From an uncultured Bacteroidales bacterium (GTDB taxonomy: Bacteria; Bacteroidota; Bacteroidia; Bacteroidales; VadinHA17): DNA of 64,000 nucleotides. Within the stretch, counting starts at the first letter, position 1. Every line of letters begins with the position of its first letter. The stretch covers positions 465,086-529,085 of the forward strand of contig CAWGRY010000006.1 in assembly GCA_963825165.1 (NCBI GenBank), in the 5' to 3' direction. The position numbers were made by a program, and so were the translations under genes. Of the stretch, positions 1-64,000 are shown piece after piece. Below the pieces are notes generated by a model. The model was not told the origin of the DNA. It did not search any database and saw only the letters and a program-made list of their open reading frames with translations.

Positions 1-1
1 G

Positions 2-676
2 AGTTTTTTCTTTCCAAGGCTGTGTCTTGCATGCAGTGAACATCTGGTGAGGGGGGAGAAAGTGCTCTGCACCGGTTGTCTTCTTTCAATGGCCAGAACG
101 GATTTTCACCTGAAGCGGAACAACACTCTTGAACAGGCTTTCTGGGGCAGATGCCTGGTTGAACGTGCTGCAGCCTTCTCAGTATATAACCGGGGAAGCA
201 GAATCAGGAAACTGATACATGCACTGAAGTATAACGGACGAACAGAGACTGGAAAAATGCTTGGGGAACTCTATGGTAATATCTTGAAAGATAGTGGCTT
301 CATGGTAGATATAGACATGATTGTTCCCGTACCGCTGCACCCTGCACGGCAGAGGAAGAGGGGTTACAACCAGAGTGACTATATAGCGTACGGGTTATCG
401 GAGGCCACGGGGGTGCCAGTGAAAAAAAACATCATCGGGCGCTCCGATCAGACCGGATCACAGACAAAACGCGGCAGGTACGAAAGATGGGAGAACGTTA
501 AAAGTCTATTTGTTGTCCCCGACCCGGAGGCTGTCACAGGAAATCATATCCTTGTAGTTGATGATGTCATTACAACGGGATCAACGATGGAAGCTTGCGT
601 CAATGCCCTGCATGAGGCAGGTGAGGTGAAGGTGAGTCTTGTGGCGCTGGCAGCAGCACAGAAGCTTACTCTTTGA
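2..676 (+). CDS. comF: ComF-family phosphoribosyltransferase-like protein, 5' end outside window
   Basis: Frame is open from base 2 (SFFFPRLCLACSEHLVRGEKVLCTGC, two CxxC); motifs VPVPLH..RGYNQS and VVDDVITTGST. Confidence 0.85.
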   Translation, partial: SFFFPRLCLACSEHLVRGEKVLCTGCLLSMARTDFHLKRNNTLEQAFWGRCLVERAAAFSVYNRGSRIRKLIHALKYNGRTETGKMLGELYGNILKDSGFMVDIDMIVPVPLHPARQRKRGYNQSDYIAYGLSEATGVPVKKNIIGRSDQTGSQTKRGRYERWENVKSLFVVPDPEAVTGNHILVVDDVITTGSTMEACVNALHEAGEVKVSLVALAAAQKLTL

Positions 677-1247
677 CCCTGGCGCTGTTGTTCCTGACAA
701 ATTCTTCCCAGCTCTTTGAACCCTTTGAGCCTCCTGAGTTCACTGAGGAAGCAGGTTTGCCGCTCTGGTAGAAATGGCAGAGTGCAGCACCCAGTGCGTC
801 AGTGGCATCGAGCAGGAGCTTCTTGTCATGGAATGAAAGTATGGTTCTCAGCATCGTGGCCACCTGCTCCTTGCTGGCCTGACCGTGGCCTGTGATAGAC
901 ATCTTGATCATCCTGGGCGCGTACTCGGCGACGGGGAGATCACGGTAAAGAGCTGCTGATATGGCCGCCCCCTGAGCCCTCCCCAGCTTAAGCATGCTCT
1001 GTATGTTCTTCCCGAAGAAAGGAGCCTCAATGGCAAATTCATCGGGATGGTAACGGTCAATGAGCGCCAGGGTCTCTTCAAAGACGGCGCGTATCTTCTG
1101 AAAATGGTCCGTTTTCTTCCTGAGGTCTATAATACCCAGTGTAATAAGAGAAGGGGTCTTGCCGGTCACACTTATAAGGCCGTAACCCGTGATGGTGGTA
1201 CCGGGGTCGATGCCCAGGATGATCTTTTCACCCCTGACTTCTTTCAC
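666..1247 (-). CDS. ruvC: Holliday junction resolvase RuvC
   Basis: ILGIDPGT..TGYG, AIEAPFF, G.A.KEQV, DATDAL acidic motifs. Confidence 0.95.
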   Translation of the reverse strand: MKEVRGEKIILGIDPGTTITGYGLISVTGKTPSLITLGIIDLRKKTDHFQKIRAVFEETLALIDRYHPDEFAIEAPFFGKNIQSMLKLGRAQGAAISAALYRDLPVAEYAPRMIKMSITGHGQASKEQVATMLRTILSFHDKKLLLDATDALGAALCHFYQSGKPASSVNSGGSKGSKSWEEFVRNNSARVKE

Positions 1248-2590
1248 TTACTGAATGATTTCGGAGGGCCGAGATAGAGATTGTCAGGCAGCTGGTTTCC
1301 TTCACTGCGAATGATGGTACGCCTGAACGGACCTGCCGGAGCGGCTTTCGTACCACTGAGTATGGCAATGGCGGCTTTCAGCGATGCCTCTTCCGGATCA
1401 CCGAAGTCATGCGTGATATCGTCAATGGCTTTCAGATCAGGTTCCATTCCTTCATAGAAGCCTCCGTAGTCAACCGAGTTCACATACTCAAAGGTAATTG
1501 GTGCGAAAACATATTTATAATCGGGCTGATCGGTGCTGGTTCTCGGAAAGGGAAAACCCCACAGATTCATCCCTGCAGGCTTACCATGGGTGGTATCACC
1601 TACCAGATATACCTGAATATATGGCTCCAGGCTGTTGATGACAACCTCGCTGGCTGATGCAGAGTTTCTCGTAGTGATGAAAACCACACGGTCAAGGCCC
1701 AGAGGACTCGCGGTTCTGACGAAATTAAAGCTCTCATTCCAATCAGCACTGACGGTGCTGTTATATTTCAGCTTGTAGCATACTTTTGTTGTATCAGCCC
1801 TTTCCAGCACAAGGCTGGCAAGCTGCTGGGCTATGTTCATATAACCACCGCCGTTGTAACGGAGGTCTATTATAAGGTCAGAGACATTATTGGCTTTAAA
1901 ATCGGCGAAAGCTGCATTCAGCTCTGCCTCGGAGGGCTCGATAAAGGTTTCAAAACAGAGATAACCCGTTTTGCCGCTGGAAAGATCAAGTACAGTAGCC
2001 GCGGTTACAGAGTTGATAATCATTTCTTTCTTGGTCGAGCTGTATGTCACCTCAGTGCCATCGGGTCTGACGAAGAGAAATGTATTGGTTACTCCGGCTG
2101 CTGACGCACCCATAAGGGCATTATATTCCGCAGCATTCGAAAATACAGGGGCCAGAAGGGTCCCGTTCACCGCTTTTACGATCCATCCTCTTCTGACCCC
2201 CTTTGGCCAGAGATCGGATGCTGTATAGAGACTGACAACCCTGACATTGTTTGCATCGTCAAGTCCCATTCTGATGCCATGGCCCACAAAACTGCCTTCC
2301 ATTGATGCCATAAAGTCATCATAGTCTGCAACAAAACTCCACCTGTCTTTCGGCAAATATCTCATGTCTTCAAGAAGATCCCCGGGACTGTCGTAATCCG
2401 AAACCTTTACTGTCGGTATTTTATCATTCCACAGGTACATGATATCCATGAGTTCATACAGGCCGTCGCGGGCTCTTTCGGCAAGGGTGAGCCCTTCGAC
2501 AGGATCCGGTCCGGGATCTTTCTTACAACCGCTCAACAGTGGAATAATAAGTGCTGTTATCAATAATATTTTTTTCATTTTCAGTTTCAT
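1244..2590 (-). CDS. S41-family peptidase lipoprotein (PDZ-like plus catalytic domain); true start may be 2578
   Basis: Lipobox LLSGC, DLRYNGGG, SASASE, VGDTTHGK. Confidence 0.9.
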   Translation of the reverse strand: MKLKMKKILLITALIIPLLSGCKKDPGPDPVEGLTLAERARDGLYELMDIMYLWNDKIPTVKVSDYDSPGDLLEDMRYLPKDRWSFVADYDDFMASMEGSFVGHGIRMGLDDANNVRVVSLYTASDLWPKGVRRGWIVKAVNGTLLAPVFSNAAEYNALMGASAAGVTNTFLFVRPDGTEVTYSSTKKEMIINSVTAATVLDLSSGKTGYLCFETFIEPSEAELNAAFADFKANNVSDLIIDLRYNGGGYMNIAQQLASLVLERADTTKVCYKLKYNSTVSADWNESFNFVRTASPLGLDRVVFITTRNSASASEVVINSLEPYIQVYLVGDTTHGKPAGMNLWGFPFPRTSTDQPDYKYVFAPITFEYVNSVDYGGFYEGMEPDLKAIDDITHDFGDPEEASLKAAIAILSGTKAAPAGPFRRTIIRSEGNQLPDNLYLGPPKSFSK

Positions 2591-2620
2591 TTCAGCACAA
2601 AAGTAACAAAAAATATGCCG

Positions 2621-3511
2621 TTATAGTTCGGTCTTCTGTCTCCTGTTCTGGAAAAGAACACTTCCGATGATGATCATGAGACCAATGGGGGTGGTATAAT
2701 ATACCGGTTCGCCGATAATGAAATGCAACAGTATCAGCGATATAAACGGTGCGAAAAAGATCAGGTTGCTAATTTTATCGGAGGTTGCTGCCAGCTGGAG
2801 CGCCCGGAGCCACAGCCAGAAGGTAATGCCCATCTCAAATATGCCGATATAAACCGACGCAGCTGCTCCGCTGAAGCTAATTGCCTCATGAAACGATCCG
2901 TTGATGGCCATGGCAATTATCATATAGACAGAGCCGAAGACGAAGTTGGCGAAGAGCTTCACGGCCTCATCACGGCTGTCACGTACGTTCAGGACGAAAT
3001 ACAGTGCCCACAGTACACCGCTGACCAGGGCCAGGGTCACTCCGAGTGCATCTGACCTGCCGGGGCTGAGAGGAGCACCCTGTGAAGCTATGATATATAC
3101 TCCTGCAAGGCTGATCAAAAGCGCTGCAAAACTCCTGGCAGGGATGCGCTGATGCAGGATCGGCATGGAAAGGAAGACGAGGATGACAGGCCAGATCATG
3201 TTCACGGGCTGGGCTACCTGCCCGGGCAGCCGGCTGTAGGCTGTGAGAAGCATAAGGTAATAGAGGACGGGATTGATGAGACCAAGGAGGGCTGACCATA
3301 GTATCTCCTGCCGGCTCATTTTCCCGAGGAGCTTAATCTTTCCCGTGGCAGCCAGAATAATGAAGAGCACAAGCATTGACACCAGTGTGGCAAAGCCAAG
3401 CATGGATACAATGCTTAATTCCGAGAGGGCTATCTTGAATGCAGTAGGAATGGTTCCCCACAGAATGACCGAAAGAGCCGCATAAATATATGCCTGTGAG
3501 CTCTTCTTCAT
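2621..3511 (-). CDS. DMT/EamA-family permease
   Basis: About 10 hydrophobic helices in two repeats, LWG motif, 296 aa. Confidence 0.85.
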   Translation of the reverse strand: MKKSSQAYIYAALSVILWGTIPTAFKIALSELSIVSMLGFATLVSMLVLFIILAATGKIKLLGKMSRQEILWSALLGLINPVLYYLMLLTAYSRLPGQVAQPVNMIWPVILVFLSMPILHQRIPARSFAALLISLAGVYIIASQGAPLSPGRSDALGVTLALVSGVLWALYFVLNVRDSRDEAVKLFANFVFGSVYMIIAMAINGSFHEAISFSGAAASVYIGIFEMGITFWLWLRALQLAATSDKISNLIFFAPFISLILLHFIIGEPVYYTTPIGLMIIIGSVLFQNRRQKTEL

Positions 3512-3515
3512 CCTC

Positions 3516-4790
3516 TCAGCTGATCAGCTCAAAGCCGGTATACGGAATCAATACGGCGGGTATCTTTATGCCTTCGGCGGTCTGGTTGTTCTCAAGCAGT
3601 GCAGCTACGATACGCGGCAGCGCCAGTGCGCTCCCGTTGAGTGTGTGGCAGAGAGTGGTCTGTTTTGCTCCTTTCTCCCGGAAACGGCATTTAAGCCTGT
3701 TAGCCTGGAAGGACTCGAAGTTCGATGTTGAGCTCACCTCCAGCCAGCGCTGCTGTGCTGCGGAATATACCTCAAAGTCGTACGTCATCGCCGAAGTGAA
3801 TGACATATCACCTCCGCACAGTCTTACAATGCGGTAGGGCAGTTCAAGCCTGACAAGGAGGCTCTCGACATGTTTTACCATGTCTTCAAGAGATTCGTAT
3901 GATGTGTCAGGGTGAGCAATCTGCACGATTTCCACTTTGTCAAACTGATGCAGCCTGTTCAGCCCCCTGACATGTGCTCCCCACGAGCCTGCCTCACGGC
4001 GGAAACACGGGGTGTATCCCACGTTACGTACCGGGAGGTCAGCAGCGTCAAGGATCACGTCACGGTATATGTTGGTTATCGGAACTTCCGCTGTAGGTAT
4101 CATATAAAGGTTATCGATGCCCACATAATACATTTGTCCCTCTTTATCGGGCAGCTGTCCGGTACCGAACCCGGAATCTTCATTTACCACTATCGGCGGT
4201 TCGATCTCACGATAGCCTGCTTTGCCGGCTTCATCGAGGAAGAAGTTAATCAGTGCTCTCTGCAGCCTGGCTCCTTTACCTTTATAGACCGGGAATCCGG
4301 CTCCTGTGATCTTTATTCCCAGGTCAAAGTCAATGATATCATATTTTTTTATCAGGTCCCAGTGAGGCATTGCATCAGCCTGAAGCTGAGGCAGGTGTCC
4401 GCCGCTGCGCACAATGACATTATCCTCAGCGCTTTTACCCGGAGCGACCAGAGGGTGGGGGAGGTTGGGGAGACTGATGAGCTCCTTTTGCATTTCTTCG
4501 CTGACCTGATCGAGGGTTTCAGTAAGCTGTTTCTGCTTCTCCTTCATGGTGCCGATACCTTTCTTGGCGGTCTCCGCCTCATCTTTTCTGCCTTCCTTCA
4601 TCATTGATCCGATCTCTCTTGAGAGACTGTTAAGATCCGCCTGGATTGCATCACTCTCAGCCTGCATCTCACGGCGACGGCGGTCAAGATCAAGAACACG
4701 GTTAACAATCGCGGTTGCATCGAAGTTTTTGACTTTCAGCCTGTCGATGACAGTGGATGATTGTTCGCGAAGAAGGTTAATGTTGAGCAT
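3516..4790 (-). CDS. serS: seryl-tRNA synthetase
   Basis: N-terminal coiled coil, PTAEVP, CFRREAG, RLHQFDKVE, HTLNGS. Confidence 0.97.
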   Translation of the reverse strand: MLNINLLREQSSTVIDRLKVKNFDATAIVNRVLDLDRRRREMQAESDAIQADLNSLSREIGSMMKEGRKDEAETAKKGIGTMKEKQKQLTETLDQVSEEMQKELISLPNLPHPLVAPGKSAEDNVIVRSGGHLPQLQADAMPHWDLIKKYDIIDFDLGIKITGAGFPVYKGKGARLQRALINFFLDEAGKAGYREIEPPIVVNEDSGFGTGQLPDKEGQMYYVGIDNLYMIPTAEVPITNIYRDVILDAADLPVRNVGYTPCFRREAGSWGAHVRGLNRLHQFDKVEIVQIAHPDTSYESLEDMVKHVESLLVRLELPYRIVRLCGGDMSFTSAMTYDFEVYSAAQQRWLEVSSTSNFESFQANRLKCRFREKGAKQTTLCHTLNGSALALPRIVAALLENNQTAEGIKIPAVLIPYTGFELIS

Positions 4791-4832
4791 AAGAACAGTA
4801 TTATTACCGCAAAAGCGGGATAAAATTAAAAT

Positions 4833-4876
4833 AAAAACTCCTGAAAAGATGCGCTTCAGCGTATATTTTCAGGAGT
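4833..4876 (-). terminator. intrinsic terminator after rpmA
   Basis: ACTCCTGAAAA...TTTTCAGGAGT stem followed by a T-run on the minus strand. Confidence 0.65.
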
Positions 4877-4898
4877 AATGATCTGAAGTGATTATCAC

Positions 4899-5159
4899 TT
4901 ATACTGCAACGGGTTTTACCGATACGTATGATTTGTTGTCACTTTTCTTTTTGAACTCGATGGTTCCGTCGACCAGGGCAAAAAGAGTATGATCTTTACC
5001 TATACCGACGTTCTCGCCCGGGTTGTGAACAGTGCCGCGCTGGCGTATGATGATGCCGCCGGCCTTTACTTCCTGGCCGCCGAAGAGTTTGACTCCAAGT
5101 CGTTTGCTTTGTGATTCGCGGCCGTTATGAGAACTGCCGGCTCCTTTCTTGTGTGCCAT
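4899..5159 (-). CDS. rpmA: 50S ribosomal protein L27
   Basis: [22 protein letters not shown]. Confidence 0.98.
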
Positions 5160-5185
5160 ATCCTGTGATTTTTACTTTTAAACGG

Positions 5186-5704
5186 TTATTTTTTTGCCGG
5201 TTTCTTCGTCTTTTCTGCCGGTGCCTTTTTCTCAGCTGCCTTTTTTACAGCCGGTGCCTTTTTCTCAGCAGGCTTCTTTTCAGCAGCCTTTTTTGCGGGA
5301 GCCTTCTTCGTTTCTGCCTTTGTCTCTTCAACTGCAGGGGCTTCAACTACTTTCTTCTCCGGTTTCGGCGCAGCTTTTTTCCTGGGGGCGTCTTTCGGCC
5401 CGATAGACAGGATCTCGACTTCGGTAAAATCCTGACGGTGTCCTGATCTCTTCTGGTATCCTTTTCTCCTCTTCTTCTTGAAGATTATCACCTTGTCACC
5501 TCTTGCATGACCGAGAACCGTGGCTTCAACAACGGTATCTGTGATGACAGGTTCGCCAATGGAGATTGCTCCGTCATTATCAATAAGGAGAACCTTTTCA
5601 AATACAACATTCTCGCCTTCAGATACGTCCATACGATGAACGAAGATCTTTTTTCCTTCTTCCACCTTGAACTGCTGACCGGCAATTTCTACGATTGCGT
5701 ACAT
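5186..5704 (-). CDS. rplU: 50S ribosomal protein L21 with Lys/Ala/Pro-rich C-terminal extension
   Basis: MYAIVEIAGQQFKV, KKKRRKGYQKRSGHRQ; ATG at 5704. Confidence 0.97.
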   Translation of the reverse strand: MYAIVEIAGQQFKVEEGKKIFVHRMDVSEGENVVFEKVLLIDNDGAISIGEPVITDTVVEATVLGHARGDKVIIFKKKRRKGYQKRSGHRQDFTEVEILSIGPKDAPRKKAAPKPEKKVVEAPAVEETKAETKKAPAKKAAEKKPAEKKAPAVKKAAEKKAPAEKTKKPAKK

Positions 5705-5797
5705 TTTCAATCAATCTTATGTTACTCCGTGAGGCGGCCTTGCTCCTCTGTGCATGACACTTCTGCGGGCCCCGCCGGATCTTTGTTTTTCGGACTG

Positions 5798-5827
5798 CAA
5801 AGATATAAAAATTAACTTATTTACAAA
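5798..5827 (-). promoter_or_regulatory. Bacteroidota sigma-A promoter of rplU-rpmA
   Basis: -7 TATCTTTG (5805-5798) and -33 TTTG (5827-5824), 18-nt spacer. Confidence 0.7.
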
Positions 5828-5947
5828 TCTCTGATATGAATTTATCACCAATAAACTGTGGATAAAAATTTTCAACCTTGGAAAGATAAAGATTCATATT
5901 ATATATATTTGTCTTATCGGCCTGTCGGGCAGAAAACCAGAGTTACT

Positions 5948-6553
5948 ATGCAGAATAATCTTATTCGTCTGAAGGTCATAGGTATTTCGTACAGTCAGAC
6001 ACAGTCCGGGGCTTATGCTTTAATCCTGGCGGAAGAGAACGGTGAGCGCCGGGTACCAATAATTATCGGAGGTTTTGAGGCCCAGGCAATCGTGATCAAG
6101 CTTGAGAATCTCGAACCGCCAAGACCGCTGACACACGATCTTTTCAAGAGCTTCGCGGAAGCCTGTGGTGTAACGGTCGAGCAGGTACTGATCAATAAGT
6201 TGCGTGAGGGTATATTTTACTCCGAGATCGTCTGCACTGACGGTGAGAATCGCTTTCAGATTGATTCGCGCACATCAGATGCTGTAGCCCTGGCCCTGAG
6301 ATTTGAATGTCCTATATTCATTGATGCACAGATACTTAATGAAGCCGGCATTGTCATGAGCGCCACAACCGAGGAAGAGCAGAAACAGGGTGGTGTAACC
6401 CCGCAGAAGAAAGGCCCTCCCGCCGCGAGCGAGTACGGTGAATTCACTGCGGATGAGCTGAAAGATATGCTCACCGACGCCATTTCCCGGGAGGATTATG
6501 AGCAGGCTGCCGCCATACGTGATGAAATGGCCAGGAGAAAAGAGAAGGAATAA
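5948..6553 (+). CDS. bifunctional nuclease (DUF151) family protein with C-terminal UvrB/UvrC motif
   Basis: PIIIGGFEAQAI, PPRPLTHDL, DSRTSDAVALA, EDYEQAAAIRDE; ATG at 5948 preferred to GTG at 5858. Confidence 0.9.
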   Translation: MQNNLIRLKVIGISYSQTQSGAYALILAEENGERRVPIIIGGFEAQAIVIKLENLEPPRPLTHDLFKSFAEACGVTVEQVLINKLREGIFYSEIVCTDGENRFQIDSRTSDAVALALRFECPIFIDAQILNEAGIVMSATTEEEQKQGGVTPQKKGPPAASEYGEFTADELKDMLTDAISREDYEQAAAIRDEMARRKEKE

Positions 6554-6567
6554 AACAATCATGCCAA

Positions 6568-8523
6568 ATGAGGATTTTTAACATTTTACTGGTGACGGGG
6601 CTGATGATTTCATACCCTGTACTCTCAAAGGATTATACGGTCAAATCTCCGGATAACAAGATCATGCTGACAGTTCAGGCCGGAGATGAGATCAATATTA
6701 GTGTAAGCTATGAGGGGAAAACTCTGATAACAGACCTTAAGCCGGCACTGCTGGTTGACGGAGCTGAACTGCCCGGACTAAAACCCGGTCAGCCCAAAGG
6801 CATACTTACCAGTTTGACCGATACGCTCAGACCGGTAATACCACATAAGAACAAAATTATTCTTGACAAATACAACAGGCTCAGTCTCCGTTTTAAAAAC
6901 GGATGCTCACTTGTTTTCCGGGTATATGACGACGGTGTTGCTTACAGGTTCACCACTGCGCTCAAAGGCAATATAACTGTCACGCATGAGCGGTTTGCAT
7001 TCTCTCTGCCTGCCGGCACCACTTCATGGTACCCTCTTGAAAATGGCTTTATGTCTCATAATGAACAGAAATTCATGCTGTCATCAATGGACACAATAGG
7101 GCAGAAGCATCTTGCCAGTCTCCCGACGCTGTTTATGACAGACGGCATCGACATCCTGCTGACCGAAGCTGACATAAGTGATTACCCGGGCATGTGGATC
7201 ACCGGTGACGGCAAAGGAGGTGTCAAAGGTACTTTCCCTGCATATCCGGCTGCCGAAAAATTAGAGAGAGATCGTGATGTTTTTGTGACAGAACGGGAGG
7301 ATTATATTGCAAAGACGACCGGCACACGCTCATTTCCGTGGCGTGCCTTCATTATCACTCCCGATGATGCCGGGCTGGTTGAGAGCGAGATGGTCTACAA
7401 ACTTGGCGCACCCCCCGCACCCGGTTCTGACTTCAGCTGGGTGAAGCCGGGCAAGGTGGCATGGGACTGGTATAACGCCAATAACCTCTATGGCGTCGAT
7501 TTCAAGGATGGCCTGAACAATGAAACTTATAAATACTACATCGATTTTGCGTCGGAGAACGGAATAGAATATGTGATCCTTGATGAAGGCTGGTATAACC
7601 TGGGTGATGTGCTTGATGTGGCTGAGGATTTTGACGTGAAGGCGCTGTGTGATTATGCGGCCGGAAAGAATGTAGGCATAATTCTGTGGGTGGTATGGAA
7701 GACTTTTTATGATAAGATGGATGAAGCGCTTACACAGTATGAAAAGTGGGGAGTGAAAGGCATCAAGGTCGATTTCATGCAGCGTGATGACCAATGGATG
7801 GTCAATTATTATCATGAGGTTGCAGAAAAGGCAGCAAAACACAGGATGCTGGTTGATTTTCACGGCTCCTACAAGCCTGATGGCATGGAGCGCACCTGGC
7901 CAAACGCAATCACCCGCGAGGGAGTAAAAGGGCTTGAAAACAACAAGTGGAGCTACGACGTCTCCCCGGAGCATGATCTTTTGCTGCCCTTCACACGCAT
8001 GGTTGCAGGGCCGATGGATTATACTCCGGGTGCAATGATCAACAAGCAGAAGCGCGACTTCACGCCGGTGTTTTACAGGCCGGCAAGCCAGGGCACCAGG
8101 GTACACCAGATGGCTATGTATGTTGTGTATGAGAGTCCGCTTCAGATGCTGGCTGACAGTCCGGCAAACTATAAGCGCAACCAGGAGTGCACAACTTTCA
8201 TTGCCGGGGTGCCGGTCACATGGGATGAGACCAGGGTGCTGGCAGCGAAAACGGGCGACTACATACTAATTGCCCGCAGGAAAAATGAGGTGTGGTACCT
8301 TGCCGCCATGACCGACTGGGATGAACGCACACTCGAGGTGGATCTTTCATTCCTGCCGGGAGGGAATTACACCCTGGAGATATTCAGAGACGGCATCAAT
8401 GCCGACCATCACGGCGAGGACTATAAGCATTTTTCAATTGATTCCGGAGCTACAGGGCGGATGGAATTAAGTATGGCAGCCGGAGGCGGATGGGTGGCAA
8501 AAATAACACGTAAAGAGAATTAA
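6568..8523 (+). CDS. GH97 glycoside hydrolase, probably the retaining (Asp nucleophile) subgroup
   Basis: Signal peptide, SWVKPGKVAWDW, ILDEGW, GIKVDF, GPMDYTPG, ESPLQMLADSP. Confidence 0.92.
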   Translation: MRIFNILLVTGLMISYPVLSKDYTVKSPDNKIMLTVQAGDEINISVSYEGKTLITDLKPALLVDGAELPGLKPGQPKGILTSLTDTLRPVIPHKNKIILDKYNRLSLRFKNGCSLVFRVYDDGVAYRFTTALKGNITVTHERFAFSLPAGTTSWYPLENGFMSHNEQKFMLSSMDTIGQKHLASLPTLFMTDGIDILLTEADISDYPGMWITGDGKGGVKGTFPAYPAAEKLERDRDVFVTEREDYIAKTTGTRSFPWRAFIITPDDAGLVESEMVYKLGAPPAPGSDFSWVKPGKVAWDWYNANNLYGVDFKDGLNNETYKYYIDFASENGIEYVILDEGWYNLGDVLDVAEDFDVKALCDYAAGKNVGIILWVVWKTFYDKMDEALTQYEKWGVKGIKVDFMQRDDQWMVNYYHEVAEKAAKHRMLVDFHGSYKPDGMERTWPNAITREGVKGLENNKWSYDVSPEHDLLLPFTRMVAGPMDYTPGAMINKQKRDFTPVFYRPASQGTRVHQMAMYVVYESPLQMLADSPANYKRNQECTTFIAGVPVTWDETRVLAAKTGDYILIARRKNEVWYLAAMTDWDERTLEVDLSFLPGGNYTLEIFRDGINADHHGEDYKHFSIDSGATGRMELSMAAGGGWVAKITRKEN

Positions 8524-8538
8524 GCTGCATATTCTTCG

Positions 8539-9333
8539 ATGAAGCAATATATTGATCTGCTGAGCCATGTCATGGAGCATGGCGTTGAAAAGAAAGACCG
8601 TACGGGTACAGGAACCATAAGCGTATTTGGTTACCAGATGCGTTTTGACCTGGCGGGGAGCTTCCCCGTGATGACTACCAAGAAGCTGCATCTCAAATCG
8701 ATCATTCATGAGCTGCTCTGGTTTCTCAGCGGAAGCACCAATGTAAAGTACCTGCAGGAAAACGGCGTAAAGATATGGAATGAGTGGGCGGATGCCGACG
8801 GTAACCTGGGCCCGGTATATGGATATCAGTGGCGTTCATGGCCGGCATCTGACGGGCGGCATGTTGACCAGATAAGCGCTGTGGTAAGGTCACTGAAGGA
8901 GAGCCCCGATTCGCGACGTCATATTGTCAACGCATGGAATGTGGGCGAGATCGAAAAAATGGCGCTGCCTCCATGCCATGTTTTATTCCAGTTTTATGTG
9001 GCTGATGGCAGGCTATCGTGCCAGCTCTACCAGCGCAGCGCTGACATTTTTCTCGGCGTGCCTTTCAACATTGCCTCTTACGCACTCCTGACACTGATGA
9101 TGGCACAGGTCACCGGCTATAAACCGGGAGAGTTCGTCCATACATTCGGCGACGCACATATATACCTTAATCATGTTGACCAGGTCAGGCTTCAGCTTAC
9201 GCGTGAGCCACGCCCGCTACCCATGATGATGATTAATCCGGAGGTCAGGGATATTTTTTCTTTCAAATACGATGACTTCACATTAACGGGCTACGACCCT
9301 CACCCTGCCATAAAGGGAGAAATATCTGTCTGA
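8539..9333 (+). CDS. thyA: thymidylate synthase
   Basis: [31 protein letters not shown]. Confidence 0.98.
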
Positions 9334-9334
9334 G

Positions 9335-9823
9335 ATGATAACAATAATTGTAGCAACAGACCGCAATAACGGCATAGGTTATAAGAACAGGCTGCTGGCC
9401 CACATCCCCGGTGACCTCAAACGGTTCAAACAAATAACCATGGGTCATTGTCTCATTATGGGCAAGAAGACATGGGAATCTCTCCCGCATAAACCCCTCT
9501 CAGGCAGGAAAAACATTGTCCTGACAGACAATGAACTTGACTGTTTCGAATGTGCTGAGACTGCCAGGTCGGTGGATCAGGCTATAGGATTCTGTGACCC
9601 CGGAAAAGAGATCTTCATAATAGGGGGAGGTTCCGTTTACAGGCAGTTCATGCCACTTGCCGGAAGGTTACTGGTGACTCATCTGCATAAAGAATTCAAA
9701 TCGGATACGTTTTTTCCTGAAATTGATCCCAGTGAATGGTATGTTACTGAAAAAGAGGAACATATCTCCGAAGAAAAGGACGGGATCAGCTTTACCTACA
9801 CGACTTATCTGCGCCGGAAGTAA
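9335..9823 (+). CDS. folA: dihydrofolate reductase
   Basis: IMGKKTWESL, PL.GRKNIVL, IIGGGSVY, DTFFP; follows thyA. Confidence 0.96.
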   Translation: MITIIVATDRNNGIGYKNRLLAHIPGDLKRFKQITMGHCLIMGKKTWESLPHKPLSGRKNIVLTDNELDCFECAETARSVDQAIGFCDPGKEIFIIGGGSVYRQFMPLAGRLLVTHLHKEFKSDTFFPEIDPSEWYVTEKEEHISEEKDGISFTYTTYLRRK

Positions 9824-9911
9824 CTTTTTCCCGGGTTTTCCGTTAAACCTTTCAATTGTTCTGCAGTCTATGTGATACAGAATGTAATTGAACAATTAAA
9901 CAAACCCGGTT

Positions 9912-10763
9912 ATGAAAGCAAAATTTCTTTACCTTATTATGATCCTCCTGGGTGTCATGGTTTCATCATGCCAGAAGTCTGCCCCGTTGGAGGATTCAAG
10001 CATCGAAGCGGCTGATGATGCCGTACTGGCAGAAGCGGTTTTTGATGACGCATTTGCTTCACTTGAGATTGCCACGGTAATGGCTGAGAACATGAAGAAG
10101 TCAGGCTCGGTTGTTGACTCCTGTCCTCTGGTCACGGCTACTTTTACTGAACAGACCCTCTGGCCTGTGAATGTTGTGATTGACTACGGCACCGGTTGTA
10201 CCGGTCTGAATGATGTGGTACGCAGTGGCAAGATCATTCTCAATCTTTCGGCACCGAGGCAGGAGGTACAGTCGGAAAGAACGCTCACTTTTGACAACTA
10301 TTATGTTAATGGCGCCAGGGTGGAAGGAACATTCGTCGTAACGAACACAGGCCTCAACAATAACGCCAACGTCGTCTTTTCTGTAGTGCTTACCGGCGGT
10401 AAGATCACCTTCAGTGACGGCAAGTTCATTGAGCGTGAATTTGAACGTATGAGGGAGTATATTGCGGGCTACCTGACCTGGTGGAACCCGTGGGATGACA
10501 AGTGCCTCATAACAGGAACAGCCTCAGGGGTAAATCTTAATGGTGTTGGATTTGATCTTTCCGTGACCGATGCCCTGCAATGGGAAGCAGCCTGCAGGTT
10601 CTTCGTAAGCGGTACCGTCAAAATTGAAATTGACGGAATAGAGCCCTTTGATCTTGACTACGGTACAGGTGAGTGCGATGCATTGGCAACACTCAGGAGA
10701 GGTGAAGATACCAGGGAGATAACTCTCGGGTTCTGGCATCCGAAATATCATCCCGGAAATTAG
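9912..10763 (+). CDS. hypothetical beta-rich lipoprotein
   Basis: Lipobox VSSC; Cys-containing motifs CP...IDYGTGC and DYGTGECD. Confidence 0.75.
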   Translation: MKAKFLYLIMILLGVMVSSCQKSAPLEDSSIEAADDAVLAEAVFDDAFASLEIATVMAENMKKSGSVVDSCPLVTATFTEQTLWPVNVVIDYGTGCTGLNDVVRSGKIILNLSAPRQEVQSERTLTFDNYYVNGARVEGTFVVTNTGLNNNANVVFSVVLTGGKITFSDGKFIEREFERMREYIAGYLTWWNPWDDKCLITGTASGVNLNGVGFDLSVTDALQWEAACRFFVSGTVKIEIDGIEPFDLDYGTGECDALATLRRGEDTREITLGFWHPKYHPGN

Positions 10764-10781
10764 ATTGCAATGTCTGCGAAT

Positions 10782-10817
10782 AAAAAAACCGGCCGCCTGA
10801 TTGCGGCCGGTTTTTTT
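10782..10817. terminator. bidirectional intrinsic terminator
   Basis: A7-CCGGCCGC-CTGATT-GCGGCCGG-T7 between convergent genes. Confidence 0.9.
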
Positions 10818-12030
10818 ATGATGCCTTAAGGATTTTCATATCCACCCTCTCGAGCTTGCGGGAGGCGTATTCGGTGGTGACGGTAAACTCTTTTGTATCA
10901 CTGGATGGAAGCTCAAACATGGCGTCCAGCATGATTGCTTCGCAAAGTGCTCTCAATCCCCTGGCGCCCAGCTTGAACTCAACGGACTTGTCTACAATGT
11001 AGTCAAGCACCTCGTCAGTGAATGTAAGTGCAATACCATCCATGGAAAAGAGCTTGATATACTGCTTCGTAATGGCGTTTTTCGGTTCAGTGAGGATAGC
11101 TCTCAGGGCCTTGTTGTCGAGGGGCGAGAGGTGTGTCAGCACCGGCAGTCGTCCGATTATCTCGGGTATTAATCCGTAGGCACGAAGGTCCTGCGGCGCA
11201 ATATATTTCAGAAGATCGCTTTTGTCATACCGGTCGCGCGAACGGCTGGCGTTGTACCCTACTACTGTGGTGTTGAGCCTGTTGGCAATCTTTTTCTCGA
11301 TGCCCTCGAATGCTCCGCCGCAGATAAACAGAATATTTTTTGTATCGACGGGGATCATCTTCTGTTCAGGATGTTTTCTTCCTCCCTGCGGAGGCACGTT
11401 TACAATGGATCCCTCAAGAAGCTTAAGAAGGCCCTGCTGTACACCCTCTCCTGATACGTCACGCGTAATGGAGGGATTATCACCCTTGCGTGCTATCTTG
11501 TCAAGCTCATCAATGAACACTATGCCTTTTTCAGCAGCCTTGACGTCATAATCGGCATTCTGCAGAAGACGGGTCAGAAGGCTTTCAATATCTTCACCCA
11601 CGTATCCTGCTTCAGTGAGGACGGTGGCATCGACGATAGTGAAAGGTACATGAAGCATCCGTGCAATGGTTCGTGCCAGGAGCGTTTTGCCCGTACCTGT
11701 CTCCCCGACAAGAATAATATTTGATTTTTCGATCTCGACGTCATCACTGTCGGCTCTCTGCATCAATCTTTTATAGTGATTGTATACTGCGACAGAGAGT
11801 GTTTTTTTTGCCCTCTCCTGACCTATGACATACTGGTCAAGGAAACTCTTGATCTCTTCAGGCTTACGTAACTTGATACTGTCAAGGCTGAAATTTGATT
11901 TGTTCCCGAGTTCCTCAGCCATTATGTTGTGAGCCTGCTCGATGCAGTGGTCACAGATGTGGCCCTCAAGACCCGCGATCAGCAGGTTTGCCTCTTTCTT
12001 TGTACGTCCGCAGAATGAGCATTTATCCAT
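10816..12030 (-). CDS. clpX: Clp protease ATP-binding subunit ClpX
   Basis: CSFCG zinc finger, [30 protein letters not shown]. Confidence 0.98.
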
Positions 12031-12718
12031 CAGAACGGCTTTGCTTTTTGGATCTTGTAAGAACTTCGTCTATCATCCCGTAATCCTTGGCCTCCGTTGC
12101 TGTCATCCAGTAATCGCGGTCAGCATCCTTCTCCACCTGTTCAAGAGGCTTCCCGGTATGCAATGCTATGACCTCGTAGAGTTCTTTCTTGATTTTTAGT
12201 ATCTCTCTCACAACTATCTCTATGTCAGAGGCCTGACCTTCAGCGCCTCCCATCGGCTGGTGGATCATGATACGCGAGTGTTTCAGGGCAGACCGTTTTC
12301 CCTTCGTGCCTGCGGTGAGCAGCACAGCGCCCATCGATGCGGCCATTCCTGTGCAAATGGTGGCAACGTCGGCAGAAATATACTGCATGGTGTCATAGAT
12401 ACCCATGCCTGCGTGGACTGCGCCACCGGGGGTGTTAAGGTAGATCTGTATATCTTTTCCGGGGTCCGATGAATCAAGATAGAGAAGCTGGGCCTGTATG
12501 ATGTTGGCAACATAATCGTCAATGGGAAGGCCAAGAAATATTATACGATCCATCATCAGTCGCGAAAAGACGTCCATCGAGGCTATGTTGAGCTGGCGTT
12601 CCTCGATAATCGTAGGGGAGATGTAGCTGTTATTTGCTGAAATGTAACGCTGCATTGAAATGCTGCTGATGCCGAAGCGGTCTGCTGCATATTTTTCAAA
12701 ATCTCTTTTATCTGACAT
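12023..12718 (-). CDS. clpP: Clp protease proteolytic subunit
   Basis: [32 protein letters not shown]; own TATCTTTG -7 box at 12749-12742. Confidence 0.98.
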
Positions 12719-12771
12719 GGCTGATTACTTTGATTGAATGTCAAAGATACAAAATTCTCATTATTGAGTTG

Positions 12772-14103
12772 TCACTTCTTCTCAAAGAGCTTGTTGAACT
12801 CTTCTATCGAAACTGTTTTATCATCTACCTTAACAGCTTCGATTATTATATCCAGCACCCTTGTATCAAGGACTTTTTCAGCAATGCGGTGCGATTCATC
12901 CTCTTTTTTCAGCATGTCTGCGGCAAAGGATGTGATCTGTTCATCTGTGGCATAGTAAAGGCCGTACTGGGCAAACTGGGCTTTGGTAAAGGTTTTTGCC
13001 TCTGCCATAATTTCCTCGTCAGTTATCCGGATGCTGTTTTCTTTGGCGACTTTGTTTTTTACCAGCTGCCAGCGCAGGTCGTCGCGGAAATGATCATATT
13101 CCTTCTCAAGTTCTTCCGGGGTGGTTTTCTCATTCACTTTCAGAAGCCATCTCTTAAGGAATTCATCGGGCAGCTCGAAAGGTATCTTTTTCAATACTGT
13201 CTCACGTGCATCAGTACGCAGTTTATAGTCTGTCTCACGGTTGAAATATTCCTTTATTTCATCTGTCACCTTTGCCTCGAATTCTTCGGCGGTATTTACC
13301 GTGTTCTCGCCGTATACCTTATCCCAGAGGGCTTTGTCATTATCCGCAGGTACGAACCTTGACACTTCCCTTACAGTAATTGTGTACTGTCCGTTGATGT
13401 CTTTGACCTCATCCTTCTTCTTCTTCACCAGGCCGGCTATCTCATAGTCGTTGGGGAAGGCTGTACGTATGTCAAAGGTAACGGTGTCACCGGCCTCCTT
13501 GCCAATGAAATCATTCTTGATCTTTTCGTCCTTGACAGCGTCAATCGACAGGGTGGCGTCGTTGTTGACGACAGTTCCGTCAGCGGAAGTTACGGTACCT
13601 TTCAGGAGGTCTTTCTCTTCCGATTTCCCGGCGATTATGAACTGGCCATGCCTGCGGGCGTAGTTGTCGACGTAGTCTTTAATCATTTTGGCGTCAGGCT
13701 CAATCAGGTAGCGGGTCAGCTTCTGTTTTTTTGACAGGGCCAGCTCGAACTCAGGGGCAAGTCCAAGTTCGAAGGTAAAATTAAACTCCTCGGATTTTTC
13801 AGGGTCGAAGGAATGTTCGTCATTTTTTGGCATCGGGTCGCCGAGGATGTCGATCTTTTCGTTCTTTATATAATCAGAAAGGCTCTCGGAGACCAGCTTG
13901 TTGATCTCATCGACGAGGACAGATGTGCCGTACAGTTTTTTAATCATGGGTAATGGCACATGACCGGGGCGGAAGCCCTTTATGTTTGCGGTCCTTCTGT
14001 ATTCCCTGAGCTTATTCTCAACTTTCTCTTCGTAATCGGCTTTGACGATATTGATCCTGACATTTGCATTCAGGGCATCAACGTTCTCTCTGGTGATATT
14101 CAT
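12772..14103 (-). CDS. tig: trigger factor
   Basis: GFRPGHVP ribosome-binding motif; tig-clpP-clpX order. Confidence 0.93.
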   Translation of the reverse strand: MNITRENVDALNANVRINIVKADYEEKVENKLREYRRTANIKGFRPGHVPLPMIKKLYGTSVLVDEINKLVSESLSDYIKNEKIDILGDPMPKNDEHSFDPEKSEEFNFTFELGLAPEFELALSKKQKLTRYLIEPDAKMIKDYVDNYARRHGQFIIAGKSEEKDLLKGTVTSADGTVVNNDATLSIDAVKDEKIKNDFIGKEAGDTVTFDIRTAFPNDYEIAGLVKKKKDEVKDINGQYTITVREVSRFVPADNDKALWDKVYGENTVNTAEEFEAKVTDEIKEYFNRETDYKLRTDARETVLKKIPFELPDEFLKRWLLKVNEKTTPEELEKEYDHFRDDLRWQLVKNKVAKENSIRITDEEIMAEAKTFTKAQFAQYGLYYATDEQITSFAADMLKKEDESHRIAEKVLDTRVLDIIIEAVKVDDKTVSIEEFNKLFEKK

Positions 14104-14126
14104 TTCAATAAAATTTTATTTCGACT

Positions 14127-14172
14127 TAAAAACCGCTCAAAGTCCGCCAGTAGGCCGACTGTCAGAGCGGTT
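14127..14172 (-). terminator. hairpin with T-run downstream of tRNA-Leu
   Basis: AACCGCTC...GAGCGGTT with inner AGTC/GACT pairing, then T-run on the minus strand. Confidence 0.55.
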
Positions 14173-14183
14173 CTGTAATTTAG

Positions 14184-14265
14184 TGCGGATGAAGGGACTC
14201 GAACCCCCACGCCTTACGGCACAAGATCCTAAGTCTTGCTCGGCTACCAATTACGACACATCCGC
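14184..14265 (-). tRNA. tRNA-Leu(TAG), CCA not encoded
   Basis: GCGGATG acceptor stem, CAAGA-CTTAGGA-TCTTG anticodon arm, long variable arm, GGTTCGAGTCC; TAATTTTG -7 box at 14284-14277. Confidence 0.96.
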
Positions 14266-14321
14266 AAAATGTGGCGCAAAATTAGCAAATAATATGAAGT
14301 TACAAAAGCGGCCCTTTTAAA

Positions 14322-15047
14322 TTACCTCCTGAGTTCGAAGTTCTTACCGAGGTAGAGATTTCTTGACTCTTCATCATCGGCAAGCTGGGCTGATGTGCCC
14401 TGTTTGAGAATTTTACCCTCAAAGAGAAGATAGGCCCGGTCTGTTATTGAAAGGGTCTCATGCACATTGTGGTCAGTGATGAGGATGCCAATATTTTTGT
14501 CTTTCAGATGTGATACGATGCCCTGTATATCTTCGACGGCAATAGGGTCAACGCCGGCAAACGGCTCGTCGAGGAGGATAAAATTCGGTTTGAGGGCGAG
14601 GGCACGGGCTATCTCGGTGCGTCGCCGTTCGCCGCCGGAGAGCTGTATGCCGAGGCTCTTGCGTATGCGTGCCAGGCCGAATTCTTCCAGCAGTGATTCC
14701 AGGCGTTTAATCCTTTCCTCCCGGCTCATATCAGAGAGCTCCATGACAGCCATGAGGTTATCTTCCACACTCAGCTTCCTGAATATGGATGCTTCCTGCG
14801 CCAGGTATCCGATGCCCATTCGTGAGCGGCGGTACATCGGGAAGTCTGTAATATTGGTATTGTCAAGAAAAATATTTCCTCCGTTTGGCCTTATCAGGCC
14901 CACGATCATGTAGAAGGTAGTGGTTTTCCCGGCGCCGTTGGGGCCAAGCAGCCCAACGATCTCGCCCTGTTCGACTTCAACGGAGACCTCGTTGACAACA
15001 GTACGGGTCTTGTATCTTTTTACCAGGTCTGTGGTGTAGAGTTTCAT
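14322..15047 (-). CDS. lptB: LPS export ABC ATPase LptB
   Basis: GPNGAGKTT, YLAQEASIFR, LSGGERRR, LDEPFAGVDP, ITDHNV; start MKLYT at 15047. Confidence 0.95.
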   Translation of the reverse strand: MKLYTTDLVKRYKTRTVVNEVSVEVEQGEIVGLLGPNGAGKTTTFYMIVGLIRPNGGNIFLDNTNITDFPMYRRSRMGIGYLAQEASIFRKLSVEDNLMAVMELSDMSREERIKRLESLLEEFGLARIRKSLGIQLSGGERRRTEIARALALKPNFILLDEPFAGVDPIAVEDIQGIVSHLKDKNIGILITDHNVHETLSITDRAYLLFEGKILKQGTSAQLADDEESRNLYLGKNFELRR

Positions 15048-15051
15048 CTTA

Positions 15052-15918
15052 TTATTTTTTCCCGGCAGCACTTTCGGCGGCTTCATTGTCCGCATTATCC
15101 CTCTCACGATTCTTTACAACTCTTGCTGCAATAAAGATACTTATTTCATACAGCAAGATCAATGGGATTGAAACAAGAGTCTGGCTGAATACGTCAGGAG
15201 GGGTAATTATTGCCGCGAGGATGAGAACGACTACTATTGCATGCTTGCGGTATTTCCGCATGAATTCCGGGGTTATTATTCCTATCCTGGCAAGGAAAAA
15301 GACAACAATAGGCAGTTCAAATGTTATGCCTGCCGAGAGCGCCACGGAAGTGACAGAACCGATATATGATGTTATGTTTATCTGGTTATCCACCAGGTCA
15401 CTGACACGGTAATTGCTCAGGAAATTAATCGACAGCGGTGAAATAATATAATAGCCGAAGAGAATACCAATTATGAACAGTGATGATGCAGCCGCAACGG
15501 CACCACGTGCATGTTTCCTTTCCTTCTCATACAGGGCTGGCCGGAAAAAGGACCAGAACTCCCAGAAAACATAGGGGAATGCTATTATGACACCCACTAT
15601 CAGCGATATGGTTATGTGTGTGGTAAACTGACCTGACATTTTTATGCTTATCAGCTTCAGCGGATTCTGGTTAATGCACAGCACAGGTGCATTGACGATA
15701 TCAGCCAGCTGGCACAGTAACCGGTTGGTGATGAATCCCGGGCTTTTGGGGGCAAGGATGACCTTGTCGAAAATAAAGTCTTTGAGCATAAAGGCGACGA
15801 TGGCACCCACGACAACGGCGATGACGGACCTTATAATATGCCATCTCAGCTCTTCAAGGTGCTGAAGAAAGGTCATCTCACCCTCTCCGTCACTACTTTT
15901 TTTCTTACTGCCAACCAT
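15052..15918 (-). CDS. tatC: twin-arginine translocase subunit TatC
   Basis: HLEELR, PALYEKE, FELP, AAIITPPD. Confidence 0.95.
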   Translation of the reverse strand: MVGSKKKSSDGEGEMTFLQHLEELRWHIIRSVIAVVVGAIVAFMLKDFIFDKVILAPKSPGFITNRLLCQLADIVNAPVLCINQNPLKLISIKMSGQFTTHITISLIVGVIIAFPYVFWEFWSFFRPALYEKERKHARGAVAAASSLFIIGILFGYYIISPLSINFLSNYRVSDLVDNQINITSYIGSVTSVALSAGITFELPIVVFFLARIGIITPEFMRKYRKHAIVVVLILAAIITPPDVFSQTLVSIPLILLYEISIFIAARVVKNRERDNADNEAAESAAGKK

Positions 15919-16026
15919 CAGCCTTGCTTCATTTTAAAGCCTGTAAAGATGCTAAATCTTATGTTTCCAAACAAAACAAAATTCTTAATGCACATGTAAT
16001 AATAAATATCTGTTGTAATAAAAAGA

Positions 16027-16058
16027 TTTGACTATTGATATAAAAAATATTAAATTTG
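16027..16058 (+). promoter_or_regulatory. sigma-A promoter of recQ
   Basis: TTTG (16027-30), 20 nt, TAAATTTG (16051-58). Confidence 0.65.
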
Positions 16059-16146
16059 ATATAAGGGTTTGAAAATAATTTGAGGAGTTTGTATCTTGTT
16101 ATTTGTATAATACTCTATTTATAATCAGGGGAAGAGGGGAAATTAT

Positions 16147-18324
16147 ATGTTTGCTGACAGCGCTATACATGATTATCTGAAACGATACTTCGGTTTTGAT
16201 ACCTTCAAGGGAAATCAGGAGGATATAATCAGGAGTATCCTCACGGGGAATGATACTTTTGTTCTGATGCCTACCGGAGGGGGCAAGTCTCTCTGCTACC
16301 AGCTGCCTGCGGTGATGATGGAAGGCACTGCCATAGTGATCTCTCCGCTGATCGCCCTGATGAAGAACCAGGTTGATGCGATGCGGAATTTCAACACCAA
16401 TGACGACGTTGCTCATTTCCTTAATTCTTCCCTTACGAAGACTGCCATTACGAAGGTCAAGGAGGATGTGATGCTGGGAAATGCCAAGCTCCTGTACGTG
16501 GCGCCGGAGTCTCTGACCAAGGAGGAGAATATTGATTTTCTCAGGAACATTAAGATATCATTCTATGCCGTCGATGAAGCTCACTGCATATCTGAGTGGG
16601 GTCATGACTTCAGGCCTGAGTACCGCAGGATACGTCCTATCATAGATACCATAGTTCGTGCACCCATAATAGCGCTTACGGCAACTGCCACGCCAAAGGT
16701 ACAGCATGACATACTGAAGAACCTCGGAATTAGTGATGCGCAGGTTTTCAAGTCGTCTTTCAACCGGCCCAATCTCTATTATGAGGTGAAGGCAAAGCAG
16801 GATGCTGCCAGGGAGATCATCAAATACATCAAGAATAATCCGGGCAAATCCGGAATCATTTACTGTCTCAGCCGTAAAAAGGTAGAAGAGCTGGCAGAGA
16901 CGCTCAAGGTTAATGACATAAAGGCCCTGGCCTATCATGCCGGGATGGATTCGGCCACACGGACCACCAACCAGGATAAGTTCCTGATGGAGGAGGCGGA
17001 TGTGATCGTTGCCACCATTGCCTTCGGGATGGGTATAGACAAACCCGATGTGAGGTATGTCATACACTATGACATGCCCAAGAGTCTTGAGGGTTATTAC
17101 CAGGAGACAGGCCGGGCGGGCCGAGACGGCGGGGAAGGGCGATGCATAGCATACTACAGCTACGATGATATTGTCAAGCTTGAGAAATTCATGCAGGGCA
17201 AGCCCATTGCCGAACAGGAAATAGGCAAGCAGCTCCTGCTTGAAACGGTATCTTATGCCGAATCATCAACATGCCGCCGCAGGATACTGCTGCACTACTT
17301 CGGGGAGGAATACAAGCAGGAGAACTGCGAGGCGTGTGATAACTGCCTGCATCCCAAGACACAGTTTGAGGGATCAGAATATGTTGTCAACGTCCTTGAC
17401 ACTGTGCTGGCGGTAAAAGAGAAGCACAAGGCAGACCACATAGCCAAGATACTGGCCGGTACACTTAATTCAGCCATTAAGTCGTACAAGCATCACAAAC
17501 TGGAAACCTTCGGCATAGATGAAGAAAAGGATGAGCGTTTCTGGAACATGGTCATCCGGCAGGCGCTTATCAACAAGCTGCTTAACAAGGACATAGAAAA
17601 CTACGGTCTCCTGGGGCTGACGCCGAAAGGCCATCTGTTCCTCGAGAAACCGCAGAGTTTCCTGCTCAACGAGGATCATGACTATACCGAATCTGAAGAC
17701 GAGGAGGCCTCTTTCGGTGCGCGTACAGCGGCTGCCGATGAGGAGCTGCTGAGCATCCTTAAGGATCTCAGGAAAAAGATATCGAAGCAGGCAGGCCAGC
17801 CGCCTTACAATATTTTCCAGGATCCATCCCTCGAGGAGATGGCCATACAGTATCCGGTCACGCTGGAGGAGCTGCAGAATATAACGGGTATCGGTGCAGG
17901 CAAGGCACAACGGTACGGCAAGGAGGTGGTGGAGGTGATCCAGAGTTATGTTGCCGAAAAAGAGATCATCAGGCCGCAGGACATGGTGGTCAAGTCGGTG
18001 GTGAACAAATCGGGACTGAAGGTTTACATAATTCAGAGCATTGACCGCAAGATGCCATTTGAGGATATAGCCAATGCCAAAGGGATAGAGTATGAGGACC
18101 TGCTCTCCGAGATTGAGGCTATTGTCGGCTCCGGAACGAAGCTTAACATAGAGTATTATCTGGATACGGTCATTGATGACGACCGTCAGCAGGACATCTA
18201 TTCATATTTCATGGAGGAAGCTGAGACGGGGTCTCTGACGGAGGCTATCGCCGAGCTGGCGGGTGAGTTCGAGGAGGAAGAGATACGGCTGATGCGGATA
18301 AAGGTGCTGGCCGAGGGGAACTAG
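16147..18324 (+). CDS. recQ: DNA helicase RecQ (RQC, HRDC, C-terminal HTH)
   Basis: MPTGGGKSLCYQ, DEAHCISEWGHDFRP, QETGRAGRDG, CRRR..C..CDNC. Confidence 0.97.
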   Translation: MFADSAIHDYLKRYFGFDTFKGNQEDIIRSILTGNDTFVLMPTGGGKSLCYQLPAVMMEGTAIVISPLIALMKNQVDAMRNFNTNDDVAHFLNSSLTKTAITKVKEDVMLGNAKLLYVAPESLTKEENIDFLRNIKISFYAVDEAHCISEWGHDFRPEYRRIRPIIDTIVRAPIIALTATATPKVQHDILKNLGISDAQVFKSSFNRPNLYYEVKAKQDAAREIIKYIKNNPGKSGIIYCLSRKKVEELAETLKVNDIKALAYHAGMDSATRTTNQDKFLMEEADVIVATIAFGMGIDKPDVRYVIHYDMPKSLEGYYQETGRAGRDGGEGRCIAYYSYDDIVKLEKFMQGKPIAEQEIGKQLLLETVSYAESSTCRRRILLHYFGEEYKQENCEACDNCLHPKTQFEGSEYVVNVLDTVLAVKEKHKADHIAKILAGTLNSAIKSYKHHKLETFGIDEEKDERFWNMVIRQALINKLLNKDIENYGLLGLTPKGHLFLEKPQSFLLNEDHDYTESEDEEASFGARTAAADEELLSILKDLRKKISKQAGQPPYNIFQDPSLEEMAIQYPVTLEELQNITGIGAGKAQRYGKEVVEVIQSYVAEKEIIRPQDMVVKSVVNKSGLKVYIIQSIDRKMPFEDIANAKGIEYEDLLSEIEAIVGSGTKLNIEYYLDTVIDDDRQQDIYSYFMEEAETGSLTEAIAELAGEFEEEEIRLMRIKVLAEGN

Positions 18325-18331
18325 GGGGGGC

Positions 18332-18366
18332 AATTATAAATTAAGAATTAAGAGTTAAGAATTGAA
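18332..18366 (+). repeat. 5 x AATTAAG-type heptamer repeat after recQ stop
   Basis: AATTATA AATTAAG AATTAAG AGTTAAG AATTGAA. Confidence 0.7.
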
Positions 18367-18411
18367 CTGTTAGCTGATTTTCAGTAGCGCTGCAGATTAA
18401 TTTATTTTTGT

Positions 18412-18731
18412 ACCCCGTAGGGGTTAAAGTATTGTAGAACAAAGGATCAGGTCACAATTTACCCCGTAGGGGTTAAAGTATTGTAGAACAAAGGATCAGG
18501 TCACAACTTACCCCGTAGGGGTTAAAGTATTGTAGAACAAAGGATCAGGTCACAATTTACCCCGTAGGGGTTAAAGTATTGTAGAACAAAGGATCAGGTC
18601 ACAATTTACCCCGTAGGGGTTAAAGTATTGTAGAACAAAGGATCAGGTCACAACTTACCCCGTAGGGGTTAAAGTATTGTAGGGCAAAGGATCAAGTCAC
18701 AACTTACCCCGTAGGGGTTAAAGTATTGTAG
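18412..18731 (+). repeat. REP-like array 1: 7 cores ACCCCGTAGGGGT-TAAAGTATT-GTAG, 49-bp period
   Basis: Cores start at 18412, 18461, 18510, 18559, 18608, 18657, 18706; near-identical 23-nt linkers AACAAAGGATCAGGTCACAAYTT. Confidence 0.95.
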
Positions 18732-18765
18732 AACGGTGATGCCCCCACCGGTCGTTTGCCGGTTG

Positions 18766-19878
18766 TCAGTCGCGTTTCCGGAAGTGACGGGAACAGGGGA
18801 AGATAGAAAGCACGGCGACGGTGATGAAGTAGAAGGGGTAAATCAGTTCGGATAACAGAAAGAGGAGAAGGGGCGGGTGCTCCTTTCTTTTTTTAAAGTT
18901 ATAGTATGTTATGAGGAAGTCAGGTATGAGGCGGATGGCATAGAGCAGGCCAGTGAGGAGCAAGTATTTTACTGAGATGACCGAGGCTGCTGCGGCGGCG
19001 GCGACGGCGGCGTTGCACGCCGCCGTGGCGGCGGCGAGAGTGATGGTAGCTGTGTCTCTGTAGTAATATGCCTTTGATGCCCAGCGAGCGCGCTGGCGTA
19101 ACAGCGCCGCCGCCGTGACCGCCCCGGCGGTCACCGCCGCCGCCGCACTGCCACCAATGTGCCTGATGGTGCCACCTGAACCCTTCACGGCGTGCAGGAG
19201 AAAAATATCATCACCGGATGCTATATCACTGCGAAGAACACCCGCATGCTTAAGATAAATATCCTTCCTGACCGCCATGTTGGCAGCATTGCACATCACA
19301 GGATGACCGGCAACAACCGCGGCCTCGGATATCGCCTGCAACGCCGAGAACTCAAAGCTGCCGAAATGTGATACAAAACCTTTACCTGCCTTCTGATAAA
19401 CTTCGCCAACGATCATATCTGCATTACAGGCAGCAAAGAATGCAGAATATGCGCTGACCCACCCCGGCCCGACGGCACAGTCAGCATCCGTCATGAGTAT
19501 CAGTTCACCGGCGGACTTTTCAATACCGTGACGCACAGCGCTTTTCTTACCCTGAAAAGGATTATAAATCAATCTTATGTTTACCCCTGGTTGCGGCCTG
19601 TGCTGAGCAATAAATTCACTTACGACAATCGGCGTTCTGTCGGTTGAATTATCGTTTACAATGATTACTTCCAGAAGGTCTTTCGAGTAATCCTGTTCTT
19701 CCAGGCTGTTAAGCAAAGTGACGATTGTCTTCTCTTCATTGCGGGCAGCGACTACCACGGAGACCCGCACTTTTCCCGGCGCGGCCGGCTGGTCTGCGTC
19801 ACGCTTCCTTTGCAGGAGAAGCCACAAGGCAAATATTCCTGCCGAATAAATTGCTACCGGTATTATCAGCCACCACAT
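18766..19878 (-). CDS. membrane GT2 glycosyltransferase (processive-type motifs)
   Basis: VVAARNEE, NDNSTD, GKKSA, TDADC, SGDD, RQRARW, N- and C-terminal TM segments. Confidence 0.9.
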   Translation of the reverse strand: MWWLIIPVAIYSAGIFALWLLLQRKRDADQPAAPGKVRVSVVVAARNEEKTIVTLLNSLEEQDYSKDLLEVIIVNDNSTDRTPIVVSEFIAQHRPQPGVNIRLIYNPFQGKKSAVRHGIEKSAGELILMTDADCAVGPGWVSAYSAFFAACNADMIVGEVYQKAGKGFVSHFGSFEFSALQAISEAAVVAGHPVMCNAANMAVRKDIYLKHAGVLRSDIASGDDIFLLHAVKGSGGTIRHIGGSAAAAVTAGAVTAAALLRQRARWASKAYYYRDTATITLAAATAACNAAVAAAAAASVISVKYLLLTGLLYAIRLIPDFLITYYNFKKRKEHPPLLLFLLSELIYPFYFITVAVLSIFPCSRHFRKRD

Positions 19879-19888
19879 ATAATATTGT

Positions 19889-20162
19889 CTACAATACCTT
19901 AACCCCTACGGGGTAAACTATAACCTGATCCTTTGTTCTACAATACCTTAACCCCTACGGGGTATGTTCATTAATCAATTACATGTTCTACAATACCTTA
20001 ACCCCTACGGGGTATGTTCATTAATCAATTACATGTTCTACAATACCTTAACCCCTACGGGGTATGTTCATTAATCAATTACATGTTCTACAATACCTTA
20101 ACCCCTACGGGGTATGTTTTTGACCAATTGCTTTGGCTACAATACTTTATGCGCTACGCGCA
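19889..20162 (-). repeat. REP-like array 2: 5 ACCCC-type cores plus 1 TGCGC-type core, inverted relative to array 1
   Basis: Plus-strand CTAC starts at 19889, 19938, 19988, 20038, 20088, 20137; last stem TGCGC-TAC-GCGCA. Confidence 0.95.
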
Positions 20163-20240
20163 ATAATTTTTCGTATCCCTTTAATGTTCTCTTGTTCAAA
20201 TGTTCAATTGTTCATTTTGCCCCCTGCCCCCTGCAACGTG

Positions 20241-20687
20241 CTACACCATCCACTCGTAAGTCTTATAATGTCTGCCATCCATCCCCATCGCCTCGTATGT
20301 GCTCTGAGCACGGATGTTCTCCGCTTCAACGTAAAGACGCAGTCCTGCAATGCCCTCTGCAACACCTGCCTGTTTTACATAGTCATACATCATAGTGAAG
20401 ATTCCCTTTCTGCGGTAACCGGGAACAACATAGACCGACTGGAACCACCATACATTGGCATTGCGCCAGTCGCTCCACTCGTATGTTGTCAGTAATGACG
20501 CCACCACTGAGTTACTATCCTCTGCCACGTAGTACTGCCCTTTCTTCGGGTCATGAAAGACAGCCATGACACCTTTGGTGACCGTCTCTGTTTTCAGCTC
20601 CATCCTTTCCGTCTCCATGGCCATAGCCTGCTGGAACCTTATTATTGCCCCGGCGTCGTCTGGGGTTGCCTTTCTGATTGTGATCAT
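20241..20687 (-). CDS. GNAT-family N-acetyltransferase
   Basis: IRKATPDDA, TYEWSDWRN, QSVYVVPGYRRKGI, LYVEAEN..AQ..Y. Confidence 0.93.
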   Translation of the reverse strand: MITIRKATPDDAGAIIRFQQAMAMETERMELKTETVTKGVMAVFHDPKKGQYYVAEDSNSVVASLLTTYEWSDWRNANVWWFQSVYVVPGYRRKGIFTMMYDYVKQAGVAEGIAGLRLYVEAENIRAQSTYEAMGMDGRHYKTYEWMV

Positions 20688-20688
20688 C

Positions 20689-20865
20689 CTACAATACTTT
20701 AACCCCTACGGGGTATATTTATTAATCAATATCATTTTCTACAATACCTGAACCCCTACGGGGTATGTTTATTAATCCATTACATTTTCTACAATACTTT
20801 AACCCCTACGGGGTATATTAAATGGTTTAATCTCATGGGCTACAATACTTGATGCGCTACGCGCA
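20689..20865 (-). repeat. REP-like array 3: 3 ACCCC-type cores plus 1 TGCGC-type core
   Basis: CTAC starts at 20689, 20739, 20789, 20840; 50-51-bp period; linkers related but not identical. Confidence 0.93.
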
Positions 20866-21014
20866 ATAATCTATCCTGCCCCTAACTCCCAACTCCCAGC
20901 TCCAGGTCCACAGCTCCCTTCTACAGACCCTTCCGCTTTGCGGGATTTGGTTTCGCCGAGCTTCGCATCGCTCCGGTGCGTCACTTAGTTCCTCAACTTA
21001 CGGTCCTAAAAAAT

Positions 21015-21049
21015 CTTAAATTTTAATTTTTAATTCTTAATTTTTAATT
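21015..21049 (-). repeat. 5 x AATTAAR heptamer repeat after carB stop
   Basis: Minus strand reads AATTAAA AATTAAG AATTAAA AATTAAA ATTTAAG. Confidence 0.7.
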
Positions 21050-21054
21050 CCTTA

Positions 21055-24000
21055 CTAGTACTCATCCCACGCCTTTATCTCCATCTCACTCTCCGGCACG
21101 GTGCAGAAAGCATGAATGAAGGCAGAAGCCAGTCGTGCATTGGTGATAAGAGGTATGTTATAGTCAACGGCAGTGCGTCGTATCTGGTAGTCGTTGTTCA
21201 GCTCGGTGGCCGAGAGATCCTTGGGAATATTTATAACCAGGTCTACCACCCTTTTCTTTATCAGCTCCACGGTGTTGGGGCTCTCTTTTTCATCAGGCCA
21301 GAACGCCACTTCAGCCTCTATCGAGGCGTTGTTCAAGAAACTGCTGCGTACCCCTGGTGGCATAGAGCTTATAACCACGGCTGCGCAGCAGGCGGGCGGC
21401 CTCAATCAGGTCGGCCTTCGATTTGGCCGGACCCGATGATATCAGTACTGCCTTCTCAGGCATGCGGTAACCAACTGAATACATAGCTTTTAGCAGAGCC
21501 TCGTAGAAACTATCACCTATGCATCCCACCTCGCCCGTCGAAGCCATATCAACACCCAGCACAGGATCGGCCTTGGCGAGACGCGAGAAGCTGAACTGGG
21601 AGGCCTTGACCCCTACGTAATCGAGATCAAAGACCGACTTGTGAGGCTTTTCCCAGTGTACTCCAAGCATTACTTTGGTGGCAAGCTCGATAAGGTTTGT
21701 CTTCAATACCTTCGACACAAACGGCATACTACGGCTGGCACGCAGGTTGCACTCGATGACCTTGATGTCATTCTCCCGGGCAAGAAACTGTATGTTGAAG
21801 GGACCAGAGATATTAAGCTCCCTGGCAATTTCCCGGGAAATACGTTTGATGCGCCTCACGGTTTCAAAATATATCTTCTGCGGCGGGAATACTATCGTTG
21901 CATCTCCTGAATGGACACCTGCATATTCAACGTGTTCGCTGATGGCGTAGGCAACAATATCCCCGGCTGCAGCTACAGCGTCAATCTCTATCTCCTTGGC
22001 ATACTCTATGAACTCTGATACCACAACAGGGTGTTCCTTGGAGACACTCGAAGCCAGCTCAAGGAAATGCACCAGCTCGCTTCTGTTTGACACCACGTTC
22101 ATTGCCGCACCGGAAAGAACATATGAAGGGCGTATCAGAACAGGGAAACCTATACCGTCGATGAATTTATCTATCTCCCCGAGACTCGTCAGCTCCTGCC
22201 ACCTGGGCTGGTCAACACCAAGGGTGTCGCACATCGACGAAAATTTATGCCGGTCTTCAGCCCTGTCAATAGATTCGGGTGGTGTCCCCAGTATCGGAAC
22301 ACCCTGTCTGTGAAGCCTCATTGCCAGGTTATTGGGTATCTGTCCGCCCATCGCAAGAATCACTCCCCTGGGCGTCTCAAGATCGATGATATCCATCACC
22401 CGTTCAAACGAGAGCTCATCGAAATAGAGACGGTCACACATGTCATAATCAGTGCTGACAGTTTCGGGATTATAGTTGATCATCACCCCTCGCAGTCCCT
22501 CGTGACGAATCGTATTGATAGCGTTGACAGAGCACCAGTCGAACTCGACGCTCGAGCCTATCCGGTATGCTCCCGAGCCCAGAACTATCACTGACCGCTT
22601 GTCGTTCTCATACCAGATGTCATGCTCCATCCCGCTGTAGGTGAGGTAGAGATAGTTGGTCACGGCAGGATACTCGGCAGCAAGCGTATCAATCTGCTTG
22701 ACGTACGGTACGATGCCGTTACTCTTACGGTGCCGGCGGACGCTGAGCATTGCATCATTGATTGTCTTGTTATCTGCCTTCAGCACATGGCGGGCTATCT
22801 GGAAGTCGCTGAAGCCGTAGATCTTGGCATGAAGCAGTTCCTGAACCGGGAGGCTCTCGATAGTGTTATATTTCTCAAGACTTTTTTTTATGTTTTCAAT
22901 GTTCTGCAGCTTGTACAGGAACCACCTGTCTATCTTCGTGAGCTCGCAGATGCGGTCAACGTCAAATCCTTTCTCCAGCGCCTCGGCTATTGAAAAGATT
23001 CGCATGTCTGTCGGCTGGGAGAGTTCTTTTTCGATATCCTTGAAGCTGAGATTACGGTTGCTGACGAAACCGTGCATTCCCTGGCCTATCATGCGCAATC
23101 CTTTCTGTATCGCTTCCTCGAAAGTGCGTCCTATGGCCATGATCTCTCCCACACTCTTCATGCTGCTGCCTATTTCGTGTGCCACACCCTGGAACTTGTT
23201 AAGGTCCCAGCGCGGTATCTTGCACACGATATAGTCGAGGGCAGGTTCGAAACAGGCTGTGGTGGTCTTTGTGACCGAGTTCTTAAGCTGGTGGAGGCCG
23301 TATCCCAGCGCCAGCTTGGCTGCGACAAACGCAAGGGGATATCCGGTGGCTTTGGAAGCCAGCGCGCTCGAGCGCGAGAGACGCGCATTGACCTCAATGA
23401 CCCTGTAGTCCTCTGAGTTGGGATCGAGGGCATACTGTACATTACATTCACCGATGATGCCGACGTGACGTATGATCTTTATCGACAGTTCCCTGAGCTT
23501 GTGATATTCGCTGTTGGTCAGTGTCTGTGAAGGAGCGACGACGATGCTCTCGCCGGTGTGAATACCCAGCGGGTCGAAGTTCTCCATGTTGCAGACGGTG
23601 ATGCAGTTGTCGAAGCGGTCGCGCACCACCTCATATTCAACCTCTTTCCAGCCTTTTAGCGATTCTTCTACCAGTATCTGGTCCGAGAAGGTGAATGCCC
23701 TGCCGGCAAGAGCCTTCAGTTCCTCGTTGTCTGAACAGAACCCGCTGCCCAGTCCGCCCAGGGCATAAGCTGCCCGTATGATAATAGGGAACCCCAGCTT
23801 CCCGGAGGCCTTTAATGCGTCTTCAACATTGGTGACAGCAATGCTGCGCGGAGTTTTTACGTTTATCTCATCGAGCTTTTTTACGAAGAGCTCACGGTCC
23901 TCCGTTTCCATGATTGCGCTTACGGGAGTACCCAGCACCTTAACGCCGTATTTCTCAAATACACCCTCTCGGAAGAGTGTCGTGCCGCAGTTCAGCGCTG

Positions 24001-24280
24001 TCTGTCCGCCGAAGGCCAGGAGGACGCCGTCAGGCTTCTCACGGGCTATCACGCGTTCAACAAATTTCGGTGTGACGGGGAGGAAGTATATTTTGTCAGC
24101 TATTTTTTCAGAGGTCTGTACGGTGGCGATATTGGGATTGATGAGAACGGTAAAGATACCCTCCTCACGGAGCGCTTTCAGGGCCTGTGATCCCGAATAG
24201 TCAAACTCGCCGGCCTCGCCTATTTTCAGAGCTCCCGAGCCCAGCAGCAGTACCTTCTTTATCTCTTCCTGCATTGTCAT
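21055..24280 (-). CDS. carB: carbamoyl-phosphate synthase large subunit, split by a 1-nt frameshift near 21338-21340 in the MGS domain
   Basis: [17 protein letters not shown] and two ATP-grasp halves; frame 1 stops after [10 protein letters not shown]; the next frame continues [13 protein letters not shown]...[25 protein letters not shown]. Confidence 0.93.
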
Positions 24281-24326
24281 TGTCTTGCCGGTAAAAATAC
24301 AATAAATTATCTGGAGGGTTATTTCA

Positions 24327-24405
24327 TGGCAAGTCTTAATCCTCTACGAGGAATAAATGTTAATTAACCTCCTTTTCTGCTACAATACCTGATGCGCTAC
24401 GCGCC
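24327..24405 (-). repeat. REP-like array 4 (degenerate): TCCTC-TAC-GAGGA core plus TGCGC-type core upstream of carB
   Basis: Hairpin at 24340-24352; CTACAATACCTGATGCGCTACGCGCC at 24380-24405. Confidence 0.75.
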
Positions 24406-24540
24406 ATTCAAAAATCTTTCATTTGTAATAAACAAATACATCGTAGATGTTAAGGTATTATAGGACAGATGAAACGACCACATAAAAATTCCTCGAAAAT
24501 TATTAGGAAATCATTTCGAAAAAAATTGTATTTATAAATA

Positions 24541-24579
24541 AATGTATAAATTTGCATCTTAAATGAATAAATATACAGC
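24541..24579 (+). promoter_or_regulatory. tandem ARG boxes overlapping the argR promoter -7 element
   Basis: AATGTATAAATTTGCATC-TTA-AATGAATAAATATACAGC (two 18-mers, 3-nt gap); TAAATTTG at 24547-54. Confidence 0.8.
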
Positions 24580-25047
24580 ATGAAAAGAGCATCAAGACTT
24601 ATTCTGATTGAGAAGATAGTTTCGGAAAAGAACATCGTCTCACAGGATGAGCTGCTCAGACTGATGGAGGGCGCAGGGATGAAGTGTACTCAGGCGACAC
24701 TCTCCCGCGACTTAAGGCAGCTGGGTATAAGCAGGGGCTTCGATGGCAAAGGCGGTTATCGCTACATTCTCCCGGACAAAAAGACACAGACAGCTGAGAC
24801 ACTACCCGGACATGAAAGCGAAGCTGTAACAGGCATAACATGGGCCAGGGGTATGATGCTGATACATACCCATCCCGGATTTGCCTCCGCTGTAGCATTG
24901 AAAATAGACCGTGCCGGAAGATATGAAATAGCCGGTACCGTTGCCGGCGATGACACGATCCTGCTAATCCCCAGAGATAACATAAGCAATGAGGCGGTTG
25001 AAGAATGTCTCAGCCTGATATTTAATAATAAAATTAAAACGAAATAA
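24580..25047 (+). CDS. argR: arginine repressor
   Basis: [24 protein letters not shown]. Confidence 0.95.
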
Positions 25048-25051
25048 CAAC

Positions 25052-26305
25052 ATGAAAAAAGTAATGCTGGCATATTCCGGAGGGCTTGACACCTCCGTGA
25101 TACTTAAATGGCTCATAAAAAAAGGATACGATGTAATTGCATTTGTGGCTGACGTAGGCCAGAAGGACGATTTTGAAGCAGTACGCGAAAAGGCTCTGGC
25201 AATAGGCGCATCAAAAGTGATCATTGAAGATCTGAAGAAAGAGTTTGTAACCGATTATATTTTCAAGGCTGTCAAGGCCAACGCAGTATATGAAGACCGT
25301 TACCTTCTCGGCACGGCACTGGCACGTCCGCTCATAGCAAAAAAACAGATCGAAGCCGCCATAGAATACGGCGCTGATTATGTCGCTCACGGCGCTACCG
25401 GAAAAGGTAACGACCAGGTGCGGTTTGAGCTGACATATTATGCTCTCAAGCCCGACATAAAGGTCATATCTCCATGGAAGGACCCTGAATTCCTCTCCCA
25501 GTTCCAGGGCCGTTCTGACATGATCAGGTACGCTGCCGGGCATCGCATACCGGTTAAAGCCTCCATCTCAAAACCATACAGCGAGGATGACAACCTGATG
25601 CATATAAGCCATGAGGCAGGTATCCTGGAGGATCCTCTCTACTGCGCCGGGAAGGATATCCTCTCGAAAATGGTCATGCCGATGGACGCACCTGATAAAG
25701 AAACGCATATCTCAATCACTTTCAAGGATGGCATACCCGTAAAGGTTACAAACAAGGATGACGGAACAAGGTATGAAGACCCTCTTGAGCTGTTCACCTA
25801 TCTTAATAAGCTGGGCGGTGAGAATGGCATCGGTCTCCTTGACATGGTTGAGAACAGGTTCGTGGGAATAAAGTCAAGAGGCATTTACGAAACTCCCGGA
25901 GCCACAATACTGTACGCAGCTCATAAAGATATTGAAGGTATTGCGATGGACCGCGAAGTGATGCGCTTGCGTAACATGCTGGCACCGGTCTTTGCCGAGC
26001 TGGTATACAATGGATTCTGGTTCTCTCCCGAAATGGACTTTCTGCAGGCGGCAATGGATAAGAGCCAGGAGGTCATCGACGGTGTTGTCAATATGGTGCT
26101 CTACAAGGGTAATATTATTATGGAAGGTCGTGAATCACCCTCCTCATTATATAATAAGGAGTTATCGAGCATGGATATTGAGGGAGGATTTAACCAGACT
26201 GACAGTCTCGGTTTCATACGGATTAATGCAATACGCCTGATGGCGCATCATGCCATTATGGAAGCCAACAGAAAAAAAGTAAGTGAAAATGAACCTGTGG
26301 GATAA
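25052..26305 (+). CDS. argG: argininosuccinate synthase
   Basis: [41 protein letters not shown]. Confidence 0.97.
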
Positions 26306-27635
26306 AGACGGGAAGACGAACGAAGGTACCATCAGTTTCACCTGTGACCGCGACAGACATTATGATGAGAGGCTGGCACCTTATGATATAGTGGGCTCGA
26401 TGGCTCATGCAGTCATGCTTGGGAAGTGCGGGCTCATAACCTCAGGAGAGAAGGATCTGCTGCTCACCGGACTCTCACAGCTCTTTGCCGGGGCAGAAGC
26501 CGGCAAACTGACAATAGGCAAGGAATATGAGGATATCCATTCTTACGTTGAGTTCAGGCTTCATGACCTGGCCGGTGATGCCGCCGGCAAGCTTCACACG
26601 GGTCGTTCGCGCAACGACCAGGTGCTGACCGATATCCATCTCTGGCTGAGGCACCAGTCGTCTCTCCTTGCCTCTGATATTCGGAAACTCGCCGGTACCT
26701 TCCTTGATCTCAGTGAAAAATATGAAGCTGTTCTCATGCCGGGCTTCACACATATGCAGGCAGCCATGGTATCATCATTCGGTCTGTGGTTTGCCGCTTA
26801 TGCAGAGAGTTTATGTGATGACATCCGGGTGCTTGCCGGTGCGGCAGACTTTGCCAATGCCTCACCTCTGGGCACTGCAGCAGGGTACGGTACTTCATTA
26901 CCCATAGACCGTGAGCTGACGGCATCACTTTTGAAATTTGAAAGGCTAATTGTGACATCACCCTATGCGCAGATGAGCAGGGGCCGCACAGAACGGATAA
27001 TAACTGAAGCTATAGCCTCTGCTGCAAACACTCTCGGAAGGTTCGCTTCCGATGTTGTACTGTTCATGTCGCCCGGTTATTCTTTTGTGACCCTTACTGA
27101 TGAAATTACTACCGGGTCATCGATCATGCCGCAAAAGAAAAACCCCGATCTCTTTGAGTTGATCAGAGCGCGCTGTAACAGGCTACAGGCTGTTCCCGGT
27201 GAGGTAGCCATGATGACCACGGGATTACCTCCCGGCTACAATCGCGACTACCAGGAGCTGAAGGCCATGCTCTTCGATGCATTTGATGATATTATGGAAT
27301 TAGTGAGGGTGATGCAGGATGCGGTTACCGGCTTGGTCGTTAATGAGCATATCTTACCGGACAAAAAGTACAATGATATTTTCTCCGTGGAGGAAGCCAA
27401 CCGGATGGTCCTTGAAGGTGTTCCCTTCAGAGAGGCTTACCGGGCAGTTGCCGGAAAAACGGGGTCGGGTTTGTTCAATGTTCCCACTCCGGCCGGCTAT
27501 TCCCATACTGGCAGCATCGGTAACACGGGAGTCAGTCTGATCCGCACCCGCCTGGTACATGAGATGAAGGCATTCAAGACAAACTGCTCGCCGGTGGAGC
27601 TACTTGAAAAACTATTGTCGCTTCGAAGCGCCTGA
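26283..27635 (+). CDS. argH: argininosuccinate lyase
   Basis: [36 protein letters not shown]. Confidence 0.95.
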
Positions 27636-28172
27636 AGGTTCATCACTTCGTGACGTCTGCGGTCATGCATGCGGTCCGGGATTCAAGTCCGTAAACTCAT
27701 CAGGGAGTACAAAAAGATAAAGATTATCTCCAGCTTTTTGTGCTGATTAATATCAAGCTTCCTGGTCATATCATAAGGAGACAGTTCTGTTCCTGATCAA
27801 AACTTACTGATAATATTACCTGACATGTGAAAAATATTTGTTTTCTTTAAAACAAAGGCTTATTTTTATTATGTGAAAGTTTGATGTACTAACAACTGTC
27901 GGGTTAGTATTGATTTTTAGTTTGATTGGTTGTGGGGCAATTAGCTTTTGGTTTGATTATTACATAACCATATATAATGAAACAAACCTGTCTGTCTGGT
28001 TCTGTATTGTTTTTATTCCTAATCTTATTACACCCATCCTATGTATTTGTATGTCAATTATTTGATAATATTATTGTTGTGATACACCGCGGAGTGTATA
28101 ATCCTGCCAATATAGAGGAATATCCCCTTGGATTAATTAGATCCCAGAATATTAACCTAACACTTTTAAGAA

Positions 28173-28634
28173 ATGAATACTAAAAGCATTATTCTAACGG
28201 GCTTGCTTTTATTCATCCTCTTGAAACTCTCAGGTCAGAGTATCGGGTTCACTTATGATGCCAACGGCAACAGGGTGAGCAGAGAGCTCATTGTAGAACA
28301 GCTTAAATCAGCCACAGCTATAGCCGGGAGTACTTCAAAGAATGATGTTGTTGACCCCCTGCAAAAACCGGAAGACATAGCAGAAACTCCTGAGGTTCAT
28401 GTTTATCCTAATCCGAATAAGGGTATCCTTAAAGTAGAAATAAAAAATTTATCTCCGGGCTCATCAAGGGAAATGAGGATATATGATTTGGCCGGAAGGC
28501 AGGTGCTTGTAAAGGAGAATTTCGAAAACTATTCAGAATTTGATTTGAACAGTTTAAAGGATGGGATCTATATTCTCCGGATTAAGATAGATGATAAGGC
28601 GCTTGATTGGAAAGTTATTAAAAGCAATTTCTGA
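28173..28634 (+). CDS. small secreted protein: single YD/Rhs-type repeat plus T9SS type-A C-terminal sorting domain
   Basis: Signal peptide ending LSG|Q, FTYDANGNRVSR, VYPNP...IYDLAGR...GIYILRI...KVIK. Confidence 0.85.
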   Translation: MNTKSIILTGLLLFILLKLSGQSIGFTYDANGNRVSRELIVEQLKSATAIAGSTSKNDVVDPLQKPEDIAETPEVHVYPNPNKGILKVEIKNLSPGSSREMRIYDLAGRQVLVKENFENYSEFDLNSLKDGIYILRIKIDDKALDWKVIKSNF

Positions 28635-28706
28635 TTGGCTCTGTGCAAGGCTTTGATTAGTCGATCTGCAATACAACCCGATAACTAACCTACATAGGAA
28701 CCAGAA

Positions 28707-31700
28707 ATGAAAAAAGAATTATTATTGAAGATAATTTTGGTGGCAGGCATCCTGGTTATTTCTAAAGACCTTGACGCGCAAATTAGGCCATTGGGAGTTG
28801 ATTGCCCGGTAAACTCCATTTCTCCTACAGTACTAAATGCCGGAAGTGGAGCCGGTCAGGTTGCCCCGACTGTGACGGTATCAACACTTAATAGCTGTAC
28901 GACATATACTATCAGCTGCAGCTACAGCTGGATTTCATATTCAAGAAACGGATTGAATGTTACAATATCTGTGCAGGCTAATACAGGGCCGGCGAGAACG
29001 GGATATGTAAATATTGGGACTCAAACTCTTACAGTTAACCAGGCTTGCGGGAATCTACCGGTTGCGCCAACAAAACTTAATGTTAACCATAATAATTTTT
29101 GTGCAGGCGCGTATGGGACAATTACAATCTCAGCCGTAGGTGGTTCAGGGACAGCCATGCGCTGGTTTACCGGCTCATGCGGAGGCACCCAGATCGGATA
29201 TACAGATGTTGGGTCGCTGGAAATCAGCGCACCGACGGTAACAACAACATATTATGCCCGCTGGGAGACCAGCTGTGGTAATTCGGCATGCAAATCTGTC
29301 ACTGTGACAGTTAAACCTGTGCCAACAGCAAGTGCGGGCAATGACGGTCCGAAATGTGCCGGAAGTGACCTTCACTTTACAAGCTCAGGAGGCAGCACCT
29401 ATGCATGGACCGGCCCAAACGGCTTTACCAGCAGTTTACAAAACCCTGCCATAGCCGCGGCCACTCCAGCGGCCTCAGGCACCTATTATGTAATTGTAAC
29501 GAGCAGCCAGGGATGCAGCTCCGTTGCTTCAACAATTGCAACTGTCAACAGCCTTCCGTCAGCGACTGCATCAAGCAACAGTCCGGTGTGTAACAGAGGG
29601 ACCATTGCTCTTTCAGGATCCGGTGGTACAAGCTACCTGTGGACCGGTCCGAAAGGCTTCAGCAGCAATCAGCAAAATCCTGATATTCTCAATGCTACAT
29701 CAGATATGTCGGGTGCGTATAACCTCACCGTGACAAATGCAAATGGCTGTTCGGCCCAGACGTCCGTTCCGGTAACAGTTTACGATGCTCTTACAGCATC
29801 ACTTAGCGTTGGCACGTATGCCGTAGTTTATAATACATCGCCGGGTAATCTCACGGTCACCGCCAGCGGAGCAACGGGCACATATACTTATCTCTGGTAC
29901 AGGAATGGCATTTCAACGGGTGTCACTTCGCAGACTTATAACCCCGGTTCTCTCACATCAAACAGTACGTTTTATTGTGCCGTTACAAGCGGTTCATGTG
30001 GCACAATCAATACAGAGACAATTGAAATCACTGTTCTTGATACTCCCGAGACAAGGACAATAAATCTTTCATTACCTGTCGGGACGACTAACGGAAGCCT
30101 CAACGTTGATGCCACGGGCGCGGCAGTTTATTCTATCCCGTTGGAGTTACTTCCGGGGGTAAACGGGCTTGCGCCGGGTCTTTCTGTCAATTACTCAAGC
30201 AATGGAGGAGCAGGTACGGTTGGATATGGATGGAATATAGGTGGCATATCCACAATAAGAAGAGGGCCTCAGACTTTCTTCAGCGATAGTACTTCGAGAG
30301 GCGTTGAGCTTGATGCTAATGATCGTTTTTATCTTAATGGTCAAAGACTTGTGAATACAACCGGCAGCTATGGCGATGCCGGGGCAATATATCAGACTGA
30401 AAATGATATTTTCACCCGTGTTACTCCAAAAAATACCGACTCTGGCGGACCCGGGTGGTTCCGCACAGAAACCAAATCAGGCCTGATATGCGAATATGGC
30501 AACACAACTGACTCAAAGCAGAAGGTGGGCAGCTATCCCCAGACTTTCCAGTGGTATGTCTCGAAGATTTCGGATTTGCATGGCAATCAGATAAACTTCG
30601 GATACACTCAGGATCATAACATGGTCTATCCTGATACAATAACTTACGGTCCGAATCTCATAACTTTTATTTATAAAAGCAGGGAAGATAAAGATGCATG
30701 GTTCATAAAAGGAGCCAAAACAGAGCAATGGCTTTTACTTGATAGTATTGTTGTAAAGTATAATTCAAATGTAGTAAAAGCCTGCAAGTTCATTTATTCA
30801 ACACAGGGTTCATCATATAACACTTATTCAGTTCTGAGTGAAGTGGTGGAGTATGGTACGGGTTCTGAGAGATTAAATTCAACGGTTTTTTCATACCAGG
30901 TGCCTGAGAACATCTATTTTCCGCACACACGACCCACACATGAACACGACTACATAAAAAACAGTAAGCAGTTTTCAGGAGATTTTAACGGTGACGGAAA
31001 ATCAGATTTACTTTGCCTGCCTGATACTTCCATGGGAGCAGCATGGACAGGTGTCAAAGTATTTTTCAGCAATGGCGACGGCACCTTCACCTCTTCCTTC
31101 AGCAGTAGCATTCCGGTTGAGCTGCCCCTGTTAAGAGATCTTCGGACCATTGATCTGAATGCAGATGGTATCGACGATTTGCTTTATGAGCGCTATTCAG
31201 AAGAAACAAATTACGCATCATATTTATTTTACTCTTTATGCGACGGGAATTCATTTTCTGAGCCCACTCTGATTGAATCTTATCAGTACCAGGGTTATCT
31301 GGGCATTCCGTATAATTTTCCGAACAGGTCACCAAAAAACCGGTTGGAAAGTGATTATAACGGTGATGGCGTAAATGATATATTTACTTATGACGAAGTC
31401 GGTAATTGGAAGATAAGGTCCCTTGCTAATTCCTCAGGTGAGCTGACCAATTCAATAAATACAATAGCATTTGGAACATTAAGCACTTTATCGGGAACCG
31501 ACAAGATAAAGGTGGGTGATTTTAACGGCGACGGGAAAACAGATATCTGGCATATTGATACCGATGTAAAGATTTATACACTGTCAGGTTCTGTACTCAC
31601 ATCGTTATATAATTCAAGCCTTTTCTCAAGGACAAGTTATTACGATCTGGGTGATTACAACGGAGACGGGAAGACAGATGTGTTCATATATGGCGATAAC

Positions 31701-34700
31701 GTAACACCTGACTGGGATAACTGGCAGATCCAGTTATCAACCGGCGCCGGATTTGAGCAGCACAGCGTACCACAGAAAAAAGAAAACCTCTTTGCCGACG
31801 AGACGATTTCGGGAGATTTCAACGGGGACGGAGCAACAGACTTCATCGGAGTAACCTCAGTTGATGATACGTTATTACCCCCGGTCTTTTATATTTCAAA
31901 GAATAATGGCACTGATTTTTATACTCATAACCCCATAAATTATTCAAGCCCCAACGACAGTTCGGCATTTGGCGATTTTAACGGTGACGGACGCTATGAC
32001 TACCTGTGCACTCGTATCAATGGTTCAGATACAGTTTATTCAATTTTTGAGCAGCCCGGGAAAAACCTGGTTTTAATGGAAGAGATAAGTAACGGTCTGG
32101 GAACCTTTACAAAGCTATCTTATGAAAAGCTGTCACAAGGTTCAGCAGAAGTATATAACCGGGGCTCGGGTGCCGTCTTTCCTGTAACTGATTACCAGGG
32201 ACCATGGTCCGTGGTAAGTTCTGTAGAATCTGAAAACGGGAAGGGGACAATGAATAAGCAGATCTATCATTATAAGGGCGCCAAAATCCATCTTCAGGGC
32301 AAAGGGTTTCTGGGCTATTCTGCCACCAGTGTAAGAGATGCTGTTTCAGGCATGCTGCGGGAAACCATAGCAGAGTATGATCTGGCATATTATTACCCCA
32401 TGATAATTAAGTCTTATTCAAGGCTAACCGGAACAACTGATTCAATTGAAGTAGTTAAAAACACATGGTCTCACCTGGTTCTCGGTGGAGCGGGTTACCC
32501 GGAGCGGGTATTTCCTTACATTCAATGTTCGGTAAGCACCAACAAGCTCACCGGAGGAGCTGTCACCGGGACTTTTCAATATGATAATTATGGAAATCCT
32601 ACCTCAACAGTCAGGAGTTATTCCGGCGGCCGGACTGAGACAACTACAAATTTTTTTAACAATACAATTGCCTCAGACAAATGGTTGCTTGGCAGACCCA
32701 CCTCAACCTCAATCCTGTACACATCGGCAGGTAATCCCAATATAACCAGGTCAGCAACAAGGATATTTAAACCGGATAACAACAAACTTGAGAGTGAAAC
32801 CTGGCACTCCGGTACCAGCCAAGAGATAACAAAAGGCTTTATCTATAATCCCAACGGTTCACTAAAAAAAGAAACAGCAACCGCCGGTGGCGTGTCACGC
32901 TCGGTCAGCTACACATATAAGGCCGATAGTATTAGAATCCATTCAACTACCGATCAGCTCGCCAACACCGCGATCAATAACTATGATGTTTACGGAAGGT
33001 TGTATACCCAGCAGGACTACCTTGGAAATACTCTGACATATCTCTATGACAGTTTTGGCAGGCAGACCTCGGTGGCATCATCAGACGGAAGTCAGAGCGC
33101 CACTGTTTATTCATGGGAAGACCCTGCATCTGTTCCGCTGCTGGCACGATATTCAGTGGCTGATACTGCAAATGACGGCTCACATTCGAAAACATGGTAT
33201 GATAAGCTGGGAAGGGTAATCAGATCAGATGTCAAAGGATTTGATGGCACCATGATCTGTACTTCCACCTCTTATAACCTTAAAGGCCAGGTCGGGAGTG
33301 TTTCTGATCCGTACTTTTCAATCGAAGATCCACAGCTGAATGTATACTCTTATGACAGTTACGGCCGGCAGACTGCACTGGCGAGACCTTCCGGAAGAAA
33401 TTCCGCGTGGTCATACAGCAATAATACCGTGACAGAGATAACGGCCGGAAAATCGTTTTCTAAAACAATTGCTTCTGATGGTAATGTATCTTCAGTCACC
33501 GATCCTGGCGGAATGATTACGTATTCATATTATGCCGATGGGAAGGTGAAAAGTATTGTTGCTCCGGGCAGTATTACCACAAGCATGCAGTATGATATTG
33601 CCGGCAACCAGACAATCCTTGATGATCCGAGTGCTGACACCATTGCTTATACATATAACGGGTTTGGAGAACTTATATCACAGGTTAATCCCGGCTCAGT
33701 GACCACTTCCATAAGCTACCTGTCTGACGGAAGGATTGATCGAAAAACAACCCCTGAAGGTGTTACTTACTACAGGTATAATTCAAATAAACAACTTTCA
33801 AATATCAAATCCCCGTCAAATGTCAGCCGGTCGTTGGGATATGACTCAAAGGGCAGGGTGACAGCGGTGACAGATTCTTTGCCGGGTTCCAATCCGTTTG
33901 TTACTTCCATTACCTATGACAGCAAAGGAAGAAAGAGCACTGTCACACACCCGTCAGCCGTCACAGAGACTTACGGGTATAACCAGAACGGTTATTTATC
34001 TTCAGTAACGGCAGGTGGATCAGTGCGCTGGACAACAACTGGCATTAATGCACGGGGACAGCAGACCACGGGCACTTATGGCAGCAACCTCAATACAACA
34101 ATGGAATTTGACACTTATGGGTTCCCGACTTCAATTGTGACAGGTACAGTTCAGAATTATTCCTTTAACTTTAATCCCGTAACCGGTAACCTTGCCTGGA
34201 GACAGAATAACAAGTACACAGGATTGAGAGAGGATTTTCAATATGATGACCTTGACAGGCTCACAGATGTACTCGTGAACAGTGTCACCACCCTATCCAT
34301 GTCATATGATGGAAATACCGGAGGGATTACAGGTAAGAGTGACGCCGGGACATTCACATATGATGCATTTGATAAGCCCTATGCCATACAAAGTATTGAT
34401 CCCACAACCGGACTTGTACCTGACAGCACACAGACAACAGAGTACACTTCTTTCAATAAGGTGGAGAGTATTACAGAAAACGGGTATGAAGCCAACTTCA
34501 TTTACGGTTCAGACGATCAAAGGTCGAGGATGATCGTAAAACAGAATGGAAACACCATCCTTACCCGCTGGTACCCCACGGGCAGTTACATGAAAGAGAC
34601 CGCCGGGAGTGTCACAAAGGAATATACCTTCATCGGGGGAGATGCGTACTCAGCCCCTGCTGTAGCCATAAAACAGAACGGATCGACATCATATTATTCC

Positions 34701-35936
34701 ATTCTGAGAGATCATCTCGGGAGCATAACACATGTTGTAAATTCATCAGGTTTGGTTGTGGCTGAGTATAGTTATGATGCCTGGGGAAGAATGAGAAATC
34801 CTGCGACATGGACCAATTATGAACCCGGTTCAGAGCCGGCGCTGATGGTTGCAGGAAGAGGCTTTACCGGTCACGAGCACCTTCCCTGGATCAACACGAT
34901 CAATATGAACGGTAGACTTTATGATCCACTGACCGGGATGTTTCTGAGTCCGGATAATTATATTCAATCAGTGGAGAATTCGCAGAACTTTAACAGGTAT
35001 TCATACGGTTTGAACAATCCGTTGAAATATAGTGATCTTTCCGGGCAGCTTCTTGAACCTCTCCCCAACCCGGCAGATGCAGGTTATCCATACAATCCCG
35101 AGGCTGCCGCCTGGCTGGCTAATTACTATATGAATTGGGATTATAATTATGGTGGTGGCGGAGGTGGCGGTGGCGTAAACACTGTAACCGGATTTTGGAA
35201 TAGTCACGCTTCAACTTCAGGCATATTGGGTTACAGGTGGGAAGGAGAAAATAGAATTGACAACGCAACAGGAAAAATAGTTGGTGTCAGACAAAATGGA
35301 CATTATGAGAAAGTATTCTCACAAAATAAAGGTACTATATATGGTAATAGATTGAACAACAAAAAAGATCCGAATCTAATAGATGAGGTTATCATAGAAT
35401 ATGAATGGGTTTGGGATGTTCCCCAAGGAGGAGGGAATTATAGTTGGGGTCGCTCAAATGATGCAATAAGCCTTGCCGGACTTGCTTGGGGTACGCTTGA
35501 AAACAGTTTGTACAATGGTAACTATTGGCTCGGTATAAAAAATTTGAAGTACAATTCCATCTCATGGGGTGGAAATGGTGCTACAGGGGCAAGATCTCTT
35601 GCCCAAAGTATGGCTAAACCAGCTAAAATTCTGGGTCGATATGCATTCTATGCAAATGCCGCATATAGTTTTTATGGCGTTGGTAATGGGCTTTATACGC
35701 AAAATTATTCCAAAGCAATGTTTTCAGGTTTATCAGGAATATATAGCGCTATAGCAACTTATGGAGGTATACCTGGTTTGGTAATAGCGGGTCCAATGGT
35801 CTTGATAGATGCAACAATCGGGTTGGATAATTATTTATTGAATGCGGTTAATACTGAAATAGATCGAGGAAATAGAATTAGTAACGGGGATTACTCAATG
35901 TGGGCTTACCCTAAATTTGGGCAAGGTATGCGTTAA
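28707..35936 (+). CDS. Rhs/YD polymorphic toxin: signal peptide, BACON-like and Ig-like repeats, SpvB/TcaC-like region, FG-GAP repeats, YD shell, Rhs core, C-terminal toxin tip
   Basis: LDA|Q signal, WTGPNGF Ig repeats, G.A.YSIPL..PG..GLAP.LS.NYSS..GYGW, GDFNGDG repeats, RGFTGHEHL..NMNGRLYDP..FLSPD..NPLKYSDLSG. Confidence 0.93.
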   Translation: MKKELLLKIILVAGILVISKDLDAQIRPLGVDCPVNSISPTVLNAGSGAGQVAPTVTVSTLNSCTTYTISCSYSWISYSRNGLNVTISVQANTGPARTGYVNIGTQTLTVNQACGNLPVAPTKLNVNHNNFCAGAYGTITISAVGGSGTAMRWFTGSCGGTQIGYTDVGSLEISAPTVTTTYYARWETSCGNSACKSVTVTVKPVPTASAGNDGPKCAGSDLHFTSSGGSTYAWTGPNGFTSSLQNPAIAAATPAASGTYYVIVTSSQGCSSVASTIATVNSLPSATASSNSPVCNRGTIALSGSGGTSYLWTGPKGFSSNQQNPDILNATSDMSGAYNLTVTNANGCSAQTSVPVTVYDALTASLSVGTYAVVYNTSPGNLTVTASGATGTYTYLWYRNGISTGVTSQTYNPGSLTSNSTFYCAVTSGSCGTINTETIEITVLDTPETRTINLSLPVGTTNGSLNVDATGAAVYSIPLELLPGVNGLAPGLSVNYSSNGGAGTVGYGWNIGGISTIRRGPQTFFSDSTSRGVELDANDRFYLNGQRLVNTTGSYGDAGAIYQTENDIFTRVTPKNTDSGGPGWFRTETKSGLICEYGNTTDSKQKVGSYPQTFQWYVSKISDLHGNQINFGYTQDHNMVYPDTITYGPNLITFIYKSREDKDAWFIKGAKTEQWLLLDSIVVKYNSNVVKACKFIYSTQGSSYNTYSVLSEVVEYGTGSERLNSTVFSYQVPENIYFPHTRPTHEHDYIKNSKQFSGDFNGDGKSDLLCLPDTSMGAAWTGVKVFFSNGDGTFTSSFSSSIPVELPLLRDLRTIDLNADGIDDLLYERYSEETNYASYLFYSLCDGNSFSEPTLIESYQYQGYLGIPYNFPNRSPKNRLESDYNGDGVNDIFTYDEVGNWKIRSLANSSGELTNSINTIAFGTLSTLSGTDKIKVGDFNGDGKTDIWHIDTDVKIYTLSGSVLTSLYNSSLFSRTSYYDLGDYNGDGKTDVFIYGDNVTPDWDNWQIQLSTGAGFEQHSVPQKKENLFADETISGDFNGDGATDFIGVTSVDDTLLPPVFYISKNNGTDFYTHNPINYSSPNDSSAFGDFNGDGRYDYLCTRINGSDTVYSIFEQPGKNLVLMEEISNGLGTFTKLSYEKLSQGSAEVYNRGSGAVFPVTDYQGPWSVVSSVESENGKGTMNKQIYHYKGAKIHLQGKGFLGYSATSVRDAVSGMLRETIAEYDLAYYYPMIIKSYSRLTGTTDSIEVVKNTWSHLVLGGAGYPERVFPYIQCSVSTNKLTGGAVTGTFQYDNYGNPTSTVRSYSGGRTETTTNFFNNTIASDKWLLGRPTSTSILYTSAGNPNITRSATRIFKPDNNKLESETWHSGTSQEITKGFIYNPNGSLKKETATAGGVSRSVSYTYKADSIRIHSTTDQLANTAINNYDVYGRLYTQQDYLGNTLTYLYDSFGRQTSVASSDGSQSATVYSWEDPASVPLLARYSVADTANDGSHSKTWYDKLGRVIRSDVKGFDGTMICTSTSYNLKGQVGSVSDPYFSIEDPQLNVYSYDSYGRQTALARPSGRNSAWSYSNNTVTEITAGKSFSKTIASDGNVSSVTDPGGMITYSYYADGKVKSIVAPGSITTSMQYDIAGNQTILDDPSADTIAYTYNGFGELISQVNPGSVTTSISYLSDGRIDRKTTPEGVTYYRYNSNKQLSNIKSPSNVSRSLGYDSKGRVTAVTDSLPGSNPFVTSITYDSKGRKSTVTHPSAVTETYGYNQNGYLSSVTAGGSVRWTTTGINARGQQTTGTYGSNLNTTMEFDTYGFPTSIVTGTVQNYSFNFNPVTGNLAWRQNNKYTGLREDFQYDDLDRLTDVLVNSVTTLSMSYDGNTGGITGKSDAGTFTYDAFDKPYAIQSIDPTTGLVPDSTQTTEYTSFNKVESITENGYEANFIYGSDDQRSRMIVKQNGNTILTRWYPTGSYMKETAGSVTKEYTFIGGDAYSAPAVAIKQNGSTSYYSILRDHLGSITHVVNSSGLVVAEYSYDAWGRMRNPATWTNYEPGSEPALMVAGRGFTGHEHLPWINTINMNGRLYDPLTGMFLSPDNYIQSVENSQNFNRYSYGLNNPLKYSDLSGQLLEPLPNPADAGYPYNPEAAAWLANYYMNWDYNYGGGGGGGGVNTVTGFWNSHASTSGILGYRWEGENRIDNATGKIVGVRQNGHYEKVFSQNKGTIYGNRLNNKKDPNLIDEVIIEYEWVWDVPQGGGNYSWGRSNDAISLAGLAWGTLENSLYNGNYWLGIKNLKYNSISWGGNGATGARSLAQSMAKPAKILGRYAFYANAAYSFYGVGNGLYTQNYSKAMFSGLSGIYSAIATYGGIPGLVIAGPMVLIDATIGLDNYLLNAVNTEIDRGNRISNGDYSMWAYPKFGQGMR

Positions 35937-35947
35937 AAAATACAACT

Positions 35948-36355
35948 ATGTGGAAGTCTTATAAATATTTATATTACAAACTTTTCAAATTTTTTGTAAA
36001 AGTTAATGGAAAGAATGATATTCCTGAATATACGGCAATGTTTGCAGTTGCGACCTTATTATTCTGCAACTTGTTTGCTATACTAAATACGATAAATGTT
36101 TTTTCTCCATTTTGGGATTATCCCGAAATTTCAAGAGGGAGTTTTTTTATTTATCTTATCCCATATTCTTTGATATTTTATTTTGCTTTTGTCTTTAATA
36201 GTAGATATAAAAGGATAATTAAAGAATTTAAGAATGAGAGCGAAGACCAAAGAAAAAGAGGGAAGAGAAATGTCATTATATACATTGTAATTTCATTGCT
36301 ATTGGTAATTATTTCATTTTCTCTCATTGTAATGAAAAACGAAGGTTTAATATAA
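35948..36355 (+). CDS. putative membrane immunity protein for Rhs tip 1
   Basis: Immediately downstream of the toxin, AT-rich, three hydrophobic helices. Confidence 0.75.
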   Translation: MWKSYKYLYYKLFKFFVKVNGKNDIPEYTAMFAVATLLFCNLFAILNTINVFSPFWDYPEISRGSFFIYLIPYSLIFYFAFVFNSRYKRIIKEFKNESEDQRKRGKRNVIIYIVISLLLVIISFSLIVMKNEGLI

Positions 36356-36403
36356 ATCCTCGGCTGGTCGAAGTTTGCAACTTCGACCTGTGTAAGTAAA
36401 GCG

Positions 36404-36433
36404 AAACCCGCCTCTTCACTGGGGCGGGTTTTT
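36404..36433. terminator. intrinsic terminator between immunity gene and convergent HTH gene
   Basis: AAACCCGCC-TCTTCACTGG-GGCGGGTTT followed by T-run. Confidence 0.75.
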
Positions 36434-36439
36434 GTTGTT

Positions 36440-36803
36440 TTATAGGGTGGCTACGTTCTTCTGGAAAAAGCCTTTGAATTTTTTTAGTTAGAAACGTATC
36501 CACCATTTTAAAGACCATTCCTTTTTCATCCGGTTCAAGTTCCTGAATCATTTTGACCTGTTCCATCAGGGTTTTATCTTCCACGGTTATTTCCTGCGGT
36601 ACAGCACTATCAAAGTTTACAATCTGATCGATGGGCATCCCGAAATACCTGGCGACATTATTAAGAGCATCTACTGAAATCTCTCTCTGGCCGCTTTCTA
36701 TCTTGGAATAGCTGGAACGATGCATATTTATCAGTTCGGCAATTTGTTGCTGGTTCAGGTTGTTATCTTCTCTTATTTTCTTAATGTTTTGTCCGACGCT
36801 CAT
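36440..36803 (-). pseudogene. XRE-family HTH regulator with frameshift in an A7 run near its 3' end
   Basis: MSVGQNIKKIRE..NQQQIAELI..SYSKIESGQRE; after FLTKK the natural-looking end FKGFFQKNVATL* is in another frame, directly before the terminator. Confidence 0.7.
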
Positions 36804-36984
36804 AAATAGTCGATCCTTAAAAACGCCCATATAGTTGATAACTAATGATATAAGTTAATAATAGAATTTGACAGTTTGCTAGCTTTTCGGTAGATTCGTC
36901 CAAAACCTTGTCCGCCAGCTAGCGGAATAGGCAAAACAGACAAGTATCCGCAATTGAATGTCTTCTGTATTCCGTCGGTGATGG

Positions 36985-39906
36985 AAGGCTGACAGCATAA
37001 GAATCCATACAGCCACTGACCAGCTTGCACATACCACCATCAATAATTATGATGCTTATGGAAGGTTATATACAAGCCAGGATTACCTGGGCAACACTAT
37101 GACCCTCCTCTATGACAGCTTCGGCAGGCAGACCTCGGTGGCATCATCAGACGGAAGTCAGAGCACAATTGTTTATTCATGGGCAGATCCTGCATCTGAT
37201 CCTCTTCTGGCACGATATTCAGTGGCTGATACAGCAAATGACGGATCAGTGACGAAAACCTGGTATGATAAGCTGGGAAGGGTAATCAGATCAGATGTCA
37301 AAGGATTTGATGGTACCATGATATGTACCTCCACCTCTTATAATCTTAAAGGTCAGGTTGAAAGTGTTTCTGATCCGTACTTTTCAACCGGAGCTCCACA
37401 ACTGAATCTTTATTCTTATGACAGTTACGGCCGGCAGACTGCACTTACAACACCTTCCGGAAGAAACTCCGCGTGGTCATACAGCAATAATACCGTGACA
37501 GAGACAACGGCCGGAAAATCGTTTTCAAGAACAGTTGGTCCTGATGGTAATGTATCTTCAGCCACGGACCCTGGCGGAACCATAACTTATTCATACTTTG
37601 CCGACGGGAAGGTAAAAGATATTGTGGCACCCGGAAGCATTACAACAAGCATGCAATATGATATTGCCGGTAATCAGACAAGCCTTGCTGATCCGAGTGC
37701 GGGTACAATCTCTTATACATATAACGGGTTTGGAGAATTAACATCACAGGTTAATCCCGGCTCAGTGACCACTTCCATAAGCTACCTGTCAGACGGAAGG
37801 ATTGATCAAAAAACAACCCCTGAAGGTGTTACTTGCTACAGGTATAATTCAAATAAACAACTTGCCAACATTAAATCCCCGTCAAATGTCAGCCGGTCGT
37901 TGGGATATGACTCAAAAGGCAGGGTGACAGCGGTGACAGATACTTTGCCGGGTTCCAATCCGTTCGTTACAACCATTACCTATGACAGCAAAGGAAGAAA
38001 GAGCACTGTCACACACCCGTCAGCCGTTACAGAGACCTACGGGTATAACCAGAACGGTTATTTATCTTCTGTATCAGCAGGAGGATCGGTGCGCTGGACA
38101 ACAACGGGCATTAATGCCCGGGGACAGCTGACCACGGGCACTTATGGCAGCAACCTCAATACATCAATGGGCTTTGACTCATATGGATTCCCGACTTCAA
38201 TTGTGACAGGCACAATTCAGAATTATTCCTTTAACTTTAATCCCGTAACCGGTAACCTTGCCTGGAGACAGAATAACAAGTACACAGGATTGAGAGAGGA
38301 TTTTCAAAATGATGACCTTGACAGGCTGACAGATGTGATGAAGAACAGCGTCACCACTCTTACCATGTCTTATGATGGAAATACAGGAGGGCTAGCAGGC
38401 AAGAGTGATGCCGGGACATTTACATACGATCCCTTTGACAAACCGTATGCTTTAAAAAATATTGATCCCGCAACCGGACTTACACCTGACAGCACACAGA
38501 CAATAGGATATACTTCTTTCAATAAAGTAGAGAGTATTTCAGAAAACGGGTATGAGGCTGACTTCATTTACGGTTCAGACGATCAAAGGTCGAGGATGAT
38601 TGTGAAACAGAATGGAAATACCATTCTTACCCGCTGGTACCCCACGGGCAGTTACCTGAAAGAAACATCCGGAGGAGTCACGAAGGAGTACACCTTCATC
38701 GGGGGAGATGCATATACTGCACCTGTTGCAGCCATAACACAGGGCGGGACAACAACGTACTACAACATTCTCCGTGATCACCTTGGCAGCATCACGCATA
38801 TAGTCAGTTCATCAGGATCGGTTGTGGCCGAGTACAGTTATGATGCCTGGGGAAGGATGAGAAACCCATCGACATGGGTCAATTACGAACCCGGCTCGGA
38901 GCCTGCGCTGACGGTTGCAGGCAGAGGCTTTACGGGTCACGAGCACCTGCCATGGTTCAACATGATTAACATGAACGGGAGGTTGTATGATCCTTTGGTT
39001 GGCATGTTTCTGAGTCCGGATAATTATATTCAGGATCCAGGCTATACACAAAGCTACAACAGGTATAGTTATTGCATAAATAATCCACTTATTTTTACTG
39101 ATCCTGATGGGGAACAGACAGAGGAATGCAATAAAGAAAGTCTTTTCCATAAGCTTTTTGAGAAGGTGGGCTATTGGATTTATATGTGGGACCATTTTGG
39201 CGCCTCAGGTAATAGTGCCCCTCAGTCAGAACCGGATTTATTTGGATATTATTTCCTTTATCAAAATGGTATTTCCGTTGGTGGAGGAGAGGTGTCCGGT
39301 GGAGGAGGAATTACTTCTGGTGGAGGAGGAAATTCAAATTCAAGTCAATCTATTGTACCGGTTAAAGAGTTTAAAACTGACTATCCCCAAGGAGGTCGTA
39401 AAATGCCATTGGGAGAGGGAAGACCAACACTGTGGATTAAGGAGGGTCCAACTAATAGTAACAACTATTATGACGGATACTACCAATTGTTTATCGTAAT
39501 CTACGGTACCGAGTATGAAGAATATAATTGGACTCAAAGCAGAATTTGGACATCCAAAAATCCTTCCATGAATGATAAATGGCCAACAATTGAGGCTGTG
39601 TGTAGAGAAAACAATGGATTTTATTATTTCCGTAGTTGGGCAAAACAATTGATGAAATTTTATAAAGCAAGATTCGATGGAGATATGTATTTTGAGGATA
39701 GTCCAGATGCAAATGTTTCATTTGAAGCACAGTTGACTTTACTAGGCCGAAAGGGCAGCCGATGGGAAGCTATCCAGTCATTTTCATGGGGCTATGAATT
39801 CGTTGATGGGAAAGCCATTGGGGATAATCTTATAAAAACTATTGATTTATGGCCTGAACAACGTGAATGGGTGAACACAGCTCTTATTAAAGGTCCTATT
39901 TTTTAA
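36985..39906 (+). CDS. orphan, 5'-truncated Rhs module with alternative toxin tip (ORF caller start 37099)
   Basis: Collinear with main Rhs 32919-35045 at constant offset 4066; begins right after an in-frame TGA with no signal peptide; NPLIFTDPDG followed by an unrelated tip. Confidence 0.9.
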   Translation, partial: KADSIRIHTATDQLAHTTINNYDAYGRLYTSQDYLGNTMTLLYDSFGRQTSVASSDGSQSTIVYSWADPASDPLLARYSVADTANDGSVTKTWYDKLGRVIRSDVKGFDGTMICTSTSYNLKGQVESVSDPYFSTGAPQLNLYSYDSYGRQTALTTPSGRNSAWSYSNNTVTETTAGKSFSRTVGPDGNVSSATDPGGTITYSYFADGKVKDIVAPGSITTSMQYDIAGNQTSLADPSAGTISYTYNGFGELTSQVNPGSVTTSISYLSDGRIDQKTTPEGVTCYRYNSNKQLANIKSPSNVSRSLGYDSKGRVTAVTDTLPGSNPFVTTITYDSKGRKSTVTHPSAVTETYGYNQNGYLSSVSAGGSVRWTTTGINARGQLTTGTYGSNLNTSMGFDSYGFPTSIVTGTIQNYSFNFNPVTGNLAWRQNNKYTGLREDFQNDDLDRLTDVMKNSVTTLTMSYDGNTGGLAGKSDAGTFTYDPFDKPYALKNIDPATGLTPDSTQTIGYTSFNKVESISENGYEADFIYGSDDQRSRMIVKQNGNTILTRWYPTGSYLKETSGGVTKEYTFIGGDAYTAPVAAITQGGTTTYYNILRDHLGSITHIVSSSGSVVAEYSYDAWGRMRNPSTWVNYEPGSEPALTVAGRGFTGHEHLPWFNMINMNGRLYDPLVGMFLSPDNYIQDPGYTQSYNRYSYCINNPLIFTDPDGEQTEECNKESLFHKLFEKVGYWIYMWDHFGASGNSAPQSEPDLFGYYFLYQNGISVGGGEVSGGGGITSGGGGNSNSSQSIVPVKEFKTDYPQGGRKMPLGEGRPTLWIKEGPTNSNNYYDGYYQLFIVIYGTEYEEYNWTQSRIWTSKNPSMNDKWPTIEAVCRENNGFYYFRSWAKQLMKFYKARFDGDMYFEDSPDANVSFEAQLTLLGRKGSRWEAIQSFSWGYEFVDGKAIGDNLIKTIDLWPEQREWVNTALIKGPIF

Positions 39907-39924
39907 GAATTTAATACTAAAAAC

Positions 39925-40455
39925 ATGAGACTAGTTAAAATATTTGCAGTCATTGTCTTTTTTACTATTGCGTGCAAGAGTACAATAGGTTTTAATAAAA
40001 TAGAACAGCATCTATCATTACAAGTCATAAATAAAGGCACATATGGAGTTTCGCAATGTGATAGTGCTGGTTATATTCTTCTGGACTTAAGGCTGATGAA
40101 TAAAACAGATTCTGTCTGTGAGTTTATTGCTAAAAGTTGTACTACTATCGGTAATATCTTAACAGATAATGAACAGGTGGAATTCTGCCCAATATACTGT
40201 TCGTCTAACTCCATAATCGGTATTCAAATAGATCCTGGCCAAGCTTTTACAGTTCCAGTCATATTGAAATTTTATAATAATATTTCAGACATTGATTCTG
40301 TCAGATTTGGGATTGTTTTATTTCCACCGGAATTATTACAACACATGGATTTTAATGAAGGGCTCAATTATTTGAAAATGAATCGAACTAACATAATCTG
40401 GAGTGATCCTATAAAGTTATATGCACTGGAAGGTAAACCATATGAAGTTAGATAA
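39925..40455 (+). CDS. putative lipoprotein immunity protein for orphan tip 2
   Basis: Lipobox-like FTIAC, AT-rich, directly after the orphan toxin. Confidence 0.7.
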   Translation: MRLVKIFAVIVFFTIACKSTIGFNKIEQHLSLQVINKGTYGVSQCDSAGYILLDLRLMNKTDSVCEFIAKSCTTIGNILTDNEQVEFCPIYCSSNSIIGIQIDPGQAFTVPVILKFYNNISDIDSVRFGIVLFPPELLQHMDFNEGLNYLKMNRTNIIWSDPIKLYALEGKPYEVR

Positions 40456-40709
40456 TAGATACTTTTGTGGGTGTAATTAATTTTTTGTAAACGGTTGTGA
40501 AGTGACTTGGGTGACCAACCGGACTGGAACTGGCATTCAAGTTTGATGACCGGTTGGCTAAACGAAATAGTTTATTCTTTATCTAAACTGCTGTAATATG
40601 AATGACAATGAGTTATTTGAGATTCCGCAAAAATGTCCTGAAAAATCAATACTTGGGAAGGGAGAATTGATTCGGCTCAGCGGTTATATAGGTAGTGCAT
40701 TGACCTAAA

Positions 40710-41222
40710 AGGATAACAGATGTTTTAAAGGATAGTGAGTCCATTCTTGCCATGTCGTATGATGGAAATATAAACGGGATAACAGGTAAGAGTGATGCCG
40801 GGACATTTACATATGATGCATTTGAGAAGCCATACGCCATAAAGAGCATTGATCCCACAACCGGACTTACTCCTGACAGCACACAGACAACAGAGTACAC
40901 TTCTTTTAATAAAGTGGAGAGTATTTCAGAAAACGGGTATGAAGCTGACTTCATTTACGGTTCGGACGATCAAAGGTCGAGGATGATCGTGAAACAAAAT
41001 AGTAGCACCATACTTACCCGCTGGTACCCGACGGGCAGTTACCTGAAAGAAACCTCCGGTGGAGTCACGAAGGAGTACATCTTCATCGGGGGAGATGCAT
41101 ATACTGCAACGATTGCAGCCATAACACAGGGCGGTACAACAACGTACTACAACATTCTCCGTCGTCACCCCGGCAGCATCACCCATGTAGTCAGTTCGTC
41201 AGAACAATCAAGAAATAGATAA
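40710..41222 (+). pseudogene. Rhs fragment lacking core end and toxin tip
   Basis: RITDV...MSYDGN..GKSDAGTFTYD...ITHVVSSS matches the main Rhs; RDHLGS has decayed to RRHPGS; stops before the core. Confidence 0.85.
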
Positions 41223-41223
41223 A

Positions 41224-41577
41224 ATGAAATTGTTATATCGACTGTTGTTTTATAAAATGTACAAGCTCTATTCATTAATGAGGAATAGAGAAGAAGCCTC
41301 AGCAGCAGCAGGTCTAATGATCGGCTTTCTCATTGTATTCTGGATAATTCTCATTGTTGATTTATTTGATCTTAGGCGTTTTCTAAAAGGTATCTGGGTT
41401 GTCCCTGTATTTATAATAAGTATTATTGGGAATATTATGTTTATAATGAGAAAAGGTAATTATCAAAGGATTATTGATGAGATGTCTATGATAAAACTTC
41501 CTGTTAGATACCATGTTATGGTATACTTGTTACTATCATGGACATTCATTGGTATCGTATTAAACATATTAAATTGA
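41224..41577 (+). CDS. orphan membrane immunity protein, apparent paralog of 35948-36355
   Basis: YxxLxYK N-terminus, hydrophobic helices, YQRIIDE versus YKRIIKE. Confidence 0.65.
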   Translation: MKLLYRLLFYKMYKLYSLMRNREEASAAAGLMIGFLIVFWIILIVDLFDLRRFLKGIWVVPVFIISIIGNIMFIMRKGNYQRIIDEMSMIKLPVRYHVMVYLLLSWTFIGIVLNILN

Positions 41578-41658
41578 ATTTGAACTCTTCACAAGAATCG
41601 GGATTAATATCAGAAACCAATAATGAGGGTTAAAGATAGATAACGTTAAACTTAACTT

Positions 41659-42002
41659 CGTCAAATGTCAGCAGGTCGTTGGGATATGACTCAAAGGGCA
41701 GGGTGACAGAGGTAGAGACAAGATTATTAAATCAACAGGTAAAAAGAAATATCAGCAGGTTCCCTGAACGATACATGTTCCAACTGACTAAGGATGAATA
41801 CGATCGTCTAAGATCACAAAATGTGACCTTAAAGAGAGGCCAGCAAGTAAAATATTTACATTACGCTTTTACGGAACATGATAACCAGATAATGGTGATC
41901 TTTGAATATCTCAAACAGCTAGAAGCAGCCAGGCAGAAGGAATTAGACCAGAAGAACCGTAAGCGCATCGGTTTCAGGACACCGGGGAATCAGGAAGACT
42001 AA
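41659..42002 (+). pseudogene. chimera of a 51-bp Rhs piece and an internally deleted ORF6N-domain gene
   Basis: 41659-41709 matches 33814-33864 with 1 mismatch; then VETRLLNQQVKRNISRFPERYMFQLT..YAFTEH joined directly to a C-terminal ..RIGF tail. Confidence 0.75.
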
Positions 42003-42159
42003 TTCCACATGACAATCCAAAAAAGACCTTACCTCAGATGAACGTGTGGACGCTGGCGGACGGAACACGAGGGTGCTCTGTGTTACGGCTAATTCCTATT
42101 CAAAAATTTTCTTAACGGGAGAAATAATATTAAATTTATAATCCCTAAAAATCAATTAT

Positions 42160-43068
42160 ATGGCAGCGAAGAAAAACACCAGACCGGAAAAACCGGAGAA
42201 ACCGGGAAAAACAGAGAAAGTGGGAAAGACCGGTAAAAAGAGGAAGTTTGACAGAGCTGAGCTTTACCACGATATTGAGGATGAGAAGCACTCAAAACTG
42301 AAAAACAGGGAGTATTTTAAGAAGCTGGGAGAACTCGAAGTGGAGCTTATCAAGCTTCAGGAATGGGTAAAGGCCGGGAAGCTTAAGATGATCGTGATCT
42401 TTGAAGGCCGCGATGCCGCCGGGAAGGGTGGCGTTATTAAAACTATCTCAGGATGCCTGAATCCTCGTATCTGCAGAGTGGTAGCTCTTGGCACTCCAAC
42501 GGAAAAAGAAAAAACCCAGTGGTACTTTCAGAGATATGTGCCGTTTCTGCCGGCCGGCGGTGAAATTGTGCTGTTCGACAGAAGCTGGTACAACAGGGCC
42601 GGGGTTGAAAAAGTGATGGGCTTCTGCACAAATGAAGAGTATGATGAGTTCCTCAGATCGTGTCCTGAATTTGAAAAAATGCTGATCAGGTCAGGAATAA
42701 TACTTGTAAAATATTGGTTTTCAGTCAGTGACCATGAACAGGAAAAAAGGTTCCAGGACAGGATAAATGATCCTACCAAAAGATGGAAGATCAGCCCGAT
42801 GGATGTGGAATCGCGCGATAAATGGGTTGAATATTCAATGGCCAAGGACAAAATGTTCTCATACACCGATACCAAGCAATGTCCCTGGTATGTGGTGGAG
42901 GGCGATGATAAAAGACGGGCAAGACTCAATACGATAGATCATCTGCTTTCTCTCGTTCCTTATGAAGACCTTACTCCCAAACCTTTTAAACTGCCTCCCC
43001 TGAAACGTGATGTGGCTTATGTGAGACCCCCGAAAACAGAACAGACTCACGTTCCGGAGAAGTATTAA
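42160..43068 (+). CDS. ppk2: polyphosphate kinase 2
   Basis: FEGRDAAGKGG, WYFQRY, FDRSWYNRAGVE, WKISPMD. Confidence 0.96.
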   Translation: MAAKKNTRPEKPEKPGKTEKVGKTGKKRKFDRAELYHDIEDEKHSKLKNREYFKKLGELEVELIKLQEWVKAGKLKMIVIFEGRDAAGKGGVIKTISGCLNPRICRVVALGTPTEKEKTQWYFQRYVPFLPAGGEIVLFDRSWYNRAGVEKVMGFCTNEEYDEFLRSCPEFEKMLIRSGIILVKYWFSVSDHEQEKRFQDRINDPTKRWKISPMDVESRDKWVEYSMAKDKMFSYTDTKQCPWYVVEGDDKRRARLNTIDHLLSLVPYEDLTPKPFKLPPLKRDVAYVRPPKTEQTHVPEKY

Positions 43069-43086
43069 GACTGTGACATCAAGGCC

Positions 43087-44187
43087 TCAGTGCCGAAAGG
43101 TGTCTGCAATATTCCCGATAAATACATCAAACAGAAAATCCGTATCCGTCGGACCGCCGGAGGCTTCGGGATGGAACTGTGTTGAGAAGAAGGGCTTTGA
43201 GACATGCTTCATCCCCTCGTTGGTGTTGTCGTTGACGTTTATAAAGAGCGGTTCCCAGCCTTCCGGCAGTGTTTTGTTGTTAACTGCGAAGCCGTGATTC
43301 TGCGAGGTGATGTATGCTCTTTCGGTGCCCACCATCTGCACCGGCTGGTTATGGCTCCGGTGGCCGTAACGCAGCTTATAAGTGTCAGCGCCTGCTGCCA
43401 GCGCCATGAGCTGGTTACCCAGACAGATACCAAATATAGGCTTGTCGCCTTCAAGCGACTGCCTTACATGATCAATGGCGGTAAGGCACATCTTGGGATC
43501 GCCAGGACCATTGGTTAAAAATAGTCCGTCATACTCCTCGGCACTGTAGTCGTAATCCCACGGTACCCTGATGATGGTCGTGTCTCGCTTCAGGAGGTTC
43601 CTGATGATATTAAATTTCACTCCGCAGTCTACCAGCATTATGCGGTATTTTCCGCTCCCGTAAACCTGTCGTGTGGTGGTACTTACTTCGGCTACCAGGT
43701 TGACTTTATTGGGGTCATAAAACTCCGTTGCGGTACCTTCAGGCTCGACTTTGCCGAGCATGGCGCCCTTCTCACGTATGCGCTTTGTCAGTGCGCGGGT
43801 ATCAATCCCATAAATGCCAGGTACGTTGCTCTTGCGAAGCCAGTCGTCAAGGCTCTCTTTGGCGTTCCAGTGGCTGTAGTCAAACGAATAGTCCGATACG
43901 ATAAGAGCTGAGATATGTACGCCTGATGATTCGTAAAAGAGATAGAGATCATCCTGTTCGCTCTTTCCCGGTGCCCCGTAGTTACCCACGAGAGGGTAAG
44001 TGAGGCACAGCACCTGTCCCTTGTATGAAGGGTCTGTCAGGCTCTCCGGGTATCCTGTCATAGCGGTGTTGAAGACCACTTCGCCTGCAGCAGCCACAGG
44101 TGCACCAAATGACCAGCCCCGGTAAACGGAGCCGTCCTCGAGGGTCAGCTTTACACCTAATCTGTTAGCCGGCTTCATCTCAGGCAT
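43087..44187 (-). CDS. carA: carbamoyl-phosphate synthase small subunit
   Basis: GEVVFNTAMTGYPESLTDPSY, NGPGDP, GICLGNQ, SQNHGF, QFHPEA. Confidence 0.97.
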   Translation of the reverse strand: MPEMKPANRLGVKLTLEDGSVYRGWSFGAPVAAAGEVVFNTAMTGYPESLTDPSYKGQVLCLTYPLVGNYGAPGKSEQDDLYLFYESSGVHISALIVSDYSFDYSHWNAKESLDDWLRKSNVPGIYGIDTRALTKRIREKGAMLGKVEPEGTATEFYDPNKVNLVAEVSTTTRQVYGSGKYRIMLVDCGVKFNIIRNLLKRDTTIIRVPWDYDYSAEEYDGLFLTNGPGDPKMCLTAIDHVRQSLEGDKPIFGICLGNQLMALAAGADTYKLRYGHRSHNQPVQMVGTERAYITSQNHGFAVNNKTLPEGWEPLFINVNDNTNEGMKHVSKPFFSTQFHPEASGGPTDTDFLFDVFIGNIADTFRH

Positions 44188-45346
44188 TTATTGCTGTGTC
44201 AATCTGTCTCAGTGCTCTCTCCACCGTTGACCGGGGGCAGGCCACGTTCATACGCATAAATCCCTCACCACCCGGACCGAATAATGATCCTTCATTCATG
44301 CCCACGCCTGCCTTGTCAATAAAGAAGCGGTGAAGCAGTTTCCCGTCCATGCCCATCGAACGGCAATCGAGCCAGATCATGTAGGTTGCCTCAGGCCTCA
44401 GCGGCTTGATCTGCGGCAGGCGTTCATGACAGTAGTTCATTACAAGATCGATGTTCCCCTGAACGTAGACCAGCATCTCCTCAAGCCATTCATGGCCGTA
44501 AGTGTATGCAGCTTCAGAGGCTACATTACCAAAGATGTTCCCCAGATGCATGTGCAGACTAATAAGTGTTTTCCTGTATTTATCCATGAGGCCCGGATCA
44601 GGTATTATCATTGACGAAGTTGACAGTCCGGCCAGGTTAAATGTTTTGCTCGGCGCCATGCAGGTGACGGTGATGGAAGCAGCCTTTTCCGAAAGTGAAG
44701 CAACAGGAACGTGCCTGTTTCCCGGCAGGATCAGGTCAGAGTGGATCTCATCAGAAAGAATAATGATCCCGTTGCGGTAACAAATATCAACAAGCTCCTC
44801 CAGTTCTTCCCTCCGCCACACTCGTCCGACCGGGTTGTGCGGATTGGATATTATTATCATCTTAGCTGACGGTGTAATGAGTTTCCTCAGTCCGTCAAGA
44901 TCCATCACCCATCCGTCAGCAGTTTCCAGGAGATTATTATACAAAAGTATCCGTTCATGATCCTTTGCTGCCCCGTGAAAAGGAGTATATACGGGAGGCT
45001 GAATAATTATACTCTCACCCTTTTGGGTATAGGCAAGGGTGCACATGTTCAGGGCCGGCACCACACCGGGACTGAATTCTATCCACTCACGTCTTATATT
45101 CCATCCGTGCCGGTCAGAAATCCATTTGATAATTGAATTATAATATGAGTCGGGTCTGAATGAATATCCGAGTATTTCATGTTTCAGGCGTCCGGCCAGT
45201 GCTTCGGTGATGAAAGAAGGCGTCAGGAAATCCATATCGGCCACCCACATGGGAATGACATCGGCTCTTCCGAAGACTTCTTTCCTGAGATCGTATTTTA
45301 TGCAACTGGTATTTTCCCGGTTGATCTCTGCATCAAAATTCCACAT
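44180..45346 (-). CDS. MalY/PatB-family PLP C-S lyase
   Basis: MWVADMDF, NPHNPVGRVW, SDEIHSD, PSKTFNLAGL. Confidence 0.92.
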   Translation of the reverse strand: MWNFDAEINRENTSCIKYDLRKEVFGRADVIPMWVADMDFLTPSFITEALAGRLKHEILGYSFRPDSYYNSIIKWISDRHGWNIRREWIEFSPGVVPALNMCTLAYTQKGESIIIQPPVYTPFHGAAKDHERILLYNNLLETADGWVMDLDGLRKLITPSAKMIIISNPHNPVGRVWRREELEELVDICYRNGIIILSDEIHSDLILPGNRHVPVASLSEKAASITVTCMAPSKTFNLAGLSTSSMIIPDPGLMDKYRKTLISLHMHLGNIFGNVASEAAYTYGHEWLEEMLVYVQGNIDLVMNYCHERLPQIKPLRPEATYMIWLDCRSMGMDGKLLHRFFIDKAGVGMNEGSLFGPGGEGFMRMNVACPRSTVERALRQIDTAINA

Positions 45347-45536
45347 CAGGGGTTTTTAATTCATCCGGGATGTAAAGATATGTAAAAAAGGGTATGAACA
45401 AGATATGGGGTCCGTCTGTTTATGTGGTGTTATGCAGAAGGAGGGACCATAAATTAAATTTTCTGATAATAAATTCCCTCAGAAAGGGAAAAGTCTTAAT
45501 TTTACGTTACAAATACTTGTACCAAAAAACATCCTT

Positions 45537-46358
45537 ATGAAAAAGACTATCACAAAAATACTGGTGGCTGTGATGATCCTTACGGTAGCCGGTACCTACT
45601 CCTGCAAGAACAGGAGTACTACCCCGAAGTTGAATGAATTGAACGAGATGGAGAAGAAGGGTCTGGAGCAGAAGATTGAAGAAAATGTCTATCCGCTTCC
45701 CACCTCTGCAGAGGTTCTTAAAAAGCTCACTGACCTGGATCTTGGCTATATCCTCGGGGCAACCAATCCTCCTGCAAATTCCAGGAATTATGTCTCCAGC
45801 TACACCAGGTCGGTTAACCTCGGTGTTTTTGGTGCAGACCTCAGCTACGCTACCCTTTACAACATGCAGCAGGATGTAATTGATTATCTTGCGGCTCTGC
45901 GTACTTTAGCCGGTGACCTGAACCTTAATAAGATCTATAATGAATCTCTATATGATCTGATAAGAGAAAATTTTGACAACAGGGATACCCTTGTAAGTAT
46001 TCTCACTGATGCTTTTGACCGTACTTATTCCTTAATGGTTGACGGAGGGCAGGTTAACCTGGCACTTCTTATGGTAGGAGGTGCATGGGTTGAAGGAATG
46101 TACCTGACGATGGCAGTATCTGAGTCCGGTGCACACGTTTCAGGCTTTGAGTCAGTCCTGCTGGAGCAGAAGAAATCTTTCGAGACACTCGAGGAACTGG
46201 CACAACCCCACACCGATGATGCACTGGTTTCAAAAATGCTTGCAGACATGAAGCCTATCAGGGACATTTATGCCACCCTGGGAACCAGCCTTACGATGCA
46301 GAATATTGAAGACCTGAAAAAGGCAGTTAACACTGTTAGGACAGGGCTGATTAAATAA
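45537..46358 (+). CDS. hypothetical alpha-helical lipoprotein
   Basis: Lipobox TYSC; NLGVFGADLSY and GAWVEGMY motifs. Confidence 0.75.
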   Translation: MKKTITKILVAVMILTVAGTYSCKNRSTTPKLNELNEMEKKGLEQKIEENVYPLPTSAEVLKKLTDLDLGYILGATNPPANSRNYVSSYTRSVNLGVFGADLSYATLYNMQQDVIDYLAALRTLAGDLNLNKIYNESLYDLIRENFDNRDTLVSILTDAFDRTYSLMVDGGQVNLALLMVGGAWVEGMYLTMAVSESGAHVSGFESVLLEQKKSFETLEELAQPHTDDALVSKMLADMKPIRDIYATLGTSLTMQNIEDLKKAVNTVRTGLIK

Positions 46359-46374
46359 AAGAAATAATCCCATG

Positions 46375-46406
46375 AGACCGCAAAAGTAAATTTGCGGTCT
46401 TTTTTT
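46375..46406 (+). terminator. terminator hairpin that also contains TAnnTTTG on both strands
   Basis: AGACCGCAAA-AGTAAA-TTTGCGGTCT followed by T6. Confidence 0.7.
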
Positions 46407-46412
46407 AAGACG

Positions 46413-49400
46413 ATGAGGGAATCCGTATTACATGCGCTGATACATATTTTTGCCATTTTGTCTACGGTCAATCCTGCAGGAGTGACCTCAAGAGGCAGAA
46501 AGATTCTCCGCAATTATCTCCGCCGGTATCTTAACCAGGAGCTCGAGGAAGAGTATTTCAAGCTGTTTGAGAACAACCTTCAGTTCTATGAAAAAGAGCT
46601 CAAGGCGGTGGATGAGGGAGAGCTCTCCGACGAAAACTCTCTGATCGCATTCCAGATAACAAACATTTGCCGGCAGATAAAGAAAGGTCTCTTCCTCGAG
46701 GAGAGGATGATAGTGTTCCTTCAGCTGCTCGAGTTTGTCTATGAAGACGGTACTGTTTCAGAACAGGAGTCTTCGATTGTTGATATTGTCGCGCGCACTT
46801 TCAACATCTCGCAAAAGGAGAAGAACAATGCATCGGCATTCATGCTCGGGATGCGGTATGACAAGATCAGTACCGACTGCTTCCTGGCAATCGAGGGAGA
46901 AGAAAACATAGGCGAGGCGGCCTCCAGCTATGCCAATTATCATGAGTGGCACCACATGGTCTCAAGAGGGCTGAAGGGGACTATTTACGTGCTTTTTATT
47001 GAGAGCACCGAACATCTCCTGTTCGTTTACCAGGGTAAGGTCCCGCTGCATTTCAAGGGGCGCAACGTGGTTCCCCTGCGTCCATTCCTTCTTGACCCAG
47101 GCGTAAACCTGAGAGGACATGGGATGGCACCTCTTTATTATACAACAATATTCCGGAAGTTCGTTCATGCCAATTTTGTTGAGGATATTGTCTTTGAAGG
47201 TCAGAAACTTGAGTATCATTTCAAGGGGTCTGACAATGGCATCCAGCCGATGAGCTTCAGCGTCAAGTCCGGCAACCTGATTGGCATAATGGGTGGCAGC
47301 GGCGTAGGTAAAAGCACACTCCTTAATATACTGAACGGTAAACTCAAACCGGAACGCGGTGCTGTTTTTATTAACGGTTACGATCTTCATAACGAACCTG
47401 AAGCACTTACTGGACTGATAGGTTATGTTCCTCAGGATGACCTCCTTATTGAGGAACTGACTGTCTATCAGAACTTATACTATAATGCCAGGCTGACGTT
47501 CGGGGATTACGACGAAAAAAAACTTAACGATGTTGTCGTCTCCGTCCTGAAGCAGCTTGATCTTTTCGAGATCAGAGACCTGGTTGTGGGTGACCCACTG
47601 AATAAAAAAGTCAGCGGAGGACAGCGTAAGCGTCTTAACATAGGCCTTGAGCTTATGCGTGAGCCTGCTGTGCTTTTTGCCGATGAGCCTATCTCGGGGC
47701 TTTCCTCGTCTGATTCCGACAATGTCATGGAGATGCTTAAGGACCAGGTTATCTCAGGCAGGCTCATCTTCGCCATTATCCATCAGCCGTCATCAAACAT
47801 TCTCAAAATGTTTGACAGGCTGTGGGTGCTTGACAAGGGTGGATACATGATCTATGACGGTGATCCGGTTGAAGCTCTGGTATATTTCAAAACAGAGACC
47901 TCCCAGGCCAATGCCGCAGAGAGTGAATGTCCGACCTGCGGCAATGTGGAGACTGATCAGATACTTCAGATAGTGGAGGCCAAGGTGGTTGATACTGATG
48001 GCAACAAAGGGCAGGAACGGCAGGTCTCGCCGGTGGAGTGGTATCACAGGTACAAGCAGAAGATGGAGCCACCGGCAAACAGCAGTCCTGAGGTTAAACC
48101 TCTGCCTCCTAGCAATTTCAAAGTGCCGGATAAACTGAAGCAGATCCGTACTTACCTGAGAAGGAACATAGTCAGTAAATACGCCGACAAACAATACCTT
48201 TTCATTAACCTCCTCGAACCACCCCTTCTGGCATTTATTCTCGGCTATGTTTCGAAATACATTAAGGACGGTGCCTATCTGTTCACTGACAACAAGAGCT
48301 ATCCGGTCTTTCTTTTCATGAGCGTGGTGGTAGCCCTGTTCATGGGCCTCACAGTAAGCGCGGAAGAGATATTCAGGGACCGCAAGATCCTTGAACGTGA
48401 GAAATACCTTAATATAAGCCGCTTAAGCTATCTTATCTCAAAGGTTTTCTTTCTCTTCGGGCTGTCAGCTGTTCAGACACTTATGTATGTTCTTATCTCT
48501 CAGTCGATCCTTGACGTCGACGGGATGATGTGGAGGCACTGGCTTATACTTTTCTCAACATCATGCTTCGGGAATATGATCGGCCTCAATATCTCTGCCG
48601 GGATGAAGACAGCCATCAGCATTTACATCCTGATACCTCTCGTACTGGTTCCCCAGATTCTTCTGGGTGGTGCTATGATAAGATTTGACGACCTCCACAA
48701 GTCGATGACGAATAAAATCAACGTTCCGGTTATCGGAGATGTGATGACTACACGATGGTCGTACGAGGCTATTGCCGTTGAGCAGTTCCGTTCAGGGAAG
48801 TACATGAAACCCTATTTCAGGACGGAGATGATGATCAGCCACTACGACTGGCAGTCCTCGTTCCTGGTACCCGAACTGAAGAAGAAGAGCAGGGAATGTG
48901 TCTGGGCATGGGGAAGGCCTGAATTCAGGGAGGCCTATGACGGTAACATCAAGAAGCTCAATTATCATATTACAGTCCTCAGCAAGGAGGCGGGTCTTGA
49001 TCCGTCAAATGCTATCCGGGTGATTGCCAAAGAACCCTTCACCTCTGACGATGCATACGTGGTGAATGACTACCTTGACACTCTTCAGAAGGTAATAAGA
49101 GGACAGTATCTGTATTATACCGATATCAAGGATCAGATAACTGACAGCCTCACTAAGGCTATCGGTCATGATGAACTTGTGAGACTGCGTGAAACCACTT
49201 ATAATGAGGAGCTTGCCGACCTGGTTCTGAACCGCACGGTACAGAAGAAGGTGTACGATACACCTGACCGCATTATCCAGAAATCTGATCCGGTGCTGAT
49301 GGAACCGGTATCACGGAACGGGAGGGCTCACTTTTACGCTCCGTATAAGATAGTTGGAAACCTCCGGATCGGAACTCTCTGGTTCAACCTGCTGTATATA

Positions 49401-49520
49401 TGGTGGATGAACACAACATTCTTTATCGTGCTCTATTATGATCTGGTCAGGAAGCTGCTAAGTCTTTTTGAACGGGTAAATATACCTGGTTTCGGATCTG
49501 TCAGGGTGGGACCTCGATGA
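46413..49520 (+). CDS. ABCG-type (NBD then TMD) ABC transporter with TerB-like N-terminal domain
   Basis: GGSGVGKST, YVPQDD, VSGGQRKR, DEPISGLSS, IHQPS, ABC-2 type TM block; ATG at 46413 preferred. Confidence 0.85.
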   Translation: MRESVLHALIHIFAILSTVNPAGVTSRGRKILRNYLRRYLNQELEEEYFKLFENNLQFYEKELKAVDEGELSDENSLIAFQITNICRQIKKGLFLEERMIVFLQLLEFVYEDGTVSEQESSIVDIVARTFNISQKEKNNASAFMLGMRYDKISTDCFLAIEGEENIGEAASSYANYHEWHHMVSRGLKGTIYVLFIESTEHLLFVYQGKVPLHFKGRNVVPLRPFLLDPGVNLRGHGMAPLYYTTIFRKFVHANFVEDIVFEGQKLEYHFKGSDNGIQPMSFSVKSGNLIGIMGGSGVGKSTLLNILNGKLKPERGAVFINGYDLHNEPEALTGLIGYVPQDDLLIEELTVYQNLYYNARLTFGDYDEKKLNDVVVSVLKQLDLFEIRDLVVGDPLNKKVSGGQRKRLNIGLELMREPAVLFADEPISGLSSSDSDNVMEMLKDQVISGRLIFAIIHQPSSNILKMFDRLWVLDKGGYMIYDGDPVEALVYFKTETSQANAAESECPTCGNVETDQILQIVEAKVVDTDGNKGQERQVSPVEWYHRYKQKMEPPANSSPEVKPLPPSNFKVPDKLKQIRTYLRRNIVSKYADKQYLFINLLEPPLLAFILGYVSKYIKDGAYLFTDNKSYPVFLFMSVVVALFMGLTVSAEEIFRDRKILEREKYLNISRLSYLISKVFFLFGLSAVQTLMYVLISQSILDVDGMMWRHWLILFSTSCFGNMIGLNISAGMKTAISIYILIPLVLVPQILLGGAMIRFDDLHKSMTNKINVPVIGDVMTTRWSYEAIAVEQFRSGKYMKPYFRTEMMISHYDWQSSFLVPELKKKSRECVWAWGRPEFREAYDGNIKKLNYHITVLSKEAGLDPSNAIRVIAKEPFTSDDAYVVNDYLDTLQKVIRGQYLYYTDIKDQITDSLTKAIGHDELVRLRETTYNEELADLVLNRTVQKKVYDTPDRIIQKSDPVLMEPVSRNGRAHFYAPYKIVGNLRIGTLWFNLLYIWWMNTTFFIVLYYDLVRKLLSLFERVNIPGFGSVRVGPR

Positions 49521-50290
49521 GAAATGAAAGAGTAAGAGCCAAGAAGCACCTGGGTCAGCACTTTCTGAAAGACGAAAGGATTGCTGCAGCCATTGTGGAC
49601 TCTCTGAATGCCGTTGAATGTGATACCGTGATAGAAGTGGGGCCGGGCATGGGGGTTCTGACACAGTTCCTTGTGAGCAGGAATTTCCCCTCGCTGAAAG
49701 TGGTGGAGATTGATGCCGTATTAGTGGAATATCTGCAGAATAATATTGAGGGTATCGGTCAGATCATCAGGGGCGATTTTCTGGAACTTGACCTGCATCC
49801 CATTGGCAGAAGAATTGCAGTAATCGGGAATTTCCCCTATAATATTTCCAGTCAGATCTTCTTTAAGGTCCTCGACAACCGTGACATGGTGACGGAGGTG
49901 ACCTGCATGGTGCAGAAAGAAGTGGCGGAACGCATCTGCTCTGCCCCGGGAAGTCGTGTGTACGGCATTCTCAGCGTGCTTCTCAAAGCCTGGTATGATA
50001 TTGAATATCTCTTTACCGTAAATGAGAATGTCTTCTCACCACCGCCTAAGGTCAAATCGGCCGTCATACATCTTAATCGCAATGCCAGGGAAAGGCTTGA
50101 CTGTGATGAGAAGCTCTTCTTCAGTGTGGTCAAACGCTGCTTCAATCAGCGCCGGAAGATGATCCGCAATCCTGTTAAGATGATGGTTAGTCCTGATGCA
50201 GGTACCATGCCTCTTTTATCGCTGAGAGCCGAACAGCTCTCTGTTGAGCAGTTTGTCGAGCTGACCAACTGGGTCGCAGGACACAGGTAA
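49517..50290 (+). CDS. rsmA: 16S rRNA dimethyltransferase KsgA/RsmA
   Basis: KKHLGQHFL, EVGPGMG, GNFPYNIS, PPPKVKS, QRRK. Confidence 0.97.
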   Translation: MRNERVRAKKHLGQHFLKDERIAAAIVDSLNAVECDTVIEVGPGMGVLTQFLVSRNFPSLKVVEIDAVLVEYLQNNIEGIGQIIRGDFLELDLHPIGRRIAVIGNFPYNISSQIFFKVLDNRDMVTEVTCMVQKEVAERICSAPGSRVYGILSVLLKAWYDIEYLFTVNENVFSPPPKVKSAVIHLNRNARERLDCDEKLFFSVVKRCFNQRRKMIRNPVKMMVSPDAGTMPLLSLRAEQLSVEQFVELTNWVAGHR

Positions 50291-50312
50291 TACAGGCAGA
50301 TAATGCTTTTTT

Positions 50313-51560
50313 TCAGAATGTATACCCTATTGCTTCAACGGGGTTCATTTTTGCCGCGGCTGATGCCGGGGCAAATCCTGCAATGATACCGATGGCGCCG
50401 GAGATTCCTATTGCAAGGATGATGTTGCCTGCAGTCAGGAACATATCAAGGTTATAGAAATAATTCACTAACAGGGTCCCCAGAAAGACGATAATCAATC
50501 CCAGGATACCACCGGTAATTGACAGGATCATTGATTCAATAAGGAACTGAAGAAGGATATACCTTCTCTTGGCGCCGAGGGCCATCTGGATACCGATTAT
50601 ACTTGTGCGCTCCCTGACGGAGACGAACATTATGTTGGCAATGCCGAACCCGCCGACAAGAATTGAAAATCCACCTATGATCCATCCCGCTATGTTAATG
50701 CCCTTAAAGACAGGCTCAAGGGTCTGTGTTATCTGGCTCGCCTGGTTGATTGAGAAATTGCTGACCTCCCCGGGGCTAAGCCTTCTTGCCGAACGCAGGA
50801 TCATTGTTATTTCATCAGTCAGCTGCTCTACCGACGCATTCTCCTTGCCCCTGATCATTACATTTGCATCAATGAAAGGGTTGCGGAAGTTGATGAACTG
50901 CCGGCTGAAATTCAACGGTACCAGCAGTGTCTGATCCATACCGCTGTCACTCAGTCCCCCTTTGCCCTCTTTTTTGAATACACCGATGACCTCAGCCTTA
51001 TATCCGGATATTGTAATCTCCTTTCCCAGGGGATTGGTTTTTTCAAACAGTTTATCTGCTATTTCAATACCAATGATGGTTACAGGTTTTCCCGAAGCAG
51101 ATTCAGATTCAGTGAAATAGCGCCCTTTTTCTATTTCAAATGACCTTACCTGTTTAAAATCATATGTTGCAGCTGTTATATATGAATCGCTGACGGAGTT
51201 GCTGTGGTACTTGATTGGTTCACCGGAAAACACGGTGAAACAAACCGCCTCGGCTGAAGGTGATTTTCTTCGAATCGCCTCATAGTCATCAGTTGATGGT
51301 GGAGGCCATTTCATAATATCCCACCACTTTATGTCCGGGTCAGGTGTCCAGGGCCATTTTGCCACATAAATAGTATTATTTCCAAGGGAGGCAATGCTGG
51401 TCCTTATCCCGTTTTCCATCCAGTCAAAAACAGTGAACACCGAAATAATCGAAACAATACCTATTGTAATCCCAAACAGTGAAAGAAACGTACGGAATTT
51501 ATTAACTGATACAGAGCTGTAAGCAAACAGGAAACTCTCTTTAAACATTTTCAGCCACAT
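50313..51560 (-). CDS. MacB/FtsX-family ABC permease
   Basis: RTFLSLFGITIGI, GGFGIANIMFVSVRERT, PA..AAKMNPVEA; the TTG at 51584 lies inside a TATCTTTG box, so ATG 51560 is preferred. Confidence 0.9.
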   Translation of the reverse strand: MWLKMFKESFLFAYSSVSVNKFRTFLSLFGITIGIVSIISVFTVFDWMENGIRTSIASLGNNTIYVAKWPWTPDPDIKWWDIMKWPPPSTDDYEAIRRKSPSAEAVCFTVFSGEPIKYHSNSVSDSYITAATYDFKQVRSFEIEKGRYFTESESASGKPVTIIGIEIADKLFEKTNPLGKEITISGYKAEVIGVFKKEGKGGLSDSGMDQTLLVPLNFSRQFINFRNPFIDANVMIRGKENASVEQLTDEITMILRSARRLSPGEVSNFSINQASQITQTLEPVFKGINIAGWIIGGFSILVGGFGIANIMFVSVRERTSIIGIQMALGAKRRYILLQFLIESMILSITGGILGLIIVFLGTLLVNYFYNLDMFLTAGNIILAIGISGAIGIIAGFAPASAAAKMNPVEAIGYTF

Positions 51561-51723
51561 GGTCCGGTCATAATTTAGTGTCAAAGATAGTCAAATATGA
51601 AACATCAATATCTCCCCAATAATTCATCAATTCAATTATTTAAGGAAACATTGCTTATCAAAAAATTTATCTATTTTTAAGCGGTCGCAAAATTCTTGGG
51701 GGCGATTACCTGATTTACTGATT

Positions 51724-53247
51724 ATGAGTGACATAAAAATAAAGAGCGCCTTTGTTTCGGTTTTTTACAAAGACGGTCTCGAGGCTATCGTGAAAAAGCT
51801 CGACAGCCTTGGCGTTTCTATCGTTTCCACCGGGGGATCGTATGAGTTCATAACCAGGGCAGGAGTCAATGCCGGCAGGGTTGAGGATATAACCACATAT
51901 CCGTCGATACTTGGCGGAAGGGTTAAGACACTCCATCCCGGAATATTCGGAGGTATCCTGGCACGCCGCAATAATGTGACTGACATGAAGCAGGTGTCTG
52001 AGTATAACATCCATCTTTTCGACCTGGTCATCGTAGACCTTTACCCTTTCGAAGAGACGGTAGCCTCAGGTGCCTCTGACCAGGAGATAATAGAAAAGAT
52101 TGATATAGGCGGTATCTCACTGATCAGAGCCGGGGCAAAAAATTATGCAGATGTGCTCATCATCTCTTCCAGGAAGCAGTATGATTCCCTGCTGCAAATC
52201 CTCGACCGCGGTGAAGGAGTAATATCAGAAGAGGAACGTTACAGGTTTGCTCTCGAGGCATTTAACCTGACATCTCATTATGACACTGCCATCTTCAGCT
52301 GGTTTAACCGGAGGAATGATATCAGTGCATTTAAGCAAAGCATACTTACCGGACATCAGCTGAGGTATGGTGAAAACCCGCACCAGAAAGGTATCTTTTA
52401 CGGTGATCCCGGACTCATCTTCGAACAGCTGCATGGCAAGGAGATATCATATAATAACCTGCTTGATATTGAGGCTGCCATAACCCTGATTGACGAGTTC
52501 GAAGAGATCACGTGTGCCATCATGAAGCATAACAATGCATGCGGCGTCGCATCGCGTCCGGATTTAAAGACAGCCTGGGAATCCGCCCTGGCATGTGACC
52601 CTGTCTCGGCATACGGCGGGGTGGCTATCACCAACAGGATTATTGATGAGACTGTCGCTGCCGAGATGGACAAGATCTTTCTGGAGGTAGTGATGGCACC
52701 TTCATTCACCCCCGGGGCAATTGAAATACTTAAACAGAAGAAGAACAGGATAATCCTGCACCGCAAATCAAAACATGCCGACAGTGCATCGTTCAGATCA
52801 ATGCTCGGAGGTGTGCTCTGGCAGGAGCGCGACAGGGTAAATGAATCTGCCGCGGACATGAAACCTGTCACTGAGAGACATCCGACTGACGAAGAATATA
52901 AAGACCTGGTTTTTGCCAACAGGATTGTCAGGCAGAGCCGGTCGAATGCCATCGTACTGGCAAAAGGCGGCCAGCTCTGCGCCAGCGGCATAGGGCAGAC
53001 ATCAAGGATTGATGCACTGCGCCAGGCCATAGACAAAGCCCGAGCCTTCGGTCTTCCTCTTGAAGGAGCGGTGATGGCCTCTGATGCATTTTTTCCCTTC
53101 GCCGACTCAGTTTCCACAGCTCATGAAGCAGGTATCACTGCCGTTGTTCAGCCGGGCGGATCAGTACGGGATCAGGAATTTATTGATTACTGCAATAAAA
53201 ACAATGTTTCAATGGTTTTTACAGGTATAAGACATTTTAAACACTAA
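51724..53247 (+). CDS. purH: bifunctional AICAR transformylase/IMP cyclohydrolase
   Basis: GGRVKTLHP, IDIGG, LRYGENPHQ, KHNNACG, SDAFFPF, QPGGS, RHFKH. Confidence 0.97.
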   Translation: MSDIKIKSAFVSVFYKDGLEAIVKKLDSLGVSIVSTGGSYEFITRAGVNAGRVEDITTYPSILGGRVKTLHPGIFGGILARRNNVTDMKQVSEYNIHLFDLVIVDLYPFEETVASGASDQEIIEKIDIGGISLIRAGAKNYADVLIISSRKQYDSLLQILDRGEGVISEEERYRFALEAFNLTSHYDTAIFSWFNRRNDISAFKQSILTGHQLRYGENPHQKGIFYGDPGLIFEQLHGKEISYNNLLDIEAAITLIDEFEEITCAIMKHNNACGVASRPDLKTAWESALACDPVSAYGGVAITNRIIDETVAAEMDKIFLEVVMAPSFTPGAIEILKQKKNRIILHRKSKHADSASFRSMLGGVLWQERDRVNESAADMKPVTERHPTDEEYKDLVFANRIVRQSRSNAIVLAKGGQLCASGIGQTSRIDALRQAIDKARAFGLPLEGAVMASDAFFPFADSVSTAHEAGITAVVQPGGSVRDQEFIDYCNKNNVSMVFTGIRHFKH

Positions 53248-53277
53248 TCGTATAAACAGAATATTCAAAAAAGATCC

Positions 53278-54300
53278 ATGGGCTTATTTTCATTTCTTTC
53301 ACAGGAGGTTGCAATAGACCTTGGCACAGCCAATACTAATATTATTGCCAATGACAAGCTGGTTGTTGACGAGCCGTCGATAGTGGCTATCGACAGGAAT
53401 ACGGGGAAACTGATCGCCATAGGCGAAAAAGCCCGCCAGATGCACGGCAGAACCCATGAGAACATACGTGTCATCAGGCCACTCAGGGATGGCGTAATTG
53501 CAGACTTCAATGCTGCTGAGCTGATGATAAGGGGTATGATCAAGATGATAAATACGGGCCCTAAATTTTTCTCGCCCTCACTCAAGATGGTGGTGGGCAT
53601 TCCGTGCGGCAGTACTGAGGTTGAGATAAGGGCGGTACGTGACTCGTCGGAGCATGCAGGCGGAAGAGATGTCTATCTTATTTATGAACCCATGGCCGCC
53701 GCTATCGGTATTGGTCTGGATGTTGAGGCACCTGAAGGATGCATGGTAGTGGATATCGGAGGAGGAACAACTGAGATCGCCGTCATCGCCCTCGGAGGTA
53801 TTGTCTGCAACAGGTCGATACGTGTCGCCGGCGACGGCTTCACCTCTGATATCCAGGCATATATGAGACATCAGCATAATATCAAGATAGGTGAAAAAAC
53901 GGCTGAGGATATTAAGATAGCCGTCGGCGCTGCGCTGCCTGACATAGATAACCCGCCTGCTGATTTTGTGGTACGCGGACCTAATCTTATGACTTCACTG
54001 CCCATCGAGATACCGGTATCATACCAGGAGATTGCCTATTGCCTTGACAAGTCACTGACAAAAATAGAGGCCTCGGTGCTACAGGTCCTTGAGCAGACTC
54101 CTCCTGAACTGTATGCTGATATAGTAAACAGGGGAGTGTTCCTTGCCGGCGGCGGGGCTCTGCTGAGAGGCCTCGACAAACGCCTGACAGATAAGATAAA
54201 CATTCCGTTCAGGGTTTCCGAAGATCCGCTTCACGCTGTTGTCAGAGGCACAGGTGTAGCACTTAAGAATGTTGAAAAGTATCCATTCCTGATGAGATAA
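53278..54300 (+). CDS. mreB: rod shape-determining protein MreB
   Basis: IDLGTAN, EPMAAAIG, DIGGGTTE, GGGALL. Confidence 0.97.
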   Translation: MGLFSFLSQEVAIDLGTANTNIIANDKLVVDEPSIVAIDRNTGKLIAIGEKARQMHGRTHENIRVIRPLRDGVIADFNAAELMIRGMIKMINTGPKFFSPSLKMVVGIPCGSTEVEIRAVRDSSEHAGGRDVYLIYEPMAAAIGIGLDVEAPEGCMVVDIGGGTTEIAVIALGGIVCNRSIRVAGDGFTSDIQAYMRHQHNIKIGEKTAEDIKIAVGAALPDIDNPPADFVVRGPNLMTSLPIEIPVSYQEIAYCLDKSLTKIEASVLQVLEQTPPELYADIVNRGVFLAGGGALLRGLDKRLTDKINIPFRVSEDPLHAVVRGTGVALKNVEKYPFLMR

Positions 54301-54312
54301 GCGATTGCATGA

Positions 54313-55140
54313 ATGAGAAGCCTGCTGAACTTCCTGCTCAGGTATAAAAACCTGATTATATTCTTCATACTGGAAGCAGTGGCTCTGGTCATGATTTCAT
54401 CGTCACATAATTACCACCAGTCGGTTGCATTCCGTGCAGCCCGGAGTGTTACAGGTTCGGTGGCCAGGAGGATAGAAAAGGCCCATTCATATTTCAATCT
54501 CCGGCAGGTTAATGACGAGCTTGTCGCAGAGAACCTGATGCTCAGGCGCCGTATCGGGGACCTGGCAGCAGTGCCGCAGACAGGCTTTACTTCAATAAAT
54601 GACACCCTGTCTGGAATTCGATACAACTACCTGAATGCAAGGGTGATAAATAATTCGGTCAACAAGCAAAAGAATTTCATTACTCTTGATAAGGGTACCC
54701 GTAATGGCGTCACAATGGGTATGGGCGTAGCCTCATCCACGGGAGTGGTTGGGGTGGTTGTGGGAGTATCACGCAATTACTCGGTCGCCATGTCACTGCT
54801 TAACACCGGCTTCAAGGTCAGTGCCAGCATTAAACGAAATGATTATTTTGGTTCACTTGCCTGGGACGGCAGAAACCACCGGTATGCACAGTTGTCGGAA
54901 ATACCTCATCATGTGGCTGTCACAGAGGGAGATACAATTGTGACAAGCGGCTATTCGGCAATATATCCCCAGGGACTTATGATAGGCACTCTTACCGGCG
55001 ATCAGAAAAGGGGTGGCGACTTTGTGACCCTGAAGGTCCTGCTCTCGGCTGATTTCAAGAAACTGACCGATGTGTATCTCATAGGTAACCTCACCAGGAA
55101 TGAGCGGGAAGCTCTTGAAAAGGAGGTTACAAATGAATAG
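54313..55140 (+). CDS. mreC: rod shape-determining protein MreC
   Basis: TM plus coiled coil, LDKG..GV..GMGV, GD.IVTSG..IYP.G; operon order. Confidence 0.93.
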   Translation: MRSLLNFLLRYKNLIIFFILEAVALVMISSSHNYHQSVAFRAARSVTGSVARRIEKAHSYFNLRQVNDELVAENLMLRRRIGDLAAVPQTGFTSINDTLSGIRYNYLNARVINNSVNKQKNFITLDKGTRNGVTMGMGVASSTGVVGVVVGVSRNYSVAMSLLNTGFKVSASIKRNDYFGSLAWDGRNHRYAQLSEIPHHVAVTEGDTIVTSGYSAIYPQGLMIGTLTGDQKRGGDFVTLKVLLSADFKKLTDVYLIGNLTRNEREALEKEVTNE

Positions 55141-55636
55141 GTGGTTCCCGTATATAATTTCATTTGTAGTTCTCATCGTACTGCAGTTGCTGATATTCAA
55201 CAATATACAGTTCAGCGGTTTCGTAAACCCGTATGTATATGTGATGTTCATCCTCATCCTGCCGATGGCTATTCCCACATGGATACTTCTCCTCCTCTCT
55301 TTTTTGACAGGAATGGTAATTGACATTTTTGCCGGTACAATGGGAGTGCATGCATTTGCAACTGTCATGGCAGGTTTCGTGCGGCCATGGGTACTGTCAC
55401 TCAACATCACTTCAGAGGCCTCCGAACCGGAGACCTCACCCTCCTCGCAAAACAGCGGCCTGCGCTGGTTCTTTATTTACACCGTGACCGTGGTATTTAT
55501 ACATCATTTCACTCTCTTTTTTGTGGAGGTCTTCAGCTTCACGAATTTCTTTCATACCATACTGCGGGTGTTACTCAGCACAATGGTAACGACATTTTTT
55601 ATTATTCTTTTCGATATCATCAGACCACGAAGATGA
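55133..55636 (+). CDS. mreD: rod shape-determining protein MreD
   Basis: Hydrophobic, G..IDIF..G.HA; between mreC and mrdA; ATG at 55133. Confidence 0.88.
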   Translation: MNRWFPYIISFVVLIVLQLLIFNNIQFSGFVNPYVYVMFILILPMAIPTWILLLLSFLTGMVIDIFAGTMGVHAFATVMAGFVRPWVLSLNITSEASEPETSPSSQNSGLRWFFIYTVTVVFIHHFTLFFVEVFSFTNFFHTILRVLLSTMVTTFFIILFDIIRPRR

Positions 55637-55646
55637 CCGGGCAGTC

Positions 55647-57479
55647 ATGAAAGACCGTTATGCAAACAGGAAGTATATCCTGATGGCCCTGGTCGTGGTT
55701 GCGGCTGCTATTCTGATCATCAGGCTCTTTTATATTCAGATCGTTGACAAGACTTACCGTGTCTCTGCAGCAAATAATGCACTCCGTTCTATTACGCAGT
55801 ATCCTGCCCGCGGACTCATTTATGACCGTAACGGAGAACTGATTGTATATAATCAGGCCGCTTATGACCTTCTTGTTATACCAATTCAGACAAGTGCATT
55901 TGATACAGCAAGGTTCAACAGTATACTTGGAATAACTATTGAAGATTTCAGGGGCAGGATGAAGGCGGCAGTGAAGTACTCACGACGTGCTCCGTCGGTG
56001 TTCATGAAGATGATCTCGTCAGAGACCTACGGTACTCTCCAGGAAGAGCTCTATAAATTTCCGGGGTTCTATGTGCAGGCCAGGACACTGAGAAAATATA
56101 CCGCTCCGGTGGGGGCGCACCTTCTGGGTTATGTCGGTGAAGTTGACGACAAGCTGATTGCCAGGAACAAGTATTACAGGTCAGGCGATTATATAGGCAC
56201 CAGCGGGATTGAAAAGACATATGAGGAACAACTGAGGGGAAGGAAGGGGGTTAATATACTTCTTGTTGATGTCCATAATAACGTCAAGGGTTCGTATGCC
56301 GCCGGCAGGTTTGATACCACTGCAATACCGGGTACCAATCTCTGGTCCACTATTGATCTGGAGCTGCAGGAATACGGCGAGAAACTTATGGTAAACAAGA
56401 CCGGATCAATTGTAGCTATCGAGCCTTCCACAGGCGAGATACTTGCCCTGGTATCGTCACCTTCCTATGATCCTGCACTGCTTGTAGGAAGGATCAGATC
56501 TGACAATTTCGCACGGCTGCAGGCTGACACTGTCAAACCTCTCTTTGACAGGGCGCTGATGGCATCATATCCGCCGGGCTCGACCTTTAAGATCATGAAT
56601 GGCCTTATCGGGTTGCAGGAGGGTGTAATAGCTTCCTCGACACTGTTCGGGTGCAGCAACGGATACCACGCCGGACCGATCACGGTGGGATGTCATACAC
56701 ACAGCTCGCCTAATGATCTTCCCCATGCAGTCAGTATGTCATGCAATGCATGGTTCTGCAATGCCTTCAGGCGCACACTCGAAAATCCGAAATATGCATC
56801 CGTCGGAGAATCGTTTGATCACTGGAGAGATTACCTTGTCGCCTGTGGCTTTGGCAACAAGCTCGGCATTGATCTTCCCAATGAACTCTCAGGGTTTATC
56901 CCGGCACGTTCTTACTATGACAGGTATTACGGTAAAGACAGATGGAAAGCGCTGACAGTCATTTCGCTGGCAATAGGGCAGGGGGAGATTGGCGCTACCC
57001 CGCTGCAGATGGCCAATATGGCTGCCGTCATTGCCAACAGAGGATCATTTTATATACCTCACGTGATAAAAAAAATAGGAAATGACGGGGCGCCGGCCTC
57101 GCTCTACACACAGAAATATATTACCGGCATCTCTCCGGAGAATTTCGAACCAATAGTTGAGGGTATGGAAGGTGCTGTAAACGGAGGTCCCGGGTCCACA
57201 GCACGGGGTGCAAAGCTCGACAGCATAATTATCTGCGGAAAAACCGGTACTGCACAGAACCCCCATGGCAAGGACCACTCAATATTCGTCGCCTTTGCTC
57301 CTAAAGATAATCCTCAGATTGCCATTGCCGTTTACGTCGAGAACGCTGGTTTCGGCTCCACCTTTGCCGCCCCTATTGCCAGCCTGCTGATTGAAAAGTA
57401 CCTGACCGACAATATAAAGAGGAAATATCTTGAGGACTATGTACTTAAACTTGTAATCAGGCCCGATGCAAAAGAATAG
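55647..57479 (+). CDS. mrdA: penicillin-binding protein 2
   Basis: PARGLIYDRNG, STFK, SCN, KTGTAQ. Confidence 0.95.
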   Translation: MKDRYANRKYILMALVVVAAAILIIRLFYIQIVDKTYRVSAANNALRSITQYPARGLIYDRNGELIVYNQAAYDLLVIPIQTSAFDTARFNSILGITIEDFRGRMKAAVKYSRRAPSVFMKMISSETYGTLQEELYKFPGFYVQARTLRKYTAPVGAHLLGYVGEVDDKLIARNKYYRSGDYIGTSGIEKTYEEQLRGRKGVNILLVDVHNNVKGSYAAGRFDTTAIPGTNLWSTIDLELQEYGEKLMVNKTGSIVAIEPSTGEILALVSSPSYDPALLVGRIRSDNFARLQADTVKPLFDRALMASYPPGSTFKIMNGLIGLQEGVIASSTLFGCSNGYHAGPITVGCHTHSSPNDLPHAVSMSCNAWFCNAFRRTLENPKYASVGESFDHWRDYLVACGFGNKLGIDLPNELSGFIPARSYYDRYYGKDRWKALTVISLAIGQGEIGATPLQMANMAAVIANRGSFYIPHVIKKIGNDGAPASLYTQKYITGISPENFEPIVEGMEGAVNGGPGSTARGAKLDSIIICGKTGTAQNPHGKDHSIFVAFAPKDNPQIAIAVYVENAGFGSTFAAPIASLLIEKYLTDNIKRKYLEDYVLKLVIRPDAKE

Positions 57480-58881
57480 CAATATACTGAGCAGGCTCGA
57501 CTGGGTTACGGTTATGCTGTGGGCCGTGATGATGATCATGGGGTGGCTGAATATTTATGCCGCGGTTTACAATGAGAATCATACAAGCATATTCGACCTG
57601 TCACAGCGTTACGGCAAACAGCTTCTCTGGATCATTGCTGCTGTGGTTCTTGCAGTTTTTGTAATTGTAACCGACAACAAACTGTATTTCTTTTTTGCCT
57701 GGTTCATCTATGGGTTTTCTATTCTTCTCCTTCTTCTTGTTCTGGTTGTGGGCAAAGAGATAAACGGCGCCAGAGCCTGGTTTGAGATAGGAGCTTTCCG
57801 TATCCAGCCTTCAGAGTTTGCCAAGTTTGCTACGGGACTTGCCCTTGCATCATTTCTCAATGCACGAAGGCAAGCCAGCGGATTCAGGGTCATGGCTATG
57901 GCGACAGCCATCATAATGGGCCCTGTCGTACTTATCGCCCTCCAGCCTGACATGGGGTCCGTAGTCACATATTTTGCCTTCTTCATTGTTCTCTTCCGTG
58001 AAGGAATGAGCCTTTACGTTTTTGTTTCGGCTGTTCTGGCTGTGGTATTGTTTATTCTGACCCTCATCTTCGGAAATGTCGCGGTGGCACTCGGAATTAT
58101 TGTGGTGTCATTCATAATACTTTTAGTTATTTCAGGATTCCCGACTGCGCTGAAAGCGATAATGGTGATGGCTGTCACAGGTGGTGTTTCATTCCTGCTT
58201 GGTCACTATCTCCTTGACGTCGGAACGGATATTGTTATTCTTATGGCGGTGGTAATGGCAGGAGCTGTCTACGGGTGGTATACCTACCGGCATAAACTGA
58301 AAAATCCTGCCATCATTTATACCTTCCTCCTTTGCGGAATGCTATATCTTTTTACGGTAGACTATGCTTTCCATGAAATACTCAAACCACATCAGCAGGA
58401 CCGAATAAATATTATGATGGGATTGGATTCTGACCCTTACGGGGAAGGTTATAACCTTAACCAGTCTTTGATTTCCATCGGGTCAGGAGGTTTTACAGGC
58501 AAGGGTTACCTGAACGGCACGCAGACCAAGTTCAAATTTGTGCCGGAGCAAAGTACTGATTTCATCTTCTGTACCGTGGGAGAAGAATGGGGCTTCCTGG
58601 GATCAGCCATTGTCATCGGATTGTTTGTCTGGCTATTGCTGAGGCTGCTGATACTGGCTGAGAGACAGAGGACACCTTTTATCCGGGCTTACGGATACAG
58701 CGTTTTTGCACTGTTCCTGGTCCACTTTTTCATTAACATCGGAATGACGATAGGCGTCATGCCCGTAATAGGCATCCCGCTTCCTTTCTTTAGCTACGGT
58801 GGAAGCTCCTTATGGGGATTTACCCTTCTCCTGTTCGTCTTTATAAGGCTTGATGCAGGCAGAACTGAATACCTCGGATGA
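57466..58881 (+). CDS. rodA: SEDS peptidoglycan polymerase RodA
   Basis: QPSEFAK, QPDMG, PEQSTDFIF, GIPLPFFSYGGSS. Confidence 0.95.
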   Translation: MQKNSNILSRLDWVTVMLWAVMMIMGWLNIYAAVYNENHTSIFDLSQRYGKQLLWIIAAVVLAVFVIVTDNKLYFFFAWFIYGFSILLLLLVLVVGKEINGARAWFEIGAFRIQPSEFAKFATGLALASFLNARRQASGFRVMAMATAIIMGPVVLIALQPDMGSVVTYFAFFIVLFREGMSLYVFVSAVLAVVLFILTLIFGNVAVALGIIVVSFIILLVISGFPTALKAIMVMAVTGGVSFLLGHYLLDVGTDIVILMAVVMAGAVYGWYTYRHKLKNPAIIYTFLLCGMLYLFTVDYAFHEILKPHQQDRINIMMGLDSDPYGEGYNLNQSLISIGSGGFTGKGYLNGTQTKFKFVPEQSTDFIFCTVGEEWGFLGSAIVIGLFVWLLLRLLILAERQRTPFIRAYGYSVFALFLVHFFINIGMTIGVMPVIGIPLPFFSYGGSSLWGFTLLLFVFIRLDAGRTEYLG

Positions 58882-59493
58882 TCAGAACGGCATACTGATA
58901 CCGGGGGACAATACTATCCCGAACTCCGTTTCGACATAGTTTATAAGCTGGGGAAAGAACTCCATAAAGTCCTCTTCAATCGGATAGTATTGTTTCTTCC
59001 AGACCTTCATTGCCCATCTAGTCTCTTTGGGCAATGAAGTCACAGAACTAAGTGTTTTAAGAACCCTCCTGATGCCCGACCTGGTCTGGTAGGTCTCAAG
59101 CCAGTTGTCAATTATAAAAAACGGCATTTTCTCGCGGACATTTTCGGGCAATATCTCGAAGTTATTTACCATGGCCCTGTAGAAGTTGTATGTCACACTC
59201 TCAAGGGGCCGCCTTGAATAAAGATCCCACTCCCTGGTGAGATAATGATCATAAATGATGTCAACGATCACACCTGCATATTTCCGGTACTTGCCGGTGA
59301 AGTGGAGCTTGCTGCGGTGTACAACAGGATGCCTGTCAGTGAAGTCGTCGATGTGACGGTGAAGGATGATGCCCTTACGGATGCTTTCAGGATATTTCAG
59401 ATAATCACGTCCTTTAACAAAGTCGCCGATATAGTTCCCAATAATTATATTATCCGAGTCACCTGAGAGGTATATATGGGCAAGGACATTCAT
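58882..59493 (-). CDS. acpH: ACP phosphodiesterase (AcpH/DUF479 family)
   Basis: MN.LAH.YLS, GN..GDFVKG, LHR.ID.FTD.HP, DIIYDHYL. Confidence 0.88.
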   Translation of the reverse strand: MNVLAHIYLSGDSDNIIIGNYIGDFVKGRDYLKYPESIRKGIILHRHIDDFTDRHPVVHRSKLHFTGKYRKYAGVIVDIIYDHYLTREWDLYSRRPLESVTYNFYRAMVNNFEILPENVREKMPFFIIDNWLETYQTRSGIRRVLKTLSSVTSLPKETRWAMKVWKKQYYPIEEDFMEFFPQLINYVETEFGIVLSPGISMPF

Positions 59494-59666
59494 CCTGAAA
59501 AGTTACAATAAAGATTCTGTCAATAAACTGAGGTTTAAAATATTAAGAGGAATTTAATCAACAAAACCCCTTACATTTATTAACTTACATATTATCAAAA
59601 TATTATGCGAAATATACAGAAAGAATTATACTGATTTATATCACATCTAAATTCAGTTACAAATTA

Positions 59667-59674
59667 TAAATTTG
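59667..59674 (+). promoter_or_regulatory. -7 promoter element for the 59742 gene
   Basis: TAAATTTG in AT-rich intergenic DNA; AGGAGG before the ATG. Confidence 0.55.
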
Positions 59675-59741
59675 CCGAATACTGATACCCTCATTGACTG
59701 ACAATATTTAAAAATTAACAATAATTTAACCAGGAGGTTTT

Positions 59742-61079
59742 ATGTTAAAAAGGAATGTGATCATTATTGGAGCTGCAGGCAGGGATTTCCACAACTTCAA
59801 TACTTATTTCCGTGATAATGAGCTTTACAGTGTTGTAGCTTTCACGGCTGCCCAGATACCTGATATCGATGGCAGAAAATATCCTGCCGAGCTGGCAGGA
59901 AAGCTTTATCCTTCAGGCATCCCGATCTATTCCGAGAATGATCTGCCGAAGCTGATCAAAGATCTGAAGGTTGTTGATTGTGTCTTCGCATACAGCGATG
60001 TCCCATACCAGAGGGTGATGGAGGTGAGTGCTGTTGTCAACGCCGCAGGAGCCAATTTCATTCTTCTCGGATGGAGAGAGACCATGGTGAAAAGCATCAA
60101 GCCGGTCATTGCTGTCGGAGCTATCCGCACAGGATGCGGCAAGAGCCAGACATCGAGAAGGGTCATTGAACTGCTGATGAAAAAGGGTCTCAAGGTCGTG
60201 GCAGTACGCCACCCTATGCCTTACGGCAACCTGGTCGAACAGAAGGTCCAGCGTTTTGCGGTTCTCTCTGATCTTGAGAAGCACAAATGCACCGTCGAGG
60301 AGATGGAAGAATATGAACCCCACGTAATACGCGGTAATGTCATTTATGCCGGGGTCGATTATGAAGCTATCCTGAGGGCTGCCGAGAATGATCCGGCAGG
60401 TTGTGATGTGGTACTGTGGGATGGCGGGAACAACGACTTCCCGTTCTACAACCCTGACCTGATGATCACAGTGACTGATCCGCACCGGGCAGGACACGAG
60501 CTGAGGTATTATCCGGGCGAGGTAACCCTGCGTCTCGCTGACGTGGTTGTGATCAACAAGATGGACAGTGCAGCTCCAGAAGACATACAGACCGTCCGCG
60601 AGAGTATTGAAAAAGTTGCTCCGGGAGCTATCGTCATCGACGGAGCCTCGCCTATAAAAGTAGATGATCCGTCAGTAATAAAGGGCAAACGGGTGCTGGT
60701 TGTCGAGGATGGCCCCACACTCACACACGGCGAGATGAAGATTGGTGCCGGAGTGGTCGCTGCACGGAAATTTGGCGCTGCCGAGCTGGTTGACCCGAGA
60801 CCTTTCACTGTAGGCAGGCTCACAGAGACCTTCGAGAAATATCCCAATATCGGTACTCTTCTGCCGGCAATGGGTTATGGCGATCAGCAGCTGAAAGACC
60901 TTGAGACAACGATAAACAATACCGACTGTGATTCAGTGGTCATAGGTACACCGATCGATCTTAACCGTATAATCAAGATAAAGAAACCGAACACCAGGGT
61001 ATGGTATGACCTCCAGGAGATCGGCAATCCCAACCTTGAAGAGGTGATAGACGATTTCGTGAAAAAATTTAATCTCTGA
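59742..61079 (+). CDS. arcE: cyclic-2,3-diphosphoglycerate-synthetase-like P-loop protein, probable arginine synthetase (ArcE family)
   Basis: GAAGRDFHNFN, FTA.QIPDI.GR.YP.ELAG, RTGCGKSQTSR, RHPMPYG, WDGGNNDFPF, EDGPTLTHG, LPAMGY. Confidence 0.7.
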   Translation: MLKRNVIIIGAAGRDFHNFNTYFRDNELYSVVAFTAAQIPDIDGRKYPAELAGKLYPSGIPIYSENDLPKLIKDLKVVDCVFAYSDVPYQRVMEVSAVVNAAGANFILLGWRETMVKSIKPVIAVGAIRTGCGKSQTSRRVIELLMKKGLKVVAVRHPMPYGNLVEQKVQRFAVLSDLEKHKCTVEEMEEYEPHVIRGNVIYAGVDYEAILRAAENDPAGCDVVLWDGGNNDFPFYNPDLMITVTDPHRAGHELRYYPGEVTLRLADVVVINKMDSAAPEDIQTVRESIEKVAPGAIVIDGASPIKVDDPSVIKGKRVLVVEDGPTLTHGEMKIGAGVVAARKFGAAELVDPRPFTVGRLTETFEKYPNIGTLLPAMGYGDQQLKDLETTINNTDCDSVVIGTPIDLNRIIKIKKPNTRVWYDLQEIGNPNLEEVIDDFVKKFNL

Positions 61080-61087
61080 TTAAGATG

Positions 61088-61114
61088 ATCCCCTCAGCCG
61101 AGGGGATTTTTTTT
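61088..61114 (+). terminator. intrinsic terminator
   Basis: ATCCCCTC-AGCC-GAGGGGAT followed by T-run. Confidence 0.85.
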
Positions 61115-61125
61115 AGACTTTCAGA

Positions 61126-61746
61126 CTACATGGGCTTGAAGAGACCATCCATATCTGCACCTGCAAAACCTGCATCATAGAGATATTTCGGTACCTTGTT
61201 AAGAGACCTGATCTGCTTTCTGGTCAGAAGGGGGTAGTGTCTTACCTTATATGTATAATCTCCGATAAACTCCAGGTCCTCCCCGGTCGTTTCCCAGTTA
61301 CGGTCGTCAAACCGCGACAGATCCATCGGTCTTGAATAGCTCCTGAGAGTCTTCTGTGAATTGAGGTTATAATACACTTCGAAATATGACATCGTAAGCT
61401 CACGCAATGATCTGTATACCGGTTCGCGGAAGCGCAATACGGTGGTGTTTGATTTGGCTATGGCGCCCCAGCAGTTTCCTTCACGGAAGACGGCAATGAT
61501 ATGGTCATCATCGTTCTCTGCTGTCAGGTCGACGATCAGAGGGGGGTATCCCAGCCGTCGCAGTGCTGATGCAGCAAACATCCCGCCGTCCATGCAGTGC
61601 GCCATACGTTCTCTCAGCACAAGCAAAGGTGAAAGGGTGCGTTTGGTTGTGTTGTATGGAATAATATCCAGGTAATCCTGGATCTTAATCGGAGAACTCA
61701 ACGGCTTCATCAACCGGCCAAGTTCCTTCAACAATTTGTTATCCAT
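61126..61746 (-). CDS. conserved hypothetical protein, transglutaminase/vasohibin-like fold
   Basis: AHCMDGG, DDHIIAVF, WGAIAKSN..LRFREPVYRSLREL. Confidence 0.7.
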   Translation of the reverse strand: MDNKLLKELGRLMKPLSSPIKIQDYLDIIPYNTTKRTLSPLLVLRERMAHCMDGGMFAASALRRLGYPPLIVDLTAENDDDHIIAVFREGNCWGAIAKSNTTVLRFREPVYRSLRELTMSYFEVYYNLNSQKTLRSYSRPMDLSRFDDRNWETTGEDLEFIGDYTYKVRHYPLLTRKQIRSLNKVPKYLYDAGFAGADMDGLFKPM

Positions 61747-61792
61747 TTCTCACTTTTACTCATTGCCCTCACTGCAAACTGGCTGCTTCGCT

Positions 61793-61815
61793 GAAATGAT
61801 CCACCGGGTCATTTC
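61793..61815. repeat. intergenic palindrome downstream of lysS
   Basis: GAAATGATCC-ACC-GGGTCATTTC. Confidence 0.55.
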
Positions 61816-61830
61816 TTAACGCTCGCACCT

Positions 61831-63354
61831 CTATTGACTATTGCCTGTTTCAGGCTTCATCTGCGGGAAGAACAGCACATCCTGAATAGAAGGCTGGTTA
61901 GTCATAAACATGGCCAGCCTGTCGATGCCAATGCCCATCCCTGATGTTGGAGGCATGCCATATTCAAGCGCTCTTACAAAATCCATGTCGATGAACATCG
62001 CCTCATCATCACCTTTTTCCGAAAGACGAAGCTGCTCCTGAAACCGCTCCAGCTGATCGATGGGATCATTCAGCTCAGAGTAGGCGTTGGCCAGCTCCTT
62101 GCCGTTCACCATCAGCTCAAAGCGCTCGGTGAGTCCTTCCTTGCTTCTGTGCTTCTTGGTCAGGGGTGATGTCTCCTGCGGGTAATCGATTATAAATGTT
62201 GGCTGGACGAAGTTATGTTCGCATTTCTCCCCGAAGATGAGGTCAATCAGCTTACCCTTTCCCATCGAGGGCGAGTGGCCAATGCCGAGCCTGTCACATT
62301 CTTTTCGAAGGTCATCCTCACTCATTCCCGTGATGTCAATACCGGCATATTCCTTTATGGCATCCGTCATTGATATGCGCCTGTAAGGTGCAGAAAAGTC
62401 AATTATATTATCGCCCAGTGGCACTTTGGTGGTTGCATAAAGATCCATCGCCACCTTTTCCATTATCTCTTCGGTGAACTTCATCATCCAGTTGTAGTCT
62501 TTGTAGGCGACGTATATCTCCATGACCGTGAACTCGGGATTATGGGTACGGTCCATTCCCTCATTGCGGAAATCTTTTGAGAACTCATAAACGCCGTCAT
62601 ATCCTCCCACTATCAGCCTCTTCAGGTAGAGTTCATTGGCAATGCGCAGGTAAAGGGGTATATCGAGTGCATTATGATGCGTTTTAAATGGGCGCGCTGC
62701 AGCGCCACCGGGGATTGGTTGCAGTACCGGCGTCTCCACCTCGAGAAATCCGTGTGCATCAAAGAGCTCCCGCATCGATTTTACTATCTGTGTGCGTTTG
62801 CGGAAGGTCTCTCGGACATCAGGATTGATTATAAGGTCAACGTAACGCTGGCGGTAGCGCATTTCAGGATCAGTAACGGCGTCATACACAACGCCATCCT
62901 TCTCCTTTACTATGGGAAGGGGCCGGAGCGACTTGCTCAGAAGGGTAAGCTCCTTAACGTGCACGGTTATCTCCCCCATCTGTGTCCTGAAAACAAATCC
63001 TTTTATACCGATGATATCACCTATGTCAAGCAGCTTTTTGAAGAGGGTGTTGTACTGGGTTTTATCCTCTCCGGGACAGAGATCGTCGCGACGTACATAG
63101 ATCTGTATGCGGCCTGAAGAATCCATCAGTTCTGCAAAAGAAGCATTGCCCATTATGCGGCGGCTCATGAGACGGCCCGCCAGGCACACATCCGGATAAT
63201 TGTTCTCGTCATCTTTAAAGCCGGCAAGTATCTCTGTGGCTGTCATATTTACCGGATACATTGCGGCCGGGTAGGGATCGATGCCAAGCTTTCTTATATC
63301 TTCAAGCGATTGTCTGCGAACCTGTTCCTGTTCGCTGAGGTGAGGTGTGGTCAT
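61831..63354 (-). CDS. lysS: lysyl-tRNA synthetase (class II)
   Basis: [47 protein letters not shown]; TACCTTTG -7 box at 63380-63373. Confidence 0.98.
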
Positions 63355-63495
63355 GCTGGTTTAAAATTTTTGCAAAGGTAATAATCGTAAGGTAGCAGAC
63401 AATAGACATCGGGGGCTGAAGGTCAGTTGAAAAGTTGAAGAGGTTGAGTGGTTTAGGTAACTTATCAGCTATTTCTGGTTTCTTACTTAGTTTGA

Positions 63496-64000
63496 TCAGA
63501 TGTCGGTTAGTTCAATATTCTTTTGATCCCTTGCGGTGACTCTCTCCCTGAAAAGCCTCTGAAGCTTCAGTGTGATATCGCCAGGTGTGCCGTTGCCGAT
63601 TGTCTGGTCACCGATACGGATGACGGGAACAACTTCACCTGATGTGTTTGTGATAAAGGCTTCATTCATATACGGAATCATATCCGCAGCAACGGCTTCC
63701 TCAACCAGTCTGATGCCGTTCTCTGCCGCGATAGAAATAACATTTTTGCGCGTTATGCCTGACAGAATTTTGTTTGACTCCGGATGGGTATAAACAGTGT
63801 CCCCTCTTACAAAGAAAATGTTTGAATGTGCACCCTCGGTGACAAAACCGTCACGGATAAAACATACCTCTGCAAAACCGTTGTCATGTGCTTCCTGGTA
63901 GGGCAGTATATTGGCCAGGAGGGCTGTAGACTTTATATCGCAATGGTTCCAGCGCGGGTCAGGGGTGGGAGCGATGGCTATTCCCCTTTCCCAGAGCAGC
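63496..64000 (-). CDS. class IV (D-amino-acid-type) aminotransferase, 5' part outside window
   Basis: Open frame to window end: DPRW..CDIKSTALLAN, TEGAHSNIFFV, ILSGITR, EAFITNTS.EV.PV. Confidence 0.88.
   Translation of the reverse strand, partial: LLWERGIAIAPTPDPRWNHCDIKSTALLANILPYQEAHDNGFAEVCFIRDGFVTEGAHSNIFFVRGDTVYTHPESNKILSGITRKNVISIAAENGIRLVEEAVAADMIPYMNEAFITNTSGEVVPVIRIGDQTIGNGTPGDITLKLQRLFRERVTARDQKNIELTDI

Follow-up and report, generated by a model that had tools for sequence, protein, structure and literature searches.

Hairpin-GTAG units in the window

The window, that is, the whole stretch of 64,000 nucleotides that was analysed, contains short tandem arrays interspersed with genes that serve here as context only: a RecQ-type helicase (16147..18324, + strand), a family-2 glycosyltransferase (GT2; 18766..19878, − strand) and a GNAT acetyltransferase (20241..20687, − strand). 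Tandem Repeats Finder (TRF) delimited three arrays, at 18411-18734 (period 49, 6.6 copies, 97% matches), 19888-20118 (period 50, 4.6 copies) and 20689-20819 (period 50, 2.6 copies). A scan with the strict motif N5-GTA-N5'-N9-GTAG, where N5' is the perfect complement of N5, returned 17 copies in the window, and covariance model R1 gave 19 matches within 18412-24405, the same number that an earlier note on this DNA had estimated for that span.

Array 1 (18412..18731, + strand) lies between the recQ-like and the GT2 genes, which are convergent; it consists of seven strict head-to-tail units with stem ACCCC/GGGGT, loop GTA and tag GTAG at a period of 49, with TAAAGTATT as the linker between stem and tag and a 23-nt array-specific spacer after each unit. 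Array 2 (19889..20162, − strand) has six strict units, one with a TGCGC stem followed by five with ACCCC, and ends 10 nt ahead of the GT2 ATG; arrays 1 and 2 bracket the GT2 gene in inverted orientation. Of the spacers in array 2, the last belongs to the array-1 type and the preceding three to the array-3 type. As for array 3 (20689..20865, − strand), it adjoins the start of the GNAT gene, which separates it from array 2, and is made of one TGCGC and then three ACCCC strict units. At this locus, one contig of run X1 is shorter by 100 bp, or two units.

The remaining copies are upstream of carB. The carB-argR intergenic region holds a single − strand unit (24380..24405) with the full linker and GTAG; its stem, GGCGC/GCGCA, forms 4 of 5 pairs. 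A tagless hairpin, TCCTC-GTA-GAGGA (24340..24352, − strand), lies 27 nt downstream of the GTAG of the preceding unit, and is a degenerate unit, as had been proposed. Finally, a + strand unit (24438..24463) has the hairpin ACATC-GTA-GATGT, the linker TAAGGTATT and the tag ATAG, with an E value of 2.2e-4 for model R1. Of the four arrays claimed in the earlier note, three are head-to-tail arrays by both TRF and motif scan, and the fourth corresponds to these copies upstream of carB. The TGCGC/GCGCA stem that it reported is present in arrays 2 and 3 but not at 24380-24405, where the outer pair is mismatched; its inventory also missed the + strand unit with the ATAG tag.

Distribution in the genome

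In the whole genome, the strict motif occurs 53 times and its stems, all perfectly complementary, are of 10 different sequences; the reversed-genome control had no copy, and about 0.4 per genome are expected by chance from base counting. Covariance-model matches number 66 at E ≤ 2.2e-4, rising to 72 when the limit is relaxed to E ≤ 0.1. The units are scattered in both orientations across five contigs, at over a dozen sites, and 51 of the 53 strict copies are intergenic according to a crude ORF call. With the spacer (23-29 nt) each unit measures 49-55 nt, and every one of the 53 strict copies has its tag 9 nt 3' of the stem. The head-to-tail order noticed previously holds in the window but not genome-wide, since inverted pairs exist elsewhere, for instance at 68181/68212 of contig C6 and 900602/900633 of contig C3; the cluster on C3 consists of a dimer that has been duplicated, with a period of 101. 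The hairpin-GTAG units are, then, a small genome-wide repeat family.

A 26-bp repeat alternating with "spacers" of 23-29 bp has CRISPR-like dimensions, and arrays of hairpin units associated with UG27-type reverse transcriptases have been reported from phages predicted to infect Bacteroidota (bioRxiv 10.64898/2026.09.22.753630, as far as its available text describes them). It is nevertheless extremely improbable that the present arrays are CRISPR-like or UG27-type noncoding RNA arrays: their spacers recur within and between arrays, the units are scattered over many sites in both orientations, and neither Cas1 (PF01867) nor a reverse transcriptase (PF00078) was found in this 96.7%-complete genome. 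A CRISPR array has unique spacers and cas genes, while here spacers are repeated and Cas1 gave no match; UG27 units, according to the same preprint, are ∼135-167 nt long with a pseudoknot and lie beside the reverse transcriptase and two accessory genes, in contrast to units of 49-55 nt in a genome with no PF00078 match.

The Y1/HUH gene and its flanking units

The earlier note had recorded no Y1 gene in the window and had placed the responsible enzyme elsewhere. The first point is correct and the second is supported: the only match to PF01797 (Y1_Tnp) in the genome, at 78.3-78.5 bits against a cut-off of 23, is an intact 158-aa ORF on another contig (G000:C2:612041-612514). In its product, the HUH motif (D-H56-I-H58) and the tyrosine Y116 align with those of IS608 TnpA, with Y116 at the position of the IS608 "KQY" tyrosine; the protein also has W96-Q97 and the tyrosine motif Y116-ILN-Q120-ES-H123-H124, and residues H56, H58, W96, Q97, Y116, Q120, H123 and H124 are invariant across 16 homologues. 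The closest records carry the names Bacteroidales or Rikenellaceae.

This gene sits inside the densest unit cluster of the genome, which comprises 15 of the 53 strict copies. Upstream there are seven strict units, six on the + strand with stem ACCGC and one on the − strand with TGCCC; downstream there are eight TGCCC units, all on the − strand, so that the two sets are inverted with their tags facing the gene. The arrangement recurs at homologous loci of other Bacteroidota, where the strict motif is found in 29 of 46 and a relaxed loop/tag unit within 350 bp of the gene in 41 of 46, compared with 2 of 184 mirror-control windows; 28 loci have upstream units in + orientation, 25 have downstream units in − orientation, and 16 have both. 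In an order-wide scan of 151 genomes, with only 47 candidates scored per genome, a homologue was present in all 15 model-positive genomes and the model had no match in the 59 genomes without a homologue, although these counts overstate independence because the genomes of one order are kin. Model matches flank the homologue in G057, G083, G071 and G005. A homologue alone does not predict the motif, since 77 of the 92 homologue-bearing genomes, a set that includes ordinary IS200 copies, had no match. With these limits, the expectation that relatives would carry an HUH gene flanked by the same units was confirmed.

The gene and its units could instead be a still-selfish IS of the IS200/IS605 type with miniature non-autonomous derivatives (palindrome-associated elements), and not a domesticated REP/RAYT partnership. 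The protein does pass the NCBIfam IS200/IS605 model NF033573, marginally (57.4 bits vs a cut-off of 55), and among proteins of solved structure its nearest relatives are the transposases of IS608 and ISDra2; some relatives have two copies per genome (L028/L029 on one contig; L019/L022 and L008/L020 in one MAG each), and the distribution is patchy, with G125, of the same family, lacking both a close homologue and units. This explanation is, however, unlikely, considering that this genome has one copy of the gene and that the flanking units are inverted: inward tags place the putative cleavage sites on opposite strands, hence no single-strand circle carrying the gene could be released. In addition, the Y---Q--HH subclass is described in the relevant part of PMC6006769 as having no IS properties.

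The same source (Quentin et al. 2018, PMC6006769) offers the nearest assignment for the enzyme, which, judged on its sequence, appears to fit TnpA_Y1 subclass 1.2 by motifs (DH[IV]H, WQ and Y---Q--HH), low copy number, length (∼148-150 aa in the subclass as summarised there, 158 aa here) and phylum (Bacteroidetes or Cyanobacteria). Subclass 1.2 is tabulated there with REP "no", whereas hairpin-linker-tag units are present on the flanks of the gene here and at 41 of the 46 homologous loci. The REP search rule given in that paper demanded stems of 7-20 nt with GTAG or GTGG placed 0-2 nt on their 5' side, and as stated it would miss units made of a hairpin, 9 nt and GTAG.

Conserved features of the unit

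When units of this genome were selected on loop, linker and tag only, blind to the stem, 51 of 63 had a 5/5 Watson-Crick stem, while in the reversed genome none of 13 exceeded 3/5 pairs. Alignment A1 comprises 99 distinct units, taken from this genome and its relatives; 98.2% of its cells were paired, against 62.6% in shuffles and 32-46% in slid controls; 14 stem sequences occur in it, with both-side changes at four of the five stem pairs. The stem is closed by C-G in 93 of the 99 units and by G-C in none, and selection on the anchor TATTGTAG alone retrieved the loop GTA in 40 of 41 units with 5/5 stems. The earlier proposal that structure rather than sequence is selected, and that further copies with covariation would be found across the genome, is supported by these figures. 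The parts conserved in sequence are the asymmetric loop, the linker and the tag. As for a guide tetranucleotide 5' of the stem, no conserved one was found; only a T at −1 exceeds 90% (5' flank NNT).

Since the cores are palindromic and intergenic, with some in promoter regions, such as that between carB and argR, they might be taken for double-strand sites that bind a dimeric regulator or a nucleoid protein and that became numerous through passive tandem duplication. Duplex readers, though, read bases, and the 10 stems of the genome and the 14 of A1 change their bases while keeping complementarity; moreover, the conserved parts are asymmetric and the link to the gene of a single-strand enzyme recurs at most homologous loci (41/46), which makes such a role very improbable.

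A role at the RNA level, in which the units would be transcribed and their hairpins would stabilise or terminate the neighbouring mRNAs or be processed out of them, the transposase being coincidental or secondary, is unlikely. Every array in the window does share the orientation of a gene next to it: array 1 follows recQ, and arrays 2 and 3, like the carB copy, are upstream of − strand genes. The RNA of array 1 also folds better than shuffles (z −2.85). Elsewhere, instead, some units run opposite to both of their neighbours (C2 641545-641595, C3 900501-900602) and others are arranged as inverted pairs, and the mirror symmetry of the units around the Y1 gene suits a DNA-level role. Rfam gave no match at E ≤ 1, and no T run follows the hairpin. 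The stability of the DNA hairpin is modest (−3.7 to −5.1 kcal/mol, z −1.5 to −2.1). A GTA loop closed by C-G corresponds to the stable, DNA-specific d(C-GNA-G) motif, and d(GNA) loops with this closure form, according to the abstracts of PMC3201870 and PMC13037366, very stable DNA mini-hairpins. Unit orientation relative to GC skew was uninformative. Overall, the evidence leans toward a site that acts as DNA rather than RNA.

Comparison with known elements

The REPtrons of E. coli, Stenotrophomonas and Marinomonas, as portrayed in excerpts of PMC8266576 and PMC3333891, share several traits with the present system: short palindromes outside genes that leave a GTAG unpaired, many different stems maintained through compensatory change, clusters and tandem reiteration, and a single-copy Y1/HUH gene flanked by inverted repeats; the Marinomonas REPtron also has a perfect 5-bp stem. 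In the same accounts, however, the GTAG of REPtrons is a guide placed 0-2 nt 5' of the stem, with cuts at CT/CA, and the enzyme is of class 2 (Y---NP), whereas here the tag is 9 nt 3' and the enzyme has the class-1 motif Y---Q--HH. Copy number differs as well, ∼70 here vs hundreds in REPtrons, with more than 100 being usual for classical REPs in what Nunvar reports, and the phylum here is Bacteroidota. Measured against the classical GTAG REP, the units are extragenic, palindromic and repeated, and the Y1 gene is flanked by repeats, but they have neither GTAG/GTGG 0-2 nt 5' of the stem nor a class-2 enzyme.

Regarding the GTAG families of Di Nocera et al. (2013, PMC3733652), the text available from that survey describes a terminal unpaired GTAG and, in Thauera, a family with a 5-bp stem, as here; the tag adjoins the stem, though, while here a conserved 9-nt linker separates them. 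These families are attributed there to Proteobacteria, Cyanobacteria, Chloroflexi and the PVC group, with only CGTC repeats given for Bacteroidetes. REPINs of Pseudomonas and Enterobacteria, as published abstracts describe them, are likewise non-autonomous and depend on a RAYT, a Y1 gene that is present once and is maintained vertically; their replicating unit is an inverted doublet, in contrast to the mostly direct repeats with a co-amplified spacer of 23-29 nt found here.

The right end of IS608 and ISDra2 is similar in layout, with a sub-terminal hairpin, a short linker (8 nt family-wide, 9 nt here) and a cleavage tetranucleotide; the guide of IS200/IS605 elements is located 5' of the hairpin foot (PMC3597680, in the part on element ends). 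In these elements both ends are described as lying on the same strand around the gene, the left linker is long, and each hairpin has a guide on its 5' side; this differs from the mirror-image units, the lack of a conserved guide and the single-copy gene seen here. An IS200/IS605 insertion sequence has same-strand ends and several near-identical copies; here the flanks are inverted and the gene occurs once. No REP class that matches the hairpin-GTA, 9 nt and GTAG layout was found in the available excerpts of the literature.

Proposed mechanism and significance

Taken together, the units probably constitute an extragenic, REP-like family of DNA hairpins, having the single IS200-like Y1/HUH transposase of the genome as their partner, and a REP/RAYT-type system that acts on single-stranded DNA is the most likely arrangement. 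In such a system, the strand with the GTA loop, when single-stranded, would fold into a 5-bp hairpin with a C-G closing pair and a GNA-type triloop cap; the enzyme would recognise the stem by its shape and the loop and 3' linker (T...GTATT) by their sequence, and may cut and rejoin this strand at or beside the GTAG 9 nt 3' of the stem, a geometry equal to that of an IS200/IS605 right end, with its hairpin, short linker and cleavage tetranucleotide. Cutting and rejoining would thereby spread copies into new intergenic sites.

Arrays might grow in one of two ways: a spacer-hairpin-linker-GTAG unit could be re-inserted 3' of a GTAG that is already present, or units could undergo ordinary unequal recombination with each other. 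Slippage or unequal crossing-over can produce tandem arrays with no enzyme involved, and the duplicated dimer of contig C3, with its period of 101, fits recombination.

In conclusion, given a real genome-wide family that clusters at the sole IS200-like gene, the hairpin-GTAG units look like an unreported Bacteroidales version of REP elements.

Units in the Window

Regarding its composition, the repeated element is a 26-base unit in which a 5-bp stem closes a GTA loop and is followed by a 9-nt linker (consensus T-N3-G/T-T-A/T-T-T over the units in 18412-24463) and a GTAG tag. A scan for the strict motif, N5-GTA-N5'-N9-GTAG with perfect stem complementarity, returned 17 copies in the window, and a covariance model of the units (R1) added two more; thus, the approximately 19 units announced in an earlier note are real. 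Array 1 (18411-18734, + strand) holds seven strict units with the stem ACCCC, and Tandem Repeats Finder describes it with a period of 49, 6.6 copies and 97% matches; array 2 (19889-20162, - strand) holds six strict units, one TGCGC and then five ACCCC, with a tandem repeat at 19888-20118 (period 50, 4.6 copies), and array 3 (20689-20865, - strand) four, one TGCGC and then three ACCCC, with a tandem repeat at 20689-20819 (period 50, 2.6 copies). The copies supplied by the covariance model are located at 24380-24405 (- strand, 4/5 stem pairs) and at 24438-24463 (+ strand, stem ACATC and tag ATAG); the latter is absent from the earlier note. Finally, a degenerate unit at 24340-24352 is a hairpin without the tag.

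Within each array a 23-24-nt spacer is reiterated, one type being common to arrays 1 and 2 and another to arrays 2 and 3. Two other kinds of array were considered and rejected: a CRISPR array by the repeated spacers and the lack of any Cas1 found in the genome, and a UG27-type array by the unit size and the lack of any reverse transcriptase found there.

As for the neighbouring genes, arrays 1 and 2, inverted relative to each other, enclose a family-2 glycosyltransferase gene, and the remaining neighbours encode a RecQ-type helicase, a GNAT acetyltransferase, the large subunit of carbamoyl-phosphate synthase and an arginine repressor. The divergent carB-argR control region (24281-24579), where arginine-repressor operators are expected, is occupied by three units or remnants, at 24340, 24380 and 24438. 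The carB gene itself (21055-24280, - strand) consists of two overlapping ORFs, one with the CPSase and ATP-grasp domains (21311-24280, - strand) and one with the C-terminal MGS-like domain (21055-21405, - strand), which indicates a frameshift near 21311-21405, either real or due to an assembly error.

Other repeats occur in the same region. AT-rich heptad runs, (AATTAAG)n, directly follow the stop codons of recQ (18339-18363, + strand) and carB (21016-21049, - strand) in the sense of the gene; runs of at least three RRTTAAG heptads occur at 13 sites of the genome and the 13-mer AATTAAGAATTAA 35 times, and these heptads are a second dispersed repeat. C-rich tandem motifs are found beside array 2 (TGCCCCC x 2.4, 20218-20234) and array 3 (AACTCCC x 2.9, 20884-20903), and the AACTCCC doublet has one occurrence in the genome.

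Genome-Wide Distribution

The earlier note had proposed scanning the whole genome for this motif, and further copies do exist: the assembly (3.68 Mb in 12 contigs, 96.7% complete) contains 53 strict copies, against none in the reversed genome used as control. They carry 10 different stems, namely ACCCC (16), TGCCC (13), ACCGC (8), TGCTC (5), TCCGC (3), TGCGC (3) and ACCTC (2), with ATCCC, TGACC and TCGCC seen once each, and 51 of the 53 are intergenic according to a crude ORF call. Copies may be missing from the assembly, because contig C2 ends within one of the clusters. The covariance model was preferred over relaxed regular expressions, because the latter, with one stem mismatch and a linker of 8-10 nt, did no better than the reversed-genome control; it gave 72 matches in the genome at E ≤ 0.1, 66 of them at E ≤ 2.2e-4. 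No Rfam family matched positions 17000-26000 at E ≤ 1, and a bias in replication strand allowed no conclusion, the GC skew being weak and the unit orientations mixed.

Conservation of the Stem

The strict scan demands complementarity and cannot test it; therefore, units were picked by loop, linker and tag only. This stem-blind anchor finds 63 sites in the genome, with 5/5 Watson-Crick pairs in 51, 4/5 in four and three or fewer in eight, whereas the reversed genome yields 13 sites, none above 3/5; with TATTGTAG as the sole anchor, 41 sites have 5/5 stems, and in 40 of these the loop is GTA. Applied to the loci of this genome and to related loci, the stem-blind anchor returned 138 sites, 99 of them distinct, and in the alignment of these 99 units, where the anchor fixes the loop and tag columns, 98.2% of the cells are paired. 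The corresponding value is 62.6% in shuffles, which reached the observed one in 0 of 500 cases and overstate its significance because the sequences are related, and 32-46% in controls with the partner slid, which are free of that problem. Both sides vary in four of the five stem pairs (148 cells); the fifth, closing pair is C-G in 93 of the 99 units and never G-C.

Hence, the proposal that structure rather than sequence is selected holds for the stem: the hairpin is kept by compensatory change, and loop, linker and tag are conserved in sequence on one strand. If the units were instead binding sites for a protein on duplex DNA, this compensatory change would be left unexplained.

The Y1/HUH Enzyme and Its Flanking Units

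A HUH gene flanked by the same units had been predicted to lie elsewhere in the genome, and it does: the genome has exactly one Y1_Tnp match (C2:612056-612400), within the densest unit cluster. The ORF is intact (C2:612041-612514, positions 1486-1962 of locus L001) and encodes a protein of 158 aa that scores 78 bits with Pfam and 57.4 bits with the NCBIfam IS200/IS605 model (cut-off 55); its best solved relatives are IS608 TnpA (E 1e-3) and ISDra2 TnpA, with which the HUH motif and the catalytic tyrosine align. Residues H56, H58, W96, Q97, Y116, Q120, H123 and H124 are invariant in 16 aligned homologues and make up the motifs DH[IV]H, WQ and Y---Q--HH, given by Quentin et al. 2018 (PMC6006769) as the signature of TnpA_Y1 subclass 1.2.

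Upstream of the gene there are seven strict units: six ACCGC units on the + strand and a single TGCCC unit on the - strand; downstream there are eight strict TGCCC units, all on the - strand, the last of which overlaps the stop codon. On either side, the tags are thus directed towards the gene. A tagless hairpin, TCCCC-GTA-GGGGA, is placed 27 nt past the last upstream GTAG and ∼60 bp before the start codon. This arrangement bears on two other explanations. One is that the units act at the RNA level, as the co-orientation of the window arrays with their neighbouring genes would suggest; however, other clusters are not co-oriented, and the units around the Y1 gene are mirror-symmetric. The other is a still-selfish insertion sequence accompanied by miniature derivatives, which the single gene copy and the inverted flanks make improbable.

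About 25 bp before the start codon is GCTGCATTTCTAAAAT (L001 1440-1485, on C2), and similar words precede many homologues; a second exact copy is found outside the window, at position 403786 of contig C6. This motif may represent a common promoter or leader, or else a remnant locus. Directly past the downstream cluster, a tRNA-like sequence was recognized by eye on the - strand (L001 2560-2660; C2 about 613115-613215).

Units and Enzyme in Related Genomes

Homologous loci were collected from one genome per species, giving 46 loci that encode relatives with 33-85% identity, mostly from MAGs named Bacteroidales or Rikenellaceae, and further from Flavivirga, Gelidibacter, Saprospiraceae, Chitinophagales, Ignavibacteriaceae and one Thermoguttaceae record. 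The strict motif occurs within 3 kb in 29 of them; the usual pattern is one + unit ∼130 bp before the gene and one - unit ∼70 bp after it, with different stems on the left and on the right (TCGCC/AGCCC, ACCGC/TGCCC, ACTCC/TGGCC). When the loop could be any 3 nt and the tag GTAG, GTAA, GTGG or ATAG, 41 of the 46 loci had a unit within 350 bp of the gene, versus 2 of 184 mirror-image control windows; upstream units were on the + strand in 28 loci and on the - strand in 11, downstream units on the - strand in 25 and on the + strand in 9, and 16 loci had both upstream + and downstream - units. At distant homologues the plan of a 5-bp stem, then about 9 nt and a tag is retained, and the loop is a different one, for example AGA, GGA or ATC.

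Across the order, 92 of 151 sampled genomes have a homologue at E ≤ 1e-10, a set that includes ordinary IS200 copies. A match to the covariance model at E ≤ 0.001, in a scan of related genomes with only 47 candidates scored in each, was found in 15 of the 151, all among those 92, and in none of the 59 without a homologue. The closest sampled homologues, in G057 (64% identity), G083 (61%) and G007 (58%), come from genomes with 14, 29 and 28 model matches, respectively, and in G057, G083, G071 and G005 the matches flank the homologue. Against the link count the 77 genomes of the order that bear a homologue and have no model match, as well as the kinship of the sampled genomes. Overall, the association anticipated for related genomes is borne out by the 41 of 46 loci and by the homologue present in every model-positive genome, and units and Y1/HUH gene form a conserved partnership.

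In one relative, a MAG contig with two copies of the Y1 gene (loci L028 and L029) has 6 and 11 TCGCC units, respectively, downstream of them with a period of ∼150 bp, a composite repeat longer than the 49-55-bp units of the genome studied here.

Taken together, the units are likely a REP-like family of extragenic hairpins whose partner enzyme is the single IS200-like Y1/HUH protein; where cleavage occurs and how the arrays grow are much less certain.

Proposed Mechanism

According to the account in PMC3597680, the substrates bound by IS200/IS605 transposases are sub-terminal hairpins on single-stranded DNA, the cleavage tetranucleotide is chosen by pairing with a guide located 5' of the hairpin foot, and the linker at the right end is a short one of 8 nt across the family; TnpA_REP enzymes are described in PMC8266576 as cutting single-stranded REPs at CT or CA and using the 5' GTAG. 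By analogy, the unit would be a substrate of the right-end type, whose putative cleavage tetranucleotide is the GTAG found 9 nt past the hairpin on its 3' side. A guide complementary to GTAG was not seen 5' of the stem in the units, inspected partly by eye, where only T at -1 is conserved. With its invariant C-G closing pair and GTA loop, the hairpin matches the d(C-GNA-G) mini-hairpin motif, reported as unusually stable in DNA (PMC3201870, PMC13037366). Because the complementary strand has a TAC loop, the active strand is probably the one with GTAG. As DNA, the units fold with modest energies (-3.7 to -5.1 kcal/mol, z -1.5 to -2.1). A single enzyme would need to serve at least 10 stems, which fits recognition of shape together with loop and linker sequence.

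Regarding the growth of the arrays, two routes fit the data. In route (a), [spacer-hairpin-linker-GTAG] would be a one-hairpin mini-element inserting 3' of a GTAG, its own included, so that the 23-29 nt between one GTAG and the following hairpin would represent a long "left linker". Consistent with it, a GTAG precedes the first hairpin of array 1 by 24 nt, and at C2 617363-617555, the single informative case, similar spacers stand before TGCTC cores whatever the upstream core, as fits a [spacer+core] unit; against it, by eye, a GTAG 23-29 nt upstream of the first unit is absent at most array starts other than array 1. Route (b) is unequal recombination or slippage, and a duplicated dimer with a period of 101 on contig C3 speaks for it. 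There is a weak hint that arrays change between DNA contigs: array 3 is two units (100 bp) shorter in a contig of run X1, which k-mer collapse may explain, and array 1 is missing from a contig of run X4 that comes from a relative of ∼90% identity, where 18323 is linked to 18766 through 8 different letters and one side of the joint has just 29 letters.

A broader and rather doubtful extension is that all IS200-like enzymes of the Y---Q--HH clade in Bacteroidota could be partners of a new REP class, whose unit, a single hairpin with a left linker of 23-29 nt and a right linker of 9 nt between two GTAG cleavage sites, would insert behind itself and so build head-to-tail arrays, because target and own 3' end are the same tetranucleotide.

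Comparison with Known Systems and Significance

The REP search of Quentin et al. 2018 looked, by the rule set out in its text, for GTAG or GTGG 0-2 nt 5' of a 7-20-bp stem, and would not see these units, because the stem is 5 bp long and the tag lies 9 nt away on the 3' side; the subclass with Y---Q--HH enzymes stands in the same text as one without REPs (PMC6006769). In the account of Di Nocera et al. 2013 (PMC3733652), GTAG repeats are attributed to Proteobacteria, Cyanobacteria, Chloroflexi and the PVC group, and the sole repeats given for Bacteroidetes are CGTC ones; it also describes head-tail dimers and clusters tandemly reiterated together with flanking DNA, so tandem order as such is not new. 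A later description of such units was not found in the literature outside subscription journals, and the supplements of PMC6006769 and PMC3733652 could list REP-like structures of subclass 1.2 or of Bacteroidetes. Compared with classical REPs, three defining features fail, namely the 5' adjoining GTAG, the class-2 enzyme and the high copy number; nevertheless, the element probably works similarly to the REP/RAYT (REPtron) system. It is best placed as REP/RAYT-like and outside any described class, and the absence of a match to a known REP class, on which the novelty claimed earlier depended, stands with these differences in tag position, enzyme class and copy number.

REP/RAYT is the textbook case of a domesticated single-strand transposase maintaining a population of short repeats, and to our knowledge almost everything learned about it comes from Proteobacteria and class-2 enzymes. 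Through this locus, a class-1 (IS200-like) subclass published as having no DNA partner is given a function-linked one, and GTAG-tagged palindromes are extended to Bacteroidales, with another geometry: a 5-bp stem with a loop of the GNA type comes first, and the tag follows on the 3' side after a conserved 9-nt linker. Such a hairpin-linker-GTAG family is overlooked by REP searches that demand GTAG on the 5' side and a stem of 7 bp or more. If self-insertion were true, it would be an amplification mode not described for REPs or REPINs. In conclusion, the choice of cleavage sites by HUH enzymes and the evolution of IS200 ends into REPs are now testable.

Follow-up and report, generated by a model that had tools for sequence, protein, structure and literature searches.

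Polar repeat arrays in the recQ-carB interval of an uncultured Bacteroidales bacterium are probably runs of a REP-type element linked to a Y1 transposase

In the genome of an uncultured Bacteroidales bacterium, the genes between recQ and carB alternate with arrays of a short palindromic repeat. This layout raises the question of whether the genes were captured as cassettes or whether the repeats spread among genes already in place. We analysed the 64,000-nucleotide stretch of DNA that contains this locus (the window). At the left flank lies the recQ helicase gene (16147..18324, plus strand; Pfam DEAD, Helicase_C, RQC, HRDC and RecQ_Zn_bind), followed on the minus strand by the genes for a GT2 family glycosyltransferase of 370 aa (18766..19878; Pfam Glycos_transf_2, 6e-25) and a GNAT acetyltransferase of 148 aa (20241..20687; Pfam Acetyltransf_1, 1.1e-12), and by carB, for the large chain of carbamoyl-phosphate synthase (21055..24280; Pfam CPSase_L_D2, D1, D3 and MGS). 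The latter reads here as two ORFs (21055-21405 and 21311-24280) that overlap and differ in frame; in the relative G017, both carB matches are in one frame as judged by match coordinates.

Tandem Repeats Finder matched the window at 18411-18734 (period 49, 6.6 copies, score 606), 19888-20118 (period 50, 4.6 copies, score 376) and 20689-20819 (period 50, 2.6 copies, score 220), and the palindrome ACCCCGTAGGGGT occurred 15 times against 0.03 expected, a count met by none of 100 shuffles. These results bear out the four co-located repeat blocks of the preliminary description and its layout, namely array 1 (plus), GT2 (minus), array 2 (minus), GNAT (minus), array 3 (minus), carB (minus) and a single unit (minus). 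Array 1 (18411..18734) is made of seven ACCCC-stem units that follow one another head to tail every 49 nt, and lies between the convergent recQ and GT2 genes, just 3' of the recQ stop and in the orientation of recQ. Array 2 (19889..20162) carries five ACCCC units (19889-20113) and array 3 (20689..20865) three (20689-20814), and in both a single TGCGC unit comes first in the transcription direction (20137-20162 and 20840-20865, respectively). Thus, the TGCGC-type first unit that had been claimed for arrays 2, 3 and 4 holds for arrays 2 and 3, whose upstream-most units on the minus strand bear exact TGCGC-type palindromes at 20150-20162 and 20853-20865, while "array 4" is a single unit (24380..24405, minus strand) with one mismatch in its palindrome (GGCGC, at 24393-24405; stem GGCGC/GCGCA), its GTAG lying 99 nt upstream of the carB ATG. 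This unit is paired with a degenerate inverted one (24438..24463, plus strand; stem ACATC, tail GTATTATAG) that faces argR, the hairpins being adjacent and the tails pointing outward. Within any one array of the window all units have a single orientation. At its gathering thresholds Rfam gave nothing at the arrays, the sole match in the window being a tRNA at 14184-14265.

The distances from the last GTAG to the start codons, described previously as 1 nt for GNAT and 10 nt for GT2, agree with the sequence. At the GNAT start, CTAC (20689-20692), one base and CAT (20685-20687) read GTAG-G-ATG on the minus strand, and at the GT2 start the distance between CTAC (19889-19892) and CAT (19876-19878) is 10 nt. 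In relatives, too, the two genes start at these ATGs (ATGATCAC/ATGATAAC for GNAT and ATGTGGTGG for GT2). Elsewhere in the genome, an apparent GTAG-then-ATG at C9:179478 was rejected as an ORF-extension artefact, as the start is aligned ~51 nt downstream in G010 and G008 and is a GTG here; a TTG start 1 nt after GTAG at C2:617338 is an uncertain case.

Since tandem arrays of 50-nt repeats are difficult to assemble once they exceed the length of a short read, the tandem copies or the junctions at the start codons could be products of mis-assembly, and one contig of the X1 set indeed joins 20688 to 20789, with two units (100 nt) fewer in array 3. However, we treated this two-unit skip as uninformative, because the contigs derive from a k-mer graph and units 1 and 3 of array 3 have over 31 identical bases in common, for which k=31 would be expected to give just this shortened form. 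Contigs from X1 to X3 span the unit-gene junctions at 19844-19963, 20096-20254 and 20376-20716, and comparable arrays are present at many loci in many independent assemblies, so that we regard an artefact as scarcely credible. Short-read contigs of X1 and X2 run across the GNAT start into array 3, and were not counted as independent support because these runs may be the source sample. The contigs of X4, a relative at 90-95%, join across arrays 2 and 3 in agreement with the relatives and were not used as evidence.

The unit core consists of T, a 5-bp stem, a GTA loop, the return stem, T, 3 nt and GTATTGTAG, and the head-to-tail modules of ~50 nt comprise this conserved core of 26-27 nt plus a spacer of 22-26 nt of variable sequence. 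The hairpin stem covaries. A genome search blind to pairing, which required only the CGTAG apex and the tail, retrieved 66 units with 15 perfect stem types, 61 of them with four out of four outer Watson-Crick pairs and five with three out of four; a strict scan gave 74 matches against six in the reversed-genome control. The 66-74 units are spread over about 17 loci of the genome. In alignment A1, the invariant GTAGs are those of the hairpin loop (C-GTA-G) and of the end of the 3' tail, and GTAG is absent directly 5' of the palindrome, where nT stands. AATTAAG-type heptamer repeats, searched with a two-mismatch pattern, were no better than the reversed control (96 against 100) and were dropped.

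The length of the module is fixed while the spacers differ. Successive units were 48-56 nt apart in 36 of 41 pairs in this genome, and 45-53 nt apart in 63 of 79 pairs in four relatives, with 74 distinct spacers among 99. Arrays share module types, even where they run in opposite orientations: the last module of array 2, which is oriented oppositely to array 1, has the array-1 spacer type, and the array-2 type is found again, diverged, in array 3. Composites of mixed orientation are found at C3:900.4-900.7k and beside the transposase gene described below. The polarity of a variant first unit is real and was seen again at other loci and in other genomes. Among 19 mixed runs in relatives the TGCGC unit was first in five and last in none, and at a response-regulator gene of G018 and G008 a TGCGC unit stands upstream of another unit.

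We compared the locus with those of congeners. The order tatC-recQ-GT2-GNAT-carB-argR-argG recurs in 17 congeneric loci, with the exceptions of L032 and L033, which have no GNAT gene, and L025, which has no carB beside GNAT; loci L029 and L035 break off at contig ends. GT2 adjoins recQ in 16 of the 17 loci and GNAT lies between GT2 and carB in 15, and recQ is 87-99% identical in 16. The GNAT gene was present in 17 of 24 congeners searched, adjoining GT2. The recQ-carB interval is unit-free in 11 of the 17 loci (model R1), including those of the nearest relatives, G017 (recQ 99%) and G010 (recQ 98%). The spacing in relatives is that of an ordinary operon, with a GNAT-GT2 gap of only 12-15 nt in G001, G019 and G021 (tblastn coordinates) and carB abutting GT2 in G002. 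G018 and G005 carry a TGCGC unit in the GNAT-carB spacer, as here.

These comparisons bear directly on the proposal that GT2 and GNAT were captured or shuffled as gene cassettes at GTAG boundaries, by a recombination system using the repeats in the manner of attC sites. Some observations would suit it. The layout is array-gene-array-gene-array, with convergent arrays bracketing GT2 and likewise the transposase gene; GNAT was not found at the locus in G016 and G002, a remnant of a unit tail being kept in the G016 gap; the direct arrays 2 and 3 around GNAT could mediate its deletion; and GT2 is only 58-65% identical where recQ and carB are 90-92%, with 33% in G020 (41-86% beside recQ in the other congeners). 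Against this, the two genes hold their places in nearly all loci whether or not units are present, no foreign gene was seen in the recQ-GT2-GNAT-carB interval of any of the 17 congeneric loci, and no gene junction at a GTAG was found in the congeneric loci compared. The variable cargo between sites that marks an integron is therefore lacking; the genes are the same, in the same order, and most of the congeneric intervals are unit-free. GTAG-to-start distances elsewhere are broad: in relatives, only four of 36 runs lie within 10 nt of a start, three of these four preceding 214-aa ORFs, and the median is ~88 nt. Both checks thus went against the cassette proposal of the preliminary description, which we consider very improbable. 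What is left of it is that GNAT is missing at two of 17 loci and that GT2 is far more divergent than its flanks. The in-frame extra segments of GT2 in G005, G012 and G016, which we considered as possible units, are low-complexity coding sequence. Gene order indicates that GT2 and GNAT have long belonged to a conserved row and are not cargo; the repeats appear to have expanded recently in the gaps of that row, so that the genes are not captured cassettes.

The description of the units as REP-like sites, on the other hand, was upheld, as these hairpin-plus-GTAG repeats are tied to a Y1 transposase. The genome has one PF01797 match (78.5 bits), on a contig other than that of the window: a RAYT-like Y1/HUH transposase gene encoding 158 aa (C2:612041-612517, same assembly). 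At least 18 units flank it in convergent arrangement, plus upstream and minus downstream, the first of the downstream units containing the stop codon of the gene. Model R1 places units beside its homologue in 10 of 11 congeners, and beside a transposase homologue at 18 of 80 loci from other genomes. At six loci in other Bacteroidales MAGs a plus unit (stem TCGCC) is found ~105-140 nt upstream and a minus unit (stem AGCCC) ~45 nt downstream. All 11 congeners with a transposase homologue of at least 64% identity have units (3-119 among at most 120 scored candidates per genome), and none of the 14 zero-unit congeners has such a homologue. Nine congeners displayed 30-117 units (among the matches listed) and no detectable homologue, which may reflect assembly gaps or gene loss.

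The transposase carries the motifs DHIH, WQ and YILNQESHH, and the columns invariant in 11 homologues, named as Bacteroidales or Bacteroidia MAGs, include H56, H58, W96, Q97, Y116, Q120, H123 and H124. Its nearest solved relatives are ISDra2 TnpA (2xm3, E 2.9e-8) and IS608 TnpA (2a6m, E 1.2e-6); among the six matches of the PDB profile search (E <= 1e-3) no chain was named as a REP-associated transposase. The NCBIfam model transpos_IS200 scored 57.4 bits against a cut-off of 55, and no tnpB was seen in the sequence read beside the gene. The association of units and gene suggests that this single Y1/HUH transposase is the likely partner of the repeats.

We believe, with a probability of about 0.8, that the arrays are head-to-tail runs of a REP-type element linked to this Y1 transposase and expanded in the gaps of a resident gene row. 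The repeats would have colonised, and then expanded in, three non-coding gaps of the row tatC-recQ / GT2-GNAT-carB / argR-argG in this lineage. For array 1 the expansion is directly visible: the close relative G008 has one ACCCC unit at the same site, with the same left and right flanks, where seven are found here. As to the mechanism, the anatomy of the unit leads us to infer cleavage at the GTAG tail and insertion after GTAG. The transposase would bind the hairpin on single-stranded DNA and cut at the GTAG tail, ~13 nt 3' of the stem, a second cut falling ~24 nt 5' of the stem, in a geometry resembling that of IS200/IS605 ends. With these two putative cuts a module of ~50 nt would be excised, and it would be re-inserted after the GTAG of a resident unit. 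Insertion behind an older founder, here of the TGCGC type, would build polar arrays downstream of it, and replication slippage may then add identical neighbours.

When empty and filled sites were compared, no GTAG was seen where the insertion lies. The insert at the response-regulator locus is ~30 nt long, and the empty site of G010 has a GTAG ~9 nt before the start of the G005 unit and not adjacent to it; the window's spacers have diverged too far from those of G017 and G010 for an alignment. Array 3 lacks the leader that separates the last GTAG from the ATG in G018 and G005 (36-41 nt), an absence that simple insertion behind a founder does not explain.

Slippage would account for identical neighbouring modules no less than transposition would, and it could be argued that slippage or unequal recombination of a relic repeat is all that is needed, arrays growing and shrinking without a transposase. 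In arrays 1 and 2 adjacent modules differ little or not at all, the difference of one to seven units with G008 concerns one site, and several congeners have many units and no detectable transposase. Slippage leaves unexplained, however, the fixed period of ~50 nt over 74 distinct spacers, the presence of one module type in oppositely oriented arrays 1.2 kb apart, and the recurrence of units around the transposase gene from genus to genus, and we find it improbable as the sole process.

If the arrays arose by transposase-linked expansion, the carB-GNAT-GT2 transcript would probably carry hairpins in sense between its cistrons, which may affect RNA stability or translation. A different proposal makes this the reason for their existence, the arrays being kept as mRNA hairpins or tails that set processing, stability or translation, with a link to the transposase that is only historical. 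Arrays 2 to 4 lie in sense upstream of each gene and array 1 in sense behind recQ, and classical REPs stabilise upstream mRNA, which we counted in its favour. The GNAT leader RNA is predicted to fold with -52 kcal/mol, somewhat better than shuffled versions (z -2.06), four of 200 shuffles being as good. At the response-regulator gene the GTAG stands exactly 4 nt before the ATG in five of six aligned genomes (stems ACCTC or TGCCC), and in two more a unit lies 4-5 nt before a 214-aa ORF (L153, stem TCCTC; L180, stem TGCCC) taken as the orthologue by size and start sequence only. Nevertheless, the nearest relatives have the genes of the recQ-carB row without any unit, GTAG-to-start distances in relatives are otherwise broad, and some units are antisense to both neighbouring genes (e.g., C2:641545 and C3:900501). 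On balance, we think it rather unlikely that the arrays are kept for such a role.

Returning to expansion by a transposase-linked element, three of its features look new: the atypical repeat architecture, the association of repeats with a transposase of the subclass discussed below, and the polar arrays of fixed period. The cassette-like layout is explained and a false lead on gene capture removed. The fixed 50-nt module and the polar arrays make a concrete prediction of where the enzyme would cut. Moreover, arrays between the carB, GNAT and GT2 cistrons in one lineage, absent in its nearest relatives, provide a natural experiment on expression effects. There is also a warning for annotation, as such arrays break metagenome assemblies and can pass for CRISPR-like or integron-like features. 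A CRISPR array was rejected here, the spacers being 22-26 nt (not ~30 nt or more) and repeated within and between arrays.

As with integron attC sites, the repeats alternate with single genes in one orientation. However, the genes are syntenic residents, the sites are 26-nt hairpin cores in tandem copies rather than one attC per gene, and the enzyme tied to them is a Y1 HUH transposase encoded on another contig; the annotated neighbours (tatC, recQ, carB, argR and argG) include no integrase gene. Among the systems compared here, the nearest precedent for the cassette proposal is that of the TnpAREP-associated prochlorosin genes of marine picocyanobacteria, where the available text of a preprint proposes that a REP-type transposase shaped the gene array, and a post-submission note by its authors withdraws strong support for causality (bioRxiv 10.1101/2020.03.09.984088). 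In contrast to that expanded family, the genes here are conserved single-copy residents.

At the ends of IS200/IS605-type elements, as set out in the available text of PMC8266576, small subterminal hairpins lie some 10-20 nt from a cleavage tetranucleotide, and the same-strand head-to-tail units recall the left and right ends of such elements. The elements differ in that here the gene has one copy, its flanking units are inverted, no tnpB was seen beside it and the repeats are 50-nt modules, not full elements; a multi-copy element with same-strand hairpins bracketing tnpA was not what we found. With the REP/RAYT systems of Proteobacteria (REPtron, BIME), as the available portions of PMC3733652, PMC6006769 and PMC8266576 present them, the repeats share short extragenic palindromes in tens to hundreds of copies with a conserved GTAG, a single-copy Y1 HUH transposase gene with inverted flanking repeats, the occurrence as singletons, inverted doublets and tandem clusters, and a repeat content that varies strongly among close relatives. 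Nevertheless, the stem is only 5 bp long with a fixed GTA loop, and while REPs have a GTAG or GTGG tetranucleotide 0-2 nt 5' of the palindrome in the account of PMC6006769, here GTAG is in the hairpin apex and again ~13 nt 3' of the stem. BIMEs have alternating REPs, whereas these arrays run head to tail with a fixed period of ~50 nt. Likewise, the transposase is nearer to IS200/IS605 TnpA than to the class 2 TnpAREP enzymes, among which it does not fall.

By its motifs, and not by the clustering used in PMC6006769, the transposase would belong to subclass 1.2 of TnpA_Y1. The sections of that survey available to us (Quentin et al. 2018, PMC6006769) define this subclass by the signature DH[IV]H / WQ / Y---Q--HH, a mean length of 148 aa, low copy number and Bacteroidetes or Cyanobacteria hosts, with which DHIH, WQ, YILNQESHH, 158 aa, a single copy and a Bacteroidetes-type host are consistent. 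Tentatively, the subclass 1.2 enzymes of Bacteroidota might even be domesticated mobilisers of an undescribed REP class, pasting a ~50-nt single-stranded module behind the GTAG of a resident unit and so building polar head-to-tail arrays, with some units co-opted at start codons; such a class would be recognised by its 5-bp stem, GTA triloop and GTAG-ended 3' tail, with the TGCGC type as founder, and co-option would be exemplified by the response-regulator gene, at which different species have the unit in the same position but with different stems. A link between these repeats and the transposase would mean that REP-RAYT-type systems reach into Bacteroidota, where the repeats have another geometry, and would tie a repeat family to a Y1 branch that stood without a partner structure in the 2018 survey: for subclass 1.2, the table of PMC6006769 enters "no" under associated secondary structure, whereas the gene described here has hairpin units on both sides, and the genome contains many more of them.

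A REP-type repeat system, with an atypical repeat and an IS200-like transposase as its probable partner, has recently expanded in the intergenic spacers of a gene row that is conserved among congeners. Between 18411 and 24463, the window contains three tandem arrays plus a lone unit, built throughout of one element, a REP-like hairpin with a GTAG-ended tail (units are named here by their 5-nt stem). Tandem Repeats Finder placed array 1, between recQ and GT2, at 18411-18734 (period 49, 6.6 copies, 97% matches), array 2, upstream of GT2, at 19888-20118 (period 50, 4.6 copies), and array 3, upstream of GNAT, at 20689-20819 (period 50, 2.6 copies). The palindrome ACCCCGTAGGGGT was observed 15 times in the window against 0.03 expected, with every copy inside the arrays, seven on the plus and eight on the minus strand. 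The ACCCC type hardly occurs elsewhere in the genome, 15 of its 17 exact palindromes being at this locus. A variant palindrome, TGCGCGTAGCGCA, was exact at 20150-20162 and 20853-20865 and had one mismatch at 24393-24405. On the minus strand, which encodes GT2, GNAT and carB, arrays 2 and 3 open with a TGCGC unit, and the sole unit upstream of carB is also of this type. A single G separates the final GTAG of array 3 from the GNAT ATG; for array 2 the corresponding distance, to the GT2 ATG, is 10 nt. Both ATGs are start sites kept in relatives. Repeat coordinates and conserved ATGs thus bear out the layout, the TGCGC-first polarity and the last-GTAG-to-ATG distances given in the preliminary description; its array 4, here found upstream of carB, does have a TGCGC-type unit but is no array, consisting of that single unit plus a degenerate inverted one (24438-24463). 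A third small motif, a hairpin of CCCGC, 4 nt and GCGGG with its flanks, is present in the carB-GNAT spacer (~20900-20950) and at C9:179557-179616, on another contig of the assembly (858-917 of fetched locus L039), with many near-copies in the congener G008 and 14 copies in the source genome versus 6 in the control.

We aligned 48 of the 54 reference units; the other six, from arrays 1 and 2, were identical copies. Each unit runs from an invariant T through a 5-nt stem ending in an invariant C, a GTA loop and a return stem starting with G to a further invariant T, three variable bases and the tail GTATTGTAG. GTAG thus occurs twice per unit, spanning the apex of the hairpin and again at the 3' end. 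A pairing-blind search of the 3.68-Mb assembly, in which only apex and tail were demanded, yielded 66 units. Covariation of the hairpin is strong, because 61 of them paired at all four outer Watson-Crick positions (the other 5 at three) and 15 different perfect stems were represented. A stricter scan gave 74 matches, at ~17 loci, versus 6 in the reversed genome. At C3:900439-900659 (540-760 of locus L044) two minus-strand units and an ACCCC unit on the plus strand make up a ~101-nt composite repeat. The ACCCC unit of its internal copy has, in place of the tail, the beginning of the inverted unit that follows, and a TGCCC(-)/ACCCC(+) pair 6 nt apart has the look of an inverted, REPIN-like doublet.

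GT2 and GNAT homologues are adjacent in most congeners, and the order tatC-recQ-GT2-GNAT-carB-argR-argG recurs among 17 loci from 16 congeners. recQ adjoins GT2 in 16 of these loci (the remaining one ends before), and GNAT is flanked by GT2 and carB in 15, not being found at this locus in G016 and G002; one locus of G019 (L025) has no carB beside GNAT. With R1, a covariance model built from the units, no unit was detected in the recQ-carB interval of 11 of the 17 loci, including those of G017 and G010 (recQ 99% and 98% identical, respectively). Since the GNAT-GT2 gap is just 12-15 nt in G001, G019 and G021 (tblastn coordinates) and carB abuts GT2 in G002, the three genes look like an ordinary operon. 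The proposal that GT2 and GNAT were captured as cassettes at GTAG boundaries is therefore not supported, the genes being syntenic in congeners without units. Its limited residue is the absence of GNAT in two genomes and the divergence of GT2 (58-65%, and 33% in G020, versus 90-92% for the flanks), but a GTAG junction accompanies neither. The recQ-GT2-GNAT region occurs twice in G019, on contigs C6 and C10 (L025 and L037), by duplication or by the presence of two strains in one bin. The GT2 genes of G005, G012, G016, G002 and G004 (L030, L031, L032, L033 and L035) contain, around residue 150, an additional in-frame stretch of ~100-240 nt that is rich in Gly, Ala and Pro codons; in G008 this stretch is degenerate with internal stops. 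On the minus strand, carB is covered by two overlapping ORFs in different frames (21055-21405 and 21311-24280; the 256-nt offset is not a multiple of 3), and this split is either an assembly frameshift (sequencing error) or a real break; carB of G017 gave two matches in one frame, and contigs from X4, a sequencing run of a relative, had 1-nt differences at 21334 and 21338.

In the source genome, a unit tail faces a gene start in 13 cases. GTAG-to-start distances were 1 (GNAT), 4 (response regulator), 10 (GT2) and 1 nt (an uncertain TTG), and 38, 61, 83, 94, 99, ~100, 116 and 187 nt in others; one case of 0 nt was rejected as an ORF-extension artefact, the start in G010 and G008 aligning ~51 nt downstream, at a GTG in the source genome. 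In relatives, 36 of 62 runs had a co-oriented ORF within 400 nt. A GTAG right before the start codon is not a general rule, because only 4 of these 36 distances were of 10 nt or less (three before 214-aa ORFs) and the median was ~88 nt. Of six genomes aligned at the response-regulator gene, five have a unit (stem ACCTC or TGCCC) whose GTAG stands exactly 4 nt before the ATG. In two further genomes a unit lies 4-5 nt before 214-aa ORFs (L153, stem TCCTC; L180, stem TGCCC) which, by size and start sequence only, we took as orthologues. At this locus, units may have been co-opted locally or replaced in a concerted manner.

Arrays 2 and 3, between the carB-GNAT-GT2 cistrons, and array 1, behind recQ, are all in sense orientation, so that transcripts probably carry the hairpins. 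The predicted fold of the GNAT leader was modestly better than those of shuffles (z -2.06). The arrays may affect transcript stability or translation; the preliminary description considered control of processing or translation. The nearest relatives live without them.

Between recQ and GT2, G008 (recQ 98%) has a single ACCCC unit whose flanks on both sides match those of array 1, which indicates that this array is a one-to-seven expansion. Since the GNAT-carB spacer of G018 and G005 also contains TGCGC units, the TGCGC unit looks like an older resident and the ACCCC modules like later arrivals between it and the gene. A TGCGC unit also lies ~50 nt upstream of another unit at the response-regulator gene of G018 and G008. 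Among 40 loci of four relatives, with 38 multi-unit runs, TGCGC was first in 5 and last in none of the 19 mixed runs, although three of those five have one TGCGC-TCCTC pair in common and may not be independent. Successive units were 48-56 nt apart in 36 of 41 pairs in the source genome and 45-53 nt apart in 63 of 79 pairs in relatives, and 74 of 99 spacers were distinct. Although arrays 1 and 2 are oppositely oriented, the last module of array 2 contains the array-1 spacer, altered at 3 positions; the array-2 spacer in turn reappears, diverged, in array 3. Because module length is fixed, content varied and copies present on both strands, a model in which a defined single-stranded piece of ~50 nt is excised and re-inserted would fit better than slippage alone; slippage could have been added on top where neighbouring modules are identical. 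One cut would fall where the tail ends, 13 nt from the stem on its 3' side, and the other ~24 nt from the stem on its 5' side; we inferred, rather than observed, both sites, by analogy with the IS200/IS605 ends treated in PMC8266576. Two observations sit less easily with this model. Array 3 is without the leader of 36-41 nt by which the last GTAG is separated from the ATG in relatives, and the one clean empty site (G010, response-regulator locus) has no GTAG at the insertion point.

AT-rich heptamers of the AATTAAG type (18339-18363 and 21016-21049) start less than 20 nt from the recQ and carB stop codons, and the motif also follows stop codons in G017, G008 and G010. Counted across the source genome with two mismatches allowed, it matched 96 times, versus 100 in the reversed control. 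A second palindromic family of ~40 nt, unrelated to the units (stem ~8-10 bp, GG/GT loop, flanks of the GAGCG...GCGAGCAG type), lies in tandem in the relatives' loci L026, L029, L031, L032 and L037, in the carB-GNAT and GNAT-GT2 spacers that hold REP arrays in the source genome. Heptamer arrays (GGCAGTA, GACTGAA and CAGTCAG types) occupy many intergenic spacers of the genus, as in L024, L026, L036 and other relatives, and at the response-regulator locus of G010, G017 and G018; the GGCAGTA type has a GTAG in every repeat, with 10 doublets in the source genome versus 1 in the control.

Pfam Y1_Tnp (PF01797) had exactly one match in the assembly (78.5 bits), on a contig other than that of the window. 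No larger cluster of units exists in the genome than the one around this gene (158 aa), where plus units lie upstream and minus units downstream. The ORF ends (C2:612504-612517; 1949-1962 of locus L001) within the nearest downstream unit, whose tail in opposite-strand reading codes for the final Y1 residues and the TAA stop. R1 units flank the homologous gene at 10 of 11 congeners' loci, with none at the short locus L066; of 80 loci taken from other genomes, 18 had units by R1. At six loci of other Bacteroidales MAGs, a plus unit lies ~105-140 nt upstream of the Y1 homologue and a minus unit ~45 nt downstream, with conserved stems (TCGCC left, AGCCC right). Where the homologue was more distant (at most 56% identity), R1 mostly had no match, and any repeats there would differ from R1 units. 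R1 found units in 46 of 60 congeners. Counting among the best 120 scored candidates per genome, all 11 congeners with a Y1 homologue of at least 64% identity had 3-119 units, and such a homologue was found in none of the 14 zero-unit congeners; nine with 30-117 units, most of them fragmented MAGs, had no detectable Y1 homologue.

The solved structures nearest to the Y1 protein are ISDra2 TnpA and IS608 TnpA, and NCBIfam labels it IS200/IS605 family with a score barely over the cut-off. A search of the available literature for later work on TnpA_Y1 subclass 1.2 or on REP-RAYT in Bacteroidota did not find such repeats described, and the table in PMC6006769 gives this subclass no associated secondary structure. 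The motifs of the protein, DHIH, WQ and YILNQESHH, fit the signature published there for this subclass (Quentin et al., PMC6006769).

What the first reader, a model, noticed from the sequence alone, without database searches (positions are those of the whole stretch)
28173..35936. Possible two-part T9SS delivery of a Tc-like Rhs toxin through a YD-strand/CTD adaptor
Seen: the 2409-aa Rhs has a Sec signal, but its C-terminus is the toxin tip, so it has no T9SS CTD. The 153-aa gene just upstream consists only of a signal peptide, one YD repeat (FTYDANGNRVSR), a linker and a type-A CTD. No VgrG, PAAR or TcA gene is in the window. Established: T9SS cargo needs a CTD, and SpvB + FG-GAP + YD form the TcB/TcC-type shell. 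Inference: the small protein may add its YD hairpin to the Rhs beta-shell and supply the secretion signal in trans, with BACON/Ig repeats as the receptor-binding arm. I am not aware of this route being characterised.
Basis: partly seen in the sequence, partly recalled or inferred. Interest (0 to 1): 0.8.

Follow-up and report, generated by a model that had tools for sequence, protein, structure and literature searches.

The report
Rhs toxin with T9SS-tagged partner
A giant shell-type bacterial toxin that lacks an export tag is encoded next to a tiny protein made of one piece of shell plus the export tag; this pairing recurs across the Bacteroidota, which points to a new way of exporting or displaying such toxins, though binding and export are not shown.

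Summary
The ORF at 28173-28634 encodes a 153-aa protein with four parts: signal peptide, one genuine YD repeat, a disordered linker and a T9SS type-A CTD. The ORF at 28707-35936 encodes a 2409-aa Rhs with a signal peptide and BACON/Ig arm. It continues with a TcB-like SpvB/propeller/shell (Foldseek top hits are TcB-TcC), an Rhs core and a 295-aa unassigned tip, and has no CTD.

The new result is that the pair is a conserved module.
- Starting from the small protein, 20 of 24 loci hold an Rhs shell gene. None of 56 CTD-only control loci does.
- Starting from the Rhs in 400 sampled Bacteroidota genomes, all 31 assessable Rhs loci carry a same-strand gene with a YD or YD-like motif. 27 of the 31 partners have a CTD.
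- The host genome has SprA, PorV and PorU. TssC, VgrG and PAAR were not found.

Physical binding and T9SS-dependent export remain inference.

Adjacency of rhs genes to type-A CTD genes was already noted for Apibacter (Steele & Moran 2021). My searches found no paper describing the YD hairpin or a mechanism. An earlier scan note on another genome (e1-4326891) proposed a similar CTD-neighbour carrier idea.

Verdict: a real, widespread, uncharacterised accessory system, classed as a new variant of a known kind.

The parts
28173..28634 (+). Gene for the 153-aa partner. Signal peptide at residues 1-22 (28173-28238). Single YD repeat hairpin at residues 23-48 (28239-28316). Disordered linker at residues 49-76 (28317-28400). 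T9SS type-A CTD at residues 77-153 (28401-28631).
28635..28706 (+). 72-nt spacer between the partner gene and the Rhs gene. No terminator-like hairpin was found in it.
   Evidence: a consensus scan only.
28707..30038 (+). Rhs residues 1-444: signal peptide at 1-25, then a BACON domain and Ig_7/PKD-like repeats (the surface arm). This arm is specific to this locus. Most homologues start about 25-100 aa before the SpvB domain.
   Evidence: (Ig repeats match the T9SS-secreted GhpA grappling hook, 9flp, E 1.7e-249).
30039..32864 (+). Rhs residues 445-1386: TcB-like SpvB N-domain, FG-GAP beta-propeller and the first turns of the YD shell.
   Evidence: Pfam SpvB and FG-GAP. AF2 model with pLDDT 86.2. 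The 13 best Foldseek hits are all TcB or TcB-TcC chains, with E 3e-34 to 7e-29 and TMq 0.58-0.70.
32865..35048 (+). Rhs residues 1387-2114: the rest of the YD/RHS shell, ending in the Rhs-associated core (residues 2023-2114).
   Evidence: TIGR03696, 45.5 bits against 32.5; T6SS Rhs structures.
35049..35936 (+). Rhs residues 2115-2409 plus the stop codon: the polymorphic toxin tip. It belongs to no known family, is glycine-rich (15%), and has a hydrophobic stretch at residues 2342-2378.
   Evidence: (a lead only).
35948..36355 (+). 135-aa immunity-like membrane protein with three TM-like segments.
   Evidence: NF053699 (Bfi1 family), E 3.6e-16 and 59.3 bits, below the 100-bit cut-off. Hydropathy.
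36324..36830 (-). 168-aa XRE-type HTH protein on the opposite strand, between the main cassette and the orphan cassette.
37099..39906 (+). Orphan Rhs C-terminal cassette (935 aa). It is 86% identical to Rhs residues 1443-2117 and then carries a different 264-aa tip.
39925..40455 (+). 176-aa protein with a lipoprotein-like N-terminus and no family hit. From its position it is the putative immunity protein of the orphan tip.
   Evidence: The role is inferred from position only.

Best explanation
The locus is a polymorphic Rhs toxin island in a T9SS-bearing Bacteroidota genome where no T6SS markers were found. It holds a main toxin, an immunity gene and an orphan cassette.

The Rhs is a fused TcB-TcC-type cocoon. 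It is exported to the periplasm by Sec but has no T9SS tag of its own.

The small neighbouring protein is its dedicated accessory subunit. After signal-peptide cleavage, its N-terminus is a single YD repeat. An isolated YD repeat should only be stable as part of a larger beta-sheet. I infer that this hairpin docks by beta-strand augmentation onto the Rhs. A flexible linker joins it to a type-A CTD, which engages the T9SS (PorV/SprA, then PorU).

The complex would then be carried across the outer membrane, held on the cell surface through the partner, or both. That would present the toxin to neighbouring bacteria.

Shown here:
- The anatomy of both proteins.
- The TcB-like fold.
- The phylum-wide genetic linkage.
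- T9SS genes present, T6SS markers not found.

Inferred: binding, the docking site, export in trans, surface anchoring and the target.

My odds are about 0.9 that the small protein is a dedicated functional partner of the Rhs, and about 0.45 for the full docking-plus-T9SS-coupling mechanism.
For: 1. The family is real and constrained. 22 small homologues of 142-193 aa share the same four-part layout, with Y28, D29, G32, R34 and R37 invariant.

2. Forward linkage. Among the 80 loci fetched with the family alignment, 24 hold a YD+CTD protein.
- 20 of those 24 also hold an Rhs shell gene, usually starting within 100 nt downstream.
- The other 4 lie on short contigs or at contig ends.
- None of the 56 CTD-only loci holds an Rhs shell. 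Two of them have Ig-only hits.
-. Fisher p = 3e-15, uncorrected for relatedness.

3. Reverse linkage. A SpvB/FG-GAP query found 34 genes in 24 of 400 sampled Bacteroidota genomes.
- 3 were set aside: one fills its whole contig, and two are SpvB-only proteins.
- All 31 remaining have a same-strand gene for a signal peptide plus a YD or YD-like motif.
- 18 lie directly upstream, 1 upstream behind an extra gene, and 12 downstream.
- 31 of 35 partner ORFs tested carry PF18962 at E <= 0.01, and 28 of them reach the cut-off.
- Three further Rhs loci, found through the partner, show the same pairing.

4. Specificity. A similar-sized signal-peptide/linker/CTD protein without the YD motif (G307) has no Rhs nearby.

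5. The hairpin is a bona fide YD repeat by its flanking residues.

6. Secretion systems.
- The host genome has SprA, PorV and PorU.
- All 25 Rhs-positive genomes have SprA, against 287 of 376 others.
- TssC was found in 0 of 25 Rhs-positive genomes. The model does find TssC in 10 of 401 sampled genomes.

7. Modular variants keep YD+CTD and add adhesin-like passengers: YadA head, beta-helix, lamin-tail and Ig_7 domains. This fits a surface-exposed partner.

8. The Rhs arm is built of BACON and Ig_7 domains, like the T9SS cargo GhpA.

9. The two genes are 72 nt apart with no predicted terminator between them.
Against: - No result here shows contact between the two proteins.
- 4 of 31 partners (L107, L122, L123, L130) have the YD or YD-like motif but no recognisable type-A CTD. 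The CTD is therefore not obligatory.
- In 12 of 31 loci the partner lies downstream of the toxin and immunity genes. Two motifs are degenerate (L124, L130).
- The co-occurrence with T9SS discriminates weakly. SprA is in 312 of 401 sampled genomes, and 87 of the 89 SprA-negative genomes belong to one family.
- None of the 10 large CTD proteins I checked is an Rhs shell. I therefore have no example of a shell travelling through T9SS in cis.
- From memory, not from a call: the SprA pore is about 70 A wide and TcB-TcC cocoons are about 100 A wide. A fully folded shell may not fit through it.
- The related genomes are not independent samples.
Confidence: 0.45

Rival explanations
1. Surface tether only. 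The partner is secreted alone by T9SS. Its CTD is cut off and the about 55-aa peptide is fixed to the cell surface. There its YD hairpin captures Rhs that crossed the outer membrane by another route, such as vesicles, lysis or an unknown exporter. The partner anchors the toxin but does not export it.
For: - The genetic linkage is the same as for the main model.
- The long disordered linker looks like a tether.
- PorU is present.
- This model avoids the size problem of passing a folded cocoon through SprA. That size problem is recalled, not tested here.
Against: - No alternative exporter for a Sec-delivered 2409-aa protein was identified.
- T6SS markers were not found.
- Attachment of cleaved cargo to surface lipopolysaccharide is known from Porphyromonas (recalled) and was not tested for this organism.
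Confidence: 0.2
2. The two genes are functionally linked without direct strand complementation. The small protein is a co-regulated secreted accessory, such as a receptor-binding, decoy or signalling peptide. Its YD motif would be recognised by something other than the cognate Rhs shell, for example the target cell or the FG-GAP propeller.
For: - The linkage alone does not say what the hairpin binds.
- Variants carry adhesin-like passengers.
- Some loci add a third gene, tail-fibre-like, with a shared C-terminal EELTLY-type coil.
Against: - A lone YD repeat has no known independent fold or function.
- The repeat is invariant while the rest of the mature part is only a variable linker.
Confidence: 0.15
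3. Periplasmic docking. The cocoon never leaves the producer. The partner's CTD docks the cocoon on the T9SS translocon, as TcA does for TcB-TcC. The cleaved, unfolded toxin tip is then threaded out through the T9SS pore.
For: - The fold is TcB-like and includes the propeller that gates release in Tc toxins.
- No TcA-type gene was found (controls silent).
- This model would solve the size problem.
Against: - The BACON/Ig arm of this Rhs and the adhesin passengers of the partner variants are domain types of surface proteins. They would have no use in the periplasm.
- The idea is purely speculative.
Confidence: 0.08
4. Chance neighbour or decaying gene fragment with no function.
For: One partner copy (L119) is split into two ORFs.
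Against: - Invariant residues across 22 homologues.
- 20 of 24 loci with an Rhs shell against 0 of 56 controls, and 31 of 31 in the reverse direction, across 13 families of Bacteroidota.
Confidence: 0.02

Closest known systems
Apibacter rhs loci (Steele & Moran 2021, mSystems, PMC8125069; passages read)
   Same: Rhs proteins with SpvB/TcdB N-termini instead of PAAR. Most of these rhs genes lie adjacent to genes for T9SS type-A sorting-domain proteins. The authors suggest the Rhs are T9SS-associated.
   Different: The point is made in one paragraph for one genus. It does not mention the YD repeat in the neighbour, its conservation, its phylum-wide range or any mechanism.
TcB-TcC cocoon of Tc (ABC) toxins: TcdB2-TccC3 and YenB-YenC2 (PDB 6h6e, 4o9x, 4igl)
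   Same: SpvB N-domain, inserted FG-GAP propeller and YD shell, Rhs core, and an encapsulated C-terminal toxin. The fold match has E 3e-34 and TMq up to 0.70.
   Different: B and C are fused in one chain with a Sec signal peptide. No TcA-type gene was found (controls silent). The tip is of unknown family with a membrane immunity protein, which suggests an antibacterial role. The partner is a 153-aa T9SS cargo protein, not a translocation channel.
'TcdB/TcaC export' class of polymorphic toxins (Zhang et al. 2012, PMC3482391; passages read)
   Same: Signal peptide, SpvB domain, integrin-like propeller, RHS repeats and a variable toxin. The class is listed for Bacteroidetes.
   Different: In the passages I read, the export step across the outer membrane is left open and no CTD partner is described.
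TANFOR polymorphic toxins of Bacteroidetes (Jana, Salomon & Bosis 2020, PMC7073777; passages read)
   Same: Sec-dependent toxins without a CTD whose gene neighbourhoods are enriched in CTD/SprB cargo. The authors hypothesise T9SS export.
   Different: The delivery domain is TANFOR, not SpvB/Rhs. The neighbours are large SprB-repeat proteins. No shared structural element links neighbour and toxin.
T6SS Rhs effectors with PAAR/VgrG and Eag-type adaptors (e.g. PDB 7pq5, 7q97, 8qjb)
   Same: A YD shell, an Rhs core and a polymorphic tip, with immunity and orphan cassettes. A small dedicated accessory protein links the Rhs to its secretion machine.
   Different: No PAAR, VgrG or TssC was found in the genome. 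The fold match to these structures is far weaker than to TcB (TMq 0.14-0.17). The accessory carries a T9SS signal.

Membership tests
T9SS type-A CTD cargo (small protein) | C-terminal domain matching TIGR04183 / PF18962 above the curated cut-off | tested here: met
   55.1 bits against 23, and 54 bits against 27. The region is modelled as a beta-sandwich with pLDDT about 90.
T9SS type-A CTD cargo (small protein) | N-terminal Sec signal peptide | tested here: met
   Hydrophobic residues 2-22, modelled as a helix at 3-20. Q22 is nearly invariant at the likely cleavage site. No dedicated predictor was run.
T9SS type-A CTD cargo (small protein) | Genome encodes the T9SS translocon, shuttle and sortase | tested here: met
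   SprA 2634.7 bits, PorV 476.7 bits and PorU 1163.9 bits, all over their cut-offs.
T9SS type-A CTD cargo (small protein) | T9SS-dependent secretion and CTD removal | not testable with these tools
   Needs mutants and proteomics.
Rhs / YD polymorphic toxin | RHS/YD repeats forming a shell, closed by an Rhs-associated core | tested here: met
   PF05593 E 4.5e-19. TIGR03696 45.5 bits against 32.5, at residues 2023-2114. PDB Rhs hits.
Rhs / YD polymorphic toxin | Variable C-terminal tip after the core, a cognate immunity gene and orphan cassettes | tested here: met
   The orphan is 86% identical up to the core and then diverges. A Bfi1-like membrane protein lies directly downstream (below the cut-off, so the immunity role is inferred).
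Rhs / YD polymorphic toxin | Toxicity of the tip and protection by the immunity protein | not testable with these tools
   The tip has no family or PDB match.
Tc toxin BC subcomplex (TcB-TcC) | SpvB N-domain, FG-GAP propeller and YD cocoon fold | tested here: met
   The top 13 Foldseek hits are all TcB or TcB-TcC chains. Pfam SpvB and FG-GAP.
Tc toxin BC subcomplex (TcB-TcC) | A TcA pentamer partner that binds the propeller | tested here: inconclusive
   PF03538 and PF18276 were not found in the genome. Neither rang in any control genome.
T6SS Rhs effector | PAAR or VgrG linkage and a T6SS in the genome | tested here: not met
   PF05488, PF05954 and PF05943 were not found in a 96.7% complete genome. 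TssC was found in 0 of 24 other genomes carrying the pair.
YD-hairpin/CTD partner family (defined here) | Signal peptide, one YD repeat ([FY]x[FY]xYDxxGNRxxR), a linker or passenger, and usually a type-A CTD, encoded on the same strand beside a SpvB/FG-GAP/Rhs gene | tested here: met

The most novel reading that the evidence does not exclude
The small protein would be the first T9SS secretion signal found to act in trans. It is a roughly 55-aa mature peptide. Its single YD hairpin completes or extends the beta-sheet of a TcB-TcC-like cocoon. Its CTD takes the whole toxin through, or onto, the type IX machinery. The cut end is then fixed to the cell surface.

T9SS would thereby become a contact-dependent antibacterial weapon of Bacteroidota. 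The peptide would functionally replace TcA (in Tc toxins) or PAAR/VgrG (in T6SS Rhs).
Probability: 0.4. Interest if true: 0.85.

Novelty: new variant of a known kind. Interest (0 to 1): 0.68.

Why it matters
How Sec-dependent SpvB/Rhs toxins of Bacteroidota cross the outer membrane is an open question, and so is whether T9SS takes part in bacterial warfare. Both papers that raise it say so (PMC7073777, PMC8125069; passages read).

A conserved two-gene module makes the question directly testable. One partner is only 'one shell repeat plus the T9SS tag'. Culturable carriers exist: the Maribellus and Draconibacterium isolates.

If the hairpin docks as proposed, two things would follow.
- It would show that T9SS can take cargo that has no tag of its own.
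- It would show a new way in which Rhs/Tc-type cocoons are coupled to a delivery machine.

It would also let unannotated 'T9SS type A sorting domain-containing' mini-proteins be named.

Tried and rejected
- Complex prediction on Rhs 445-1386 plus partner 23-76: no verdict. The score was 0.00 in both runs and the controls were not folded. It counts neither for nor against binding. Only the N-terminal 942 residues of the shell fitted under the size cap.
- hhalign of the partner alignment against the Rhs alignment: it aligned only the signal peptides and was uninformative. I replaced it with the PSSM test.
- The genome search with the partner alignment: swamped by CTD-only hits, with only 9 candidates scored per genome, so its tally (153 of 401) is not a family count. 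Among the 150 listed rows, 21 were full-length small ORFs. 20 of them lay in Rhs-positive genomes. The 21st (G307) lacks the YD motif.
- The look-up of sequencing runs: no RNA holder listed, so co-transcription could not be examined.
- The toxin tip and both immunity-like proteins against all fetched loci: no hits.
- PDB sequence search of the tip: nothing below E 0.5.
- Protein atlas: the best named clusters are colicin-like pore formers at 0.84. That is below the tool's 0.9 mark, so it is a lead only.
- Ten large CTD proteins checked for a cis-tagged Rhs shell: none found.
- Literature searches for a described mechanism: none found.
- P. gingivalis cargo lists include a 405-423-aa 'RHS repeat protein', PG1798/PGN_1767 (PMC7712824 table). 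Its sequence was not examined here.
- The search of earlier findings by sequence and by long word list found nothing.
Full report
**1. What is in the window**

The finding's coordinates hold two co-oriented ORFs 72 nt apart: 28173-28634 (153 aa) and 28707-35936 (2409 aa).

The small protein has four parts.
- A hydrophobic N-terminus at residues 2-22, modelled as a helix.
- The stretch SIGFTYDANGNRVSRELIV.
- A linker that AlphaFold2 leaves disordered (residues 47-68, pLDDT below 50).
- A type-A T9SS sorting domain, well above both curated cut-offs. PF18962 scores 54 bits against 27. TIGR04183 scores 55.1 bits against 23. It is modelled as a beta-sandwich with pLDDT about 90.

The large protein has these parts in order.
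- A hydrophobic N-terminus.
- A BACON domain and four Ig_7 stretches.
- SpvB, FG-GAP repeats and RHS repeats.
- An Rhs-associated core at residues 2023-2114.
- A 295-aa tip with no family or PDB match.
- No CTD.

Downstream lie four further genes.
- A 135-aa protein with three TM-like segments that resembles Bfi1-family immunity proteins (E 3.6e-16, below the cut-off).
- An opposite-strand HTH gene.
- An orphan Rhs C-terminal cassette. It is 86% identical to Rhs residues 1443-2117 and then carries a different tip.
- A lipoprotein-like 176-aa ORF.

The island sits between argR-argG-argH and a PPK2/carA block. Its G+C is lower than that of the flanks.

**2. Is the 'YD repeat' real?**

A word-indexed search of 5.8 billion protein clusters returned 22 small proteins (142-193 aa) with full-length similarity.
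- In their alignment Y28, D29, G32, R34 and R37 are invariant. Q22, at the likely signal-peptidase site, is nearly so. The linker varies freely in length and sequence.
- I built a position matrix from 261 YD..G windows of 32 Rhs shells and left the defining Y, D and G out of the score. The partners' flanks then score like genuine shell repeats. The median is 9.2 for partners, 10.3 for shell repeats and -6.0 for 48 chance YD..G sites in other proteins, whose maximum is 8.3.

The N-terminus of the mature protein is therefore one canonical YD repeat and little else.

**3. Is the pairing more than chance?**

Forward test. The family alignment was used to fetch 80 loci from one genome per species.
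- In 24 loci the matched ORF is a YD+CTD protein.
- 20 of those 24 also hold a gene matching the Rhs shell, mostly a 2000-2400-aa ORF starting within 100 nt downstream.
- The other 4 sit on contigs of 2.2-5.9 kb or at a contig end (L014, L020, L033, L057).
- The remaining 56 loci matched through the CTD only and serve as a control. None holds an Rhs shell. Two have hits to the Ig arm only.
- Fisher p = 3e-15, not corrected for relatedness.

Reverse test. The SpvB/FG-GAP segment (residues 442-1131) was searched in 400 sampled Bacteroidota genomes.
- It found 34 genes in 24 genomes, 18 genera and 12 families besides the window's own. At most two candidates per genome were scored.
- One gene fills its whole contig (L126). 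Two are 2442-aa proteins matching only the SpvB part (L128, L134).
- All 31 others have, on the same strand, a gene for a signal peptide followed by a YD or YD-like motif.
- 18 are directly upstream (gap of 146 nt or less). 1 is upstream behind an extra gene. 12 are downstream of the toxin and immunity genes.
- Of 35 such ORFs scanned, 31 carry PF18962 at E <= 0.01, and 28 of them reach the cut-off. Four do not: L107, L122, L123 and L130. L130 ends instead in a '3-coathanger stack' domain.
- One partner (L119) is split into two ORFs. Two motifs are degenerate (L124, L130).
- Three more Rhs loci reached through the partner show the same pairing.
- A same-sized signal-peptide/linker/CTD protein without the YD motif (G307) has no Rhs nearby.

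**4. Variants**

Larger partners keep YD plus CTD and add passenger domains.
- YadA-head repeats plus a tail-fibre-like coil (L018).
- A beta-helix (L016).
- A lamin-tail domain (L133).
- Ig_7 (L125).
- A Cys-rich region (L121).

Several loci add a third gene whose product ends in a shared EELTLY-type coil (L015, L052, L039, L120, L138, L122). Most Rhs homologues lack the BACON/Ig arm of the window's protein. The conserved core of the system is therefore the YD hairpin, usually with a CTD, plus the SpvB/propeller/Rhs shell.

**5. Which machines are available?**

- The host genome (96.7% complete) has SprA, PorV and PorU above their cut-offs.
- TssC, PAAR and VgrG (Phage_GPD) were not found.
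- Two TcA families were not found either. Those models rang in no control genome, so that blank is weak.
- Across the sample, all 25 Rhs-positive genomes have SprA, against 287 of 376 others. 87 of the 89 SprA-negative genomes belong to one family, so this discriminates weakly.
- TssC was found in none of the 25. The model does detect TssC in 10 of 401 sampled genomes.

**6. What the Rhs is like**

An AlphaFold2 model of residues 445-1386 was built from 32 aligned sequences (pLDDT 86.2, pTM 0.85).
- It matches TcB or TcB-TcC chains of Photorhabdus and Yersinia Tc toxins in the 13 best Foldseek rows (E 3e-34 to 7e-29, TMq 0.58-0.70).
- T6SS Rhs structures follow far behind (E about 1e-14, TMq 0.14-0.17).
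- By sequence, the shell hits only T6SS Rhs entries.
- The Ig arm hits GhpA, the T9SS-secreted grappling hook of Aureispira.

The protein is thus a fused TcB-TcC-type cocoon of the class that Zhang et al. 2012 called 'TcdB/TcaC export' (passages read).

The tip is glycine-rich with one long hydrophobic stretch, and its neighbour is a polytopic membrane protein. Bfe1, whose immunity family gives the weak match, is reported to have C-terminal transmembrane regions (PMC13035841, section 16). A membrane-targeting antibacterial toxin is therefore a reasonable guess and no more than that.

**7. How it most likely works**

Shown:
- The anatomy of both proteins.
- The TcB-like fold.
- The tight genetic linkage.
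- The available secretion system.

Inferred:
- A single YD repeat cannot be expected to fold alone, so the hairpin most simply pairs with the beta-sheet of the Rhs encoded beside it.
- The CTD would then couple the complex to T9SS for export, surface retention or both.

I put about 0.9 on 'dedicated functional partner' and about 0.45 on the full mechanism.

Points against:
- No contact is shown.
- Four partners lack a CTD.
- I found no cis-tagged Rhs shell.
- From memory only, a folded cocoon may be wider than the SprA pore.

The rivals are a tether-only role, a periplasmic docking role, and a linked accessory that binds something else.

**8. What is known**

- Steele & Moran 2021 noted that most Apibacter rhs genes have SpvB/TcdB N-termini and lie next to type-A sorting-domain genes. 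They proposed T9SS association (passages read).
- Jana et al. 2020 made the parallel argument for TANFOR toxins (passages read).
- Seven full-text searches found no description of the YD hairpin, of a trans-acting CTD or of any experiment.
I did not test that note.

**9. Verdict**

I class it as a new variant of a known kind: an Rhs/Tc-type polymorphic toxin with a T9SS-tagged YD-hairpin accessory. It is interesting mainly because it makes T9SS-dependent toxin delivery directly testable.

Noticed in passing
L015:10901-12523, L052:10549-13005, L039:818-2125, L120:14015-15373(-), L138:8956-9948, L122:13229-14863; fused form L018:5307-6902: Some partner/Rhs loci carry a third gene of 330-818 aa. 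Its N-terminal part varies (SprB repeats, CUB-like, Laminin_G_3) and it ends in a shared coil of the type '...KIEELTLY.I..K.E...LK'. In L018 the same coil is fused in front of the YD+CTD module. It may be a tail-fibre-like targeting subunit.
   Followed up: partly
L006:8106-12989; L117:9516-15051: Partner genes are duplicated together with orphan Rhs-CT and immunity cassettes. The repeated unit is Rhs-CT, immunity, partner. Cassette displacement therefore seems to carry the partner along.
   Followed up: no
L128:6001-13329 and L134:6197-13525 (G035, G323): Two 2442-aa proteins match only the SpvB part of the query. Each is preceded by an ORF of about 2000 aa, and neither has a YD+CTD partner. 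This is a different, unexamined SpvB-containing architecture in Bacteroidota.
   Followed up: no
window 28782-30038: The Ig_7 repeats of the Rhs arm match the 5898-aa grappling-hook protein GhpA of Aureispira (9flp) in 19 stretches, E 1.7e-249. This domain type is otherwise seen in T9SS surface filaments.
   Followed up: partly
window 27636-42159: The whole toxin island (G+C 0.375-0.45 against 0.47-0.52 in the flanks) lies between argH and PPK2/carA. It splits what look like arginine and carbamoyl-phosphate genes. An ORF6N-domain ORF (41679-42002) sits at its right edge, and the two small ORFs at 40752-41577 have no family.
   Followed up: partly
L130:7368-7973(-), and N-termini of several Rhs homologues (e.g. 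L015, L018, L039): A 'PGF...GS.F.A' motif occurs in two places. It ends one CTD-less partner, where NCBIfam calls it a 3-coathanger stack domain (60.4 bits). By eye, it also appears near the N-terminus of many Rhs homologues.
   Followed up: no
literature (PMC7712824, cargo table): The list of Porphyromonas gingivalis CTD cargo includes a 405-423-aa 'RHS repeat protein' (PG1798/PGN_1767). It might be an experimentally secreted relative of the larger partner variants. Its sequence was not examined.
   Followed up: no
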